Shown here piece by piece: positions 1-64,000 of a stretch of DNA of 64,000 bases (within the stretch, counting starts at the first letter, position 1; each line of letters begins with the position of its first letter). Below the pieces are notes generated by a model. That model was given only the letters and a program-made list of their open reading frames with translations, ran no database searches and was not told the DNA's origin. Source of the DNA: Bacteriovoracaceae bacterium (lineage in GTDB: Bacteria; Bdellovibrionota; Bacteriovoracia; Bacteriovoracales; Bacteriovoracaceae); assembly GCA_048270185.1 (NCBI GenBank), contig JBLWTJ010000002.1, positions 544,001-608,000 on the forward strand, given 5' to 3'. Position numbers and translations under genes: made by a program.

Positions 1-659
1 TCTCGCGTATAATCTTGAAGATTAAATGCCTTAATAATCTTTTGTCCTCCAACACCTTCACCAATAACATGAGTCATATCTGATAAACGTTTTTGAACAT
101 CTTCTTGGTGTGCACGTACTCTCTTTCCAAAGAATGTGAATACAAGAAGCATCAGTGGAAGAATCGCAAATGTTACAAGAGTTAGTTGCCAATCGAGATA
201 GAATGCATAACCAAGCAGGACAATTAAAGTCATTGGCTCACGAACCATCGTAATCATTCCACTAATTCCTTGAGAATAAATCATCGTATCATTTAAGATT
301 GTCGAGATAACATCACCTTGTTTTGTTGTCGTGTAGAATGAAATTGGTATATCTTGAATCTTTGAATAAATTTTACTTCTAATCTCACAAACAGCATCAT
401 TCATTGAATATTCCATCCAATAAAAATGGAAGAATCTTACAGGTAAGTTAATCAATGCAAGTAAACACAAAAGCCCAACAAGATATAAAATATCTCCCAT
501 TGTTGATTCTGCAGATAGGCCTTTAGTAAAAAGAGGTCCTATTAAAGAAACCTGGCCACCTTTAATCAAGGCCATTCCAATACCAAAGAACATACTCCCA
601 ATAACACGAGCACGATGGCGATGGATCAGTGGCCATATATTTTTAATAGTTTCAATCAT
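1..659 (-). CDS. ABC transporter permease/ATP-binding protein, MsbA-like (runs off left window edge)
   Basis: Manual translation from ATG at 659 (MIETIKNIWPLIHRHRARVMG...) gives several TM helices plus 'IYSKIQDIPISFYTTTKQGDVISTILND', 'LDWQLTL' and 'EGVGGQKIIKAFN', typical of the ABC exporter membrane domain. Confidence 0.8.
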   Translation of the reverse strand, partial: MIETIKNIWPLIHRHRARVIGSMFFGIGMALIKGGQVSLIGPLFTKGLSAESTMGDILYLVGLLCLLALINLPVRFFHFYWMEYSMNDAVCEIRSKIYSKIQDIPISFYTTTKQGDVISTILNDTMIYSQGISGMITMVREPMTLIVLLGYAFYLDWQLTLVTFAILPLMLLVFTFFGKRVRAHQEDVQKRLSDMTHVIGEGVGGQKIIKAFNLQDYTR

Positions 660-718
660 GAAAAACCCTTGCTAAATTAGAGATAGATATCTAGCTAGTT
701 TAGAACAAAATAACTAAT

Positions 719-1138
719 TTGCACACCATGTTAGGCATTATGATGGAAAAGTATTTTCAAAGACTCAGAGCACAATACCCACAAGTCTTCTTATCTGATG
801 ATAGGCTTAATCTCCTACTTAAAAATATTAGAACAGAAGAAGAATTGAAAATAATCTTTAGTTATTTAGAAAGACACTTGAAGTCTTCTCCAAGCCAAAA
901 AGAAAATGGCGAGCTACTTTTTACCTTGATTGATAAGACACAGTATTCAGTTCGCTCATGGATGGAGGCCATTATTTTATTTGATAACTGGTTAAGAGAG
1001 AGAGAAAGAAAATCAGACTTTAAAACGATGATTGGCTATATTGAATGCTCGACTCTATCCCCAGAGAATAAAGTCTTAAAATACGAACTCAAAGAGCTAG
1101 TTGAGAAAATGCTCAATGAGTTCGGCTATATCGGTTAA
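719..1138 (+). CDS. hypothetical protein (true start may be ATG near 741)
   Basis: 139-aa ORF filling the gap; no motif recognised. Confidence 0.6.
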   Translation: MHTMLGIMMEKYFQRLRAQYPQVFLSDDRLNLLLKNIRTEEELKIIFSYLERHLKSSPSQKENGELLFTLIDKTQYSVRSWMEAIILFDNWLRERERKSDFKTMIGYIECSTLSPENKVLKYELKELVEKMLNEFGYIG

Positions 1139-1139
1139 C

Positions 1140-1634
1140 TTACTTTACCATTCTAAGTGAACTTTCAATTAAATCATTATAATTACTATGCCCCCACATA
1201 ATTACCTTTTGATCTTTAATTTGATTTTTTGGATGTAAGCGATTTGCTTGTTGAAGCTGTGAGACGAAAGAATTTAACTGGTTAAGTAGTGAGTTTAGAA
1301 TTTTTTCTTCAGATTTATCAACGTAAACTTTTTGCAATTTTAAAATACGATTAGTGTTATTAGTAAAATAATTTTCGACAAGTGCGCTTGTCACTTCCTC
1401 AACCTCTTTCTTTAAGTTATCAGGCTTATTTGCTTCAATAAATTCTGTCGCCTGTGCTTCGAGAAAGTAACCACTCCCTCTTCTCTTAAGAATACCTTTC
1501 TTTGATAAGCGAATGCATAGAGCATTTACTAATGATAGCTCCATGCCGGTATCATTTGAGATTTCAAAAATTGTTCTTCCATCTTTTGTACATGCTTCAA
1601 TGATAACTCTTTCAATTAATAATAATCGATTCAT
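1140..1634 (-). CDS. hypothetical protein with N-terminal winged helix-turn-helix
   Basis: 'RTIFEISNDTGMELSLVNALCIRLSKKGILKRRGSGYFL' fits a wHTH pattern. Confidence 0.6.
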   Translation of the reverse strand: MNRLLLIERVIIEACTKDGRTIFEISNDTGMELSLVNALCIRLSKKGILKRRGSGYFLEAQATEFIEANKPDNLKKEVEEVTSALVENYFTNNTNRILKLQKVYVDKSEEKILNSLLNQLNSFVSQLQQANRLHPKNQIKDQKVIMWGHSNYNDLIESSLRMVK

Positions 1635-1641
1635 AAATATA

Positions 1642-1944
1642 CTACCTTGCCATTAAATTTCTTATTAATATTTTATTTTTTAACTCACTCATAATAAGAC
1701 GACAGTCATTTCGATTTAGGCTCATTGAATGTGATTCAAGAAAAGTTATAAGTTTAGAAATTTCAGACTCTTCACTTCCCATAACTTGCTTAATCTTAAA
1801 ATATTCACTCGTTCTAAGCTCGGCTCCATTCATGACACGAAATAACCTCGTTTGTGGAATCTCAAATAACTCACTAAACTTTTTATAAGTATGCTTTGGG
1901 TACCTCTTTCTCACTTCTTTAAATAATTCAATTTGCTGATTCAT
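1642..1944 (-). CDS. small HTH (XRE/Cro-like) protein
   Basis: 'TYKKFSELFEIPQTRLFRVMNG' is HTH-like; strong SD AGGAGG upstream. Confidence 0.6.
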   Translation of the reverse strand: MNQQIELFKEVRKRYPKHTYKKFSELFEIPQTRLFRVMNGAELRTSEYFKIKQVMGSEESEISKLITFLESHSMSLNRNDCRLIMSELKNKILIRNLMAR

Positions 1945-2056
1945 ACTCCCTCCTATTGGCGAGAAATTAATTCAAGCTGTCGTAAATTACGAGACATGTC
2001 GAAAATGGTGATTTCTGTTTTTCTATTGATGAAAAATATGTTTTGATTAATGGAAT

Positions 2057-2836
2057 ATGTTTAATTTTACAGTGATTTCTTCAAATATTCGCTTTAACAA
2101 TCCTGCTGATGGAGTCCACTCTTGGGATGGACGCCGTAATATCCTTGCAAATGCCTTAAATCACTATCAACCCGATATAATTGGAACGCAGGAAGGCTGG
2201 GAGCCACAATTAAGAGATCTTGAAGAACTCTTGGACGGACTGAATATCATTGATAATAATCGTGAATGGATTGATGATCGAATGTATCCATCAATTTACT
2301 ATCGTCCCGATAAATTTGAATATGTTGACTCTGGTGATATTTGGCTATCTGAAACACCTTATGTTGCCGCATCTAAGTCTTTTGATAGCGCCTTTCCTAG
2401 ACTTTGTACTTGGGCCATTTTAAAGGCAAAAGAGATTGGAAAGCATTACTTCTTTGTAAATGCCCACCTTGATCATCTTGAAACAAAGACGAGACAAGAA
2501 CAGATTAAAGTTTTAATTGATGAGATAAAGAAAGTTCGCGCAGATTATCCAGTGATTCTCACGGGAGACTTTAATGAGTCACCATTTGAAAAAGTACGTA
2601 TGATTCTCGATCATAGTGACTTAAATCTTGTTGATCCATGGTTTATGCAAAAGCATGAAGAGTGTGAAAGCCATCACAGCTTCAAAGGGACCCGCGAAGA
2701 TGGTTCTCGAATTGATTGGATTCTTCACTCAAAAGGGACATTGGGTTGTATCCAAATTCACCTTCATAAAGAAAATGAAAATGGAATTTACCCATCAGAT
2801 CACTTCCCTGTCGTGGCAACACTATCTGCTAAGTGA
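2057..2836 (+). CDS. endonuclease/exonuclease/phosphatase (EEP) family protein
   Basis: Motifs SNIR, DIIGTQE, NAHLD, GDFN, RIDWI, SDHFPV. Confidence 0.9.
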   Translation: MFNFTVISSNIRFNNPADGVHSWDGRRNILANALNHYQPDIIGTQEGWEPQLRDLEELLDGLNIIDNNREWIDDRMYPSIYYRPDKFEYVDSGDIWLSETPYVAASKSFDSAFPRLCTWAILKAKEIGKHYFFVNAHLDHLETKTRQEQIKVLIDEIKKVRADYPVILTGDFNESPFEKVRMILDHSDLNLVDPWFMQKHEECESHHSFKGTREDGSRIDWILHSKGTLGCIQIHLHKENENGIYPSDHFPVVATLSAK

Positions 2837-3702
2837 ATATAAGTTTCAATTCCATTCTTAGTATTAGTGACAATATCGTCGCTTGGTGACCACTTACCTT
2901 TTTCTCCAATAACAATAACAGTTGATCCACCAAAGAGAAAATAACCTTTCTCATCTCCTCTGTTAAATGACTTCAGATCACTACTTTGAACAATTCGACC
3001 AACCATCGTTGCACCAACTTCAACATAGGCAAGCTTTCCAAATTCTTTCGTTTCAAGAATAGTCACTTCACGAATATTCGTTGAAAAAATATCATTTTTC
3101 TTTTTTAAAGCAATTGGATTAACAGAATGATAACCACCACCGATTTTATAGTAGTCAATAACTTCACCATCAAGGGGATAATGAAAACGGTGATAATCAA
3201 CAGGGCAAAGACGAGCTAATAAAAGTGGCCCATCCTTAAAGGTTTCTTCCCATTTAATATTTTGTAGAAGTTCTTTAGAATTTAAAAACTTACCCTTTAC
3301 AGGAATGGTATCCGAATCTGAAATTGATTCATATCCAAAATAGCGGGCTTCAGAAAAAGCTGACATTATATTTGGTTCATTATTAAATACTCTCTTTCCT
3401 TCTTTAAAGCGGCGAATAAAGAATTCATTGAAGCTTCCATAAGGATCATCAAGAGAGCGACCTTCACTTGGAAGAAAGTCGTCCATTTCAATCTGATAAT
3501 CTTTAACAAACCCTGGTACTTTATTCTTAGTAAAATTCATATTCTGAAGTTCACCGTAAATACAAGATACAACAGACGAAGTGATCACCCCTGAAACTAG
3601 TTTACCGACAGGATTATCATAGAGAAAATTAATAGCACCATCTCCATAGACCTTTTCTACTTCTAAATTATTTGTATAACGATTAAAATATTGAATATCC
3701 AA
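2800..3702 (-). CDS. psd: phosphatidylserine decarboxylase
   Basis: FNEFFIRR, RLCPVDYHRFH and the FGGST autocleavage motif; TTG start with GAGG SD. Confidence 0.92.
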   Translation of the reverse strand: MDIQYFNRYTNNLEVEKVYGDGAINFLYDNPVGKLVSGVITSSVVSCIYGELQNMNFTKNKVPGFVKDYQIEMDDFLPSEGRSLDDPYGSFNEFFIRRFKEGKRVFNNEPNIMSAFSEARYFGYESISDSDTIPVKGKFLNSKELLQNIKWEETFKDGPLLLARLCPVDYHRFHYPLDGEVIDYYKIGGGYHSVNPIALKKKNDIFSTNIREVTILETKEFGKLAYVEVGATMVGRIVQSSDLKSFNRGDEKGYFLFGGSTVIVIGEKGKWSPSDDIVTNTKNGIETYIHLADSVATTGK

Positions 3703-3803
3703 AGATGACCTCTTTTTTCTTACAAAAAATTGACAATTCTGTGTGGTAGAATTTTTATAATATGATTATATATGTATAATGAAATGAGCGTCAAAAAGAG
3801 ATA

Positions 3804-4910
3804 ATGAGGAATATTATGAAAAGCACAACTAAGCTGATCTTTTTAGTTTTTATTTTATTTACTTCCCTAAATTCAAAAGCATTATTCGATGAAAATAGGG
3901 CCATTCTTGAGAGTGAGAAGAATACTATTTCAGTCTTCGAAAACTCAGTTAATTCAGTGGTCAATATCTCGACTCTAAGTAAAATGAGACTTAGACGTGG
4001 TTTCTTGTACGGCACTACAATGACGAAAGAAATTGTAAAAGGAGAAGGCTCAGGTTGGGTCTGGGATAACGAGGGACATATTATTACAAATTTTCACGTT
4101 GTTGAAGGTGGAGATGACTTTCTCGTGCGCTTCAATGATAACAAGAAGCAATATAAAGCAAAGCTTATTGGTACTGAGCCTGATAAAGATATTGCAGTCT
4201 TAAAGCTATTAGAGATTCCAAGAAATATCACTCCTCTAAAAAGAGGTGATTCAGATAAAGTTCAAGTTGGCCAGAAGGCCATCGCCATTGGTTCACCATT
4301 TGGACTTGAAGCAACTGTTACAACAGGTATTGTTTCAGCAAAGAATCGCGGTATCGAAGGTATAGGTGGTGTTGAAATTCGCGGAATGATTCAAACTGAT
4401 ACTTCAATTAACCCGGGAAACTCAGGTGGACCTCTATTTGATTCTTCAGGAAAAGTTATTGGTGTTAACACAATGATCTTTTCGAGTTCGGGATCTTCAG
4501 CAGGGATTGGTTTTGCCATCCCAATCAATATCGTGAGTAAAATCGTTCCTCAAATTATCAAGTATGGAATGTTTAAGCGACCTGGGCTAGGAATCGCCAT
4601 TGCAGAAAAAAGAAAGCTATCTTATTTCTTTGGTATTGAAATTGAAAAAGGTATTCCAGTCGAAAGTGTTAGACCAAACGGTGGTGCTGACCGCGCTGGG
4701 ATCAGAGGCTTAATTCAAGACCCACAAACGAGACAAGTGACTCTAGGAGATATTATCTTAAAAATTGATGGTAAAGAAGTTAATAGCTACGATGATATCC
4801 TAAATATTCTCTATGAATACAAAGTTGGAGATAACGTTGAAGTTCTTCTTAAAAGAGGTACAGCTCTTAAGAAAGTAAAAATTAAATTAGAAGAAATTAA
4901 AAGACGTTAA
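3804..4910 (+). CDS. HtrA/Deg-family trypsin-like serine protease with one PDZ domain
   Basis: TNFHVV (His), DIAVLK (Asp), INPGNSGGPL (Ser); signal peptide; C-terminal GDIILKIDG PDZ. Confidence 0.93.
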   Translation: MRNIMKSTTKLIFLVFILFTSLNSKALFDENRAILESEKNTISVFENSVNSVVNISTLSKMRLRRGFLYGTTMTKEIVKGEGSGWVWDNEGHIITNFHVVEGGDDFLVRFNDNKKQYKAKLIGTEPDKDIAVLKLLEIPRNITPLKRGDSDKVQVGQKAIAIGSPFGLEATVTTGIVSAKNRGIEGIGGVEIRGMIQTDTSINPGNSGGPLFDSSGKVIGVNTMIFSSSGSSAGIGFAIPINIVSKIVPQIIKYGMFKRPGLGIAIAEKRKLSYFFGIEIEKGIPVESVRPNGGADRAGIRGLIQDPQTRQVTLGDIILKIDGKEVNSYDDILNILYEYKVGDNVEVLLKRGTALKKVKIKLEEIKRR

Positions 4911-5828
4911 CTAAGACTTTTTAAATAGTTGGAGTGCTAAAACTGGTGCTCCAACACATGCAGTAATTGCACCAATTGGAATAATCGAGTTCTCAAGTAT
5001 CACTCTCGATAATAAATCACAGACAACCAAAAAACCTCCCCCCACAAGAAAGCTAGGTATGATATTCTTTTCATAATTTGCACTAAATGTTCTTTTAACG
5101 ACATGAGGAATGATTAGGCCAACAAATCCAATCGGACCACATTGCCAAACAATTAAAGCAATTAAGAGATTAGAAATAAGAATTAATGTCGCATTTACTC
5201 TTTTTGTATTAACACCACGACTTTGCGCGAAGTCTTCACCAATTGATATTAATGCAAGATTTCTTCGATTAATAATAAAGACAAATAACCCTATTACGTA
5301 GAGTGGGATTGTGTATATCAGAGAGTCGAATCCAACAATAGAGAGGCTTCCCATCATCCATCTAATTAGACGAGCAATACTCTCATTTCCCAGTAAACTT
5401 TGAATAAAAACAATTGCACTTGAAGAAAAGATCGATAAACACACGCCAAAAAGAAGAATTCGCTGTGCCGTAAAGTTTCTAAGATAGAGAAACAAAAGAA
5501 TGATTAGAAATATCGAAGCCAGTGCAATATAAGCACTAAGAGAAAAGCTTTGAAATCCTAGTTCGGCAATTGCTAGTCCAAGAGCTGCAACACTTGAAAA
5601 GCCTAATGTATACGGTGTCGCCAGCGGGTTTCTAAAAATAACTTGAGTGGTATTTCCAATAACAGAAAGAATTCCTCCAACAATAAATGCTAAATAGACT
5701 CTAGGAAAGCGTAAATTCTCCAAGATATAAATACCTTGCTTATCAAAATCAATTAAACCATCACGTCCTAAAAAAGGTGCGATGATTGCAACGACGACAG
5801 AGAGGATTATCAATATACTCTTCTTCAC
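4911..5828 (-). CDS. FecCD/BtuC-family ABC permease
   Basis: LRFPRV, FRNPLATPYTLG, IGFVGLIIPH, IPIGAITACVGAP. Confidence 0.9.
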   Translation of the reverse strand: MKKSILIILSVVVAIIAPFLGRDGLIDFDKQGIYILENLRFPRVYLAFIVGGILSVIGNTTQVIFRNPLATPYTLGFSSVAALGLAIAELGFQSFSLSAYIALASIFLIILLFLYLRNFTAQRILLFGVCLSIFSSSAIVFIQSLLGNESIARLIRWMMGSLSIVGFDSLIYTIPLYVIGLFVFIINRRNLALISIGEDFAQSRGVNTKRVNATLILISNLLIALIVWQCGPIGFVGLIIPHVVKRTFSANYEKNIIPSFLVGGGFLVVCDLLSRVILENSIIPIGAITACVGAPVLALQLFKKS

Positions 5829-6490
5829 AGGATATACTGCCTTCCATTTAGTTGCTCATAACGAAATGACTTCTTAAACACTTTATCAAAAACCTGATCA
5901 TCTATTGCTCTTTTTAAAGATGCACAATAGTCAGCACGCCCATCGATGACTGTTATTAAATTTTTAACATTCTCACAAATAAAGTTTAGATCATGTGAGA
6001 CGATAAAGACCTTTTTTTTCCAGTCTTTTATATATTCACTTAACTTATCAACATAAATTGGATCAAGATAATTTGTCGGCTCATCTAAGAAAGTATATTC
6101 ACAATCTAGATAGAATGCACAAACAAGGTTAACTCGTTGCTTTTCTCCACCACTTAACTTTGAAAGAGGACGAGAGAGTAATGTTTCTAACATAAAGTGC
6201 GAGACTAATTGATTAAGAAAAGAGCTATCCTGAGCTTTATTACCACGAGCATAAAAGAGTATGTCACTAACAACCATGTCTCCTTCAAGGCTTGAAGCCT
6301 CTCCACAGAATGAAATATCACTATCGACAACAATACTACCATCATATGTAATCAAATTAGCAATGGCCTTAAGTAAACTCGATTTCCCGGCCCCATTAGG
6401 TCCAACAATACCGTAAGAGTTCTCCTTAAGCTCCAATTGCTTAACTTGAATTCTTTGATTAATTTTTAGGTCATTTATTAAAATCATCAA
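5825..6490 (-). CDS. iron-siderophore/cobalamin ABC ATPase
   Basis: Walker A GPNGAGKS, LSGGEKQR, LDEPT, SHD. Confidence 0.9.
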   Translation of the reverse strand: MMILINDLKINQRIQVKQLELKENSYGIVGPNGAGKSSLLKAIANLITYDGSIVVDSDISFCGEASSLEGDMVVSDILFYARGNKAQDSSFLNQLVSHFMLETLLSRPLSKLSGGEKQRVNLVCAFYLDCEYTFLDEPTNYLDPIYVDKLSEYIKDWKKKVFIVSHDLNFICENVKNLITVIDGRADYCASLKRAIDDQVFDKVFKKSFRYEQLNGRQYIL

Positions 6491-6495
6491 AATTT

Positions 6496-7281
6496 CTATC
6501 TAAGTTGTGTTTTAAATTCATTAATTAGTTTTAGAACTCTTGGTCCTAAAACTACAGCATAGTCTTTTGAAATATATCTTATTTTATCCTTGAAAAGTGA
6601 TTTCTTCCAGTCAGCTGAAATGGCCTGGCTTCCATCCGAAATTCTAATGATGAGGTCAAATTTTGACTTGAGAAGATTTTCAATAGAGCGAATAGGATAT
6701 CCTTCACTCTCTGTCACATTTGTACCGCCAAGACCCTTTAAAATTTCATCAAAGTAATTATTTGAGCCAATGGCACGCACTTCATGTAATTTACCATTTT
6801 TAAATGTTTCACCAATAATGAGAAGAACCTTCTTCTGGGTCCAAAGAGGGTTCAGTGCGAGTTTTAATTTCCTTTCAAAATCATCAATGACTTTATCCTT
6901 ACCAAGTGACAATTTACTATTAATCATTCTTAGCATCTCAACACTATCATTGAGTTTCTTATAAGGAGGAATGATAACCTCTAGACCTAGCTTCTTCAGA
7001 TCTCTTTCAACCCTCGCTCCCTGTACTCGAGCAAGTAATACAGTTGTCACCTTCTCTTTTACTAAGCGCTCCAAGCTCATCTCAAATGATGAACCGTAGC
7101 GTGGAAGCTTCTTGGCCTCTAGTGGATAATTACAATACTCTGAAACACCGACAAGTAAGTCCTGGGCCCCAAGAAAGTACATAGACTCTGTATAACTTGG
7201 AAGGGTTGATAAAACACGTTTCGAATTTGCGGATAAAGAAAATGAAAGGAAGGCGCAGAATAATAAGAATAGAATTCTCAC
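6496..7281 (-). CDS. BtuF-like periplasmic binding protein
   Basis: Signal peptide; 'STLPSYTESMYFLGAQDLLVGVSEYCNYP' and C-terminal GPR typical of BtuF. Confidence 0.82.
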   Translation of the reverse strand: MRILFLLFCAFLSFSLSANSKRVLSTLPSYTESMYFLGAQDLLVGVSEYCNYPLEAKKLPRYGSSFEMSLERLVKEKVTTVLLARVQGARVERDLKKLGLEVIIPPYKKLNDSVEMLRMINSKLSLGKDKVIDDFERKLKLALNPLWTQKKVLLIIGETFKNGKLHEVRAIGSNNYFDEILKGLGGTNVTESEGYPIRSIENLLKSKFDLIIRISDGSQAISADWKKSLFKDKIRYISKDYAVVLGPRVLKLINEFKTQLR

Positions 7282-7291
7282 GCCAACCTCA

Positions 7292-8302
7292 TTACTTCAT
7301 TTTTGGATCAAGTGCATCTCTTACTCCATCTCCAACGAGTACGAGTAGGAAAAGACTTGTAAATAGTGCTCCAGATGGGAAGAGAGCTAACCACCAAGCA
7401 ATTGTAAAATTCTTATGGGCCTGTGCCAGTAGTTCCCCCCATGAAGGAGTTGGAACAGCAAGACCAAAACCAAGATAATCAAGAGAAGCAAGTCCTGAAA
7501 CACCTGCTGCAATTGTAAAAGGTGCGAAAGTAATAATCGGACCTAGTGAGTTTGGTAGAATGTGTTTGATAATAATTCTTGTAGTCGATGCCCCCATACC
7601 ACGAGCAGCTTCAACGAACTCTTGCTTTCTATTCTTTAAAAATTCACCACGAGCATAGTAACTAACACCCATCCACCCAAAGATTGACGAGATAACAATT
7701 AGTAGAATAAGAGTTGGCTTAAAGATCGAAATCAGAGTTAGCAGTAGAAGGAAAACAGGTACAGTGCTGAAGATTTCAACGACACGTTGCCCGAAGAAAT
7801 CCACTTTTCCACCGAAGTAGCCCATGATTCCACCAAAGAAAACACCAAGAATAGTCGAAAGAAGCCAAACAAGAAATGCATAAGCAATTGAATACTTATA
7901 TCCATAAAGAAGACGAGTAAAAACATCACGTCCCCTATCATCTGTCCCCATAATATTAATATCACTTGGAGGAGATGGATACGTGTATACATCTTTATTC
8001 GATTCATATGGATCCCATTTAACCATTGGCCAAATAGCACTATCCATTTCTAACTTGCGGTAATTCACAACAAAAGTATTTGTGATTCCAAACTCTTTTG
8101 GATGGTAATCATTAAACACAGGAAAGTACGACTTTCCTTGGTATGTCATGTAGATCGGCTTATTATTTGCGATAATAGGCGAAATCAGAGTTAAGAATAA
8201 CGAAAAGAGAAGAGCTGTACTTGCAAATACTGCTGACTTTCTTCTTTTAAAACGTCTCCATCTCTTAAGTGTAAGTTCGTTATCAATAAATTTTTCAATC
8301 AT
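7292..8302 (-). CDS. oligopeptide ABC permease (YejE/OppC-like)
   Basis: GTDDRGRDVFTRLLYG, EAARGMGA, LDYLGFGL-PTPSWGELL. Confidence 0.9.
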   Translation of the reverse strand: MIEKFIDNELTLKRWRRFKRRKSAVFASTALLFSLFLTLISPIIANNKPIYMTYQGKSYFPVFNDYHPKEFGITNTFVVNYRKLEMDSAIWPMVKWDPYESNKDVYTYPSPPSDINIMGTDDRGRDVFTRLLYGYKYSIAYAFLVWLLSTILGVFFGGIMGYFGGKVDFFGQRVVEIFSTVPVFLLLLTLISIFKPTLILLIVISSIFGWMGVSYYARGEFLKNRKQEFVEAARGMGASTTRIIIKHILPNSLGPIITFAPFTIAAGVSGLASLDYLGFGLAVPTPSWGELLAQAHKNFTIAWWLALFPSGALFTSLFLLVLVGDGVRDALDPKMK

Positions 8303-9324
8303 GAGAAATCAATCCTTGGATCAACAACAGTGTATAGAATATCACTGATTAAATTTCCTAAGAACATGAGAACAGTCTGAATAAAGAACAGTCCCATAAT
8401 TACATTATAATCTCTTTCAAGAAGTGATTGGTAACCAAGAAGCCCAAGGCCATCTAAGTTAAAAATCGTTTCAATAAGAAGTGACCCAGCAAAGAACATT
8501 GATAAGAAGTGACCAAACCCAGTAACAATTGGAATTAGTGCATTTCTTAGAGCGTGCTTATAATAAACCATCTTATCAGCAAGACCTTTTGCTCTGGCCG
8601 TACGTACATAGTCTTGAGAGATTACATCTAACATTGAGTTCTTCATAAGAAGTGTTAGAACAGTAAACTGACCAATCATATAAGCGATAAGTGGAAGAAC
8701 AAAGTGCCACACTCTATCAGCGATCTGTCCGAAGAAAGAAAGATCATCATAATTGTCAGAAACTAAATCACCGATAGGGAACCAGTCAACAAAGCTTCCT
8801 CCAGCGAAGTATACAAGAAGTAAAATACCAAGCATGAAGGATGGAATTGAATAAAGTCCAGATAGAATAAATGATGATACTCCATCAAACTTAGTTCCAT
8901 TCTTCACGGCCTTAAGCACCCCTAGTGGAATACAAATTAAGTACGACATAAAGAATGAAATCACACCAAATTGAATTGATACAGGTAGCTTACTTAAAAC
9001 AACATCAAGAACCGGCTCTTCATAAGTAAATGATTCACCAAAGTCTAGACGTGATAAATTTTTAAGCCAAATAAAGTATCTTACGTGAACAGGCTTATCA
9101 AAACCGTACTGTTTATTAAGGGCCTCAATTACTTCTTGAGAAACAGCTCCATTACTCGAGCTAGAATCTGTTGAACTTTGTCCAACGCCACCAAATCTCA
9201 TCTGTTGTAGTTTTTGTTCAACAGGTGAACCTGGGGCAAGGTTAATCATCCCAAACATAATAATCGTGACCCCAAGCATAGTTGGGATCATGATCATTAA
9301 TCTTCTAAGTATATAATTAAACAA
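8299..9324 (-). CDS. oligopeptide ABC permease (YejB/OppB-like)
   Basis: YGFDKP, DFGESF, DYVRTARAKGL, KHALRNA, DPRIDF. Confidence 0.9.
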   Translation of the reverse strand: MFNYILRRLMIMIPTMLGVTIIMFGMINLAPGSPVEQKLQQMRFGGVGQSSTDSSSSNGAVSQEVIEALNKQYGFDKPVHVRYFIWLKNLSRLDFGESFTYEEPVLDVVLSKLPVSIQFGVISFFMSYLICIPLGVLKAVKNGTKFDGVSSFILSGLYSIPSFMLGILLLVYFAGGSFVDWFPIGDLVSDNYDDLSFFGQIADRVWHFVLPLIAYMIGQFTVLTLLMKNSMLDVISQDYVRTARAKGLADKMVYYKHALRNALIPIVTGFGHFLSMFFAGSLLIETIFNLDGLGLLGYQSLLERDYNVIMGLFFIQTVLMFLGNLISDILYTVVDPRIDFS

Positions 9325-9339
9325 CGTTACTCTCCTAAA

Positions 9340-10989
9340 TTACTTAGCTTGCTTAATCTTCCACTTACTTCCGTAACCGATACCATAAGTATAAGTATCT
9401 TTTTCTTTAACCATACGATCTGTATTTCCGTAGAAAGCAAAACGATCATTAAATAGGAAAATATATGGATAATCTTCAGCGATTAGCTTGTAAACTTCTT
9501 TAAGCATTGTCTTTCTCTTCTCTTTATCAAGAGTAAGCTGAGCTTCATCAATTAGCTTATCTACTCTCTTATTTGAGTAAGAGATAAAGTTTGATCCTTG
9601 GTTCGCAGCTGAATCAGAGTGCCAAATTTGCTTAGGATCCCAGTCAAGTGAACCACCAGACCAAGCTAGAGTAACAGCATCAAAATTTCTTTCATCAAGT
9701 GCTTTAATAAATGCGTTCCACTCAATGAATTTAACTTCAATATCAACACCGGCTTTCTTAGCATCTTCTTTGTACATCGTAAGGTACTTAGAAAAAGTTT
9801 GTGACGGGTTTAGAATTGTAAATTTTAGATTCGTTTTCTTTCCATCAATTACTTTATCAAGAACAGCATCACCATCTGTATCTTTCCAACCATCTGCTCT
9901 AAGAATTTTTATCGCTTCTTGAACATTAAATGGAATTGGCTTCACATCTTGGTTAGCATATTCAGATTGAACGTATAGTGGACCAGTAGCAAGAGCAGAA
10001 TAACCAAATCGGAACTTCTTATTCATTTCCTCTCTATTCATTAAGTAGTTCATTGCCTTACGTACATCTTTTGATTTAAAGATTGGGCTCTTAAAGTTCC
10101 AACCAACAAAACCGTATCCTTTTACTGCTTTGTTTTCAGTTTTTACTTTATGAACTTCTTTACCCCATTTTGGACCACTTGTTTTTTGCTCATATTCTTC
10201 TGGAGATAGTGCATTGAAGTCTAGGTCGCCTTTTTCAAGTCTTTGAATAGCAACAGTCGAGTCTTTAATAAATCTCATGAAGATCTTGTCATATGAGAAG
10301 TCATTCTTATAAAGATCAGTCTTATATCCCCACCAGTCTTTATTCTTTACTAGTGAGATACCCTTTCCTCTTTTTAATTCTTCAAAGATATAAGGACCTG
10401 TACCGATAAGAGTCTTATTAAGTTCTTTCTCTTGTTCCTCTGAAGGGTTCTCATAGATATGTTTTGGAACGATTGCAAGATATCCACCACTTGCAACAGA
10501 AGTTAAGTTACCAAAGTACTTCTTCTTCGCTTTGAAACGAATTGTTCTTGGCCCTTCAACTACTGCTTCTTTAAAGTTAGCAAAGTACGACTTTAAGTGA
10601 GCAGTCTTATATTTATTTTCTGGATGTGTTACAGCATCAAAAGAAAATTTAACATCTTCAACTGTAAATGGTTTTCCATCGTGCCACTTAACACCTTCTC
10701 TGATTTTGAAAACAAAATCATAACCATCATTCTCAACAGACCAAGATTCAGCAAGGCTTGGCTCCCACTCATTAGTGTCGATATTCTTACTAAGAAGACC
10801 TTCAAGAACATACTCTTGAACTCTTGATGAGTAAGCATCTGTTGAAGAAAGTGGATTTAAAGTTGTTGGTGTACCACTTAAGTTGTAATAAAAAGTGTTG
10901 TTGGACTTCTTTGATCCACCACTCTTATTACAGCCTACAATCGAAAGCATTAATGTGCTTAAAAGAATTAAAAAGATTCCTTTTTTCAT
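9340..10989 (-). CDS. peptide ABC substrate-binding lipoprotein (family 5)
   Basis: Lipobox IVGC; TLNPL, KWHDGKPFTVEDVKFSF, GTGPY. Confidence 0.92.
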   Translation of the reverse strand: MKKGIFLILLSTLMLSIVGCNKSGGSKKSNNTFYYNLSGTPTTLNPLSSTDAYSSRVQEYVLEGLLSKNIDTNEWEPSLAESWSVENDGYDFVFKIREGVKWHDGKPFTVEDVKFSFDAVTHPENKYKTAHLKSYFANFKEAVVEGPRTIRFKAKKKYFGNLTSVASGGYLAIVPKHIYENPSEEQEKELNKTLIGTGPYIFEELKRGKGISLVKNKDWWGYKTDLYKNDFSYDKIFMRFIKDSTVAIQRLEKGDLDFNALSPEEYEQKTSGPKWGKEVHKVKTENKAVKGYGFVGWNFKSPIFKSKDVRKAMNYLMNREEMNKKFRFGYSALATGPLYVQSEYANQDVKPIPFNVQEAIKILRADGWKDTDGDAVLDKVIDGKKTNLKFTILNPSQTFSKYLTMYKEDAKKAGVDIEVKFIEWNAFIKALDERNFDAVTLAWSGGSLDWDPKQIWHSDSAANQGSNFISYSNKRVDKLIDEAQLTLDKEKRKTMLKEVYKLIAEDYPYIFLFNDRFAFYGNTDRMVKEKDTYTYGIGYGSKWKIKQAK

Positions 10990-11061
10990 AAACTTATCCC
11001 TTTTTATATTTAGCGTGTCACGATATAAAATTTTACATCAATTGGCTAGAAGCACATTAAA

Positions 11062-11084
11062 ATGGACGGACTACGTCTGTCCAT
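11062..11084. repeat. inverted repeat (weak terminator of the 11113 ORF, or operator upstream of the peptide ABC operon)
   Basis: ATGGACGGAC-TAC-GTCTGTCCAT, 9/10 Watson-Crick pairs. Confidence 0.45.
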
Positions 11085-11112
11085 AGCAAAAATTTACAGG
11101 GATCATATGTGA

Positions 11113-11838
11113 TTATTTCAAAACATAATTTTTTGGGTCGAGTGACCAGCGATCTTCCTTTAGATTTTTAGACTCTATGCGATATTGTTGTAATTTAAAA
11201 TCAACTTCATTAAGACGTGATTGTAGACCCTCAGTATTGCGAACAAGCTGTTGCTGGTCTTCTTCAAGTCGACGCAGTTCGTCTCGCCACTCTTTCTCAA
11301 GTTTTTGGCGCAAAACATCATAGCGAGAATTCAGTGTTTCGACTCGCTGAGTATATGTCACAAGATCTTGTTTATTGCGGTTTACTTTAGAAAGTAAGGC
11401 CAATCTTTTCTTGGCGAGAATTTCAATTAATTCATTACCCATTGCGACATTATTAACAAGGTCCTGTGAAAAGAAATTATAGTAACGCCCTGTTGCAAAA
11501 GTTGAGTGGCGATTACATTCATCAAATTTTGGAATTCTAACAAGAAGATAGTCACTTGTTCTGGCCATTACAATGGCACGACATTTTGAATCCTCTCGAT
11601 GAAGTCCCCACAACTGAACTTCATCAAGTCGATTTACATATTTGATATTATCAAAATCCATTTTAAAACGAACAAGTCTGGCCTTAGGCTCAATATGTGA
11701 AACCCTACCGGCAAAGTGGCCAAGCTCTTGCTTAAAATCAAGCTCACTTGCATGGCCGATCATTGCACTCAAAAATATTGTACAAATAATGAATATTCTC
11801 ATTAACTCCATTTTGCCATAAGAATGGAATTTGAACAT
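11113..11838 (-). CDS. hypothetical exported protein with C-terminal coiled coil
   Basis: Signal-like segment ending GHA; heptad-rich C-terminal half; start probably at a downstream Met. Confidence 0.65.
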   Translation of the reverse strand: MFKFHSYGKMELMRIFIICTIFLSAMIGHASELDFKQELGHFAGRVSHIEPKARLVRFKMDFDNIKYVNRLDEVQLWGLHREDSKCRAIVMARTSDYLLVRIPKFDECNRHSTFATGRYYNFFSQDLVNNVAMGNELIEILAKKRLALLSKVNRNKQDLVTYTQRVETLNSRYDVLRQKLEKEWRDELRRLEEDQQQLVRNTEGLQSRLNEVDFKLQQYRIESKNLKEDRWSLDPKNYVLK

Positions 11839-11859
11839 TTAGTGGCAAGAGATGCCTTG

Positions 11860-12570
11860 CTACAATGGCTTTTGAACGATTATCGACTGAGTAAGCTCTT
11901 TATTATGAATTGGCTCTTCAAAGTGCAGAATTCTAAAATCACTAAACATTTCTAAAAGCTCTGCTTTCTTAAGGAAATAAGAATCAAAGCTCTCGTCCTT
12001 AAACTTTTTCTTGTGCTCTAGTGTATAACCCTCATAAATGAGAATACCACCAGGCTTGAGCCATCTTTTAAGTTTTTTAGATACTTCACGGTCGACATAG
12101 TAGAAACATATAATTGAATCAATTGAATTCTCTGCTACTTTAAGATCATTAATGGATTTATGGATCGTTTTGATACGGACACCTGCCTGCCTAGCAAGTT
12201 TTAGTGACTTCTCAATAGCTACAGAGCTGATATCAACACCAGTTACTTTGTAGCCTTTTGTAGCAAGAAAGACAGCATTTCGCCCCTCTCCCATTCCAAT
12301 ATCTAAAACCTTCGCTCCAGGTGGAATATATTGATAATTTCTGGCCAGAAATTGAGCAGCTGATTTACCGTAAATATAGTCATGATTAGCAAATTTCTTA
12401 TCCCAGCGATTAAAGGGCTTCTCTCTAACTTTTTGGCCAGTTAGGATCTCATAGCGACTACCAGAGATAACATCTCTAGCATTAGCATTAAAAATAAATA
12501 AATTTAAAAATATAATCAGGCTAAGCAACGTCTGAATTTTCGGCCTCTTCATGAGATTCAAGCTCCGCAT
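11860..12570 (-). CDS. class I SAM-dependent methyltransferase (TehB-like) with signal-peptide-like N-terminus
   Basis: VLDIGMGEGRNAVFLA, VTGVDIS, LKPGG. Confidence 0.85.
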   Translation of the reverse strand: MRSLNLMKRPKIQTLLSLIIFLNLFIFNANARDVISGSRYEILTGQKVREKPFNRWDKKFANHDYIYGKSAAQFLARNYQYIPPGAKVLDIGMGEGRNAVFLATKGYKVTGVDISSVAIEKSLKLARQAGVRIKTIHKSINDLKVAENSIDSIICFYYVDREVSKKLKRWLKPGGILIYEGYTLEHKKKFKDESFDSYFLKKAELLEMFSDFRILHFEEPIHNKELTQSIIVQKPL

Positions 12571-12925
12571 TTAAATACAAGTTTAATTGATCGTACTTGT
12601 TTTTTACCGTTTTTACCATAGCGTGAACTTTATCTTCAATTGTTGCGGGCATGTCTTGGGTATGAGTTAGATACCATCGAAGTTCATCAACAGTATTATA
12701 ATAATCTTCTAAATTGATAATTAATTCATCTGAAAGCAACATCAGTTGCTCGATTGTAATTGTTTTAAAATTTGAATTAAAAACCGCATTGAAGTGATCA
12801 CGGGTTCTCTTCATCGATAGTATTTGTAGGTACTCTCTTTCGCGATTAATGATTCGATCAGCTAATCGTGATGAGTCCATTCTTAATATAATAAGTAAGC
12901 GACTAACTTCTTTTGAAACTCTCAC
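12521..12925 (-). CDS. hypothetical helical protein
   Basis: 134-aa ORF with GTG start and GGGGAG SD. Confidence 0.65.
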   Translation of the reverse strand: MRVSKEVSRLLIILRMDSSRLADRIINREREYLQILSMKRTRDHFNAVFNSNFKTITIEQLMLLSDELIINLEDYYNTVDELRWYLTHTQDMPATIEDKVHAMVKTVKNKYDQLNLYLNAELESHEEAENSDVA

Positions 12926-12948
12926 TTTCTCCCCTTCATATTGGTATT

Positions 12949-13401
12949 TTAGTACTCAGGAATTCTAGCTCGACGCCCACCTGGCCAACGAGAAGAGTTT
13001 GTCACTAATTTGCTAAAGATTTCTTGGCCAGCTAAGTCCGCCATTCGGAACATGCTGACAGGAAGTCTTTCTTGAAAAACCTTCTTTGTTTTTAAGATCG
13101 AATCGTCGTGTGAAACTTCAAATGAACTAAATTCGAAGAGTGTCACACTCCCCTGCCTAATCATATAATTTAAATAGCGACTGAGTAATTTATTATAATT
13201 AACAAATGAACGAATATCGCGAACACATGCAATAATGAATTGATGTTCACGCATACGAATTGACTTGAAGTCATCAAGTTTCATTGGAACAAGTTTCATC
13301 CCAAATTCATTAAAGACACGAGACATGTAGAGGAAGTCTTTCCCTAGGCTCTTTTCAAATTGTAAATAGATGACGTAATTCGATGTTCTCACATAGAACA
13401 T
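12949..13401 (-). CDS. hypothetical protein
   Basis: 150-aa ORF ending WPGGRRARIPEY; start uncertain. Confidence 0.6.
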   Translation of the reverse strand: MFYVRTSNYVIYLQFEKSLGKDFLYMSRVFNEFGMKLVPMKLDDFKSIRMREHQFIIACVRDIRSFVNYNKLLSRYLNYMIRQGSVTLFEFSSFEVSHDDSILKTKKVFQERLPVSMFRMADLAGQEIFSKLVTNSSRWPGGRRARIPEY

Positions 13402-13474
13402 TTCGGCATTGTTATTTGTTTAATGAAGGGATGAATGTGTTTTGGGAAAACTTTACCGGTTAGAATAGAAGTTC

Positions 13475-13909
13475 AAAGGCCTTCACCTGACCTCCCATAC
13501 TGGTCGGTCGGCGTTTCTCGTCGTCATTTTGCCATCGTGGCAAATGCCGCCTTAAAAAGAAAGGCCGAGAGGACAACTTTAATACCACACACGTCACTCT
13601 CGGCCTCTTAAGCTTTGGATTAAATCATAGGGAGAGAGGGATGTATCTCCAAAGCTTTATAACTTCCATGTTTCTCTTGCGTCCATCCGTGGACACAGTT
13701 AAATCTTTTTTTAGAAAGGGGCCTAGAGGGGGATTAGTGCTAAAGCATCGTGCTTTCTACAATTCTGTGGCCCCATTCCTCTAGGCCCTTTTATCCTGCA
13801 AATAACCTTAAATTCCTAAGTGTTACTCACAGTAACCATCGCAACGTCCTATTGCTGATTTTCCAAAAACGTCCTATTTTTGGAGAGGCTCCCTGGCCCC
13901 TTGGTTACT
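13475..13909 (-). ncRNA. putative CsrB/RsmY-like multi-hairpin small RNA (~430 nt)
   Basis: About 12 stems; loops CAGGGA, UAGGACG (x2), ACGGAU, AUGGAA, AUGGGA; 5' AGUAACCA pairs with UGGUUACU; sigma-54 promoter placed directly upstream. Confidence 0.72.
13554..13606 (-). terminator. internal terminator-like stem within the ncRNA
   Basis: AGGCCGAGAG...CTCTCGGCCT (10 bp) followed by TTCTTTTT on minus strand; loop is large. Confidence 0.45.
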
Positions 13910-13917
13910 ATCTATAA

Positions 13918-13933
13918 AGCAGGATGCGTGCCA
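13918..13933 (-). promoter_or_regulatory. sigma-54 (-24/-12) promoter
   Basis: Minus strand TGGCACGCATCCTGCT with exact GG-N10-GC spacing; predicted TSS ~13907-13909. Confidence 0.8.
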
Positions 13934-13950
13934 AAATTGCTTAATAATAG

Positions 13951-13963
13951 ATTCAATAACTTA
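13951..13963. promoter_or_regulatory. IHF-like site
   Basis: ATTCAATAACTTA, one mismatch to WATCAANNNNTTR; lies between the sigma-54 promoter and the candidate UAS. Confidence 0.45.
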
Positions 13964-14119
13964 CAAAAAATTGACAAAGAAATGTCCAAAACGCCCCACA
14001 GGCCGCGCCAAAGAATGTTAAGTGGTCCTACAAAAACAGCCACTTAGCGTAGGACCAAAAAGGAACTAATACTTGAGTAGTTTCCTTTCTGGCCCCATAG
14101 AAAAATTATTTGATGATAC

Positions 14120-14884
14120 TTAGAGAGATTTTCCGATTCGTGATGGCCTGAAGTGGAATGGTTTATCTGACCATGGGTAAACTAATGACATCCAAACCAT
14201 GAATGCCTTTCCACGAATATTCTTGATAGGAACAAAGCCCCAAACACGTGAATCACTTGAGTAGTCACGGTTATCACCCATTACAAAAACGTGATCAGCA
14301 GGAACAGTGACTTTATCTTGATTTAGGTGTCTAAAGAAAGTTGGATTCTCACCAATCGTAAATTCCTTATCCCCTAATTTTTGACGATAGAATTTTAAGT
14401 CTTCTGGATTAAGTGTTGGCTCCTTATCATAGAGAGAGCGAAGTTCTTTATCTTCCTCTGCACTTACTTCTTCTTTCTTCACTTCCTCACCATTGATGAA
14501 TAATTTATTTTCATAAACTTCTACGGTATCCCCAGGTACGGCAATAGTTCTCTTAACATAGAGAATTGCCGGATTGATTGGGTATTCGAAAACAACAATA
14601 TCACCTCTTTTAGGAGCTGATTGTGATCCAAAATAAATAGGATTAAAAAATTCAGTAAAAGGAACTTTTAGGCCATATGACATTTTATTAACGACAATAG
14701 AGTCACCAATAGCATTTGTCGGAAGAAGAGATCCTGTTGGAATATGGTAGTGATCGATGAAAGTTGATCTGAAACCAAAGACAATTAAAATGATTTTGAT
14801 CCAAGAAAGTGCTTCATCTTTGAACCACTGCCCAGATAGAAAAGCAGGCTTTGGAGCCTCTACTTTTGGTGCTTTATTAAACAT
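14120..14884 (-). CDS. lepB: signal peptidase I
   Basis: IPTGSLLPT (Ser), RGDIVVF, YVKR (Lys), MGDNRDYSSDSRVWGFVP. Confidence 0.93.
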   Translation of the reverse strand: MFNKAPKVEAPKPAFLSGQWFKDEALSWIKIILIVFGFRSTFIDHYHIPTGSLLPTNAIGDSIVVNKMSYGLKVPFTEFFNPIYFGSQSAPKRGDIVVFEYPINPAILYVKRTIAVPGDTVEVYENKLFINGEEVKKEEVSAEEDKELRSLYDKEPTLNPEDLKFYRQKLGDKEFTIGENPTFFRHLNQDKVTVPADHVFVMGDNRDYSSDSRVWGFVPIKNIRGKAFMVWMSLVYPWSDKPFHFRPSRIGKSL

Positions 14885-15023
14885 ATTTCCTCACTTAGTA
14901 ATGGAGATTATTATAGCGACTGCATTAGTCATTGTATAAGGCTTTGCGCGTCACAAACTTAAGTTGCGAGAACGTTATTTCTTTTCATAGAATATTATTT
15001 ATAAATTCTATTAGGGAGGAATT

Positions 15024-15419
15024 ATGAAAAATATTATTTTATCATTTGTATTCTGTCTTGTCGGTGCTTTAAGTGTACAAGCAACGGAGCAAAACCAAGA
15101 GTCTTACTACCCACGTTATTGTTCAAACTTTGGTGATAAAGTAAGCTTCTCATTCACAAGCTGTGTAAATTCAAATTACAGTCAAGTTGGATTTGAATTA
15201 AGAGGTATCTTCTTAAACCATTGTTCAAATTTTGGTGACAATCTTTCTTACTCATTCCAAAGTTGTGTAACAAATAACTTTCACAAAATTGAAAGAGAGC
15301 TAGGAATCTTCCTTAGCTACTGTTCAAACTTTGGAGACGGTGTTAGCTACTCTTACGTAAGCTGTATCAATCGTAACTTTAGTGAGATTAGTCGAGAACT
15401 CGACAGACAAAGAGACTAA
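15024..15419 (+). CDS. secreted protein with three CSNFGD-x8-C repeats
   Basis: Signal peptide ending VQA; SD GGGAGG; three 33-34 aa repeats. Confidence 0.85.
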   Translation: MKNIILSFVFCLVGALSVQATEQNQESYYPRYCSNFGDKVSFSFTSCVNSNYSQVGFELRGIFLNHCSNFGDNLSYSFQSCVTNNFHKIERELGIFLSYCSNFGDGVSYSYVSCINRNFSEISRELDRQRD

Positions 15420-15425
15420 AAAAGC

Positions 15426-15450
15426 AAAGGCCCTTTTCAAGGGCCTTTTT
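15426..15450. terminator. bidirectional intrinsic terminator
   Basis: AAAGGCCCTT-TTC-AAGGGCCTTT flanked by A/T runs between convergent genes. Confidence 0.85.
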
Positions 15451-15842
15451 TATTTGAGTAATACTTCTATTTTCTTTTCTAAAACTTCTGTTGAAAAAGG
15501 TTTTAACAAGTAATTATTTGCGCCACATTCAATTATTCTTCTAATCATCGCTGTTTCTGATTCTGAACTCACCATTAAAACAGGAACACCAGCAACCCTT
15601 TCATCAGCTCTAAGTTGTCTAAGAAAGTCAAAACCATCTGCATTTGGCATATGCATATCACAAAGGATTACCTGAAACGGACTTCCCTTTTCATACTCTT
15701 CAACAACTTTATTAAAGGCAACAGCTCCATCTTCTGCCTCTAAAACTTCCGTCATTCCCATATCTTCTAAGATCGAACTTACCGAATTTCTAATATAATC
15801 AAGATCGTCGACAACCAATGCTTTAACTCCAGAATAATCCAT
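15450..15842 (-). CDS. single-domain response regulator (CheY-like)
   Basis: LVVDD, ILCDMHMPNADG, YLLKPF. Confidence 0.9.
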   Translation of the reverse strand: MDYSGVKALVVDDLDYIRNSVSSILEDMGMTEVLEAEDGAVAFNKVVEEYEKGSPFQVILCDMHMPNADGFDFLRQLRADERVAGVPVLMVSSESETAMIRRIIECGANNYLLKPFSTEVLEKKIEVLLK

Positions 15843-15882
15843 CGTTCTTCCCTCCAGGAAAATTATTTCCGTAATAAAAATT

Positions 15883-15909
15883 ATATCGGAGTTCCATGAA
15901 ATTTCTTTA
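15883..15909 (-). promoter_or_regulatory. sigma-28 (FliA)-type promoter
   Basis: Minus strand TAAA-N15-TCCGATAT, about 40 nt upstream of the CheY-like start. Confidence 0.6.
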
Positions 15910-16047
15910 TTTATTTAAGAAAAGCTTTATAAGGTCTTAATTTTATAGGGGGTTGATAATCGGTTGTTCGTAGATTTACTGCCTTATTTGGTTGGTAGGC
16001 TAATTAATTTTTGAGGGGCTGGGTTATATGAGAAAGTATTTTCACTC

Positions 16048-16266
16048 ATTTTCACTTCGTGAAAATATCGTTCTTCTTTGCGATGTCTTTCCCATTGGCC
16101 TAGAGACAACGAAGCCGGGCTTGGACCCGGCTTGTTGAAATAATTCATTTTCTTTTGCAGTGAGGCCTAGCGCCGCGAACAATAGACTGGCCTTAGCCAG
16201 TCAATTTCGCGGTCGCTTCCCAGGCATACTGCCAAGGTGATTAGACTTTTGAGCTTTGCTCAAAAG
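16048..16266. repeat. cluster of hairpins (REP-like element or ncRNA), including a possible groEL terminator at 16246-16266
   Basis: Stems at 16048-16066, 16112-16133, 16157-16232 (long interrupted) and 16246-16266. Confidence 0.55.
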
Positions 16267-16267
16267 G

Positions 16268-17917
<1,650 letters not shown>

Positions 17918-17934
17918 CTATATAATCGATTTGA

Positions 17935-18222
17935 TTAAACTAAAATTCCTAAAATATCTGATTCTTTCATAATAAGGTACTCTTGCCCTTCAAGCTTAAC
18001 TTCGCTTCCAGCAAATTTACCAAATAGAACCTTATCGCCTTTTTTAACAGCAAGCTCTGCAATTGATCCATTATCTAAACGATAACCTGGCCCAACAGCA
18101 ATAACTTCACCTTCACTTGGCTTTTCAGAGTTGTTATCTGGAATATAGATTCCACCAGCAGTCTTTGTTTCATTTTCAATTCTTTTGATTAGAACTCTAT
18201 CTTGTAATGGTTTAACTTGCAT
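17935..18222 (-). CDS. groES: co-chaperonin GroES (start revised to MQVKPL)
   Basis: [23 protein letters not shown] at 18227-18231. Confidence 0.98.
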
Positions 18223-18274
18223 AATACCTCCAGTTAAATACATTTTTTATTTAATTTATAAATCTTTAACGACA

Positions 18275-18302
18275 AGATGGGAACGAACAGATACATGTCA
18301 AG
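18275..18302 (-). promoter_or_regulatory. sigma-32 (RpoH)-type promoter for groESL
   Basis: Minus strand CTTGAC-N14-TCCCATCT, resembling CTTGAA...CCCCATNT. Confidence 0.6.
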
Positions 18303-18439
18303 GGTCAATAATAAGAAAAACTTTCATTTTTTCACCTGCGCATAGCAGTAAATTCTTTCCACAACCCTAAGTTTGTGAGATATTGCGAAAAATTAAGAAC
18401 TTAACTTATATTTAGAGGAGTTATTCCGATAAAACTCGT

Positions 18440-20185
18440 ATGAAGCTAAAGTTTAATCAAAAACTTTTAGGAAGATTTCTGCAAGATGAAACAGCAGAAG
18501 AGAGAACATTTTTTGTCCTTACGCTGATTACAGGCGTCGCTTCAGCTTTCGTGGCCGTAGGCCTTCAAAAGGGAGTCCACTGGCTCCAACATATCTTTAA
18601 AACAGACACAACTTTTACTTGGGAATCTGTCCTCTATGGAGGAATCGCTCTCTTTATTTCAGGTTGGCTGACAACTCGTAAATTTCCATTTTCAGAAGGT
18701 TCAGGAATTCCAAAAGTCAGGGCCGCCTTGGTTGTCGATCACGGTAAGATTAATCTTCGCGACACTATTGCAAAAGCTATAACTACTCTACTGGCCCTTG
18801 GCTCCGGTGTTTCGCTTGGACGAGAAGGTCCAACTGTAACCATTGCCTCAGGGATTGCTTCATGGCTTGGTTACTCATTTCATATTTCTAAAAAAAGAAT
18901 TAAGGCCCTCGTTGCAGTTGGTGCTGCAGGTGGTATTGCGGCTGCTTTCGCGACGCCAATTTCTGCCGTTGTCTTTACACTAGAAGAGGTCGTTGGTGAC
19001 CTCAACGCAAAAGTTCTAGGTTCGATTGTTATCTCATCAGTTGTTGCGGCCATAACAGGCCAGATGCTTACAGGCCAACACCACATGTTTGAGCAACTAT
19101 TTTATAAGATGCACGACAATCGCGAGCTTTTCTTCTACCTGCTAATTGGTGTCTCTTGTGCCGTTATTGGTCCACTATGGATGAAGTCAGTTCTCGCCTT
19201 TAGAGAATTCAATCGTACATATATGAAAAGTCACAAGCTAACTTATATGATGATCGTCTTCTTAATTATTGCACTGATGACACAAATTCATTCAAGTGTC
19301 ATTGGAAGTGGTCACGGAACAATCGAAGATACTTTACTATCACTTATTCTCGATCCCAAAATTTTAGGGCTTATGTTCTGCCTTAAATTTCTTGCAACAT
19401 CTCTTTGTTACTCAGCAGGAATTTCAGGGGGTCTCTTTATGCCAACTCTTCTGATGGGTGCTACTCTTGGAAGTTTAATTGGATCACTTGCAAGTATCTT
19501 CTTTCCAGAAATCACGACAAATACCGGAGCCTATGCTTTAGTTGGTATGGGTGCATTCTTTGTGACAGTTATTCGCGCTCCATTTACATCCATTTTAATC
19601 GTATTCGAATTAACGAGAGATTATAATATTATTCTACCACTGATGATCGCAAATATTATTGCCTATATGCTTTCATCAAAATTCACTGATGAATCAATCT
19701 ATGAACAAATTTCAGCGCAAGATGGTATTCACCTGCCAACACGAGAAGATCTAGAAGTACTTGATCAACTTCATGTTGAGGATGCCATGGTAAAAGATAT
19801 TGTTACTTATGGAGCGACATTAACAGTTAGTGAAACTCTAAAAGATATCGAAAAATTCAATCCAGGAATTCAGGGCTTTCCTGTTTTAAAGAACGGGCGT
19901 CTTCTTGGAATGATGTCTACATCAGAGCTTAAACTTCAATTGGCCAAGGGAAATGGCGATACAAGAATCGAGCATTGTTGTGAAAAGAAAATTATCAAGA
20001 TCTATCCAGATCAAAGTTTATATATTGCCCTTCATCGTTTAAAAAGATTTCAAATCTCACGTCTACCAGTCGTTTCAAGACTTGATGAAAAACGCATCAT
20101 TGGTATTCTCACTCCAAAAGATATTGTTCAACAATTTGGTTATCAAATATCTGAAACAAAAGAAGCTGAGAAATTCGAAGCTTAA
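18440..20185 (+). CDS. ClC chloride/H+ antiporter with two CBS domains
   Basis: GSGIP, GREGP (gating Glu), GGLFMP, C-terminal CBS pair. Confidence 0.93.
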   Translation: MKLKFNQKLLGRFLQDETAEERTFFVLTLITGVASAFVAVGLQKGVHWLQHIFKTDTTFTWESVLYGGIALFISGWLTTRKFPFSEGSGIPKVRAALVVDHGKINLRDTIAKAITTLLALGSGVSLGREGPTVTIASGIASWLGYSFHISKKRIKALVAVGAAGGIAAAFATPISAVVFTLEEVVGDLNAKVLGSIVISSVVAAITGQMLTGQHHMFEQLFYKMHDNRELFFYLLIGVSCAVIGPLWMKSVLAFREFNRTYMKSHKLTYMMIVFLIIALMTQIHSSVIGSGHGTIEDTLLSLILDPKILGLMFCLKFLATSLCYSAGISGGLFMPTLLMGATLGSLIGSLASIFFPEITTNTGAYALVGMGAFFVTVIRAPFTSILIVFELTRDYNIILPLMIANIIAYMLSSKFTDESIYEQISAQDGIHLPTREDLEVLDQLHVEDAMVKDIVTYGATLTVSETLKDIEKFNPGIQGFPVLKNGRLLGMMSTSELKLQLAKGNGDTRIEHCCEKKIIKIYPDQSLYIALHRLKRFQISRLPVVSRLDEKRIIGILTPKDIVQQFGYQISETKEAEKFEA

Positions 20186-20325
20186 TCTTTTCTTAAAGCT
20201 AATTAAAGAGATGGTGAATTAACCATTCTTAACCTTGACCCCTATCGACTTTCATTTTTTAGGTTGCTACAAATTTCTTCATCAATATTTTTTGTCTAAC
20301 AACCTAACTTAAAAAGGAGAGGGTA

Positions 20326-21546
20326 ATGAAGTTTTTTATTGCAACAACCATGTTCCTCGCAGCTTTTACTTCACAAGCCGCAAGAGTACAATTTGACTTT
20401 GATGTTTATTCATCAGGTGCATCAATTTATCCATGTAACGCTGGTATTAAGCACAAAAAACATCAAGGTGTTTTTTGCTATAATCCAAACACAGGTGACT
20501 CATGTAATCCAAATGGTGGATCACAAAATGGACCGAGTAATGGACCAGGTAATCCAGGTGGTGGGTTTGGATTCCCAGGCGGTGGAGCAACTGGTGGTCA
20601 ATTCCCAGGAAATGGTGGTTTCCCAGGGCAAGGTAACGGGCCAGGTTTCCTAGCTGATATTGGTCTACAAGAAACACCTCCTCCATCAAACAACTGTGAT
20701 CCACAAACAGGTGAAGGTTGTGACTGTGTTTGTGCGGGTGATCTAGATGGACGTTACGAGAACACTCTTGATACAGCAAGAGGAGAATTCACAAAATGGC
20801 GTGATCATGGTGATGATCAATCAAACTTCAGCATTACAATTGAAAAAAATGCTGGATCACAAGACTTTCACAAGCTAATTGATAGTGATGATCAATTTGG
20901 AAAGAGACTTAAGTCACTTTCATTCAACCTTGGTTCAGAACTTTATGGTTCAAAGTACTTTGTTGATATTTGCTATAGAGCGACTCAAATCGACTATGGA
21001 CAAGATGCTGACTACAACCTAGTTGAGGCTTCAAATACTGATAACTTAAAATTCGTACTTCCAGAAGAAATTGCTGATGAAGACGGAATTGTTATGCTTC
21101 CAGAGTCAATCAATCATCCAATATATAAGTTTGAAAGAAAAATTACTGTAACTGACCTAGCGGGAAGTAACACAAGTAATGACTGGGACCTTGATGAAGA
21201 CGATATTATCTGGTCAGAGGAAAGTTATCAATCAGCTTCAAGACTTTCAGTTAGATCTAAAATTTACTGTAAAGACAAGAACGATAACTACGTAAGCATC
21301 TACGGAGGTTCAGGTAACCCAACAGCTTCAATCGATCTTTCGGCAACATCAGTTCTTGAGTTCTACGACCGTTATGCTCACGCAGACCTAAAAGGTTGTA
21401 TCGTTCGCTACGAGTTCGAAGAAAAAGCAAGATATGCAAATGAAGTTACTGACAAGTTCAGAAGATGGAAAATGCAAGCAGCTAATGTATGTACAGACAC
21501 TGCGATCACAAATGTTCAAGGACATGATCACGATTATGACTTTTAG
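20326..21546 (+). CDS. secreted Cys-containing protein with a Gly/Pro/Asn-rich insert
   Basis: Signal peptide ending SQA; SD AAGGAG; followed by a terminator. Confidence 0.85.
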   Translation: MKFFIATTMFLAAFTSQAARVQFDFDVYSSGASIYPCNAGIKHKKHQGVFCYNPNTGDSCNPNGGSQNGPSNGPGNPGGGFGFPGGGATGGQFPGNGGFPGQGNGPGFLADIGLQETPPPSNNCDPQTGEGCDCVCAGDLDGRYENTLDTARGEFTKWRDHGDDQSNFSITIEKNAGSQDFHKLIDSDDQFGKRLKSLSFNLGSELYGSKYFVDICYRATQIDYGQDADYNLVEASNTDNLKFVLPEEIADEDGIVMLPESINHPIYKFERKITVTDLAGSNTSNDWDLDEDDIIWSEESYQSASRLSVRSKIYCKDKNDNYVSIYGGSGNPTASIDLSATSVLEFYDRYAHADLKGCIVRYEFEEKARYANEVTDKFRRWKMQAANVCTDTAITNVQGHDHDYDF

Positions 21547-21563
21547 AATTTAATTTAAATCAT

Positions 21564-21588
21564 AGGGGGAGTCACTACTCCCCCTTTT
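21564..21588 (+). terminator. intrinsic terminator
   Basis: AGGGGGAGT-CACT-ACTCCCCCT then TTT. Confidence 0.8.
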
Positions 21589-21623
21589 ACTAAGTTTAGA
21601 AATGAGTAGAGGATGGGGAATAT

Positions 21624-23252
21624 ATGAAAGGATTAATATTATTTCTATTATCATTAAATACATTAGCGTGCCTAAGTGTCACGGCACCTAAAAATCTCAA
21701 CATATCAATTTCTCCACTTAGTAAGAGTTTATTTGTCTATGATGAAAATGGTGTTGCGAAAGAAAGTATGCCTGAAATTAATGCAGTAGACTGTCTAGCA
21801 ACAGCAAAGAATAAGCACTATACAATGTTTACAGTAGGAATTGAGAACTACATTCTAACTGACCAGTTCTTAACTTATAGTATCAACGATCGAATTACAT
21901 ATGGCTCTAAGGACTTTTGTCGAATTGAGAATTTAGACGACACTCAGGGAACACTTAAAGATGATAGAGAGCAACGCTTATTAAAGCGTCGTAGAGTTAT
22001 GAATCGCTGTCTGACATTTGAAGTCAAAGATCGTTCAAAAACAGGGATCGAATTTCCTGAATCTCAACCCGGTTGTCGAGTCGAGAGAATTGATGAGAAC
22101 ACTGCCCGATTTGAAGGTTACTTCTGTTTCTTTAAACCTAAAATGGACTCCGCTCTATCTCTAACACCAGTTATTTCACCAAAATGTTTAACAAATGAAT
22201 TCTACAAGGAAAACCAATTTGAACTTCAAGATATTCTGGCATCAATTGGAGTTTATATATCGGGAGATGCGACAGGAAGATCGTCTGTTCTTCAATATAT
22301 TAATGATGTCAAATTAAGGCTAAACCAGTCACCCGAGAATATCATTCCTGTCAATAAAACGGTTAATCCAAATGCACCAAAGTTTCCTACGAACTGGAGG
22401 GTTAAGGATATTAACCTTGGTAAAATTCAAATACAACAGTCAAAAGATACAAATTTATTCTTAGGAGTCCCACTTTTTGTAAGAAATTCGTGCGAAAAAA
22501 GCTGTAACGATGGACTATGCTCAAGTTCATGTAACTATACTCAACCTGTGACAGCAGAGTTTGTTCTAAGTGAGATCGAAGAGAAGAGAAATAAAAGACA
22601 CTATATAACTTCATGGTTTGATGGTGGCGTTTCACCAGCTAATTGGACAGGATTAATAACAGGAATTGGTACAAATATTACTTCTAGCTATATACAAGAA
22701 GGAAAAACGTATGAGCTCGAAGCATTACTAGATGATCAAGAATATAATTTCATGATGTTTAAGGGGCGAATAAAGAGTCGTCTTACCCTTAGGCCAATAA
22801 CAATCCCTAGAATAAGAAGGGAGGGGAAGTCACTTAGCGCCCTTAATCCTTTTGCAAAAATTGAAACATTAAAGACACTTCCGACATTCCCTGTATTTGA
22901 TACGATTCGCTTTACAGGAAATAGTCACGTAGGTGTTAAGAACACTGTTAATTCTATCAGCAGAGTTTTTGAAGATCCTATTTGGCCACCTTATTTCAAT
23001 AATTATTGTGCGGACAACACTTGTGTCTTAATGAAAGAGCACAAACTTAGACTAAAATTAAAATTTAAAGTTGTTAAAAACAAAGATACTGAGAAGCTTG
23101 AAGCAGCAGATATCAGCTATGAGAAAATCAGTAATATTGAAGATAATAAAGTGGTTAACAAGTACGAAGCTCCATATTTTACTTGTACACCACCAGGACA
23201 AGACCCAACAGATGACAACGATGACGATGATTTCGGGGACATTGATTTTTAA
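21624..23252 (+). CDS. secreted Cys-rich hypothetical protein (possible lipoprotein)
   Basis: Signal ending TLAC; CxxxCxxxxCxxxC motif; acidic tail ending in F. Confidence 0.8.
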   Translation: MKGLILFLLSLNTLACLSVTAPKNLNISISPLSKSLFVYDENGVAKESMPEINAVDCLATAKNKHYTMFTVGIENYILTDQFLTYSINDRITYGSKDFCRIENLDDTQGTLKDDREQRLLKRRRVMNRCLTFEVKDRSKTGIEFPESQPGCRVERIDENTARFEGYFCFFKPKMDSALSLTPVISPKCLTNEFYKENQFELQDILASIGVYISGDATGRSSVLQYINDVKLRLNQSPENIIPVNKTVNPNAPKFPTNWRVKDINLGKIQIQQSKDTNLFLGVPLFVRNSCEKSCNDGLCSSSCNYTQPVTAEFVLSEIEEKRNKRHYITSWFDGGVSPANWTGLITGIGTNITSSYIQEGKTYELEALLDDQEYNFMMFKGRIKSRLTLRPITIPRIRREGKSLSALNPFAKIETLKTLPTFPVFDTIRFTGNSHVGVKNTVNSISRVFEDPIWPPYFNNYCADNTCVLMKEHKLRLKLKFKVVKNKDTEKLEAADISYEKISNIEDNKVVNKYEAPYFTCTPPGQDPTDDNDDDDFGDIDF

Positions 23253-23296
23253 TATATTAATGAGTGCAACAAACAAAACTATAAGAGGAGAAAGAA

Positions 23297-23830
23297 ATGA
23301 AAAGATTACTAATGTTATTACTACTAGTCATATCAACATCAATCATGGCACAAGACAGTGGAGATATTGATGATATGTTTGGCGGAGGAGACGATCACTT
23401 TGAATTTGAGAAATTCTCTAATGAAGAAATATTACTAAAGATCGAGGAAGACATTAAAGTTTCATGTCGAAAAGGTCTATGTACTCTCTTTGCAACAGAG
23501 AATAAGTTTGGTGGCTTTGAAGTCGGCTTCAATATAGGAGAAGGCATGAATCAACAAGCTGGAAGTGGTGTCAATATCTATACAGGAGGATACGGTGGAC
23601 AAATCAATGGTGAGTACTGGGGAGTCAATGTTAGATACTACAACGGTAAGTGTACTCAAAGGATCAAAGTACCTAAGTCTGTTTACATTGCAATTAATCG
23701 TTACATGTATGGCCTGCTTGATACTGATGGGAATACACGTCGTGGCTTCACTCCAGCAGATGAAGCGATGATTCTCTTTTATACAACAATCATCGGAAAA
23801 TCAGGAAGTTGTGCAAATAGTGGAAAGTAA
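23297..23830 (+). CDS. secreted hypothetical protein
   Basis: Signal ending IMA; SD GAGGAG; Cys pairs. Confidence 0.8.
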   Translation: MKRLLMLLLLVISTSIMAQDSGDIDDMFGGGDDHFEFEKFSNEEILLKIEEDIKVSCRKGLCTLFATENKFGGFEVGFNIGEGMNQQAGSGVNIYTGGYGGQINGEYWGVNVRYYNGKCTQRIKVPKSVYIAINRYMYGLLDTDGNTRRGFTPADEAMILFYTTIIGKSGSCANSGK

Positions 23831-23879
23831 GCTCTAAAATTAAACTTTTCTTTAATTGTTAAGAAATATTCAAAATTAT

Positions 23880-23910
23880 AAAACCTCTCTATGAGAGGTT
23901 TTTCTTTTTT
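23880..23910 (+). terminator. terminator-like hairpin overlapping the next start codon
   Basis: AAAACCTCTC-TAT-GAGAGGTTTT followed by TCTTTTTT. Confidence 0.5.
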
Positions 23911-26527
23911 CCTATTTATCCTAATACAATCACTTAGCTTTGCCGGTACAAAGTGGCATGAGTGGAAATATCCTGAAATTGCTAATCTCGAAGTAAAACT
24001 CAATACGATCGAATTAAGTAATCGCTCGGCCTGTGCCATTGACTCAAAAAAACCAACTCGATCAATGTTTATTTTCTTAAACAATACAATCGCGGCAAAA
24101 GCAGCATACAGACTTGCGCTAAGGACTGGTCAAGACAAGACACTTGTAACAAAAGAGTTAATTCGCGACTTTAGAAATAAAACCACAAGAGTTTTACAAG
24201 AGGTACATGAACGTCTACTGACTGGAAGCTTGCCCCTGCTTCCCTATCTTGATAGCAAGGCCAATATCCCACCCAAGTACAGTAAAATGATTAAAGATTG
24301 TCATGGTAAAATGAGTTGCCCAAAACTCGATAAATACCTTGATGATTTGTGGCATAGTGACCATAAGTTAAGAAACAGACTCTACGACTCGTTCGAAGAT
24401 GATAATTACTTTAAACGAAAATATCTCACTAATAATAAGACCTTCGAATGTGTTAAAGTTAAGAAATTTAGTGCACTTCAGGCCAATCTCTTTGGACAAA
24501 AGCCAAGTATTCAAGACCTTAACCGCATGGCCAAAGACCTAGAGACTATCGAAGAAAATATTGAAGATTGTCGTATTGATGATATTGATAATATCACTAA
24601 CCTCCAAGTATCAGGTTACCAATTCGATATTCAAGGAATCAAAGAAAGATATTGGGATAAGAAAGTAGGTTTCGATTATTGGAATTCGATGAAGATCTAC
24701 TTTGCATGGGCCATGAAAAACTTAACAGTTGAGAGTGGCAAGTATGAACAAATTATTAAGAATACGAATACACAAGATTATATTCTCTTCGCCCCTAATG
24801 GCTGTAAGAGTGATATCATTCCAGAGTGTAATAATAAGAGACTTGCAGAAAATTCTTTTAGGGAGTTTTCTAAGAGAAACTTTGAAAAAGATGGCCTAAA
24901 TCTTGATATCCTATCCCCCATTTCAGAAGGGGCCCAAGAAGATATTCTGAAGAATCCATTTGCTGAAATTAACAAAGATATTCTCGATATTTCTTCACAC
25001 GATAATGCAGATGAGTGGATTGAACATATCTTTAAAAATCAAATTGGAACAAAGAATTATCTTAAAAATAAAATTGTCGATGCCCTTACTTTCTATAGTC
25101 TATTGGAGAATCGTTTAAGGCCTGAAGAAATTAAAGATCAACTAGACTTCTACTATCGTAACCTTGAAAAAGATGTTTTTAAGAATGATCTCTATTACTT
25201 ATGTGCAGAAGCTTCTGTTATCTCTGATGAAGTATTTAGCTTCACAAAGAAGCATATTGAAGGGCTAAAAGGTACTACATTCATCGACAACCTCGACCTA
25301 ATATTTCAAAACAAGCCTTATGATTCAATAATTGATTATTATATTAGATTAATGAATGAAACTCGAAAGTATTGCAATGATCTTAAACAAAAAGATATTT
25401 TTGACGATACATTCGAATTTGAGCCCAAGGGATTTCATCAGTGGTATATCGACAAAACACGTGGTGATCAAACCTTTGAAACAGATCCTGAAAAACACTA
25501 TGATAATGAAATTCTATCTCAAGACTTTATCACTTTTAATGGTAGTGATGAAGTCATATGTCGTTCAATTAGCCACTGTCTTCGAAAGAGTATTCTCAAT
25601 ATTATTGAAACAGCAAGAGTGACTTATTACGGTGATCTCTTTTGGAAGTCAAAATATTCTCAGGGCTCTGCCGATATATTTAACCCATACGCTGACCGCA
25701 CGGCCTGTAAGGTCTATGACCCTTATTATAAGACAAAAGCCGTCATGACTCAGTTTGTATCTAATATTGGGCAAGCAATGATGAGCTTCTTTACTCCCGG
25801 CATTGTCTACACAAAAATTAGTTTAAGTCCTGGGTATGTTACTTCATTTGAAAAGATGATTGAAAATGGAGAAATTCAATACAATACCAAGTATGAAAAG
25901 AATAAAGTTAATGTGGAGTTAATTACAGAATTTGGTCCTCTCATTGGTATTCCATGTGCTATTTCAATAACAGGTAGTAATAGAAGTCCTACAAATCTTT
26001 ATCATTTTAGGGGTATCTCAGTTGGAGCTTGTGTTGATCGAACCGGTGGAGATGTTATTGCCAATAGTGGCTCCGATGTCTCAACCAATGAGCCAGATGG
26101 AGCGGCTGCATGTGCTGCCTGTAGGATAAATTTTGAAGGTGTTTCAAATACTCTCACCTATTTCAATTCAAAGCTTGGGCCCTTATTCTATGTCGTAAGA
26201 ACTCTATATAGCCTTTATAAAGGACTAACTGATTTTGATAATATTCCACGACGCTGGGATCTGGATCTCAATAAGCTTAAAACAACATATCGCCGCTTTG
26301 GTGAAATTCCAAAGAGGTGCCGCTCAACTCTCTTACGAGGAGAAAATTGTCTTAGAGATGCACAAGAGAAAGTAGCTGTTGAGTTAATTCAAAAGAATCC
26401 TTTAACAATACTCGCTTCTAAGAAATATGTAAGTGGCTATATGTTTAAAGTAGCTGAATGTAAGAATGAAATAAGAGTGAGTATTGATGAACAATATGCA
26501 AGGATTGTATCAAAATGCGAAAAATAA
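23891..26527 (+). CDS. large secreted Cys-rich hypothetical protein
   Basis: 878 aa; signal ending SFA; many Cys, including CAAC. Confidence 0.8.
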   Translation: MRGFSFFLFILIQSLSFAGTKWHEWKYPEIANLEVKLNTIELSNRSACAIDSKKPTRSMFIFLNNTIAAKAAYRLALRTGQDKTLVTKELIRDFRNKTTRVLQEVHERLLTGSLPLLPYLDSKANIPPKYSKMIKDCHGKMSCPKLDKYLDDLWHSDHKLRNRLYDSFEDDNYFKRKYLTNNKTFECVKVKKFSALQANLFGQKPSIQDLNRMAKDLETIEENIEDCRIDDIDNITNLQVSGYQFDIQGIKERYWDKKVGFDYWNSMKIYFAWAMKNLTVESGKYEQIIKNTNTQDYILFAPNGCKSDIIPECNNKRLAENSFREFSKRNFEKDGLNLDILSPISEGAQEDILKNPFAEINKDILDISSHDNADEWIEHIFKNQIGTKNYLKNKIVDALTFYSLLENRLRPEEIKDQLDFYYRNLEKDVFKNDLYYLCAEASVISDEVFSFTKKHIEGLKGTTFIDNLDLIFQNKPYDSIIDYYIRLMNETRKYCNDLKQKDIFDDTFEFEPKGFHQWYIDKTRGDQTFETDPEKHYDNEILSQDFITFNGSDEVICRSISHCLRKSILNIIETARVTYYGDLFWKSKYSQGSADIFNPYADRTACKVYDPYYKTKAVMTQFVSNIGQAMMSFFTPGIVYTKISLSPGYVTSFEKMIENGEIQYNTKYEKNKVNVELITEFGPLIGIPCAISITGSNRSPTNLYHFRGISVGACVDRTGGDVIANSGSDVSTNEPDGAAACAACRINFEGVSNTLTYFNSKLGPLFYVVRTLYSLYKGLTDFDNIPRRWDLDLNKLKTTYRRFGEIPKRCRSTLLRGENCLRDAQEKVAVELIQKNPLTILASKKYVSGYMFKVAECKNEIRVSIDEQYARIVSKCEK

Positions 26528-26994
26528 TATTTTCATTACTACTTTGTCTACCTTCCTTTGCCATCCAGCTAGATATTCAATGGACAGAAAGCTTCACAAA
26601 AGAGATTCATTTAAACTGTGGTTTCATTGGCTGTCTCGATGGTTATAGTAATGATATTATTGAAGAAGAAGTATGTGACGAGTGCTTTTCTGACTCAATT
26701 AATGCCACCTTTATTTTCAAGTACATTACGACTTATCTTCATGTAGGAGAAAGAATCTCTGAAGAGGAATTTCTCAATTACCTCTATCAACGTGAATACA
26801 TTTCGATCAATTATCAAACACCTTACGATATCGTCTCGAGCCGTTCAACGGCAATCAAGAGAATACTCTACAAAGAACTATGTCCAAATGATGATGATCC
26901 AATAATATTCTTTAGAAGAAGTTATGACGATATATACTCCTTCCCCGAAGTGATTTATTGCGGGGAAGAAGTTTATGAAGCGGTATTATTTTAA
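26515..26994 (+). CDS. secreted Cys-rich hypothetical protein
   Basis: Signal ending SFA; CxxxxC and CDEC; overlaps upstream stop. Confidence 0.75.
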   Translation: MRKIIFSLLLCLPSFAIQLDIQWTESFTKEIHLNCGFIGCLDGYSNDIIEEEVCDECFSDSINATFIFKYITTYLHVGERISEEEFLNYLYQREYISINYQTPYDIVSSRSTAIKRILYKELCPNDDDPIIFFRRSYDDIYSFPEVIYCGEEVYEAVLF

Positions 26995-29652
26995 GTCGTA
27001 CCAGTTTACACCAAAAGCCGGGTCAACTTTTAGAGGGACTTTTAGTTTTACAACATTTTCCATTCCCTCTTTTACAAGAGTTTTCATTTCATTTAATTCA
27101 TTTTCAGGAACATCAAAAATAAGCTCATCATGTACCTGAAGAAGCATCTTAGATTTTAAGCCTCTTTTCTTAATTTCAGCATCAATATTGATCATGGCAC
27201 ATTTAATAATATCAGCGGCCGTTCCTTGAATTGGCGAGTTGATGGCCATACGTTCAGCATTTGCCTTGATTGTACGGTTATTTGAATGGATATCCGGTAA
27301 AAAACGCTTACGGCCATACATTGTTATAGAATAACCTGTTTTCTCAGCATCCTCTTTAAGTCCATCTAAGAAACCTTTTATCTTTGAGAAACGTTCAAAG
27401 TACTTTTCAATATATGCCTTGGCATCCTTTCTTGAAATTTTAAGTGCCGAAGCAAGTCCGAAAGAAGACTGACCATACATAAGCCCAAAGTTTACGGCCT
27501 TGGCCTTTGACCTTTCATCACTTGTGACATCTTCAAGATTAATACTATTAATCTCACTAGCTGTTTGAGCGTGAATATCCTTATCTTCATTGAAGGCCTT
27601 AATCATTGTTTCATCACCACTATAGTGGGCAAGGATACGAAGTTCAACTTGAGAGTAATCGGCAGCAAGAAGAAGGTTCCCAGGAGTTGCAATAAATGCT
27701 TTTCTTACAAGCCTTCCTTTCTCTGAACGAATTGGAATATTTTGAAGGTTTGGATTCACACTTGAAAGACGCCCTGTTTGAGCGACATGTTGATTGAAGC
27801 TTGTGTGAACTTTTCCGGTTTTCGGATTTACGATCTCTGGAAGAGCCTTCACGTAAGTAGAAAGGATTTTGCCAAGTTCACGGTACTGTAAAATAAGGTC
27901 TGGAACTTCATTAATATTCTTTGCTGCAAGCTCTTCTAATACTGACGAGTCAGTAGAAAAACCAGTTTTCGTTTTTTTCACAACAGGAAAAGATAGTTCA
28001 GTAAATAAGAACTCCCCTACCTGTTTTGGTGAGTTTAAATTAATCGTATCATTAACTGAATATGAATCGACTTTCTTTTGAATTGAATTAAGAGTTTCCT
28101 GAAGATCCTTTTCCATTTCATAAAGAAATTCTTTATTAAGACTAATCCCTTCAAACTCCATTCGAGCAAGAATTGGAGTTAGTTTATTATCAATATCTTC
28201 ATAAACGCTCACTAGTTCTTTCTCTTTTAATTCTTCTTTTAAAAGTGAAGCTAATCTAAAAACTGCAATTGAACGAATTCCAGAGTAAATTGATTTTTCT
28301 TCGACCGTCTCAAGTGATGTGATGAAAGGCGTCTTCTTATCTAAAGTTGTTACATTAACATTAACGTTAGATGAGATGGCCTCAATATTATGTCTCATAC
28401 TAGGGCTTACATTATAATGGGCCTGAGTAATATCAAAGTTCTTTGCATTAAAATCTATCCCATGACGGAAGAGATGAGAATACTCTCGCTTAGAGTGCTC
28501 ACTGAGTACTTCTTTCTTTTCATCTCCCCATACGAGGTCGATATACTCTTTTTCATTCTTTTCATTGATTTCTAAAAAGTAAGACTTGTTATCATCAAAT
28601 GAAAAAGCAATGGCGATTAAGTTGCGTGCATGGATATCTTCACTATCAAACTCTGATTGAATAGCAACTGATGGTGATTTTTTTAGAAGATCTTTGAATT
28701 CTTTTTCTTCAATATCCTTTCCAACAACGAAGTGTTCAAATGGAGAAGCAACAACTCCCTCTTCTTCGTCACCTTCAGCAACAGAAAGCTGATACTTAAG
28801 ATCTTCCATTCTCTTAATCATCGAATTCATACCTAATTCCTTTAGGAATCCAAGTAATTCATCCGATGGATAAAACTTAAGTTCAGAATCTTCTGACTTA
28901 CACTCAAGATTAATATCTGTTACGATTTTAATGAGTTCTCGTGATAACTTGGCATCTTCAACGTGTTCTGTGAAAGCAGTTTGCAGCTTCTTTCCTTTAA
29001 ACGTATCTGATACCTCAAAACACTTATCAAGAGTATCGTGTTCAGCAAGAAGTTTTGCAGCTCCCTTTGCGCCAATCCCACGCATCCCCGGAATATTATC
29101 CGATGTATCCCCTACCATTGAGAGGTAATCAACAATTTGATCAGGCCTTACACCCATCTTTTCAAATACACCTTTCTCATCATAAGTGACATCTTTCATC
29201 GTATCGAGCATCTTGATATTGTCACCAACAAATTGCATAAGATCCTTATCACCTGAAGCGATAAGAATTTCATCAAAGTCATTCTTCCACTGAGTTACAG
29301 AAGAGCCGATAATATCATCTGCTTCGTACTTATCATTTGCTACATTTAATAATCCCATCTTATCGATAAGCTCTTTAATAAGTGCAAATTGGGGAACAAG
29401 ATCTTCCGGCGGTTCAGAACGATTGGCCTTGTATTCTTCGTACATTTCATTACGAAATGATCCTCCCGAAGTATCGCGAGCAAGAAGCATATGTGTTGGC
29501 CTATAATTGGCCATAATTTTAAGAAGCATTGAAAGAACACCATAGGTTGCATTCACCGGTGTTCCATCCGGAGCATTCATTGAGCGAATTGCAAAGAATG
29601 CGCGAAATATAAAGTTACTGACGTCGACGACGATTAATCTTTTCTTTGACAT
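26986..29652 (-). CDS. polA: DNA polymerase I
   Basis: 5' nuclease EADDIIG and GDKDL; polymerase DYSQVELR, KAVNFGLMYG, QVHDEL. Confidence 0.98.
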   Translation of the reverse strand: MSKKRLIVVDVSNFIFRAFFAIRSMNAPDGTPVNATYGVLSMLLKIMANYRPTHMLLARDTSGGSFRNEMYEEYKANRSEPPEDLVPQFALIKELIDKMGLLNVANDKYEADDIIGSSVTQWKNDFDEILIASGDKDLMQFVGDNIKMLDTMKDVTYDEKGVFEKMGVRPDQIVDYLSMVGDTSDNIPGMRGIGAKGAAKLLAEHDTLDKCFEVSDTFKGKKLQTAFTEHVEDAKLSRELIKIVTDINLECKSEDSELKFYPSDELLGFLKELGMNSMIKRMEDLKYQLSVAEGDEEEGVVASPFEHFVVGKDIEEKEFKDLLKKSPSVAIQSEFDSEDIHARNLIAIAFSFDDNKSYFLEINEKNEKEYIDLVWGDEKKEVLSEHSKREYSHLFRHGIDFNAKNFDITQAHYNVSPSMRHNIEAISSNVNVNVTTLDKKTPFITSLETVEEKSIYSGIRSIAVFRLASLLKEELKEKELVSVYEDIDNKLTPILARMEFEGISLNKEFLYEMEKDLQETLNSIQKKVDSYSVNDTINLNSPKQVGEFLFTELSFPVVKKTKTGFSTDSSVLEELAAKNINEVPDLILQYRELGKILSTYVKALPEIVNPKTGKVHTSFNQHVAQTGRLSSVNPNLQNIPIRSEKGRLVRKAFIATPGNLLLAADYSQVELRILAHYSGDETMIKAFNEDKDIHAQTASEINSINLEDVTSDERSKAKAVNFGLMYGQSSFGLASALKISRKDAKAYIEKYFERFSKIKGFLDGLKEDAEKTGYSITMYGRKRFLPDIHSNNRTIKANAERMAINSPIQGTAADIIKCAMINIDAEIKKRGLKSKMLLQVHDELIFDVPENELNEMKTLVKEGMENVVKLKVPLKVDPAFGVNWYDLK

Positions 29653-29725
29653 ATAATCTCCAATTTATGCTATAAATCTAGCCAATTAAGTTGAATCTGT
29701 TAATGGTTAATGTGGAGAATCAGTC

Positions 29726-30193
29726 ATGGACAATGCGCAAAAGATCGAAAAATATAACGGTGTTAAACGTGATATCTTTGCAATTTGCGAGGGTGAAACA
29801 AGTACTATCGCTAAGATGGCCACAATTTCTTGTGTTCTAAAGCAAGCTTTCTCTCACTACTATTGGTGTGGATTCTATATAGTTGACCCAAATAAAGAGA
29901 ATGAACTAGTTGTTGGGCCTTACCAAGGTACCCTGGGATGCCTTCGCATACCCTTTGGTAAAGGGGTTTGCGGGACGGCCGCTCAAACTCTTGAAACTCA
30001 AATCGTTGAAGATGTTCACTCTATCGCTAATCACATAACTTGTGACCCAAAGAGTCAGTCAGAAATTGTCGTACCTGTATTTGAAAACGAAAAGCTTATT
30101 GCAGTTCTTGATGTCGACAGTGACTCACTGGCAAGCTTCAATGAAGTTGATAAAAATAATTTAGAAGAAATAATTGAAAAAGTTTTTGCTTAA
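29726..30193 (+). CDS. msrC: GAF-domain free methionine-R-sulfoxide reductase
   Basis: WCGFY, GPYQG, CLRIPFGKGVCGTAA, HITCD, SEIVVP, LDVDS. Confidence 0.85.
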   Translation: MDNAQKIEKYNGVKRDIFAICEGETSTIAKMATISCVLKQAFSHYYWCGFYIVDPNKENELVVGPYQGTLGCLRIPFGKGVCGTAAQTLETQIVEDVHSIANHITCDPKSQSEIVVPVFENEKLIAVLDVDSDSLASFNEVDKNNLEEIIEKVFA

Positions 30194-30687
30194 GCCTGAG
30201 TTCCTTGGTCTTCAAACCAATTAGTCTTTCGCTTCTTAATAGCAAGCATCGTATCATCATTTGCCATGACAGTTGTGTCGGCCATGACGTCACCTAATCT
30301 GTGACCAGAATCTAACTTGTAAAGAAGATAGAGCTCAATCCCTACAATTGGCACTCCAATAATTACGGCCATAAACCAACCTGCAACAGGAATAATGGCA
30401 AAGGCCAACGGAATGATAAATGGTAGATTTCTAATAAAACTCTGCTTAAGTGAACAAGGTGTTCCATCAATAAGTGAGATCACGCGAAAGCCAATGAACT
30501 TCTTCCCTACCGACTGCCCATTTTGAATTGAGTCAGCAAAGCTTAGATAAACAATGGAAAAGAGAATTCCAATTGGATAGAGAAATAGTGAAAGAACAAT
30601 GACAATGAAGAGGTCAATTGCCTTGGCCAATATACGTGAATATCTTGCGACCTTGATGGCCGACTTTAGAAGATACTTTCTATCCAT
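30190..30687 (-). CDS. RDD family membrane protein
   Basis: RILAKAID, GQSVGKKFIGFRV, RLGDVMADT. Confidence 0.85.
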   Translation of the reverse strand: MDRKYLLKSAIKVARYSRILAKAIDLFIVIVLSLFLYPIGILFSIVYLSFADSIQNGQSVGKKFIGFRVISLIDGTPCSLKQSFIRNLPFIIPLAFAIIPVAGWFMAVIIGVPIVGIELYLLYKLDSGHRLGDVMADTTVMANDDTMLAIKKRKTNWFEDQGTQA

Positions 30688-30884
30688 ATATTTATCTTAT
30701 CCTATTAATTTTATTAGAAAACAAGGCATTTTTTGCACTACGTCCAAACAAGGAGTATTAACTGAAGAAATCTTTAACTTATCTATCACTCAATAGTCTT
30801 TGATTAATAGCCAAGAATAATTTTTTACGATATAACTTTAGACTGAGAATAAAAAGAGCACCATTTGCTCTGGAGGATAATTAT

Positions 30885-31208
30885 ATGAGTACTGTTGGTA
30901 AAACTGACGTAACAAATTTTGAAACTGATGTATTAAAAAACTCAAAGCCAGTTCTAGTTGATTTCTGGGCAGAATGGTGTGGACCTTGTAAAACTTTAGG
31001 CCCAGTTCTTGATGAAGTTGCATCAGAAATTGGTGAAGGTGCGAGCATTCTTAAAGTAAACGTTGATGACAACGGTGAACTAGCTCAACAATATGGAATC
31101 CGTGGTATTCCAACAATGATCTTCTTTAAGGACGGACAAGCAGCTAAGACTCTTGTTGGTGTTCAAACTAAAGACGAAATTAAAAAATCATTAGAAGAAC
31201 TTATGTAA
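30885..31208 (+). CDS. trxA: thioredoxin
   Basis: VDFWAEWCGPCK, IRGIPT. Confidence 0.97.
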   Translation: MSTVGKTDVTNFETDVLKNSKPVLVDFWAEWCGPCKTLGPVLDEVASEIGEGASILKVNVDDNGELAQQYGIRGIPTMIFFKDGQAAKTLVGVQTKDEIKKSLEELM

Positions 31209-31211
31209 TAG

Positions 31212-31238
31212 AAGCCTCTTTTTAAAAGAGGCTTTTTT
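31212..31238 (+). terminator. intrinsic terminator
   Basis: AAGCCTCTTTT-T-AAAAGAGGCTT then T-run. Confidence 0.75.
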
Positions 31239-31253
31239 CTTTTTGAAGGATAT

Positions 31254-31835
31254 ATGGAAAATTTCATTTCTCACGCTTTTAATCACGCCCAAGAAACTTT
31301 AAATAAATTTATTGCTAACGAAGAAAACTTCTCAATTATGGAGAAGGCCATTAATGAAATGGTTCAAGCAATTAAAGGTAATGGCCGAGTAATTAGCTGC
31401 GGAAATGGTGGATCAATGTGCGATGCTATGCACTTTGCAGAAGAGTTAACAGGACGCTTTCGCAAAGACCGCCCAGCAATGCCAGCTGTAGCAGTTGCCG
31501 ACCCATCACATATCACTTGTGTGGCAAATGACTACGGATTCGAGTATATCTTCTCAAAGTATGTTGAGGCCCATGGCCAAAAAGGCGACGTCCTTCTTGC
31601 AATCTCAACTTCAGGTAATTCACCAAATTGTCTCGAGGCCGTAAAGTCTGCTCACGCCCAAGGAATGAAAGTCGTAGGACTCCTTGGAAAAGGTGGCGGA
31701 AAAATGAAGGACCTTGTGGACTTCCCAATTGTCATTGAAGCCGAACTTTCTGATCGTATTCAAGAAATGCATATTAAAATCATTCATACGTTCATAGAAG
31801 GGATCGAGCGCCAAGTCTATCCAGATAACTACTAG
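31254..31835 (+). CDS. gmhA: D-sedoheptulose-7-phosphate isomerase
   Basis: CGNGGSMCDAMHFAEEL, ISTSGNS, RIQEMH. Confidence 0.96.
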   Translation: MENFISHAFNHAQETLNKFIANEENFSIMEKAINEMVQAIKGNGRVISCGNGGSMCDAMHFAEELTGRFRKDRPAMPAVAVADPSHITCVANDYGFEYIFSKYVEAHGQKGDVLLAISTSGNSPNCLEAVKSAHAQGMKVVGLLGKGGGKMKDLVDFPIVIEAELSDRIQEMHIKIIHTFIEGIERQVYPDNY

Positions 31836-31866
31836 ATAAAACCGGCACAAACTTCCAACTCTTTAA

Positions 31867-31904
31867 AATCAAGTGCTTGACGCATTTATGCGTTAAAATA
31901 TTCT
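31867..31904 (+). promoter_or_regulatory. putative promoter with IHF consensus and palindromic operator
   Basis: AATCAAGTGCTTG (perfect WATCAANNNNTTR), TTGACG-N16-TATTCT, palindrome ACGCAT-TT-ATGCGT. Confidence 0.45.
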
Positions 31905-31935
31905 TAAGATAGTACATAATTTTAAGGAGCTATAA

Positions 31936-32586
31936 ATGGAAGGCACAGCTGTATCATCGGTAAACACGATCGCTGCATTTTTTCAAAATGGTGGGATTTT
32001 CATGTGGATCATCCTCTTCATCTGGGCAGTAGGTATTGCCATTGGTTTAGAGAGATTCTTTAAGTTAAGTTTTAAATTTGATGTTGATGGAGCTTCATTT
32101 ATGAATGAACTTCGTCGCTATATTATGGCCAACGATGTTGAAGGTGCATCTCGTGTATGTTCGGGATCAAACGCTGCTCTACCAAAAGTTCTAAGAAGTG
32201 GACTTGAAAGAGCGTCAGCAAGACCAGAGCAAATTCAAAATGCAATCGATGCAACAGCACTTGAAGTTATTCCAAAAGTTGAGTTAAGACTTAACTATCT
32301 TCAACTAATTGCTAATATCGCTACTCTATTTGGACTTCTTGGAACAATCCAAGGTCTAATCGCTTCATTCGCAGCTGTTGCAGCAGCAGATCCAACACAA
32401 AAAGCTGAGCTTCTTGCCAAAGGGATTTCACAAGCGATGAACACAACTTTCTTAGGACTACTAGTGGCCATCACAATTATGGTTATTCACGCATTCCTAA
32501 GCTCTAAATCAGAGAAAATCATTAACGAAATTGATGAATACTCAGTTAAGTTAATGGACATTTTAAGCACTGAAGAAAGTAAGTAG
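31936..32586 (+). CDS. MotA/TolQ/ExbB proton channel (AglR-like)
   Basis: ATLFGLLGTIQGLIASF, LAKGISQAMNTT. Confidence 0.92.
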   Translation: MEGTAVSSVNTIAAFFQNGGIFMWIILFIWAVGIAIGLERFFKLSFKFDVDGASFMNELRRYIMANDVEGASRVCSGSNAALPKVLRSGLERASARPEQIQNAIDATALEVIPKVELRLNYLQLIANIATLFGLLGTIQGLIASFAAVAAADPTQKAELLAKGISQAMNTTFLGLLVAITIMVIHAFLSSKSEKIINEIDEYSVKLMDILSTEESK

Positions 32587-32591
32587 TAATT

Positions 32592-33119
32592 ATGTATAGA
32601 AAACCGAGTCGAAAATATAAGAATAAGAAAGTTGAAAGGCTGAATCTAATTCCAATTTTAGATTCGGTCTTTATCTTTATTTTCTTTCTATTAATGTCAG
32701 CTAATTTTGTCAGAATCTATGAAATTGGCTCAGATGTACCAATTATCTCTAACTCTCAACCACCTAAAGAACAGAAGAAGAGATTAGACCTAACTCTAAA
32801 AATAAATCAATCTTCAATTACCCTACACTCGGGGCCAAATGAAAATCGTATTTTTAGTGTCGGGAAGAACTCTGAAGGTGAATACGACCTATTTAAACTT
32901 CGCGAGAAGCTTATCGACCTGAAGAAGAGATATGTAGATGAAAAAGAAGTAATCTTCATTCCTAATGCAAATATTACTTATGAAGAACTAATTAAGATTA
33001 TGGACTCAGTTCGTGACCTAAAGAAAACAGATCCAGAAATTTGGACTAAAGAAAATGGTCAAGATAAGAAAATCACTGAGCTGTTTAACAATATTATTTT
33101 TGGCGACACACAGTCGTAG
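32592..33119 (+). CDS. ExbD/TolR family (AglQ/S-like)
   Basis: LNLIPILDSVFIFIFFLL, YEELIKIMD. Confidence 0.88.
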   Translation: MYRKPSRKYKNKKVERLNLIPILDSVFIFIFFLLMSANFVRIYEIGSDVPIISNSQPPKEQKKRLDLTLKINQSSITLHSGPNENRIFSVGKNSEGEYDLFKLREKLIDLKKRYVDEKEVIFIPNANITYEELIKIMDSVRDLKKTDPEIWTKENGQDKKITELFNNIIFGDTQS

Positions 33120-33136
33120 AAACATATAGGTTAATT

Positions 33137-33646
33137 ATGAGAAAACGCTCCATTAGGGACAGAGGTATAAGAAGAAAGAAGGAACCATTTGATATTGATA
33201 TCACTTCCCTTCTCGATATTCTCGTTATCCTTCTAGTCTTTCTAATCAGAAGTTATGATACAACAGGTGTAATCTTAAATATTCCAAAAGATATTACGAT
33301 TCCACACTCTGTTTCTAAATCAATAAATGAGCAAGGTGTTGTTGTGCAAGTCTCTCCTAAGATTATCTGGGTTGATGATAAAGAAGTACACAATACGGAA
33401 ACTTATAAAGGACGCCTCTACTCGCAAGGAGGACGCCTAATTCTTCCTCTTTATAACGAACTTGTTGCAAAGAGAACAGAGATTGAAAACGTTGCGAAAT
33501 CAACTCCCAACGCTAAAAAATTCTCAGGTATCGTCAACCTTGTTGTTGATAAATCACTTAAATATAATTACGTAAAGAAGCTTATGCACACTGCTGCAGA
33601 GGCTGGCTTTCAAAAGTATAAATTCGTTGTTCTCGGACAAGAATGA
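33137..33646 (+). CDS. ExbD/TolR family (AglQ/S-like)
   Basis: IDITSLLDILVILLVFL, DKSLKY...AAEAGF. Confidence 0.88.
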   Translation: MRKRSIRDRGIRRKKEPFDIDITSLLDILVILLVFLIRSYDTTGVILNIPKDITIPHSVSKSINEQGVVVQVSPKIIWVDDKEVHNTETYKGRLYSQGGRLILPLYNELVAKRTEIENVAKSTPNAKKFSGIVNLVVDKSLKYNYVKKLMHTAAEAGFQKYKFVVLGQE

Positions 33647-33650
33647 TATT

Positions 33651-33674
33651 AAGGCTCCCTTCGGAGCCTTTTTT
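33651..33674. terminator. intrinsic terminator between convergent operons
   Basis: AAGGCTCC-CTTC-GGAGCCTT then T-run. Confidence 0.85.
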
Positions 33675-33681
33675 ATTTAAG

Positions 33682-34977
33682 CTAGAAGAATCTAGAAAGA
33701 GTAATTGATAACTCATCATCCCCATCGAGGACATAAAGGCCACTCTTATCGGCTTTGGCATCCTCTCCAATTGTTACCCCTCGAAAGCTAATCTTTCCTT
33801 TCCAGGCATTATTTAGGCGACGCTCATAACTTAGGTAGTAAAGAGTCTCCCCTTCCCTTTCTAAGTCAAAATAAACACCAAGCATGAATTCATTTGAGTA
33901 AGCATCATTAAGCGCTAAGCGATGACCTACAAAGAGATCATTTTGAAAGATTTGTGCCTGTTTTCTTTGTAACTTATCAACCCCTAATACTCTTTGGTAT
34001 TCAGTAAAAAATCCTGAACTCCAATTATTAGCATAATTATAAGTATACTCATGTCCGATTGAAGCTAGGTGATAATCAAATGCTTGTCTCTTAACTGTCG
34101 GAACAGGTGTTGTCACTTGTGTGTAGTCATAGATTGCTAAGTCACTATCAACATTAAAATCTGAGTATAAGTATTCAAACTTGAATGTCTGTTCTCCCCA
34201 AAAATACGTCGCGGCCGTTCCGTAATCAAGAACATCAGCATAGTAAACATTTAGAGCTCTTGTCGATAAGTTGTGAAAGCCCACTATTGGACGAGTACGA
34301 TCAATATGGTCCATCGCAAACACAGTTAAATCAAGGTCACCAAATTGATGGGCATAGTAAATTGCCCACTGGTTGTACTGATCTTCTTCATCGACTGTTT
34401 TGATTTCATTTCCAACAACAACATTCTGACTTGCAGGAGTTAGCCCATCAAAAATTCTCATTTTCTTATTTGGATAGAATCCTTCTTTGAAGTATGGCAT
34501 ATAGATGAACTTCATTGTTCCGATACTTGTGTAATGGCTTGCCACAATAGAGGCTTCCCCGAGTTTTTCGAAACGTTCAATATTTCCATCATTGATTCGA
34601 GAGTTGATGACATCAACGACATGGTATGCTTCAAGACGAGACCACATGAACATATGGTAACCAGCACTTACCTGCCAGTTCCCAAAGCTTCGTCCAATAT
34701 TCAATTCGTTAAAGTCAACATAGCTATTTTCTTGGTACTTCTCATCTGCTCGACCAATTAATGAAAGGTTGTACTCCCAACCATCCCAATCACCGCGCTC
34801 CTCTACTGAAGCTTTAATAAATGCTAGTTCATTTGGCTGATCTTCATTTGTTAGAGTTTGAGATTTTTCTGTATAGCCTCTAAAGTTTAATGAAATCTCT
34901 CCTCGGCCATCGGCAAATGTATTATGACCAAGTAGTGAGACAGTCCCTGCAATTAATACAAAAAATAAATTCTTCAA
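33682..34977 (-). CDS. outer-membrane beta-barrel protein
   Basis: Signal peptide, alternating amphipathic strands, C-terminal Phe (LSRFF). Confidence 0.75.
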   Translation of the reverse strand: MKNLFFVLIAGTVSLLGHNTFADGRGEISLNFRGYTEKSQTLTNEDQPNELAFIKASVEERGDWDGWEYNLSLIGRADEKYQENSYVDFNELNIGRSFGNWQVSAGYHMFMWSRLEAYHVVDVINSRINDGNIERFEKLGEASIVASHYTSIGTMKFIYMPYFKEGFYPNKKMRIFDGLTPASQNVVVGNEIKTVDEEDQYNQWAIYYAHQFGDLDLTVFAMDHIDRTRPIVGFHNLSTRALNVYYADVLDYGTAATYFWGEQTFKFEYLYSDFNVDSDLAIYDYTQVTTPVPTVKRQAFDYHLASIGHEYTYNYANNWSSGFFTEYQRVLGVDKLQRKQAQIFQNDLFVGHRLALNDAYSNEFMLGVYFDLEREGETLYYLSYERRLNNAWKGKISFRGVTIGEDAKADKSGLYVLDGDDELSITLSRFF

Positions 34978-34978
34978 A

Positions 34979-35743
34979 TTACTTTAACTTCCTCTTAGTA
35001 AGATCGTTTTCTTCAACTTTCTTACCAATAACTCTATCTTTCCAATTAAAAATAGATTTCTTTTTATTGTTAAGGTTTACCATAACAATTTTATTGGCAC
35101 GCCACATTTTTCTTTTCCCAACTGTGTAAGATTTAAATCCTTCCATTGTTGAAGTTTTAATGTGTTCATTTCTTTTGTTAAAATACTCAGACTTTACTGG
35201 TGTAAGGTACTTTTTTGAAACATAGAGTATTACTTTTGAATATGAGCTCTTAGCTTTTGACTTTCGTTCAACAACCCAAACATTATCTTTACCGACTTTT
35301 GAATCTTTTAAGTATTCATAATTATACTTTTCAATTGTCTGACCACCAATATCCTCAAATGAGAATTCAGATCCCATGAAAGAGCTTCCCTTAGAGCGTG
35401 AGTTGATTTTCTTAACTCTCTTTAAGGACGGAAGATAAAGCCATTGGTCATCATCTTGCTCACTATTTTTCCAAGTCCATGTTAGAAGTTTAGTTCCCTT
35501 AACGTCTAAAGGCTTTTTAAATTCCATCAAGCTCTTATCGACACCTTCAAACTCACCAGAGATACCAATCATCTCTCTTACAATTTCAACACCACTTGAG
35601 TCGACTAAAATAAGCTCCATCGTTGACGTATCACCAACAAAACCAGAGTTGGCCTTATCCATCTTCTGAGCAATCTCTAAACCTTTCGGATTTGCTAGAG
35701 CACTAATCGATACTAGAATTAATAGTAATTTAAAAAATTTCAT
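34979..35743 (-). CDS. outer membrane lipoprotein-sorting (LolA-like/DUF1329) protein; start revised to MKFFK
   Basis: PLDVKGTKLL, DDDQWLYLPSLKRVKKI, SFMGSEFSFEDI; SD GAGG before 35743. Confidence 0.85.
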   Translation of the reverse strand: MKFFKLLLILVSISALANPKGLEIAQKMDKANSGFVGDTSTMELILVDSSGVEIVREMIGISGEFEGVDKSLMEFKKPLDVKGTKLLTWTWKNSEQDDDQWLYLPSLKRVKKINSRSKGSSFMGSEFSFEDIGGQTIEKYNYEYLKDSKVGKDNVWVVERKSKAKSSYSKVILYVSKKYLTPVKSEYFNKRNEHIKTSTMEGFKSYTVGKRKMWRANKIVMVNLNNKKKSIFNWKDRVIGKKVEENDLTKRKLK

Positions 35744-35880
35744 ATCTACCTCGCATGGCCTCAAAGGAGGCTGGCCTATTTGCATTAGTTTTACGCAAAT
35801 GAGTGTATCATCGACAATACAATGATTGAACATTTTGTATTGATAATGACAAAGTATTTATCTAAGTGGTTGAAATTATA

Positions 35881-35902
35881 CCCCTTGTAGATCTACAAGG
35901 GG
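35881..35902. terminator. perfect 22-bp palindrome, probable terminator of the glt operon
   Basis: CCCCTTGTAGATCTACAAGGGG just downstream of the GltG-like stop. Confidence 0.65.
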
Positions 35903-35919
35903 CGTTATATTTAGTAAAT

Positions 35920-37803
35920 TTAATATGCGTTTGAGTTGAGATTAAGCGGCATATAAACAGCAACTTCTCCCCCACCTTTTGGACGTGGAAATTGAATTGT
36001 CTTTAGGTGATTGGCCACACAATTCTTAACGCTTGTTGGAACACCTGCATCGGCCTTTGAAACTTTAGCACGTGTCACGTTACCTGAAGCACCGATAACG
36101 AAATCCATTCCAAGAACACCTGAAATTCCCTTTTGTTGAACATCAAGCTCTTTTTGATAGCAGTATCTAAATTGAGGAACATTCTCCATTAGAATTCTCA
36201 TAATATCATTTCGGTCCATTGAACCAAGAATGACTTCACGATAAGGAACACCTGCAATATAGACTTTCTTCTTATGAACAAGTCCGTCAGTTCCGAATGA
36301 AGATGATAGCTTTCCGCTTGTCTTACTACTTAGTGATCCAACTTCTGCTTTTACATCGGCCTTTTGGATTTGTGCTGATTCACCAGTTGAAAGAGATGCA
36401 CTATCGTCAGCAAAACTTTCACTTGCTCCATTACTTGCTTTGAATGAACTTAATGAACCACCTTTGGCCATTAGTGAATTCATCGAAGAAGTAAATGAAG
36501 TCGACTTATAAACATCGACCTTACCACGACTCTTTCTATTATTGGCTAGCTTCTTCACTTGCGACTTCTTCTGTGTTGTACGAGCAGGCTTTGAAGCTTT
36601 CTTCTTGTCACGAACAACTTTAATATCATTTGGCTTGCCTTGTCTTGCAACACCTTTCTTAGGTGTTGAATTTGATTTAGCCTGACTATCACCCTTGCTC
36701 TTTTGTACTTTTTGAGGTTTTTCAACGTTAGACACCTCTTGCTTAATTGGTGCCTTTTTAACTTCTTTCTTCTTTACTTCGTTCTTTACAACATTCTTTT
36801 TCTTAGTTACTCGAAGCTCTTTTGGACGATAGAGAATTTTTGCAATTCTTTCTGGTACTTTTTCCTTTTCAATTTCTTTATCTACTTTGAAGTTAAGCAT
36901 TCCAGCAGCGAAGACAAAGAATAAAATAAAGCAAAAGATTAAATACTTTCTAAGCTCTTTATCACGTCTAAAGATTGGAGCGGACTTAACAATAGGCGGA
37001 GCTTCCGTTCCCCTAACAAAAACTTTTAAATTATCTTTTTCAAATAGATGAATATCATCACGACGAAGTGAATTTTTAGCATTCTTATTATTTAGGAATG
37101 TACGATGCTCAAATCCTGGTATACGTCCAACGGCAACATCATTCTTTCTAATATCAAGAAGCTCGACTTTATCTTTCTTACCTAGGTACGGAAATTCAAT
37201 ATCGTTCCCCTTAGGGTTTTGCCCAACAAGATAATACTTTCCATCCTTGTGTGGGATATAATCGAGACCTACAATCTTCCCATTAAAGAGAATTATAACT
37301 TCAGCTGCTTCCTTATCGATACTATATTTAAAGATTGGATAAATTTCATCTGGTTCTTCAAATATATATTCCGAGAATTTAACATTATCATCAATACCAA
37401 GAGGATAGTTTACTGAGTAATCAGGATCCTTATGAATTCTCTCATCATTAAATTTTGGCTGCTTTGGTAGATTCTTAGTTACTGTTTGAGGGTGAATTAA
37501 TTGTTGAGGTGGTAGAGAATTACTCATTTCAAATGTAAACGTGTAATTTCCAATTGAGATTGATTCGCCCCCTTTCAATTCACAAGTAACAATCCCTTCA
37601 CCATTTACTGCAACCGGACTTTTTGTCGACATACTATAGATTATCGTTTTATCAGAGAATTCAATTAAGCAGTGGATATCATCAATACCAGCGCCACGCA
37701 TTCTCACATCACATGAATCACTCGCTCCAAGAATGATGCGATTCTTTTGCGGTAATCGAATATCTTTTTTACCTTTTAAATAAAATGATCTTCCTTGATC
37801 CAC
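35920..37803 (-). CDS. GltG/PglI-like gliding protein (FHA, TM, Lys-rich linker, TonB-C-like domain)
   Basis: N-terminal FHA-like 'IILGASDSCDV..IDDIHC..VAVNG'; C-terminal 'FRYCYQKEL..FVIGASGNV..C..IQFPRPKGGG'. Confidence 0.8.
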   Translation of the reverse strand: MDQGRSFYLKGKKDIRLPQKNRIILGASDSCDVRMRGAGIDDIHCLIEFSDKTIIYSMSTKSPVAVNGEGIVTCELKGGESISIGNYTFTFEMSNSLPPQQLIHPQTVTKNLPKQPKFNDERIHKDPDYSVNYPLGIDDNVKFSEYIFEEPDEIYPIFKYSIDKEAAEVIILFNGKIVGLDYIPHKDGKYYLVGQNPKGNDIEFPYLGKKDKVELLDIRKNDVAVGRIPGFEHRTFLNNKNAKNSLRRDDIHLFEKDNLKVFVRGTEAPPIVKSAPIFRRDKELRKYLIFCFILFFVFAAGMLNFKVDKEIEKEKVPERIAKILYRPKELRVTKKKNVVKNEVKKKEVKKAPIKQEVSNVEKPQKVQKSKGDSQAKSNSTPKKGVARQGKPNDIKVVRDKKKASKPARTTQKKSQVKKLANNRKSRGKVDVYKSTSFTSSMNSLMAKGGSLSSFKASNGASESFADDSASLSTGESAQIQKADVKAEVGSLSSKTSGKLSSSFGTDGLVHKKKVYIAGVPYREVILGSMDRNDIMRILMENVPQFRYCYQKELDVQQKGISGVLGMDFVIGASGNVTRAKVSKADAGVPTSVKNCVANHLKTIQFPRPKGGGEVAVYMPLNLNSNAY

Positions 37804-37812
37804 AATATCTCC

Positions 37813-38073
37813 CTATCGAATTCGATCCAGGCCTTTCATCATTTCGAGATGAAAATTAGGCTTTGAAGGTAGTTTATTTTTAAATTGTCTGAGATATCGA
37901 CTTGAAACAGTAATTTCGCCGGGAGCTCCAAGCTCACCATCGACACTAATTTCTTCAAGGTTGAATTTCTCAAACTTCTTATACTTATAGACAACTTTTT
38001 CTTTAACTGACTTTTGAGAAAAAGCCGATGTTGAAAGAGTTAATACGACTAATGCGTAAAATATTTTTCTCAT
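37813..38073 (-). CDS. GltF/CglF-like small exported protein
   Basis: Signal peptide; 'VVYKYKKFEKFNLEEISVDGELGAP'; position between TPR lipoprotein and GltG-like gene. Confidence 0.65.
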   Translation of the reverse strand: MRKIFYALVVLTLSTSAFSQKSVKEKVVYKYKKFEKFNLEEISVDGELGAPGEITVSSRYLRQFKNKLPSKPNFHLEMMKGLDRIR

Positions 38074-38966
38074 ATAGCTATTCCCTTTACTTGCTCATAA
38101 AATGCTTTATCAACAGCACTTAAGTCTTCACTATCAAGGTCTGATTCAATCGTTTTTGCATGATCGCTCTTTAATTGCTTAAGTGAATAATAAAGAGCGA
38201 TTTTCAAGCTATGAATATCAATATACCCTGGTTCCATTTCCTTAAGAATTGTATAGGCGTACTTTGGTTTCGCATCAAACAGGTACGAATAGACAAGTGA
38301 ATTAATCACGTCACGATCTTTCTTATTAACATTATAAAGACGTCTTAGAAGAGCCGTTGACTTTGTATAAAGTCCATACTTTAAGTAAATATTTGAAAGG
38401 TTAAACATCGCCGTTTTATTATTGCGCTTAACAAGTAGAACCTGTTTAAATGCAGCAACTGCCTTTGCATCCTTACCTTCATCAATTGATATTACACCAA
38501 TATTATTGATGGCCGGTATATACTTAGAGTCCAATGCAACAGCTTTATTAAAGTAAACCTTTGCAAGCCTCTTATTTCCAGACTTGTAAGAACAAATACC
38601 TTGCTGATTCCAATATGAAGGGTTTTTCTTATTCTTTTCAAACATTGCATCAAGCTGTGCTAAACCTTCTTTAGTATTACCAAGGTAACAAAGGCCAACT
38701 AGTCCAGTCTCTTTTGTATCGATATCTTCAAGTTTGTTTAGATCAACCTTATCAAGTGATTCATCTTCTAAAACATCATCAACGAGATCATTTATTAAGT
38801 GATAATCAGCTTGTGCATTATATCTAACTTGGCTCTTAGGTTTAAAGTCACTATTAGATAAGCTCTCAACAGTACTTGCATCTTCAATTTCAACGACCTT
38901 TTCTTTTTTAGATGAAGCACAAGAGAAAAGAATCCCCAGTAGGCTTAGATGAATTAAATACTTCAT
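38070..38966 (-). CDS. TPR lipoprotein (GltE/AglT-like)
   Basis: Lipobox LFSC; TPR repeats (AINNIGV, AMFNLS). Confidence 0.75.
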   Translation of the reverse strand: MKYLIHLSLLGILFSCASSKKEKVVEIEDASTVESLSNSDFKPKSQVRYNAQADYHLINDLVDDVLEDESLDKVDLNKLEDIDTKETGLVGLCYLGNTKEGLAQLDAMFEKNKKNPSYWNQQGICSYKSGNKRLAKVYFNKAVALDSKYIPAINNIGVISIDEGKDAKAVAAFKQVLLVKRNNKTAMFNLSNIYLKYGLYTKSTALLRRLYNVNKKDRDVINSLVYSYLFDAKPKYAYTILKEMEPGYIDIHSLKIALYYSLKQLKSDHAKTIESDLDSEDLSAVDKAFYEQVKGIAI

Positions 38967-41794
38967 TAGCGATTCCCCCTTCTATCCATTAGAACAGGCT
39001 TAGTAATATTTGGAAGATTAAGTCCATTACGAGATAACTGACCAAAGTTTTTCGTCAGTACGTCATTCTTTTGAATTAAAGAATCTAGCTCTTTTTTTAG
39101 TTGCCTTGACTTGGCAAATAAATTTGTCGAAACATTCTTCATACTTCCTTTAAATGAATTAATGTATTCAGGTGACTTACCTTCAGGTGAGAACCCTGCA
39201 ACATCTTGAGCAAATTTATCATAAGACTTGATAAGAAGAGAGTAACTCTTTACCATTGCTTCTCCTGATCCCATCGAAACAATCTTAGCAACATGATTCT
39301 GGATACGATCAAGACGATTAAACTTTGCTTTCATTAAATTATTAAATGTATTTTCAGGAAATTTAAGTTCGATTGAATCGAGATAATTTACATCTGATTC
39401 AAGTTTTGAGACTTCCGATAGAGCAACTTCATCAATTGTTTCAATTGCTAGGTCTTTCTTCTTTTTAACACGACGATAAATATAACTCACTTCATTTGCG
39501 TATCGACTTGTATTACCTTGCTTTCTCGATAATTGAGCTAACTTACCGACATATTCAGATTTTCTATATAGGTTTTTAGTATATGCATCTAAACGTTTAC
39601 GATAAATTTCATCTGCTTTTGCCAATTGATTATAGTCAATATAGTAATCAAAGATTTGTTCATATGATGAAAGTAATGTAGCTTTCTTAAATCGACACTT
39701 TGATTGAGCATCGACAAAGGACACTGCTTTATTATCTTTTTGAGTCGCAAGCCCCATGACAATGTAATTTTTTAAAAGGCCTTCCTTATTTGTATTTGAA
39801 ATCTGACAAGTTTTACCAAGTAGTCTCTCTGTCAAGGCCATCCCATCGTCAACTCTTTGTCTTAAGAATAGTTCGCTAATAATACTATTAAAAGATTCAT
39901 AGAACTTTGCAAGTTCAGAAATTGTCATTTCATCAATGGCACGATCTAGCCATTTAGTCATAAGGTTAATATTTCCAGACTCATAAAAGAGAACTGCAAT
40001 ATTGTAAGCTGCATTCCTCTTTGCATCGGCCGTACTCTCTGAATCTTTATAGATCATTAAATATCCTTTCAGAGCAGTAACCTTATCACCCGATTGGTTT
40101 GCCTTTTGAATATCAGAGAATTGCGCAACAAGAATGATTTTATTTAAATGGGTGACGAAACCTCGACGTAGAGGGATGCCCTCACCTTTTAGACGTTGGA
40201 CAAATGACATTAGACCAGACTTATTCTTTTGTGACTTATGAAGATCAACAATTCGACCAATCATGGCTTCATTCTTTGAAATGTTTCGAGGGTTTTCCTT
40301 CGCATAAACAAAGAAGAGATCCTCAGACTTCTTCACGTCTTTTTTCTCATTCATATAAAAAGAGAATAGCTTTTCGACGGCCTTATTCTTTTTATCCTTT
40401 GATTCTTCATGTGCAATATATGTTGAGAATACTTTCTCGAAATATTGATCACGTACTTTTCTTGAAGTCTTTTTATCATTAAGTACGATTATCATACCTG
40501 CAAGTGATCTCTTAAAATAAACACTTTCTGCTTTATTTTGAGAAATAACTTTTTCGTACATATAGAGCGCCTGAGAATACTCGCTGGCAGCATAATAAGA
40601 TTCACCAGCAAAGAATAATGCCCTTTCGCCAAGGCTTGGGTCAACTTGTTGTGAAATAAAGTAAAGTTCAGCCGCTATACGTCCTTTAAAACGCATAACT
40701 TTTGGTCTTTTCTTATTATGTGATTGGCCAAGCTCTTTTTGTAAATGAGCTGCTCTCTTTGTAACATAGAATAGTGCTTCTTTCTTTTGTTCAGGGTTTA
40801 GATTTGTTTTTGTAATAACTCGTGCATAGCGAATAAAGTTACTGTTGTTATTATACTTGTCGTAAATTTGTAGCAGTTGGACGAGGGCCTTAGCCTTAAT
40901 ATCCTCATCTTGACCATTATAAGCAGAACGAAACATTCCCGCTGCTTGAGAGTACTTCTGTTTTCCTAGAAGAATCATCCCCATATCAAAGAAGTTCTTT
41001 TGTGCATTACCTTTTTCTTGGCCATAAAATTTGAGAGCTTGCTTTGTATTACCACTCTCTGCATAAAAGTAACCAACATCACGACTGGCCATATCCTTCT
41101 TATCAACATACTTTGGACTTTTAGAAAGAGCGTAAACTTCCTTCATTTGCTTGATTGCCGTACTTTTTTTACCGACACGATAATTTGACCAAGAAAGATT
41201 GTATAAATACTTTGTATACCATTTATCATCTTTAATGCGATGGATGACAGTATTGTAATATTGACGAGACTTTTTAAAGTCCCCTTCTCGGTAGTAAATA
41301 TCTCCAAGAGCAAGTCTCGATTTGACTTCAATGAGATCACCTTTTGGCGATGATTTAACAGAGCGAACAAAGAGTGATTTCGCTTTACCCATATTTACGT
41401 TTTCAAGCTCATTATAAGCTAAGATATAATAGATATGAGATCTGGCACGAGCTCCAGGATTTCTCTTTAAAATTGATAGTCCAATACTTTGCGCTCGCTT
41501 GTAATACGTCTCTGAAGTCGAAAAGAATTTTCTACGATTAACTCTCTTCTTATCTTCTGGTTTTAGTGCAAAGAAATTCTCATTTTCTTGTTCACGTAAT
41601 ATACGACCTTTCTCAAGATTTAACTCGGCCATGCGCAAATCAAGAGTTGCATCATTTTTTGAGTATTTCTTCATACGAGCTAATTCTTTAAGCTCTAAAT
41701 CAATAACAGAAACAATCTTGTCTCTTTTAGGATTTAGTTGAAGTGCAAATGCACTAAAACTTATGAGAGAAAGTAATATTAACGATCTAATCAT
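38966..41794 (-). CDS. large TPR protein (GltD/AgmU-like)
   Basis: Signal peptide; TPRs (ALGDIYY, YNLSWSNY, FFAGESYY); synteny. Confidence 0.75.
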   Translation of the reverse strand: MIRSLILLSLISFSAFALQLNPKRDKIVSVIDLELKELARMKKYSKNDATLDLRMAELNLEKGRILREQENENFFALKPEDKKRVNRRKFFSTSETYYKRAQSIGLSILKRNPGARARSHIYYILAYNELENVNMGKAKSLFVRSVKSSPKGDLIEVKSRLALGDIYYREGDFKKSRQYYNTVIHRIKDDKWYTKYLYNLSWSNYRVGKKSTAIKQMKEVYALSKSPKYVDKKDMASRDVGYFYAESGNTKQALKFYGQEKGNAQKNFFDMGMILLGKQKYSQAAGMFRSAYNGQDEDIKAKALVQLLQIYDKYNNNSNFIRYARVITKTNLNPEQKKEALFYVTKRAAHLQKELGQSHNKKRPKVMRFKGRIAAELYFISQQVDPSLGERALFFAGESYYAASEYSQALYMYEKVISQNKAESVYFKRSLAGMIIVLNDKKTSRKVRDQYFEKVFSTYIAHEESKDKKNKAVEKLFSFYMNEKKDVKKSEDLFFVYAKENPRNISKNEAMIGRIVDLHKSQKNKSGLMSFVQRLKGEGIPLRRGFVTHLNKIILVAQFSDIQKANQSGDKVTALKGYLMIYKDSESTADAKRNAAYNIAVLFYESGNINLMTKWLDRAIDEMTISELAKFYESFNSIISELFLRQRVDDGMALTERLLGKTCQISNTNKEGLLKNYIVMGLATQKDNKAVSFVDAQSKCRFKKATLLSSYEQIFDYYIDYNQLAKADEIYRKRLDAYTKNLYRKSEYVGKLAQLSRKQGNTSRYANEVSYIYRRVKKKKDLAIETIDEVALSEVSKLESDVNYLDSIELKFPENTFNNLMKAKFNRLDRIQNHVAKIVSMGSGEAMVKSYSLLIKSYDKFAQDVAGFSPEGKSPEYINSFKGSMKNVSTNLFAKSRQLKKELDSLIQKNDVLTKNFGQLSRNGLNLPNITKPVLMDRRGNR

Positions 41795-43185
41795 TTTTCA
41801 CACTCCGAACGAAGAGCAAAGACGTAATCCCCTAATTCATCGGCCCAGAATTCGCCATTAAATGACCAAAAGTACTGTTTAGAGTTTCTTTTAAGGTATT
41901 TAATATCACCTCTCTGTCCAGTATCAGTGATACCACTATATAGTCTTGCCTTTCTTGCATTTAAAGCTTCTAGTCTTAAATAACTTAGTCCAATGAATGA
42001 CTTTTCAAGTTGTGCAGATGTAAGTTTAAAGATTCGTTTTACATATGAACCAATTAGTCTTTGCTGAAGAGTTAGAGAGTCTTTTAAGTTGATTGCTAAA
42101 ATCTTACGAAGTCTACGATTCCTAACACCTTTAATTGATTTAATTTCTCTAAGGCCATCTTTATAACTTTTAAATAATTGAATGAAAGCTGGATCCTTTT
42201 CAACATTCGCAAGGATTTGATTTGTTAATGGATCAAAGTATTTCTTTCCATCAACATAGCTATTCATAAATTTGAAATACCAATCAAGTGAGTACTTCTT
42301 AGCAATCATTTTATCGATCACTTGTTTTGACTTATCGTATGTTTTGAAATGTTCTTCAACGACATTTGACATGTCATCATATAAACATAGCTTGAAATAA
42401 CTTAAAGCTTTAAGAACATTAATTTCAGGATTAACAATATAATTTAAAACTGGAGCCTTATAAGTAACAAGCTTTCCAAGAGTTCGGTTATAATCACCTT
42501 TATAAAAACTATTCCATGCTTCTTCCGCTAAAAGCTCAGGCCAAATATAAGATCTCTTATCGATATCAATAAAAGACAATTCCGAGTCTTCCAGCTTTCT
42601 CTGTTCGTATTGGATACGAGCTATTCCTGCTTGACAGTAGTCGTGATTGATTTGTAGCTGTCTAGCTCTAACTTCATCATCACTACTTATTGATTCATCA
42701 AGACAATTCTCAAATGCACCTATTGCCCCTTTAAAACCTCTTAACATCGTAAAAGCAACACCTTCAAGATGTAGAGCAAAAGGTTTTACTGGGTGTTTAG
42801 CTGGAATTGTTCCATTTAATGTTTTTAATGACTCTTCATACTTACCTTTCTTAAGAAGTTTTTTCGCCAGAAGATACTTTAGAGTTGGTGAATCTATTTT
42901 ACTTAGATAACTCTCAGGTAAGAGAATAAATTGACGGTCCCCTACTTTAGAGACAACTTCTTCAAAAAGCCTTTCAAAGTTTTTATTAGTACGACCTTTA
43001 TATGTTACCAAGTATTCTTTAACATAAGGTACTGCAGTATGATACATCTGCTTATTGATTAATTGTTGAATAATATTAGGATAGCGATCAATCCTATTTC
43101 TTGACTTAGTAAGGTCAGTCCAAATTGACTCTAATGCAAAAGCCTGACTTACTAGTAAAAATGTAATTACTGCTTTCTTAAACAC
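41791..43185 (-). CDS. GltC-like TPR protein
   Basis: C-terminal 'WSFNGEFWADELGDY...C' resembles GltC as I recall it; synteny. Confidence 0.7.
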   Translation of the reverse strand: MFKKAVITFLLVSQAFALESIWTDLTKSRNRIDRYPNIIQQLINKQMYHTAVPYVKEYLVTYKGRTNKNFERLFEEVVSKVGDRQFILLPESYLSKIDSPTLKYLLAKKLLKKGKYEESLKTLNGTIPAKHPVKPFALHLEGVAFTMLRGFKGAIGAFENCLDESISSDDEVRARQLQINHDYCQAGIARIQYEQRKLEDSELSFIDIDKRSYIWPELLAEEAWNSFYKGDYNRTLGKLVTYKAPVLNYIVNPEINVLKALSYFKLCLYDDMSNVVEEHFKTYDKSKQVIDKMIAKKYSLDWYFKFMNSYVDGKKYFDPLTNQILANVEKDPAFIQLFKSYKDGLREIKSIKGVRNRRLRKILAINLKDSLTLQQRLIGSYVKRIFKLTSAQLEKSFIGLSYLRLEALNARKARLYSGITDTGQRGDIKYLKRNSKQYFWSFNGEFWADELGDYVFALRSECEK

Positions 43186-43196
43186 GTTTACATCCC

Positions 43197-43901
43197 TTAA
43201 ATATCAAACTGAACAGCAAAAGTTAGATCAATATTTGAATAGTATTGATCTCCAGAGTCGGCAGTATTGATTGGTTCTGCACTATAAATAACTCCATTAA
43301 TATCAGCTCTTACACTCCATGAAGTACTAACATAGAACTTAGTTGTCAGGTTCCACATTAGTCCAGTATGACTCTCACTCACTTCAGCGAATGAATTATT
43401 TGATTGTATAACCGCATCACGATTATTCGTTTCATTTAATTTTGCAAAACCAAGTCCAAGAATCCAATCAACATAGAGGATTGAATTGAAGGTATTAATT
43501 TTTGAATAGAATGGAGACCATAGGGCCATCGCGCCAATATAGTCATTGGTAATTCTTCTAAATGGAATTGAACCTCCACTTACACCATTACTTCTAACAG
43601 AAGCGGCCGTTTCATTCTCTTCACCGGAATTACTAGCATATACAAATTCAGCACCCCATTCTTCTGAAAAGAAGTATCCTGCACGAAGTTGAATTGATGT
43701 TGAATCAACAAAGGCACCTGTTAAAGTTTTTCCAAATCCACCACTAACGTATAAACGGTTAACTTTTTTAAATTTACGGTTTTGTAAAACATAGATTTCT
43801 TTGTCTTTATCAAGCCATGAAAAATTGTAGAGATCACTTTCAGCTGCGAAAGTTTTGAGTGTTATAAAACTTAAAAATAATACTAAGATCATCCTAATCA
43901 T
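43197..43901 (-). CDS. outer-membrane beta-barrel (GltA/B-like)
   Basis: 'VLQNRKFKK' N-terminal motif, 'WSPFYSKIN', 8-strand barrel pattern; head of the glt cluster. Confidence 0.72.
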   Translation of the reverse strand: MIRMILVLFLSFITLKTFAAESDLYNFSWLDKDKEIYVLQNRKFKKVNRLYVSGGFGKTLTGAFVDSTSIQLRAGYFFSEEWGAEFVYASNSGEENETAASVRSNGVSGGSIPFRRITNDYIGAMALWSPFYSKINTFNSILYVDWILGLGFAKLNETNNRDAVIQSNNSFAEVSESHTGLMWNLTTKFYVSTSWSVRADINGVIYSAEPINTADSGDQYYSNIDLTFAVQFDI

Positions 43902-43978
43902 TTTAGCGTCCTGCCTTTCAAATAGTTGGATTTACAGTAATTATTTTAACATAAGATGCTAACTACTAATTAAGTCGC

Positions 43979-46900
43979 TTATTGGTGGCATAAATTTCCA
44001 TACAAGCAAGATGAACAATGTTTGATCTTTTTCCCGACTAAATCACTTAATGTTTGCCAGACATGAAAAAGGTCACTTTCCACTTCTTCAAGGCTAATTG
44101 ATTTCGAAATAATCTCTTGTCGATCAAGTGCGAGAATCTTAAGTTCAATAATTTCAGGCATCTTTACCCCAAGGTTTTTCAGACCAAAAGCGTAGGTCTT
44201 TACCTGGAATAGATAAGACCTTAATTTATCCTCATCAATTAAACCTGACTTAAAATCCCAGATTTCACATACCTGACCATCACGGTAAACTAAGGCATCA
44301 ATAATTCCTGTGATCATTTGCCCGAAAAAAGAGAATTTTATTTGATGCTCACTGACTACTTCGTCCGCATTTGCCTCAGAGATGCACTTACTTACCCAGT
44401 TAATAATCTCAATCTCATCTGGTTTATTAAATTTAAGATCATGGCCTTTGATTAGGCCTTCAATAAGATAGTGCAGACGATTTCCTCGGTCTGCATCAGA
44501 GATACCATATGCCGTTGGAGTTTCTATTTTATTATCTTGTGTGAATTGCTTAAAATCTTCTTCTAATTTTAAGACTTGGTTTAAATAGAATTTTCTCGAA
44601 CAAAGAGATAGTTCTGAAAGTTTCGTTACAGATAATTCAGAAATTAATCCCAGCTGAATACTTTCTTGTGTATTTTTAACTCCAAGTGCATCTAAGAAAT
44701 AAATCGGCGGGCGAACACTTTCTTGTACAGTATAGTCTAAATCAAATACTTCTGCTTCGACTTCACTTGTACGACAATTCCTTAAAGGAACGATCCAGCT
44801 ATTATCTGAGAACTTACACTCTTTTCCATTTAAACTTATATCAAAGTAATCAATATTTTCTACCGAACGGGTACAGGCAACATAGAAAAGTCTCTTAGAT
44901 TCAGAAAATTCTTTTTGCTTTTTAATTAGTCGTTCGAGAATAAGATTTGGTGAATTATAAAGCTTCTTTGTGTTTATATCAGAACTCCACGACAGAGCTC
45001 CAGGAAGAGTTCCAAATTTGCCAGTATCAGGAACAGAACGACCATTTGAATGAATTCCACCAAGAATAATATGCTCAAACTCAAGACCTTTTGAAGCGTG
45101 AGTTGTCATAATTCTCACTTTTGGTTTTGAAAGATATGAGAAACTTGCACTATATGAGTCAGACTCTAGAGTTTTTAAAATCTTATAAATTTGATTAATA
45201 TCACCCTTGGCCCCGCCAATGATTCCATTAATTTTTTCAGAGTTATTCTTATAGGCAGAGCTTGATAAGCCTAATTTAAAAATATAAGACCAAAAGGAAT
45301 ATTCGACATTACTATTTTCATAAGTGTTACGAGCAATGATTAAATCAGCAGTTTCAGCTTTCGCAATACTTTTATAGAAGTGGCTACAAACACCTTCAAT
45401 GATGAAATTATAATAGCGTGTAATCGCTTCAAGTCTTTTACTATCGGCGCCTTCTTTAACTGATTCAATTAAGAAATTTATATAGGCCTTAAAAATAATA
45501 ATCAGAGGATCTTCACCGTATGGAATTTTAACTTGTGCAACAAATGGAATTCCATCTCTCATTAAGTTCGAAATTAATTGTTTCGATGGAGCAAGTGTAC
45601 GATAGAGAATACAGATCTCACTATTTGGATCATTGGCCAATTTCTTTTGAATTAATTGATTAATGGCCTCTGCTTCAATATTGTCATAAACAGTTGATGA
45701 TCGTGTTGATGACTCTAGTTCTAAATCAATCTTGTGAGAGGTTACCTTACCAAGTCCTTGTGTTTTTACATCTGATGGAAACTTCTGGTAATCAACTTTC
45801 ACACTAAATTGGTCTCTTCCTGTATAGCTTTCACCAAGAGCGAAGATCGCATCAAAGAAGTGATTATTAAAATTGACAACAACTTCTTCAGATCTGTAAT
45901 TGTTAGACATTTGGAGACTTTGAGGTATGACTTTTTCTGTCTGATTAAAAACAGCAATCTCACCACCTCTAAAGCCATAAATGGCCTGTTTTCTATCTCC
46001 TACACACATCAGGCGATTAAAATCAGCTCCTATCACATGCTTAATAATTTGATATTGCCCAGGAGAAGTATCTTGGTATTCATCGACAATTATATAATCA
46101 AAGTTTTCTTGAGCGAGTCTTCTTGATTCCTCTGAATGTTCAAGTGATTTAAGAGTAAGGTACTCGATATCTGAAAAATCTATTCCTGGATAATTATAAT
46201 AATGCTCTTCAATATAGTTAAATAACTCTTTATAAAGTACCAGCCACTCTTTGTAGACATCAGTTGAAGCGAAGAATTGATCATAATTTTCCATATTCTT
46301 ATCAACAAACTTCAACAGTTCATTGCAACTTAATATTAAGTCCCCAACTTCGACAGGAATACCTTTTGAACGTGTTGGTTTACTTGCCTTATAAGTAATT
46401 GCAAAATTCTTAATATTATCCCAAGAATAATTTCTTGAACTAAAGTAATTCTCAGAAGCAGCCAGTTTCTTCCACCAGGCCTTCTTTGCATGCTCATCAG
46501 AATATGTGTCACTTGAATAATGATTATCAAAAACATCTTTTACACCTAAAAGACTTAGAACATTTTCAAAATAACTTAATTCATTAAACTCGAGATTTTC
46601 AACATCGATCTCAAGCCACTCGTAACGTAATTCGGGGCTGGCAAATACATATTGCATTGATGAGATAAGAGCATCAATATTTTTAAGAAAGATTTCGATA
46701 CGTGGATTATTTATATTACGATTAAACCACTGCTTCGTTAACTCCTCGATTTTCACATTAATTTTAAAACGATCAACAATATCGAGATTTGCAGGTGCAC
46801 CAAAAATATAACCACGTTTAATAAGCTTAAGACAGAAACTATGAATTGTAGAAATCCCTAAAGACTCCAATGCTTCATCAATGACCTTCTTCTTTTGTAA

Positions 46901-47179
46901 ATCTTCTTCTTTACTAAATCGATCATACATTCTGGCCTGTAACTCTCCAGCTGCTTCCTTCGTAAATGTCATCACCACGATTTTAGAAAGATAAGCTTTA
47001 AGGGCCAGTGAGATTTCTAAGTGACTTAGATGAGCTAGTGATTCATATTTTTCTTCAATTAAATATGCAAGGTGTTCGATGATAACACGAGTCTTTCCAG
47101 AGCCTGCTCCGGCATTAAGTAGAACTCCACCACTATGTTTAACTGCTTTTTCTTGTTCAGCATTTAGTTGAATGGCCAT
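43979..47179 (-). CDS. addA: AddA-like UvrD helicase/nuclease
   Basis: AGAGSGKT, TFTKEAA, IVDEYQD, VGDRKQAIYGFRG, NYRS, THASKGLEF, GIID..WDFKS. Confidence 0.85.
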   Translation of the reverse strand: MAIQLNAEQEKAVKHSGGVLLNAGAGSGKTRVIIEHLAYLIEEKYESLAHLSHLEISLALKAYLSKIVVMTFTKEAAGELQARMYDRFSKEEDLQKKKVIDEALESLGISTIHSFCLKLIKRGYIFGAPANLDIVDRFKINVKIEELTKQWFNRNINNPRIEIFLKNIDALISSMQYVFASPELRYEWLEIDVENLEFNELSYFENVLSLLGVKDVFDNHYSSDTYSDEHAKKAWWKKLAASENYFSSRNYSWDNIKNFAITYKASKPTRSKGIPVEVGDLILSCNELLKFVDKNMENYDQFFASTDVYKEWLVLYKELFNYIEEHYYNYPGIDFSDIEYLTLKSLEHSEESRRLAQENFDYIIVDEYQDTSPGQYQIIKHVIGADFNRLMCVGDRKQAIYGFRGGEIAVFNQTEKVIPQSLQMSNNYRSEEVVVNFNNHFFDAIFALGESYTGRDQFSVKVDYQKFPSDVKTQGLGKVTSHKIDLELESSTRSSTVYDNIEAEAINQLIQKKLANDPNSEICILYRTLAPSKQLISNLMRDGIPFVAQVKIPYGEDPLIIIFKAYINFLIESVKEGADSKRLEAITRYYNFIIEGVCSHFYKSIAKAETADLIIARNTYENSNVEYSFWSYIFKLGLSSSAYKNNSEKINGIIGGAKGDINQIYKILKTLESDSYSASFSYLSKPKVRIMTTHASKGLEFEHIILGGIHSNGRSVPDTGKFGTLPGALSWSSDINTKKLYNSPNLILERLIKKQKEFSESKRLFYVACTRSVENIDYFDISLNGKECKFSDNSWIVPLRNCRTSEVEAEVFDLDYTVQESVRPPIYFLDALGVKNTQESIQLGLISELSVTKLSELSLCSRKFYLNQVLKLEEDFKQFTQDNKIETPTAYGISDADRGNRLHYLIEGLIKGHDLKFNKPDEIEIINWVSKCISEANADEVVSEHQIKFSFFGQMITGIIDALVYRDGQVCEIWDFKSGLIDEDKLRSYLFQVKTYAFGLKNLGVKMPEIIELKILALDRQEIISKSISLEEVESDLFHVWQTLSDLVGKKIKHCSSCLYGNLCHQ

Positions 47180-49485
47180 TATCTCACCTCACCTTTTGCA
47201 CAAACAGGATTTGCAACACAAAATGAACAAACAGAAGTTGAACTTGGAAGGGCCGGCCAAGATACTGCCTCTTTCATCTCTTTTATTTTATCCTCTATAA
47301 ACTCACCAAATTCATCCATATCAACGGATTCAATCATTTTTGACTTTGAATGATATCCCGTAAAAAACTTATCTTCACCAATGATCATTGATTCGTTTAA
47401 GTCTTCCAAACAAATATATCCTCCACCTTTGAAAGTATGTTTTTGTCCCCAAGCTTTAAAATATGCCAAAAGCTGAATTTTCTTAAAGCTTGTGATATCC
47501 GATTTACTAGGAATAGCACCTTTTGATGTTTTAAAGTCGTAGATATAGAAATCATTACCCTGTTTGATGAGTAAATCGATAAAACCTTTAAACTTGTCAT
47601 TTTCTTTTGAAATATCTCTTTCAAAAATAAGTTGAGTATCAGGCATGGCCTTAACAACTAACAACTGTTTAATAATTCTTTTACAATACGACTCTACTGC
47701 AAGCTTTAAACTCTCCACATCTATTTTTTCAGGATGGAGAGAGTTATCTTTTACAAATTGATTGAAAGTTAGAGTAATAAGTTCTTTTAAGATTTTCTCG
47801 TTAAACTCATGATGATTCTCAAGATAGGCTTCAATTACGTTGTGATTGACTGTACCAATATAGCGACGATCAATGAAAGCAGATGATGAAACATCTAGGT
47901 CGACTCTTTGAGCATATTTTAGCTGCCACTTCTTAGGGCAATCCATATAGGTTTGGATATATGATGGGGAAAGCTTCTCCGGTACTTCTGTTTTATCTAA
48001 GTATTCTAATTGGAAATTCAATCGACTCTGTGATTCTAAGTGTTCATCGATCAAATGAATTTTCTCAAAAAGGGTCTCTGCAATTGTACTACCGTGAGTT
48101 AGACCTTCTTCAAGAATAAGCTTTCCACCGTCGACAATAAATTTTCTCAGCTGAATTCTTAAACTTACAATATCGAGATTCTTAGTCTGTAGTGGACCAA
48201 AGCCACTAAAGATCACAAGTACATCATTAGAGAAACGCTGTGAAGAAGTTAGTGATCCAAGATCATCCTTTGTAATAAAGAGATATGTATCTTCATTATG
48301 AGAACTAATTAGTAGATCATCTCGTGTGCCAATTGCTCCCTTATCAGAGTGAGCAATGTTGACAACGGATGTTCTTGGTAAGTTTAATCCTAGAACTTCT
48401 TTAATAAGCTTTAAATCTGAGTTATAGATCTGCTCGTTAATGGTCGCCTTATCACTGAAGTCTTTTAATTCTTTCTTAAGTGATAGAATAGTCTTTAACA
48501 TCATAAAGCCAGTATCATTTAAATAGAGACGAGAAAGATCATTTAAATATTCTTGCAACTTATCAACAGAGAGTACCCCTTGATTCAAGTTGAGCTGTTC
48601 TTGAACTTTATTAATAACTTGATCAATACAAGTAAAGAAGAGCGCGAAGTCAGTTTTAAATCTCTTATCTCGAATAAGAACAGAGTTTACCTGTGTTAAA
48701 TCCAGTCCACTTGAAAAAGTTAATAATTGCTTGTCATCAGTAATGAGGTCACTTAAGTATTCAGCACTTCGCCCCTGAGGGATTGATAAAAATCGACACT
48801 CAATAGTATTGACTTCCTCACTAAATTTTATCTTCTGTGTCTCAATCCAATTTGGCCAATAGACTTTATTATCACAAAGAGCAAAGACCTCTGCATTAAT
48901 AGGTACGAAGACTTCTGCCTTCTCCCCCATTCCTTTTAGCATATCGATTTGATTTGCGTTGAGATGGTCAAAACCAATAAAAATATATCCAATACCTTCT
49001 TCAGGTCTAAATTGTTCACCAACTAGTTGATATGATTTTTGTTCGTCAACGATATTGAAAGTATCGAGGTAGCGATGAAATTGCATCAGTCCTGCAATAC
49101 ACTCTTTTTCAAGAGTTTTTAATTCAGTTAACTCTTCAATTAGTTCACCTGTTAAATTAAATGAGCGCACTTCAGTAAATAACTCAAAACAGAAATGAAA
49201 CTTCTCGTAATCATCATTTACTGATGCTTTCCAAAAAGTCCAAAGATCAACCATGAGTTCAGATTTTGATAATTTCTTTTGTCCCTCTTCAAGAGTCAAA
49301 TGATCAGAAAGGAATTTTGCGACAGTTATGGCCTCCACTTTATTGGCCAGGCCTTTCTTAATTAAATAATTACGATACAAGTCAGAGCGTTGCGGTGAAG
49401 GACAAACAATCTTCCACCTAGCTATCTTATGGTTTTCTAATATGACTTCATCAAAATGTTCTTTATATAAGTGGAGATTTAGCAC
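47179..49485 (-). CDS. addB: AddB-like PD-(D/E)xK nuclease partner
   Basis: LSPS..YMDCP, GFIDL, YDFKT, QLLAY, CSFC..C; adjacent to addA. Confidence 0.75.
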   Translation of the reverse strand: MLNLHLYKEHFDEVILENHKIARWKIVCPSPQRSDLYRNYLIKKGLANKVEAITVAKFLSDHLTLEEGQKKLSKSELMVDLWTFWKASVNDDYEKFHFCFELFTEVRSFNLTGELIEELTELKTLEKECIAGLMQFHRYLDTFNIVDEQKSYQLVGEQFRPEEGIGYIFIGFDHLNANQIDMLKGMGEKAEVFVPINAEVFALCDNKVYWPNWIETQKIKFSEEVNTIECRFLSIPQGRSAEYLSDLITDDKQLLTFSSGLDLTQVNSVLIRDKRFKTDFALFFTCIDQVINKVQEQLNLNQGVLSVDKLQEYLNDLSRLYLNDTGFMMLKTILSLKKELKDFSDKATINEQIYNSDLKLIKEVLGLNLPRTSVVNIAHSDKGAIGTRDDLLISSHNEDTYLFITKDDLGSLTSSQRFSNDVLVIFSGFGPLQTKNLDIVSLRIQLRKFIVDGGKLILEEGLTHGSTIAETLFEKIHLIDEHLESQSRLNFQLEYLDKTEVPEKLSPSYIQTYMDCPKKWQLKYAQRVDLDVSSSAFIDRRYIGTVNHNVIEAYLENHHEFNEKILKELITLTFNQFVKDNSLHPEKIDVESLKLAVESYCKRIIKQLLVVKAMPDTQLIFERDISKENDKFKGFIDLLIKQGNDFYIYDFKTSKGAIPSKSDITSFKKIQLLAYFKAWGQKHTFKGGGYICLEDLNESMIIGEDKFFTGYHSKSKMIESVDMDEFGEFIEDKIKEMKEAVSWPALPSSTSVCSFCVANPVCAKGEVR

Positions 49486-49557
49486 TAAACATTACCCTTT
49501 TTAATGACACCTTATGCAAAAAAAGTTATACAAAGTGTCTACAAGGAGAATTTTACT

Positions 49558-50406
49558 GTGTTAAAAGAAAGTCGTCTATTCAACTTCATTAATAAAGATA
49601 AAACATTCGCCCTCTCATTCTTAGAAGGTCAAAAAGTAATTCATGATCTAGCGATAATTCACAGTGTCAACAATAAGGGATTTGGATTCTTTAGAGATTG
49701 CACACTTTCGATTCTTCCTCTTGTGAACTTCCTAAAGCCTCAAGAGAATATGGGGATTTTCATAGACTCACAAGAGCCTTATTTCCGTTACAAGATGGAA
49801 ATGAACTCCGCAGGATATTTTAGAACTCTTATTCTTCCAGAAGAATTCCCAGAAATTCCAAAAAAGATTTCAGGAAACCTAAGAACAGCTAAGCAATTTC
49901 CACACAGCAAGGTTCCATACTCAAGTATTATCGAGGTGAAGAATCGCTCGATTAAAGAGATTGTAAATGACTTCTTCGATAAGTCATATCAGATGAAGTC
50001 TCAAGTTATCCTAAGTTCAGAAAGTGACCAAGTAGTTCTTGTGACAAAGCTTCCAGAAGTTAATGTTGATAAAGAAGAAGTGATTGAGTCAAAGAGTCTT
50101 CCTGATTTCATAAGTGAAAACGAAGAAGCCTTTGATAAGATTTTCTCAGCAGCTCACAACGAAGAGGCCGATATTCAAAAAGCCTTTAAAGAGCTTGGCT
50201 ACGACTATCTGACTTCAACTGAAGTTTCATTCAAGTGTAACTGCTCAAGAGACCGCATGGTTATGGGTGTTGCCGGTGTAGTCAAATCAAGTGGATTCGA
50301 TGATATCTTTCATGACGAAGCTTCAATAGAAACAAAGTGTGACTACTGTAAGACAGCATACTTAATAACGAGAGATGAAATAAAAGGTATTTTAAACCCT
50401 CAATAA
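49558..50406 (+). CDS. hslO: Hsp33 redox chaperone (GTG start revised)
   Basis: FKCNCS...KCDYC zinc motif; AAGGAG SD upstream of GTG 49558. Confidence 0.8.
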   Translation: MLKESRLFNFINKDKTFALSFLEGQKVIHDLAIIHSVNNKGFGFFRDCTLSILPLVNFLKPQENMGIFIDSQEPYFRYKMEMNSAGYFRTLILPEEFPEIPKKISGNLRTAKQFPHSKVPYSSIIEVKNRSIKEIVNDFFDKSYQMKSQVILSSESDQVVLVTKLPEVNVDKEEVIESKSLPDFISENEEAFDKIFSAAHNEEADIQKAFKELGYDYLTSTEVSFKCNCSRDRMVMGVAGVVKSSGFDDIFHDEASIETKCDYCKTAYLITRDEIKGILNPQ

Positions 50407-50409
50407 ATT

Positions 50410-51402
50410 CTAAAAAGGAAAAGTCGTTTCTTCTGATCTCCAGAAGAAGCGGCGATTCAAATCAGATTCTAAATATACTCCACAAAAATTTTCAGACAAT
50501 GCACCATCGGCCCAAACAGGACTCATCAGTTGGCTTTTATTATTTGCAGCAACTGAAATTTTCTTCCATTTCTTATTGATTTTCATCCAATCAATTGCCT
50601 TTGGAGATGCCGAACTAACAACAATTAAGTAATCGTTATTTTGTTCTATTGTCTTTCTAACTTGCGTAAGAAATGAATTCAGATATGACATATATTCAGC
50701 AAATCCTTTTGTATCTTGTCTCTTTAGAATATCTAATAATTCATAATCGACAAAATTAATGAAGCGTCGATTTGATTCTGTTGAAGACTTGTAGATGTGC
50801 TCAAATAAATTCGTTGTATTTGAAAAGCATTTCTTACCACTACACGATTTATCATAGTACACATTTCCTAAATTATATTTAGTGTCCTTTTGAAAATGAA
50901 ATGTCTCAGCTCCACGTGGCACCTTTGCCGTATCTGAAACAAATAGTTTAGTATTTTGATAGAAATTAGCATTACACTTATTGATTTTAGCAAAATTAGG
51001 AACTGCCCCTCGGTAGAGTACCGAAGAAGTATAGCCAGTCTCAGATAGAACATCCCACATGCTCTTTCTTAAATACTTATCACAAGTTTGATTAGCCAAA
51101 CTATAACCATTCACTTGTGTTAGTAATTGATCCTCAACACTAGGGGTAATGGACATCATATTATACGACCACATCTTACCAAAGCAGGCATACCTTTCAA
51201 GCTCAGTCTGAGCAGTATAATTGAGGTTTTTAAAGTGTAGGTAACCTAAGTGCTCCTCACTTAAGCCAGGTATTTGGATAAAAATTAATGTCTGAGGATA
51301 GTTGTTAAATGAATGTTTCTTTAAGTTAATTGTATTAACTCTTGAACAAGAAAAAAAAATACCGAGAAGTATTACAAATATTAAGTTTTTTTTATCGTAC
51401 AT
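50410..51402 (-). CDS. hypothetical lipoprotein, possibly degenerate alkaline-phosphatase-like fold
   Basis: Lipobox FFSC; 'TLIFIQIPGL' and 'YLIVVSSAS' resemble AP-superfamily strands. Confidence 0.55.
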   Translation of the reverse strand: MYDKKNLIFVILLGIFFSCSRVNTINLKKHSFNNYPQTLIFIQIPGLSEEHLGYLHFKNLNYTAQTELERYACFGKMWSYNMMSITPSVEDQLLTQVNGYSLANQTCDKYLRKSMWDVLSETGYTSSVLYRGAVPNFAKINKCNANFYQNTKLFVSDTAKVPRGAETFHFQKDTKYNLGNVYYDKSCSGKKCFSNTTNLFEHIYKSSTESNRRFINFVDYELLDILKRQDTKGFAEYMSYLNSFLTQVRKTIEQNNDYLIVVSSASPKAIDWMKINKKWKKISVAANNKSQLMSPVWADGALSENFCGVYLESDLNRRFFWRSEETTFPF

Positions 51403-51507
51403 AATAATTTCCGACTCATTAAATAGGGATTCTTATGCTATATTATCATATATATAAGATTGAATTTAAAAATAATATTTACGTTTTAAAAAGAAGCGAG
51501 GGAAGAA

Positions 51508-53538
51508 ATGAATCAAACTCTTGATGCCGCTACGCGAGAAATATTTTGGAATATTCCATTCTCGTTCAAGGTTGTCATGTACATCCTATTTTTCACGGCC
51601 GTTTTCGTGATGTTTAAAGGGCTTTATCAAAAAGCTCAATTCATTACAGGCAAAAAAGGGATCGACGCAGTTAAAGGACTAAAGGATCTTTTCCCAGAGA
51701 AACTACAATGGGGAACATTCTTTAAGACAATGATGCTAACAGGTAAAGTACCACGTTTTAAAAATGTTGCGATCTTCCACGGACTAATCTTTTGGGGATT
51801 CGTCATCCTTTGGATTGCAACAGACCTAGTAGCAATTCACGCAGATACTCCATTTAAGATTTATAAAGGACCTGTTTATATTGTTATCTCTTTCTTAGCA
51901 GATATCGCAGGACTTATGGTTCTTACAGGTATCGGACTTGCTTACAAAAGAAGATATATTGATAAGCCTGATTATCTAAAAGCAACAAGACCAAAACAAG
52001 AGTTATTCATGTACATAATGCTCATCTGTCTCGTTGTTCTAGGTTACTTAATTGAGGGTGTAAGAATCATGGGAACAGGAATGCCAGTTGGAGAAGCAAC
52101 TTGGTCACCTGTTGGTTGGTTCCTAGCTACAATCTTTAATCAAATTCCACTTTCAGAACAAGTTTGGGGATACACATACCGTGGTATGTGGATGGTTCAC
52201 ATGGCCAATACAATGTTATTTGTAGCAGCTTGTGGGACAACTAAATTCTCACATATCTTTGTTCTTCCATTTGCAGCGCTTGTTACGCCAAAGAGACGTG
52301 GTGCTCTTCTTGATCCAATGGACTTTGAAGATGAAACTGCTGAAACATTTGGACTAGGTAAGCTTTCAGAGCTTTCAATTAAGAACAGACTTGATCTTCT
52401 TGCATGTGTTGAGTGTGGACGTTGTACTCAAGTTTGTCCTGCAAACCAAGCAGCAAGACCACTAGATCCAAAAATGATTATTACAAAAGCTCGTGACCTT
52501 GCTCTTGAAACAGCAGCAAAGGGTGAAGCAGATGCAGACCTTTGGGAAAATGGAATTTACTCTGCAATCGAACTTGATTCATGTACGACTTGTGGTGCTT
52601 GTATGGAAGAGTGTCCAGCTAATATTGAGCACGTTGATATCATCATGGGAGCTAAGAGATATAAGACTCTAACTCTTGGTGAAATTCCAGCAGACGCAGC
52701 AACAGCTGTTCAAAAAGTACAAATTAATGGAAACCCTTGGGGGATCTCACAAGACGATCGTTTCAAGTGGGCCGATGGACTTGATGTTCCAGTGATCGAA
52801 GCTGGTAAGAAAGTTGATTACTTATACTACGTTGGTTGTGCCGGTTCTTATGATGCTTCTAACCAAAAAGTTGTTCAAGATACTGTTAAGCTTCTTAAGA
52901 AAGCAGGTGTATCTTTTGCCGTTATGGGTAAAACAGAAAAATGTAACGGAGATCCAATCAGACGTATTGGTGATGAGTACTCTTTCTTTGAAATTGCCAT
53001 TGAAAATATTGCTAATATGAGACAGTACGACTTTGATAAAGTTGTAACTCACTGTCCACACTGTCTTCACACAATTGGTAAGGAATACGCTAAGTTTGAT
53101 GATGGTGACTTTACAACAGTTCACCACACTGAACTTCTTGCAGATCTTCTACGCACAGGAAAACTAAAACCTGAAAAGAAAGTTGAAGAGAACCTTACTT
53201 TCCACGATCCTTGCTACCTTGGACGTCACCACGGTGAATACAACGCGCCAAGACAAATTCTTGAAGCGGCCGGTGTTCAAGTGAAAGAAATGGATAAGAC
53301 AAAAGACACTGCTCTATGCTGCGGAATGGGTGGTGGTAATATGTGGTATGAAGTTGAAGAAGGAACTGATCCTGCAGTAAACAGACTTGCACATGTTGGT
53401 GAAAAGAAAGTTGATAAATTAGCTACGGCCTGCTCTTTCTGTATGATAAACTTTAAAGGTGGAATTAGCGAAAAGACAGGTACTGAAAACCTTGAGATTG
53501 AGGACGTTGCCTCAATCCTTGCAAAAACTATCGATTAA
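51508..53538 (+). CDS. membrane Fe-S oxidoreductase (FadF/HdrD-like: NarI-like TM, 2x4Fe-4S, CCG domains)
   Basis: CVECGRCTQVCP, CTTCGACMEECP, HDPCYLGRH, CCGMGGG, TACSFC. Confidence 0.9.
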   Translation: MNQTLDAATREIFWNIPFSFKVVMYILFFTAVFVMFKGLYQKAQFITGKKGIDAVKGLKDLFPEKLQWGTFFKTMMLTGKVPRFKNVAIFHGLIFWGFVILWIATDLVAIHADTPFKIYKGPVYIVISFLADIAGLMVLTGIGLAYKRRYIDKPDYLKATRPKQELFMYIMLICLVVLGYLIEGVRIMGTGMPVGEATWSPVGWFLATIFNQIPLSEQVWGYTYRGMWMVHMANTMLFVAACGTTKFSHIFVLPFAALVTPKRRGALLDPMDFEDETAETFGLGKLSELSIKNRLDLLACVECGRCTQVCPANQAARPLDPKMIITKARDLALETAAKGEADADLWENGIYSAIELDSCTTCGACMEECPANIEHVDIIMGAKRYKTLTLGEIPADAATAVQKVQINGNPWGISQDDRFKWADGLDVPVIEAGKKVDYLYYVGCAGSYDASNQKVVQDTVKLLKKAGVSFAVMGKTEKCNGDPIRRIGDEYSFFEIAIENIANMRQYDFDKVVTHCPHCLHTIGKEYAKFDDGDFTTVHHTELLADLLRTGKLKPEKKVEENLTFHDPCYLGRHHGEYNAPRQILEAAGVQVKEMDKTKDTALCCGMGGGNMWYEVEEGTDPAVNRLAHVGEKKVDKLATACSFCMINFKGGISEKTGTENLEIEDVASILAKTID

Positions 53539-55447
53539 ATTTTTAATACTAGGCTCAGTTCTAGCTGGGCCTAGCTTATATTCTTCTAAAATACTCGCTC
53601 AAAACACTCAAGAACAAGTAGATCAAAGCTTAATTGAATTATTTGAAAGTAAAGTTAATCTCTATAAGCAAGAAATTGAATCGAAAATCTTAAACCCGCC
53701 TGCAGAAATAAAAATCAAACAAGTTTTTAAAGAAGAAGAAAAGATTGAATTAACTTCAAGACAAATAAACTCAATCTTAATTTACTCACCTGATTATTTT
53801 ACTGAATTATTTAAGATAAACTCTTGTTCGATCTATACACTACTTAAAAATCGTTTAATCACAATTAACGGCGCACCTCTTCTAAATCTTGAAACGAAGA
53901 TAACCTCAAGTGAAGGCACATCAACGGCCCTTGTGCCAATCGATGCATTCTTGGCGCATTATTATAAATCAAATTGTAGGCTCTCTTTTAAGCAGTCGAG
54001 GCTTTTTGAAAAAGGGCTACTTACTGATACATTTAAAAAGCTAACGCCAAAGTTCCCAAGGACTCAAGACCAGTGTCTTGAGCAATATGATGCTTTTAAA
54101 ACCAATATTAACATTGATCACGTTTGTAGCGTTCCATTTACAATTGACCTTGCTAATAAGTACGAACCGTTATTAAAAGATAATAAGACTGATATCAGAA
54201 AAAGAAGTTATATCAATGCCCTAAGACGTCAGGCCCAGTCATACCAATCAGAGATTGCAGACAAAGACATCCTCTACTTTCAAAATTTCTGTGCCAACCT
54301 AAGTCGACAAGAAAAATTTTGTGGAAATTATGCTAAACAAGACTTTTGGTCATTGATTATCAACAAACAAAAGCCTGTCGATCATTTAAGTATTCGCTGC
54401 CAAAACATAATGAATAAAGAGAAACTAAATGATCTCGACTATCTTAAATGTATTGGCCTACTTAGAAAGTCACCTCAAACGTGTGAAGTAAATGGGCCTA
54501 AAACAGGAAGTGTCCTCTACCCGATGCCTGATTGTAATAAAATTTCAGAGACATTAAAGATCTCAAGACTTAAGAATAATTTCAATGACTGTCCTAAACA
54601 GATTGGAAACCTTGCAATTATCAATGGGGCAAGGGTCATCAAGCATTTTGTAAAAGAAGATATTAAAAGTAATGACTGCGTCTTTCCTTCATATGAAAAA
54701 ATTTATGGACTCTATCAAGAGTCGAAAGAAGAAGATAAGTGGCCTTTAAATATTTGCTATGAATCTTCAGATGGTAAGAAGTGCCTTCCATATATTCCAG
54801 GCAACTCAAAAGAAAATTACAATGCCCTTAATATGGTTGTTGCCAATATGCTCTTTCAAACAAAGGTTGTTAGTAGTCGTATTACATGTAATGAAGTTTC
54901 GAAGAAAGAGTTTAATCCTTTAAGATTAAAGTACAAAGCCGGCTGCTGGATCGTTCCAGAAGAGGTCTCTTGTCGTTCTCAAAGTTGTCGCTACGACATT
55001 ATGATGGATAATAAGGCCATCAAGAAGATTTGGAGTGAAGGAACACTATCATTTGATTATTTTAAAACTGAATACAATTCAGCTGATACCGCTATTCACA
55101 ACCGTATCGTTAACCTTATGCGATTAAAAGAACAAGAGATTAACTCTCTGACCTCACTTAAGTTCTTCTTAGATAATAAGAAGGAAGGAATTGTTCACGG
55201 GCTTGGCTGCGCTGAAGACATCTACCCTGCTCATTATCAACAATCAAGAATTGGTATTTGTACCCCAATGCCTTTTATTATTGATGGTTATAAAATTATT
55301 AATAATAATACTTACTTAAGCTTTAGAGGTGCTATTGATGATGTCAATTCACCAAGGCTTATGCTTTGGGCGAATGCCTTTACAGCACTATCACGCTATT
55401 CAATTCTTAGCCCTTTAAAAAACTGGGAGCTCTATGGGTTGTATTAA
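53459..55447 (+). CDS. Cys-rich exported hypothetical protein (start uncertain, perhaps TTG 53507)
   Basis: 662-aa ORF, hydrophobic N-segment, many spaced Cys. Confidence 0.7.
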   Translation: MELAKRQVLKTLRLRTLPQSLQKLSIKFLILGSVLAGPSLYSSKILAQNTQEQVDQSLIELFESKVNLYKQEIESKILNPPAEIKIKQVFKEEEKIELTSRQINSILIYSPDYFTELFKINSCSIYTLLKNRLITINGAPLLNLETKITSSEGTSTALVPIDAFLAHYYKSNCRLSFKQSRLFEKGLLTDTFKKLTPKFPRTQDQCLEQYDAFKTNINIDHVCSVPFTIDLANKYEPLLKDNKTDIRKRSYINALRRQAQSYQSEIADKDILYFQNFCANLSRQEKFCGNYAKQDFWSLIINKQKPVDHLSIRCQNIMNKEKLNDLDYLKCIGLLRKSPQTCEVNGPKTGSVLYPMPDCNKISETLKISRLKNNFNDCPKQIGNLAIINGARVIKHFVKEDIKSNDCVFPSYEKIYGLYQESKEEDKWPLNICYESSDGKKCLPYIPGNSKENYNALNMVVANMLFQTKVVSSRITCNEVSKKEFNPLRLKYKAGCWIVPEEVSCRSQSCRYDIMMDNKAIKKIWSEGTLSFDYFKTEYNSADTAIHNRIVNLMRLKEQEINSLTSLKFFLDNKKEGIVHGLGCAEDIYPAHYQQSRIGICTPMPFIIDGYKIINNNTYLSFRGAIDDVNSPRLMLWANAFTALSRYSILSPLKNWELYGLY

Positions 55448-56477
55448 AATATTGGCGATTTTACTTATTGCTTCAACAAGCTTTGCGCGAACAAAGCTCT
55501 TAGAATTATCAACAAGACAAAATGTCCATAACCTAAAGCTTGATGACTTGAATGGTGTTACCTTTTATTTAAAAGGTTCAAGTGCACTAGCCTACTCTGC
55601 CAAAAACAAGGCGACAGTTATTATTGATAAGAAACTTGATTCTGAATTTGATGTCGTAAAAATAAACGAAGAAAAATATCTCATTAGTGTGAAGAGTAAC
55701 CACTACAAGAACTTTTCGTTTATTCAAGATTCAGAGATTTACTTCTACAATATTAAAACAAGTAATTTAGAATTAGTTGGAAAAGGCTCTTATCCGAAGT
55801 TTCATCCAACGAGCTCTTATATTTCTTATACATTCGAAGATCGTGGCCTTCTATTTATTGAAGTCGTTAATACCAGAAACATACTCGATCGTTTTACAAT
55901 TCCACTCAAAACAAGAGATTTAACCCTACGAAGTGAAGTTGAAATTTTTGATGACAGTCTCATCTACTACACTGACAAAGACAAGAACTTCAATATTAGT
56001 ATAAGTGTCTACAATAATCGTTCAAAGAAGAATTACCTAATCAAGCAATACGATAAATCTAACATTACACTCAGTCTTTGCTCTAATAGTGAAAACCTCT
56101 ATATTCTTGAATCACTGCAAAGTGATAAGTCTTATTTAGATATTTCTTCCATGAAGAGAGGTGGCGTCGATTATGCAAATAAGACACCTCTTGTTTCAAA
56201 GCAAATTGGCCCAGCCTTTAATCTCGGAATTAGTGGAGATGAACTCTTCTTTATTATGACACTTAAGAGTGAGAGTTCTAACCTTATTAACCAAAGAGAA
56301 GTTGTCGCTTATAATATGAAAGAGAAGAAATTATTTAAGCGTAGTGATTTGAATTACGTTTCCTCATTTGTTTTTCATAATGATAAAATTCTTGTTCCCT
56401 ACAAGGACAAGATCTACGTTCTTAGAAATAAAGAGGGCAAGTTTTCAATTAATGAGGAAATAAAGACAAATTTATGA
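55434..56477 (+). CDS. exported beta-rich (propeller-like) hypothetical protein
   Basis: Signal ending SFA; 'GSYPKFHPTSSYISY' resembles a TolB/PD40 repeat. Confidence 0.65.
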   Translation: MGCIKILAILLIASTSFARTKLLELSTRQNVHNLKLDDLNGVTFYLKGSSALAYSAKNKATVIIDKKLDSEFDVVKINEEKYLISVKSNHYKNFSFIQDSEIYFYNIKTSNLELVGKGSYPKFHPTSSYISYTFEDRGLLFIEVVNTRNILDRFTIPLKTRDLTLRSEVEIFDDSLIYYTDKDKNFNISISVYNNRSKKNYLIKQYDKSNITLSLCSNSENLYILESLQSDKSYLDISSMKRGGVDYANKTPLVSKQIGPAFNLGISGDELFFIMTLKSESSNLINQREVVAYNMKEKKLFKRSDLNYVSSFVFHNDKILVPYKDKIYVLRNKEGKFSINEEIKTNL

Positions 56478-57229
56478 AATATCTAATTAGTATTCTCATA
56501 TTTTTAACTACTTTTGCATCTGAACCACAACGAGATGAATTGACCATTGCACCAAATGTTTCTCCTCTACTTAGAGAGCTTGTCGTTGAACTTTATTTAA
56601 ACTCTAAAATTAATCAAGAATATATTACTAATTTTGGGAAACAAGTCAGACCACCACTTGATAATGACTTCATTGAAATTACAATTCTAAATAATGTTTT
56701 AAAAATGAAGCTTACGAAACAATATGAGCATGTCGATATTTCACAATCACTTTTTAATGAACTTCAAAAGAATATTAATGAAATCAGTGACAAGATGCCT
56801 TTTTCAAAAGATATCGCACGTCGTGTTTTAAAAGATATTGGAGAGCTTCTTACAACGAGAACTCTTAGAGAATACAACACATACGTTAAAAATCGTGACG
56901 CTAAAGTTTCAGCTAAGCTTAAAGACTTTATGAATCGTATTACTTATCTTCAGTATTGGATTGATACTCTAAGAAAGCCACAGGCAATTCGAGAGATGAC
57001 ACTTCTTGAATCAAATCTTGAAATCTTAAACCAAGTTTATAAGAACTTAACTATATCGGCACGTACGGCAGATAAAAGCACAAAAATTTCTTATATCTCA
57101 ATCAAGGATGTGGACCTCATCAAGGCCCGCCAAGAAGTTGATAAATTATTCTTTAATTCAACACCTGAAAAGAATCCCGATTACGAGCCTCCAAAGGATC
57201 TTCCTAGGCCCGTCGACACTTGGGAATAG
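56474..57229 (+). CDS. exported hypothetical protein
   Basis: Signal ending TFA; Pro-rich C-terminus. Confidence 0.7.
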   Translation: MKYLISILIFLTTFASEPQRDELTIAPNVSPLLRELVVELYLNSKINQEYITNFGKQVRPPLDNDFIEITILNNVLKMKLTKQYEHVDISQSLFNELQKNINEISDKMPFSKDIARRVLKDIGELLTTRTLREYNTYVKNRDAKVSAKLKDFMNRITYLQYWIDTLRKPQAIREMTLLESNLEILNQVYKNLTISARTADKSTKISYISIKDVDLIKARQEVDKLFFNSTPEKNPDYEPPKDLPRPVDTWE

Positions 57230-57328
57230 GTAGAAATTTCAAATACTTACAAAGGTATTTTTCAAAGCAAAAACGTGTATCATGTGATATATAATTTCAG
57301 ATAGTTAAACCGAAAAAAGGAAGAATTT

Positions 57329-59995
57329 GTGACTAAAAGTTTCGAAGATTTACCGAAGACGTATAGTTCAGGTGATGTAGAAAAAAAGTGGTACCAGAAA
57401 TGGGAAGGTGAAAAGTATTTTGCTCCTAAAGCAGGAAAGACTGGTGAGTCTTTTTGCGTCATCATGCCACCTCCAAACGTCACAGGAATTCTTCACGCAG
57501 GTCACGCCCTTGATATCACAACTCAAGATGCCCTTATTCGTTTTAAAAGAATGAAAGGTTATGAAACTCTTTTCCTTCCAGGAATGGATCACGCAGGTAT
57601 TGCAACTCAATCGAAAGTTGAAGAGCTAATTTGGAATGAGGAAAAGAAAACAAAGCACGACTACTCTCGCGAAGAGTTCTTAGAGAAAATCTGGAACTGG
57701 AAAGAAGAGTACGGTGGTGTTATCGCTAACCAACAACGAGTGATGGGAGCAAGTTGTGATTGGGATTACTCAATGTTCACAATGGACCCAGAAGCAAATG
57801 AAGCAGTAAGACGAGCCTTCGTAACTCTATACAATGAAGGTCTAATCTATCAATCAGATTATATTGTTAACTGGGATCCAAAACTTCAATCAGCAATATC
57901 TGATGCAGAAGTTGATCACAAAGAAGTAAATGGTGCTTTCTACCATATTCTCTATTCAGTAAAAGATAGCGATATTAAGTTAGAAGTAGCAACAACAAGA
58001 CCTGAAACTCTTCTAGGAGATACGGCCGTTGCAGTTAATCCAAACGATGAAAGATTCGCTCACCTCATTGGAAAGAAAGCAATCGTTCCACTGTGTAACC
58101 GTGAGGTTCCAATTGTAGGCGACGAACACGTTGATATTGAAAAAGGGACAGGTTGCCTAAAAGTTACTCCAGGTCACGACTTCAATGACTTTGAAATTGG
58201 AAAGAGACACAATCTTGAAATCATCAATATTCTAAACCTTGATGGTACTCTTAATGAGCACGGACTTGAGTGGCAAGGACTAACATGTAAGAAGGCCCGT
58301 AAAGGTGTTATTGAAAAACTAAAAGAGCTTGAACTATTTGTTAAAGAAGAAAAGCATGTCCACCAAGTTGGACACGGAGAAAGATCTGGTGTTGTTATTG
58401 AACCAATGATTTCAAAACAATGGTTTGTCGATGTACACTCGATGTCAGCAGAAGCTGTTGCTAGAGTTGAAGACGATACGACTCGCTTCTATCCAAAAGG
58501 CTGGGAGAACACTTATTTTTCTTGGCTTCGCGAGCCAAAGAACTGGTGTGTTTCACGCCAACTACTATGGGGTCACCGTATTCCTGTATTCACATGTAAC
58601 TCTTGTGAACACCAATGGGCCGATGAAGCTCTTGAGCCAGAATCATGTCCAAAGTGTTCTAAAAAAGATTACACACAAGATCCTGATGTTCTTGATACGT
58701 GGTTCTCATCTGGCCTATGGCCGATGTCGACACTTGGTTGGCCAAATGAGCAAAGAATGCAAGAGCGTGGTTTTGATAGGTTCTACCCGACTTCAGTTCT
58801 AATCACTGGTTTTGATATTATCTTCTTCTGGGTAGCTAGAATGATGATGATGGGAACAAAATTTTCTAACAAAGTCCCATTCGATAAAGTTTATATTCAC
58901 GCCATCGTAAGAGATAAGCTAGGTCGTAAAATGAGTAAGTCTCTTGGTAACGGTATTGATCCACTAGAGATGGTTGAGCAATACGGAGCAGACGCTTTCC
59001 GTTTTACTCTTGCAGCAGGCTCTGGCTACAACCGTGCTATCAATCTTGATCCTGAGAGAATTGCAGGTTACAGAAACTTCATTAATAAAATTTGGAATGC
59101 CTTCCGTTTTATTTCTCCATTCTTAGAACTTGCGGACAAGAACCTTCCAGAAAAATTAGATGACCAAGAAAAATGGATTCTATCTGAACTTAACGATACA
59201 ACAAAGCTTGTTAATGAGTCTCTTGAAGCTTTCCGCTACGATGATGCTTGTTCTGAGATCTACTCATTTGTTTATGACAAATTCTGCTCTTGGTTTATCG
59301 AGCTTTCAAAGAATACTCTTAACGGAGATGATGAAGCGGTTAAAGTTCAAAGAGCAACAGTTCTTAAATACTGTTTTAGAAAAATCACAGCACTTCTTCA
59401 CCCTATCTCTCCATTTATCACTGAAGAACTTTGGGGCTACTTAAAAGAAGAGTCTGAAGATCTTCTAATCTCTGCTGAGTACCCAGAATTTAATCCAGCT
59501 CTAAGCTATGCTAATGAGCAAGTAAAAATGAATAAATTTATTGAAGTTGTTTCAGGAATTCGATTCCTTAGACAGTCAGTAAATATCAAGCCAAAAGATG
59601 AAGTCGAAGTTGAATTATTCACAGATGATTCAGAAGCGGCTTCATACTTTGCAGATAACATGGCCGGTATGCAAGACCTTGCTCGTGCTAAAGACATTAA
59701 GATTAAAGATAAATCTGAAACTAAGCCAGGCAAGTGTATCGTTAAGGCCACAACACACACTGATATCTTCCTTCAATTAGATGGTGTGATCGACCTTGAT
59801 GCCCAAATCAAACGTCTTGAAAAAGACTTTGATAAGACTCAAAAAGAATTCGATAAGATTGGAAAGAAACTTAATAATGAAAAGTTTATGGCCAATGCTC
59901 CAGACGAAGTTGTTGTGGAAGTAAGAGAGAAGGCCCAGGCCTTTGAAGAGAAGTTGAAATCTCTAAGCGAACAAATCGAACAATTCAAATCATAA
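57329..59995 (+). CDS. valS: valine--tRNA ligase
   Basis: PPPNVTGILHAGHA, DHAGIATQ, DVLDTWFSS, KMSKS, C-terminal coiled coil. Confidence 0.98.
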   Translation: MTKSFEDLPKTYSSGDVEKKWYQKWEGEKYFAPKAGKTGESFCVIMPPPNVTGILHAGHALDITTQDALIRFKRMKGYETLFLPGMDHAGIATQSKVEELIWNEEKKTKHDYSREEFLEKIWNWKEEYGGVIANQQRVMGASCDWDYSMFTMDPEANEAVRRAFVTLYNEGLIYQSDYIVNWDPKLQSAISDAEVDHKEVNGAFYHILYSVKDSDIKLEVATTRPETLLGDTAVAVNPNDERFAHLIGKKAIVPLCNREVPIVGDEHVDIEKGTGCLKVTPGHDFNDFEIGKRHNLEIINILNLDGTLNEHGLEWQGLTCKKARKGVIEKLKELELFVKEEKHVHQVGHGERSGVVIEPMISKQWFVDVHSMSAEAVARVEDDTTRFYPKGWENTYFSWLREPKNWCVSRQLLWGHRIPVFTCNSCEHQWADEALEPESCPKCSKKDYTQDPDVLDTWFSSGLWPMSTLGWPNEQRMQERGFDRFYPTSVLITGFDIIFFWVARMMMMGTKFSNKVPFDKVYIHAIVRDKLGRKMSKSLGNGIDPLEMVEQYGADAFRFTLAAGSGYNRAINLDPERIAGYRNFINKIWNAFRFISPFLELADKNLPEKLDDQEKWILSELNDTTKLVNESLEAFRYDDACSEIYSFVYDKFCSWFIELSKNTLNGDDEAVKVQRATVLKYCFRKITALLHPISPFITEELWGYLKEESEDLLISAEYPEFNPALSYANEQVKMNKFIEVVSGIRFLRQSVNIKPKDEVEVELFTDDSEAASYFADNMAGMQDLARAKDIKIKDKSETKPGKCIVKATTHTDIFLQLDGVIDLDAQIKRLEKDFDKTQKEFDKIGKKLNNEKFMANAPDEVVVEVREKAQAFEEKLKSLSEQIEQFKS

Positions 59996-60000
59996 ATAAG

Positions 60001-60029
60001 AAGGCCCGCAAATTAAGCGGGCCTTTTTT
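60001..60029. terminator. intrinsic terminator between convergent genes
   Basis: AAGGCCCGC-AAATTAA-GCGGGCCTT then T-run. Confidence 0.85.
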
Positions 60030-60564
60030 ATATTTCAAAATAATAATATTCTTCTTGATAGATCTCTTTATTAAATTCCAGTGGAGATTCTTTTAAGAAC
60101 TTTCCTCCGTTCTTAATAAAGAAACCTTTTGATGGATTATCCTTAAAAGTACAAATATAGAAACAATCATAACCACGATTTTTAAAGTCATTTATAACTG
60201 CATCAAGTAACTCTTGCCCTAGTCCTGCTTTCTGATACTTCTTCAAAATATAGAAGTCATAAATCTCACCAGGAATTCCATGCTCATGTTCACGAGCAGG
60301 GCCGTAATCAATGAAGCCCGCCACATCTCCATCAGGCGCGTGGAAAACCAGCGTTCCACCCTCTGTTGGCCTTCGAGGAATTTTACGTTCCCAAGCTTGC
60401 TGAACGTCAGTGTACTTTAATGAGTAAAGATATTCTTTAGAAAGGATGCCCTTGTAGTTTTCCCAAAAGCAATCCACGTAGATTCTGGCCAAAGATTTGA
60501 TATCTTCCGGCTGTACAGGAAGGATCTCAAATGGTGCAAATGTTAAGTCTTTTGCGGCCGTCAT
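60028..60564 (-). CDS. GNAT N-acetyltransferase
   Basis: YILKKYQKAGLGQELL (motif A), NPSKGFFIKNG. Confidence 0.85.
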   Translation of the reverse strand: MTAAKDLTFAPFEILPVQPEDIKSLARIYVDCFWENYKGILSKEYLYSLKYTDVQQAWERKIPRRPTEGGTLVFHAPDGDVAGFIDYGPAREHEHGIPGEIYDFYILKKYQKAGLGQELLDAVINDFKNRGYDCFYICTFKDNPSKGFFIKNGGKFLKESPLEFNKEIYQEEYYYFEI

Positions 60565-60615
60565 ATAAATATTTTAGCAAGTTTCCCACAGGCCCGCAAT
60601 CGCTTCAATTATGCA

Positions 60616-61548
60616 CTATGGAACAAGCCTAAGTGACTGATAATTAATAATATAATCTTCTAAATCGGGGAAAGCTTTAAGTTGAATCATTTCTGAGATC
60701 CCATAGGACAGCAGTGAATTCCCACTAAACGATAACTGACCAATCGTCTCTGGCATATACTTCCAATGAGGCAAGTCACTGTCTTCTTCACACATTAAGA
60801 AGGCCAACTGTCCTCGGTTTCGACTCATTTGAGCAGTGGCCAATGAGTTCGTAATAACTGCATCAAACTCATCAATACGACGTCTTAGAATATTTGGTGA
60901 TTCATTAAATAACTTTATATTCTTCTTAACCTTCACTTCTTCGTAGTCTTGTAACGCCTCATTAGAGATATAACCGTGAAGATTTAAAGTCGGAAGACAC
61001 TCGGCCACAAAGTTAATTCGATCAATAAAGACCTGATCATACTTATGTGGAAAAGGAATCAATATATTTGAAATTGTTGGATGGGTAAAATGATGATCAA
61101 TTGCAAGATCTTTATAATTTCCAGAAATTGCTTTTAAAGCTGACGCCTTTTGTTCATCTAAGTATTCTCCACTAAACTCAGGAAGAGATATTTGATAGAA
61201 GAAACTCTTAGGCCCACCTTGTAGTCCAATTTTTGTATTTGCACGAAAGGCCAGACCAAGAACGGCCGAATACATATCATTAACAAAATCAAAGTAGAAA
61301 TCAGTATTAAAAATATCATGAAGATTGGCCGCAAATTTATGTGCCGCAAACATCGACTCTGTTTCTTTCTTTGATATTGGATAGGCCCAACAGCGTGACG
61401 GGAGCCAGAAATCATCAACATCAATCGTATCATTATAGACAATCGCAACCTGATTATCTTCATGCTCATTTACAATAGCATTTGCAATAGGAAGAACTGA
61501 AGCAAACTCGACTTCATCTCCTTTTACTCGTAGGAGAAATTTCTTCAT
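60616..61548 (-). CDS. divergent glycosyltransferase family 9 (heptosyltransferase-like) protein
   Basis: 'KKFLLRVKGDEVEFASVLPIANAI' and 'FDAVITNSLATAQMS' echo GT9 N- and C-terminal motifs. Confidence 0.5.
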   Translation of the reverse strand: MKKFLLRVKGDEVEFASVLPIANAIVNEHEDNQVAIVYNDTIDVDDFWLPSRCWAYPISKKETESMFAAHKFAANLHDIFNTDFYFDFVNDMYSAVLGLAFRANTKIGLQGGPKSFFYQISLPEFSGEYLDEQKASALKAISGNYKDLAIDHHFTHPTISNILIPFPHKYDQVFIDRINFVAECLPTLNLHGYISNEALQDYEEVKVKKNIKLFNESPNILRRRIDEFDAVITNSLATAQMSRNRGQLAFLMCEEDSDLPHWKYMPETIGQLSFSGNSLLSYGISEMIQLKAFPDLEDYIINYQSLRLVP

Positions 61549-62261
61549 TTCTCTTGTCCATTCACTCTTAGTTCACAATAAATTACTGTAAAGAAAACCA
61601 CTGCAAGTGGAAGAAAGAATAAATTTAAAATAGGAACAGAAATAAGAAACATAAAGCACACTCCTCCTAGTAGATAAGGAAAGAAGCCGTGTCTGACATC
61701 ACCAATGCATTCAGAAAAATTTAATTCATTACGTGCCCAAGAGTAATCAACAAATGAAATTGCAAGAATTAGTCCCCCTAAAATAAATGTGATTGGTGGA
61801 AAAACAAAGCCAAGTGCGATATTAGCAATTGAGAGAAGTGCAATGACTCCGATCTTTTTAACTTCATTCATTAAGATACTTGGAAGCCTTTTAAAAGTTT
61901 CAATAAGTGAATCTGTTGATTCTTTTCTTAATTCATAGATCTTTTCAACTCTGGCACTAATCATGTCATTAAATGGAGAAGCAACAACTGAAATAAAAAT
62001 AAAGAACGTCCAGTTGATTAAAACTCCAAGAATAAGAATTGCAAGACCAGAAATTAGAGTATTCATCCAACCTTGGTCAGGGAATTTTTCATTGATATAT
62101 CCATGTCCCCAAGCAGATACTTCACTATAGGCATATTGACCGAGAAAGTAGTAGAACGCAAAGCCAATAAGAACTGGGCATAGTGCAATCATTATCATCG
62201 TCTTATCAGTCTTGAGTAAGTTCATCGAACGAAAAAAGAAATATGGGATTTTTGCTATCAT
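61545..62261 (-). CDS. EI24/CysZ-family membrane protein
   Basis: VASPFNDMISARVE, SFVDY, SVPILNLF. Confidence 0.8.
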   Translation of the reverse strand: MIAKIPYFFFRSMNLLKTDKTMIMIALCPVLIGFAFYYFLGQYAYSEVSAWGHGYINEKFPDQGWMNTLISGLAILILGVLINWTFFIFISVVASPFNDMISARVEKIYELRKESTDSLIETFKRLPSILMNEVKKIGVIALLSIANIALGFVFPPITFILGGLILAISFVDYSWARNELNFSECIGDVRHGFFPYLLGGVCFMFLISVPILNLFFLPLAVVFFTVIYCELRVNGQEK

Positions 62262-62675
62262 TTATTCTCCGCTATTTTTTAATGGAAACTTAAAACCTTT
62301 AAGTCGCTCAAAATCTCCAAGCCCAGGTTTTTCAGGTATTGCCTTCACAATATCCTTTAAGTTCTGCCAATCAAGATTCTTATCCATTATATCTGACTCC
62401 ACATGATTTTTTTCAATGAAGTCAATTTTACCCTTGGCCTTCTTAATCATTCCCGAAGCGCCGTTTAGGTTGTCATCTTCTTGATGATAGAGACATGTGG
62501 CCAATTGAATCACGACCCAATAGACATAACGCGCATTGTCTCCAATAGCATCCATCCAAAGATCTTCCACGACTTCGTGGCACATCCAATAATGCTTCGT
62601 ATTAAACAGCTTTAACCCCTCTTGAAGAAGGTCTAAGTGCTCATCAGTGAATTGTCCAAAGTGATATTTCGTCAT
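62262..62675 (-). CDS. DUF309 family protein (start revised to MTKYH)
   Basis: GLKLFN..YWMCHEVVEDLW..IQLA..YH..NLNGA. Confidence 0.8.
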   Translation of the reverse strand: MTKYHFGQFTDEHLDLLQEGLKLFNTKHYWMCHEVVEDLWMDAIGDNARYVYWVVIQLATCLYHQEDDNLNGASGMIKKAKGKIDFIEKNHVESDIMDKNLDWQNLKDIVKAIPEKPGLGDFERLKGFKFPLKNSGE

Positions 62676-62800
62676 ATTACAGCATAGTCTAGTGCATCTT
62701 AGACTTATGCACATGACACATAGGCCAAAACTATTCAATTTAATCTAAAGACGATAGAATTTCTCAAATTATGACGTCAATTTAAATAGGATTAAATTAA

Positions 62801-63934
62801 ATGAATCGAAAAGATCTCGTGCCTGAATATTTAAAGAATCTCCAAGTTTATCAAGCGGGAAAACCAATTGATGAAGTTGTCAGAGAAAAGGGGCTAACAA
62901 AAGTTTCAAAACTAGCTTCTAACGAAAACCCTCTTGGGCCATCGCCTTATGCAATTAGAGAAATGACTCGAGGACTTTGGGATCTTCACCGCTATCCAGA
63001 TATGCATGCATACGCACTTAAATCGAAACTTGCACAGATGTATGATCTAAAATTAGAAAATATTATTTTAGGAAATGGATCAGAGGGAATCATGGCATAT
63101 ATTGCTCGTGCATTCTTGCAACCAAATGATGAAGTCCTAACATGTGATAATACATTTATTGGCTTCTATATTCTTGCACGTAGTGTTGGGGCAAAACTTA
63201 ATAAGGTCCCATTAACTAAAGATTATCGTTTTGACGTTAAGGCCCTTGCTGAGAATATTACAGATAAGACAAAAGTCATCTATATCGCAAACCCAAATAA
63301 TCCAACGGGTACATATATAACAAAAGAAGAGTTCGATTATTTAATGAAATTTGTACCTTCTCATACTCTTGTTATCTTAGATGAAGCCTATTTTGAATTT
63401 GCTCAAGATCAAGACGATTATCCTGATTCGATGAACTATCGATATGATAATGTCCTTACACTTAGAACTTTTTCAAAAGCTTATGGTTTATCTGGAATTC
63501 GTGTTGGCTACGGCTTTGGTCATCCTGAACTTATTGGCTATCTAAGTAGAGTAAAGCTTCCATTTGAACCAAACCTCATTGGACAACTAGGAGCCGTTGG
63601 TGCCCTTGAAGATCGCCCGCATCTTGAAAGAACTCTTCGTAATAATCGCAAGAGATATGATGAATTAATGGAATACTTAATTGATCGCAAATTTAATCCA
63701 ATTAAATCAATTACAAACTTCGTGACAATTAAAACTGGAAGTAGTGAAGCAAGTGACTTCATGTTTGAAGAACTTCTTAACGAAGGTGTCATCATTAGAA
63801 AACTTGTTGCTAATGAAATGCCTGAATTTGTCAGAATTAGTATTGGAACAAAAGATGAAATGTATCACTTCTACGAAGCATTTGATCGCATCCTACCAGC
63901 CTACAATAAAAGATTCAGAAAGGAACTTCTATGA
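62801..63934 (+). CDS. hisC: histidinol-phosphate/aromatic amino acid aminotransferase
   Basis: KLASNENPLG, RYPD, NPNNPTG, DEAY, RTFSKAYGLSGIRVGY. Confidence 0.9.
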   Translation: MNRKDLVPEYLKNLQVYQAGKPIDEVVREKGLTKVSKLASNENPLGPSPYAIREMTRGLWDLHRYPDMHAYALKSKLAQMYDLKLENIILGNGSEGIMAYIARAFLQPNDEVLTCDNTFIGFYILARSVGAKLNKVPLTKDYRFDVKALAENITDKTKVIYIANPNNPTGTYITKEEFDYLMKFVPSHTLVILDEAYFEFAQDQDDYPDSMNYRYDNVLTLRTFSKAYGLSGIRVGYGFGHPELIGYLSRVKLPFEPNLIGQLGAVGALEDRPHLERTLRNNRKRYDELMEYLIDRKFNPIKSITNFVTIKTGSSEASDFMFEELLNEGVIIRKLVANEMPEFVRISIGTKDEMYHFYEAFDRILPAYNKRFRKELL

Positions 63935-64000
63935 AAATATGCCAATATGTAAATCATGGAACTCACCGCCCAGAACCAAGACTCGGTATCTTAACAGACG
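63931..64000 (+). CDS. start of next gene (partial), MKICQYVNHGTHRPEPRLGILTD
   Basis: ATGA overlap with the hisC stop, AAGGA SD; open to the window end; loosely like FAH-family N-termini. Confidence 0.5.
   Translation, partial: MKICQYVNHGTHRPEPRLGILTD

Follow-up and report, generated by a model that had tools for sequence, protein, structure and literature searches.

A conserved RNA of Halobacteriovorax with CsrA-type GGA loops and a sigma-54-type promoter is a candidate CsrA decoy

The window, i.e. the whole stretch of 64,000 nucleotides of a Halobacteriovorax genome that was analysed, carries on its minus strand the stand-alone gene of a non-coding RNA of about 355 nt (13554..13907, reaching from the inferred start through the U run of the terminator). 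The RNA is a discrete unit, is under selection and is found in RNA libraries. Judged by its sequence features, we lean, with slightly more confidence than doubt, towards a role as a CsrA-titrating RNA that would be expressed under sigma-54 with a dedicated activator. Such an RNA would most likely work like RsmY, RsmZ or CsrB without belonging to any Rfam Csr/Rsm family.

RESULTS

A discrete RNA gene that ends at an intrinsic terminator

The RNA lies downstream of a signal peptidase gene (Peptidase_S26, 14120-14884) on the same strand and is followed by the gene of a 150-aa protein. Neither this protein nor the neighbouring 134-aa and 131-aa proteins gave a match in Pfam or NCBIfam. As stated in the preliminary description, the gap lacks an open reading frame of at least 60 aa (none between 13402 and 14119), and the seven hairpins listed there are all present at the coordinates given. 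Folding with shuffled controls shows a fold far better than chance. The minus strand of 13475-13912 has a minimum free energy of -152.3 kcal/mol (z = -6.1) and the refined unit 13553-13907 one of -122.4 kcal/mol (z = -5.96), equalled in either case by none of 100 shuffles.

The 3′ boundary proposed at first had to be moved, because the original interval is a composite: its last ~75 nt are an unrelated repeat, and the RNA stops at the terminator near 13554. In a DNA search of 61 related genomes, query positions 1-403/412 were matched at 80-82% identity in five genomes of the same genus, and query positions 394-480 (window 13567-13481) behaved as a separate segment that matches many other places, seven of them in the genome studied. 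This multi-copy structured repeat of ~75 nt (13481..13553, minus strand) is inserted directly 3′ of the terminator and lies outside the RNA. In an alignment of six syntenic loci, the repeat (13567-13481) is missing at the RNA locus in all five sister species, and every copy in the genome (seven matches) begins right behind a terminator hairpin and U run. The GGA hairpin at ~13505-13490, initially counted as the seventh of the RNA, is located inside this repeat, which is inserted only in the genome studied, and is therefore not part of the RNA. The terminator itself (GGCCGAGAG / CUCUCGGCC, then a U run; 13554..13607, minus strand) has changed on both sides at 7 of 9 pairs among 13 genomes.

Six RNA runs contain part of the stretch, and four of them (X1, X2, X3 and X6) were compared. 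X1 contains a single contig of 354 nt (13540-13893, one mismatch) and X2, which belongs to the same study, seven pieces (13565-13898); the contigs have no strand and no true ends, and they represent one study without replication. The block covered in X1 and X2 corresponds to the segment between promoter and terminator, the contigs ending 0-14 nt past the terminator. No cover was found in X1 and X2 on the peptidase gene or on the 150-aa gene (12949-13401), uncovered parts being uninformative, and RNA-library contigs cover 12671-12923 at a low level. X3 has no contig on the stretch. In X6, one contig of a relative (90-95% likeness) joins the 3′ module to the start of the 150-aa gene.

This X6 contig would suit an RNA that is a cis-acting leader (attenuator) of the 150-aa gene, and the same gene lies downstream in the clade of the genome studied and in the relatives G005 and G006. 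The missing match of the RNA to any known family would also suit GGA hairpins that bind another protein or RNA and are like CsrA sites only by coincidence. We regard these explanations, even taken together, as improbable. A covarying terminator closes the unit, the spacer between it and the next gene shows neutral evolution (identity 0.48-0.55) and tolerates a 75-nt insertion, X1 and X2 leave 12949-13401 uncovered, and the loops fit the CsrA consensus closely, as described below. The downstream gene, which has no Pfam or NCBIfam match, also gives no ground on which to argue for a functional link to the RNA.

Conservation and covariation of the RNA family

All 13 genomes of the genus, the one studied included, contain the RNA family. 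A covariance model of the 3′ half (R1), built from an alignment of eight sequences (A1), detected the RNA in all six sampled genus genomes and in all five remaining ones; the twelfth was found by BLAST and cmsearch. Outside the genus, R1 gave two weak matches. The match in G129 is a seemingly real, shorter analogue with a sigma-54 promoter, four GGA hairpins and a terminator, the same features being present in an analogue of ~260 nt in G128 and G091. The match in G019 sits in coding-looking DNA and was rejected. In other genera, sigma-54 promoters are followed by GGA-hairpin leaders and ORFs in several mRNAs. Since these analogues and leaders were found by models that have those very features, no general rule is shown by them. 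A second model (R2), which consists of the promoter and hairpins H1 and H2, was unusable for a census because 128 of 151 genomes give matches at generic sigma-54 promoters.

The comparison with relatives bears out the proposed structure: helices covary across the genus, three GGA loops are kept in all 13 genomes, and the six closest species share, as their consensus fold, the multiloop of three hairpins with a short closing helix. In the 5′ part, 92.5% of the cells are paired and 9 of 12 pairs have changed on both sides. None of 500 shuffles reaches this covariation score, and slid controls are 25-61% paired. The corresponding values of the 3′ part are 91.8% and 19 of 28 pairs, figures that are favoured by the fitting of this alignment to the model.

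Relative to five sister species, the RNA has an identity of 0.75-0.77 and its upstream control region one of 0.83-0.86. The identity amounts to 0.38-0.55 at four-fold degenerate sites of the two flanking genes and to 0.48-0.55 in the spacer 3′ of the terminator. The RNA evolves much slower than neutral sites, and the comparison of 0.75-0.77 with a neutral 0.38-0.55 indicates that it is still under selection in this clade, which has no ORF in the RNA.

Promoter and upstream activator site

The promoter had been predicted as a sigma-70 promoter and is better read as one of the sigma-54 type, with an invariant GG-N10-GC. Read with the sigma-54 promoter consensus, it has the form TTGGCACG-N4-CTGCT (13918..13934, minus strand), with GG at -24 and GC at -12. 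TTGGCA and TGC are invariant and their spacing is fixed in 14 of 14 aligned sequences. In a consensus scan, the sigma-70-like match at the promoter is weak (9/12), and we rejected the sigma-70 reading since its -10 spacing is lost in G005/G006 and G129. We infer that transcription of the RNA is sigma-54-dependent. The genome contains rpoN and eleven matches to the AAA+ domain of sigma-54 activators, about eight of them strong. The GG-N10-GC pattern occurs at 27 sites in the genome, in many cases immediately before a Shine-Dalgarno (SD) sequence and ATG. Sigma-54 sites are not generally tied to GGA leaders in this genome, as the other 26 sites gave six hairpins versus ~4.4 expected.

About 116-150 bp upstream of the start, an inverted repeat was found (TGGTCCTAC-N17-GTAGGACCA, 14023..14057, minus strand). 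The inverted GGTCCTA/TAGGACC pair occurs once in the genome, upstream of the RNA promoter, and this uniqueness is in keeping with a dedicated enhancer-binding activator. The genus members inspected retain TAGGACC sites upstream of their promoters. The repeat is a probable binding site (UAS) of a sigma-54 activator, as predicted from its sequence and position.

GGA loops resemble CsrA binding sites

All hairpins described here are on the minus strand. H1 (13885..13900) has the loop CAGGGA and a covarying helix, in which both sides have changed at 3 of 5 pairs. H2 (13862..13884), with the seven-base loop UAGGACG, is a GGA site kept in every genome: all 14 sequences share AGGA without variation, both sides have changed at 6 of 7 pairs of the stem, and the loop among the 13 genomes is UAGGA(C/U)G in 12 and CAGGAAG in one. 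A second copy of this loop follows 25 nt after H2 in H3 (GCAA-UAGGACG-UUGC, 13841..13855), which is identical in all six clade members and restricted to the clade; in its place, the remaining genus members show one or two GGA-loop hairpins that differ from it. H4 (13796..13832) is a long hairpin of the clade consensus fold.

Two more GGA sites are kept universally. The hairpin GUCC-ACGGAU-GGAC (13681..13694) has a six-base loop. CCA.GGA.GG is invariant in all eight A1 sequences and kept in all 13 genomes; one stem pair flips between UA and GC, and the loop A(C/U)GGA(U/A) is closed by CC/GG in the 13 genomes. The site AAC-AUGGAA-GUU (13661..13672), of the form ACANGGAWGU, lies 22 nt after the ACGGAU site, and its ACA, GGA and GU are invariant with AC/GU closing. 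For E. coli CsrA, SELEX is reported to have given the consensus RUACARGGAUGU, with invariant ACA and GGA, and ligands mostly with six-base loops and AC and GU pairing (PMC7652899). In one relative, the site at 13661..13672 has the sequence AUACAAGGAUGU, which agrees with the SELEX consensus exactly. The three universal loop motifs (UAGGAYG/CAGGAAG, AYGGAW and ACANGGAWGU) fit the published CsrA consensus closely, and all 13 genomes keep them on stems that have changed.

The claim of seven GGA loops stands for these three loops, which are kept in all 13 genomes; the GGA of H1 and that of H4 are not conserved. The H1 loop has GGA in 9 of 13 genus members and lacks it in all four closest sister species. 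The apical GGA of H4 (hairpin 13820-13807) is private to the genome studied, the five sister species having UAUGAA. The missing GGA in H1 of four of the six clade members and the private GGA of H4 were counted against a sponge.

By a strict definition, the RNA contains seven GGA-loop hairpins compared to a shuffle mean of 0.68, and none of 300 dinucleotide shuffles reaches seven. Each of 14 RNAs has 3-8 such hairpins versus shuffle means of 0.4-1.1. The count is reached by none of 300 shuffles for seven of the 14 and by 19 of 300 for the weakest, G007. In a genome scan with a loose hairpin definition, the locus has eight hits, against 10 at the top of the scan, and a tied rank of 4-8. With a CsrA-type definition, a criterion picked after the looser one had been run, the locus ranks first (seven in 354 nt) and, alone among the top windows, lies outside long frames. 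The next two non-coding windows of this stricter scan, the rpsO-pnp leader and a small-ORF region, are not sponge-like.

CsrA, FliW and candidate targets

The preliminary description had left csrA to be confirmed, and one copy is present in the genome (91.3 bits). It is part of a cluster with the order flgK, flgL, csrA, fliW, and both CsrA and FliW were confirmed by Pfam. In the family, 143 of 151 genomes gave a csrA match; among the 111 good-quality genomes, 110 did so. The protein keeps R6, E46 and N55, residues reported to be needed for activity and for antagonism by FliW (PMC11934962), and has a C-terminal extension. Many other lineages had been described as using FliW instead of sponges. 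FliW is present here too; as csrA adjoins fliW, this lineage does not simply use FliW instead, and a sponge candidate is also present. That FliW already serves as a CsrA antagonist was counted against a sponge. According to the parts of a 2020 review that concern FliW, fliW is anti-correlated with the BarA-UvrY regulators that drive Csr sRNAs and is absent from Gammaproteobacteria, and joint action of FliW and sRNAs on CsrA in any species "remains to be determined" (PMC7652899).

CsrA of Bdellovibrio bacteriovorus is reported to repress a hag reporter (PMC13443453). Among the six flagellin leaders printed for the genome studied, five contain a GGA within or next to the SD, and a GGA-loop hairpin is clearly seen in three. 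Hfq gave no match in the genome, which is 95.9% complete.

A small ORF in relatives of the RNA

In seven genus members outside the clade, the middle of the RNA contains AAGGAG-N8-ATG followed by 50-68 open codons. This strong SD with a frame of 50-68 codons in 7 of 13 genomes was counted against a sponge. The description of the RNA as non-coding holds for the clade, where no ORF exists, and has to be restricted in view of the seven relatives in which the same RNA carries a small ORF. The small ORF of these relatives lies within a long-range helix with a U run, and the same helix is present in the genome studied. There, the remnant of the ORF segment is a middle hairpin with a weak U run (13714..13792, minus strand, roughly 80 nt) with 17 codons left, and no frame is common to the clade. 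Fragments of the ribosome-binding region of the relatives are still readable. A GGA that overlaps the SD of the ORF, as in a CsrA-repressed leader, is found in the seven relatives and in neither the genome studied nor its clade.

The products of the small ORF are poorly conserved among the relatives, have no Pfam family and match only themselves in a set of 5.8 billion proteins. A hairpin inside the frame is kept via compensatory changes while the amino acids change, and the substitutions that distinguish the frames of G005 and G006 are few and all amino-acid-changing. That the open frame has persisted in four lineages suggests that the small ORF is or was translated. The poorly conserved product and the compensated in-frame hairpin point to a family in which a CsrA-controlled small-ORF transcript turned non-coding. 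A CsrA-controlled small-ORF mRNA is the probable origin of the family, and the clade of the genome studied would have lost the ORF and kept the RNA. The primary role of the GGA sites may be that of repressor sites acting in cis.

The same history could have left a decaying mRNA, i.e. the remainder of an ancestral sigma-54 small-protein gene with a CsrA-repressed leader whose ORF was lost and which has no function in trans. The SD and open codons that seven relatives keep at the place of the middle hairpin are in line with this idea, as are the readable fragments of the ribosome-binding region and the transcripts of other genera with sigma-54 promoter, GGA-hairpin leader and ORF, a model-selected set. 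We nevertheless consider it unlikely that the RNA is such a relic, as it is still selected in the ORF-less clade (0.75-0.77 versus neutral 0.38-0.55) and its 3′ module, which lies behind the ORF, is kept in all 13 genomes. The poor conservation of the ORF products, which have no family, and the few, exclusively amino-acid-changing differences of G005/G006 also argue against a relic of this kind.

An invariant CU-rich loop

A further hairpin (13610..13657, minus strand) carries the CU-rich loop ACAUCCCUCUCUCCCU (13644-13629), which is the most conserved stretch of the RNA and the only one invariant in all 13 genomes. The loop resembles an anti-SD sequence, and its stem has changed on both sides at 8 of 9 pairs. 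This invariant loop is outside what a pure sponge model explains. The RNA could instead be mainly a base-pairing regulator in which the CU loop is an anti-Shine-Dalgarno seed and CsrA, instead of being sequestered, controls or assists the RNA through the GGA hairpins. The unique invariance of the loop and the covariation of its stem favour this explanation. Hfq-independent C/U-rich loop seeds are known from Firmicutes, and the missing Hfq match makes such a seed plausible here. CsrA, in addition, is reported to promote sRNA-mRNA pairing in B. subtilis (PMC6546359). The search for partners speaks against base pairing as the main function. Elsewhere in the genome, no complement to at least 15 of the 17 bases of the loop was found. 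Among 3510 scored start regions, the top duplexes show no functional theme: the best six belong to the unrelated genes of MlaD, a PEP-utilising enzyme, a carboxyl transferase, a UmuC-like piece, ScpA and a trypsin-like protease, and flagellin starts rank 40th to 1056th. Taking both sides together, we think base pairing as the main function rather doubtful, though more deserving of attention than either the leader or the relic.

Comparison with known systems

Over the whole window, no Rfam family matched at the gathering threshold. On the minus strand of the locus none matched at E up to 10, at which value two chance-level matches lie upstream on the plus strand. The Rfam models CsrB, RsmY and PrrB_RsmZ all stayed below the cut-off genome-wide, so that a check of membership in these families gave no match at the locus or anywhere in the genome. 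The best match of these models (C8:2711, 24 bits) corresponds to the end of a gene plus terminator and was discarded. The literature surveyed contains no description of the RNA; the supplementary predictions of InvenireSRNA (PMC5568370) are outside this coverage and might list the group.

Like RsmY, RsmZ and RsmX or CsrB and CsrC, the RNA is encoded by a stand-alone gene with an intrinsic terminator, presents several short hairpins with GGA loops, has a dedicated activator site upstream and occurs in a genome with csrA. The Csr/Rsm RNA genes have a sigma-70 promoter and a GacA/UvrY-type regulator, whereas a sigma-54 promoter with an enhancer-type site is found here. The RNA further differs in having only three universal sites, fewer than CsrB and at the low end for RsmY/RsmZ, in its additional invariant CU-rich loop and in the presence of FliW in the host. 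A requirement for BarA-UvrY is reported for the Csr sRNAs (PMC7652899).

With respect to the promoter, a closer likeness exists to CrcZ and CrcY of Pseudomonas, of which a protein-titrating RNA of ~400 nt, an RpoN promoter and the activator CbrB are described (PMC5113210). By analogy, CrcZ is the nearest precedent for a protein sponge driven by sigma-54. CrcZ titrates Hfq/Crc through A-rich motifs and does not target CsrA, whereas the RNA described here has GGA loops in a genome without an Hfq match. Qrr and GlmY are sigma-54-dependent small RNAs as well. The same is reported for CJnc230 of C. jejuni, which is RpoN-driven (PMC11187230). These RNAs resemble the present one in being RpoN-driven, some of them within flagellar hierarchies, but work by base pairing or other decoy mechanisms, and none of them is described as presenting CsrA sites in the literature surveyed.

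C. jejuni flaA and B. subtilis hag, together with CsrA and FliW, share with the genome studied a csrA gene beside fliW in a flagellar cluster. The flaA transcript of Campylobacter jejuni is reported to be bound by CsrA as both target and titrator (PMC4894983), and the ORF-bearing relatives of the RNA look like such a dual-function transcript. The RNA itself, in contrast to flaA and hag, is not a flagellin mRNA and has no ORF in the clade, and the flaA/hag systems are described as lacking antagonising small RNAs.

DISCUSSION

Our data are consistent with the following mechanism. An enhancer-binding activator would recognise TGGTCCTAC/GTAGGACCA, whereupon the sigma-54 promoter would fire and the RNA, ended by its intrinsic terminator, would accumulate. 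The RNA would offer two pairs of CsrA-type sites with a distance of 22-25 nt, namely the two UAGGACG loops and the ACGGAU loop with ACAUGGAAGU, and one CsrA dimer could bridge each pair. The accumulated RNA would tie up CsrA and relieve CsrA-repressed mRNAs, for example flagellin mRNAs with similar leader loops, and would act as an RNA decoy beside the protein antagonist FliW. We infer CsrA binding, titration and targets of the RNA from sequence features.

The idea of a CsrA-titrating RNA, put forward in the preliminary description, has gained from the presence of csrA, the kept GGA loops, the covariation, the fit to SELEX ligands and the discrete, expressed unit, and it had to give up the original promoter, the 3′ end and two of the loops. 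For the suggested tie to the switch between attack and growth phase, nothing in this analysis links the RNA to that switch.

A more far-reaching proposal, which we put forward only tentatively, combines these features: the single, FliW-partnered CsrA would also be decoyed by an RNA that is switched by sigma-54 and its activator, was derived by the loss of an ORF and works without Hfq, with two arms, a sponge and a seed in the CU loop. If true, this would be the first case of FliW and a small RNA acting on the same CsrA. It would also add a new input to the control of CsrA, consisting of sigma-54 and an enhancer-binding protein, and would show how a CsrA-regulated mRNA can evolve into a non-coding decoy. 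The locus is a conserved and expressed candidate for joint action of FliW and an sRNA, located in a culturable predatory genus and with defined sites to mutate.

Candidate analogues in other genera

Two other genera may hold analogues of the window's RNA: candidate ORF-less units were found in three further genomes of the family, namely G129 (locus L039, 1482-1700), G128 (locus L062) and G091 (locus L068). The units span 190-260 nt and share a layout in which a sigma-54 promoter is followed by four successive A(N)GGA loops, then by either a structured domain or a stretch rich in C and U, and last by a terminator. In G129, a stand-alone receiver-domain gene lies divergent from the unit. 

Separately, the minus strand of the window encodes a stand-alone CheY-like receiver protein of 130 aa (15450-15842), located after groEL and two genes upstream of the RNA.

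In the family's other genera, sigma-54 promoters were also seen in front of leaders that contain several GGA-loop hairpins and lead into an ORF. The ORF is DksA/TraR-like at loci L061, L063, L069 and L059, and encodes a secreted or small membrane protein at L057, L070, L060, L072 and L076. This set was selected with a model that itself contains GGA-loop hairpins.

A second small RNA and a repeat behind terminators

Another conserved sigma-54-driven small RNA, of ~100 nt, is located on the minus strand of the window's genome at C1:774851. Its 5′ end is a GU repeat, one hairpin bears a loop of the AAGGAU type, and the RNA also has a CU-rich tail and a terminator; it was seen in six other family genomes (L065, L067, L073, L074, L077, L079). 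Behind it, in the window's genome, stands a copy of a ~75-nt structured repeat. Copies of this repeat were observed in the window (13481-13553, with BLAST matches extending to 13567), at C1:774660-774746, C3:335137-335213 and C4:164361-164439, in tandem at C2:461549-461625 and C2:461681-461740, and between two flagellin genes at C4:54459-54536. Related genomes carry it as well. All copies have a terminator hairpin and U run immediately 5′. The repeat contains a long hairpin, in which one copy shows a compensatory change, and four copies share a mini-frame of 13 or 14 codons ending NADRPVWEVR. No match to the repeat was found in Rfam. The repeat could be a mobile element that targets terminators, or else a small RNA/peptide module.

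Global RNA-binding regulation

Across the whole genome of the window, which is 95.9% complete, no match to the Hfq domain was found. The leading role among global RNA-binding regulators may thus fall to CsrA in this organism.
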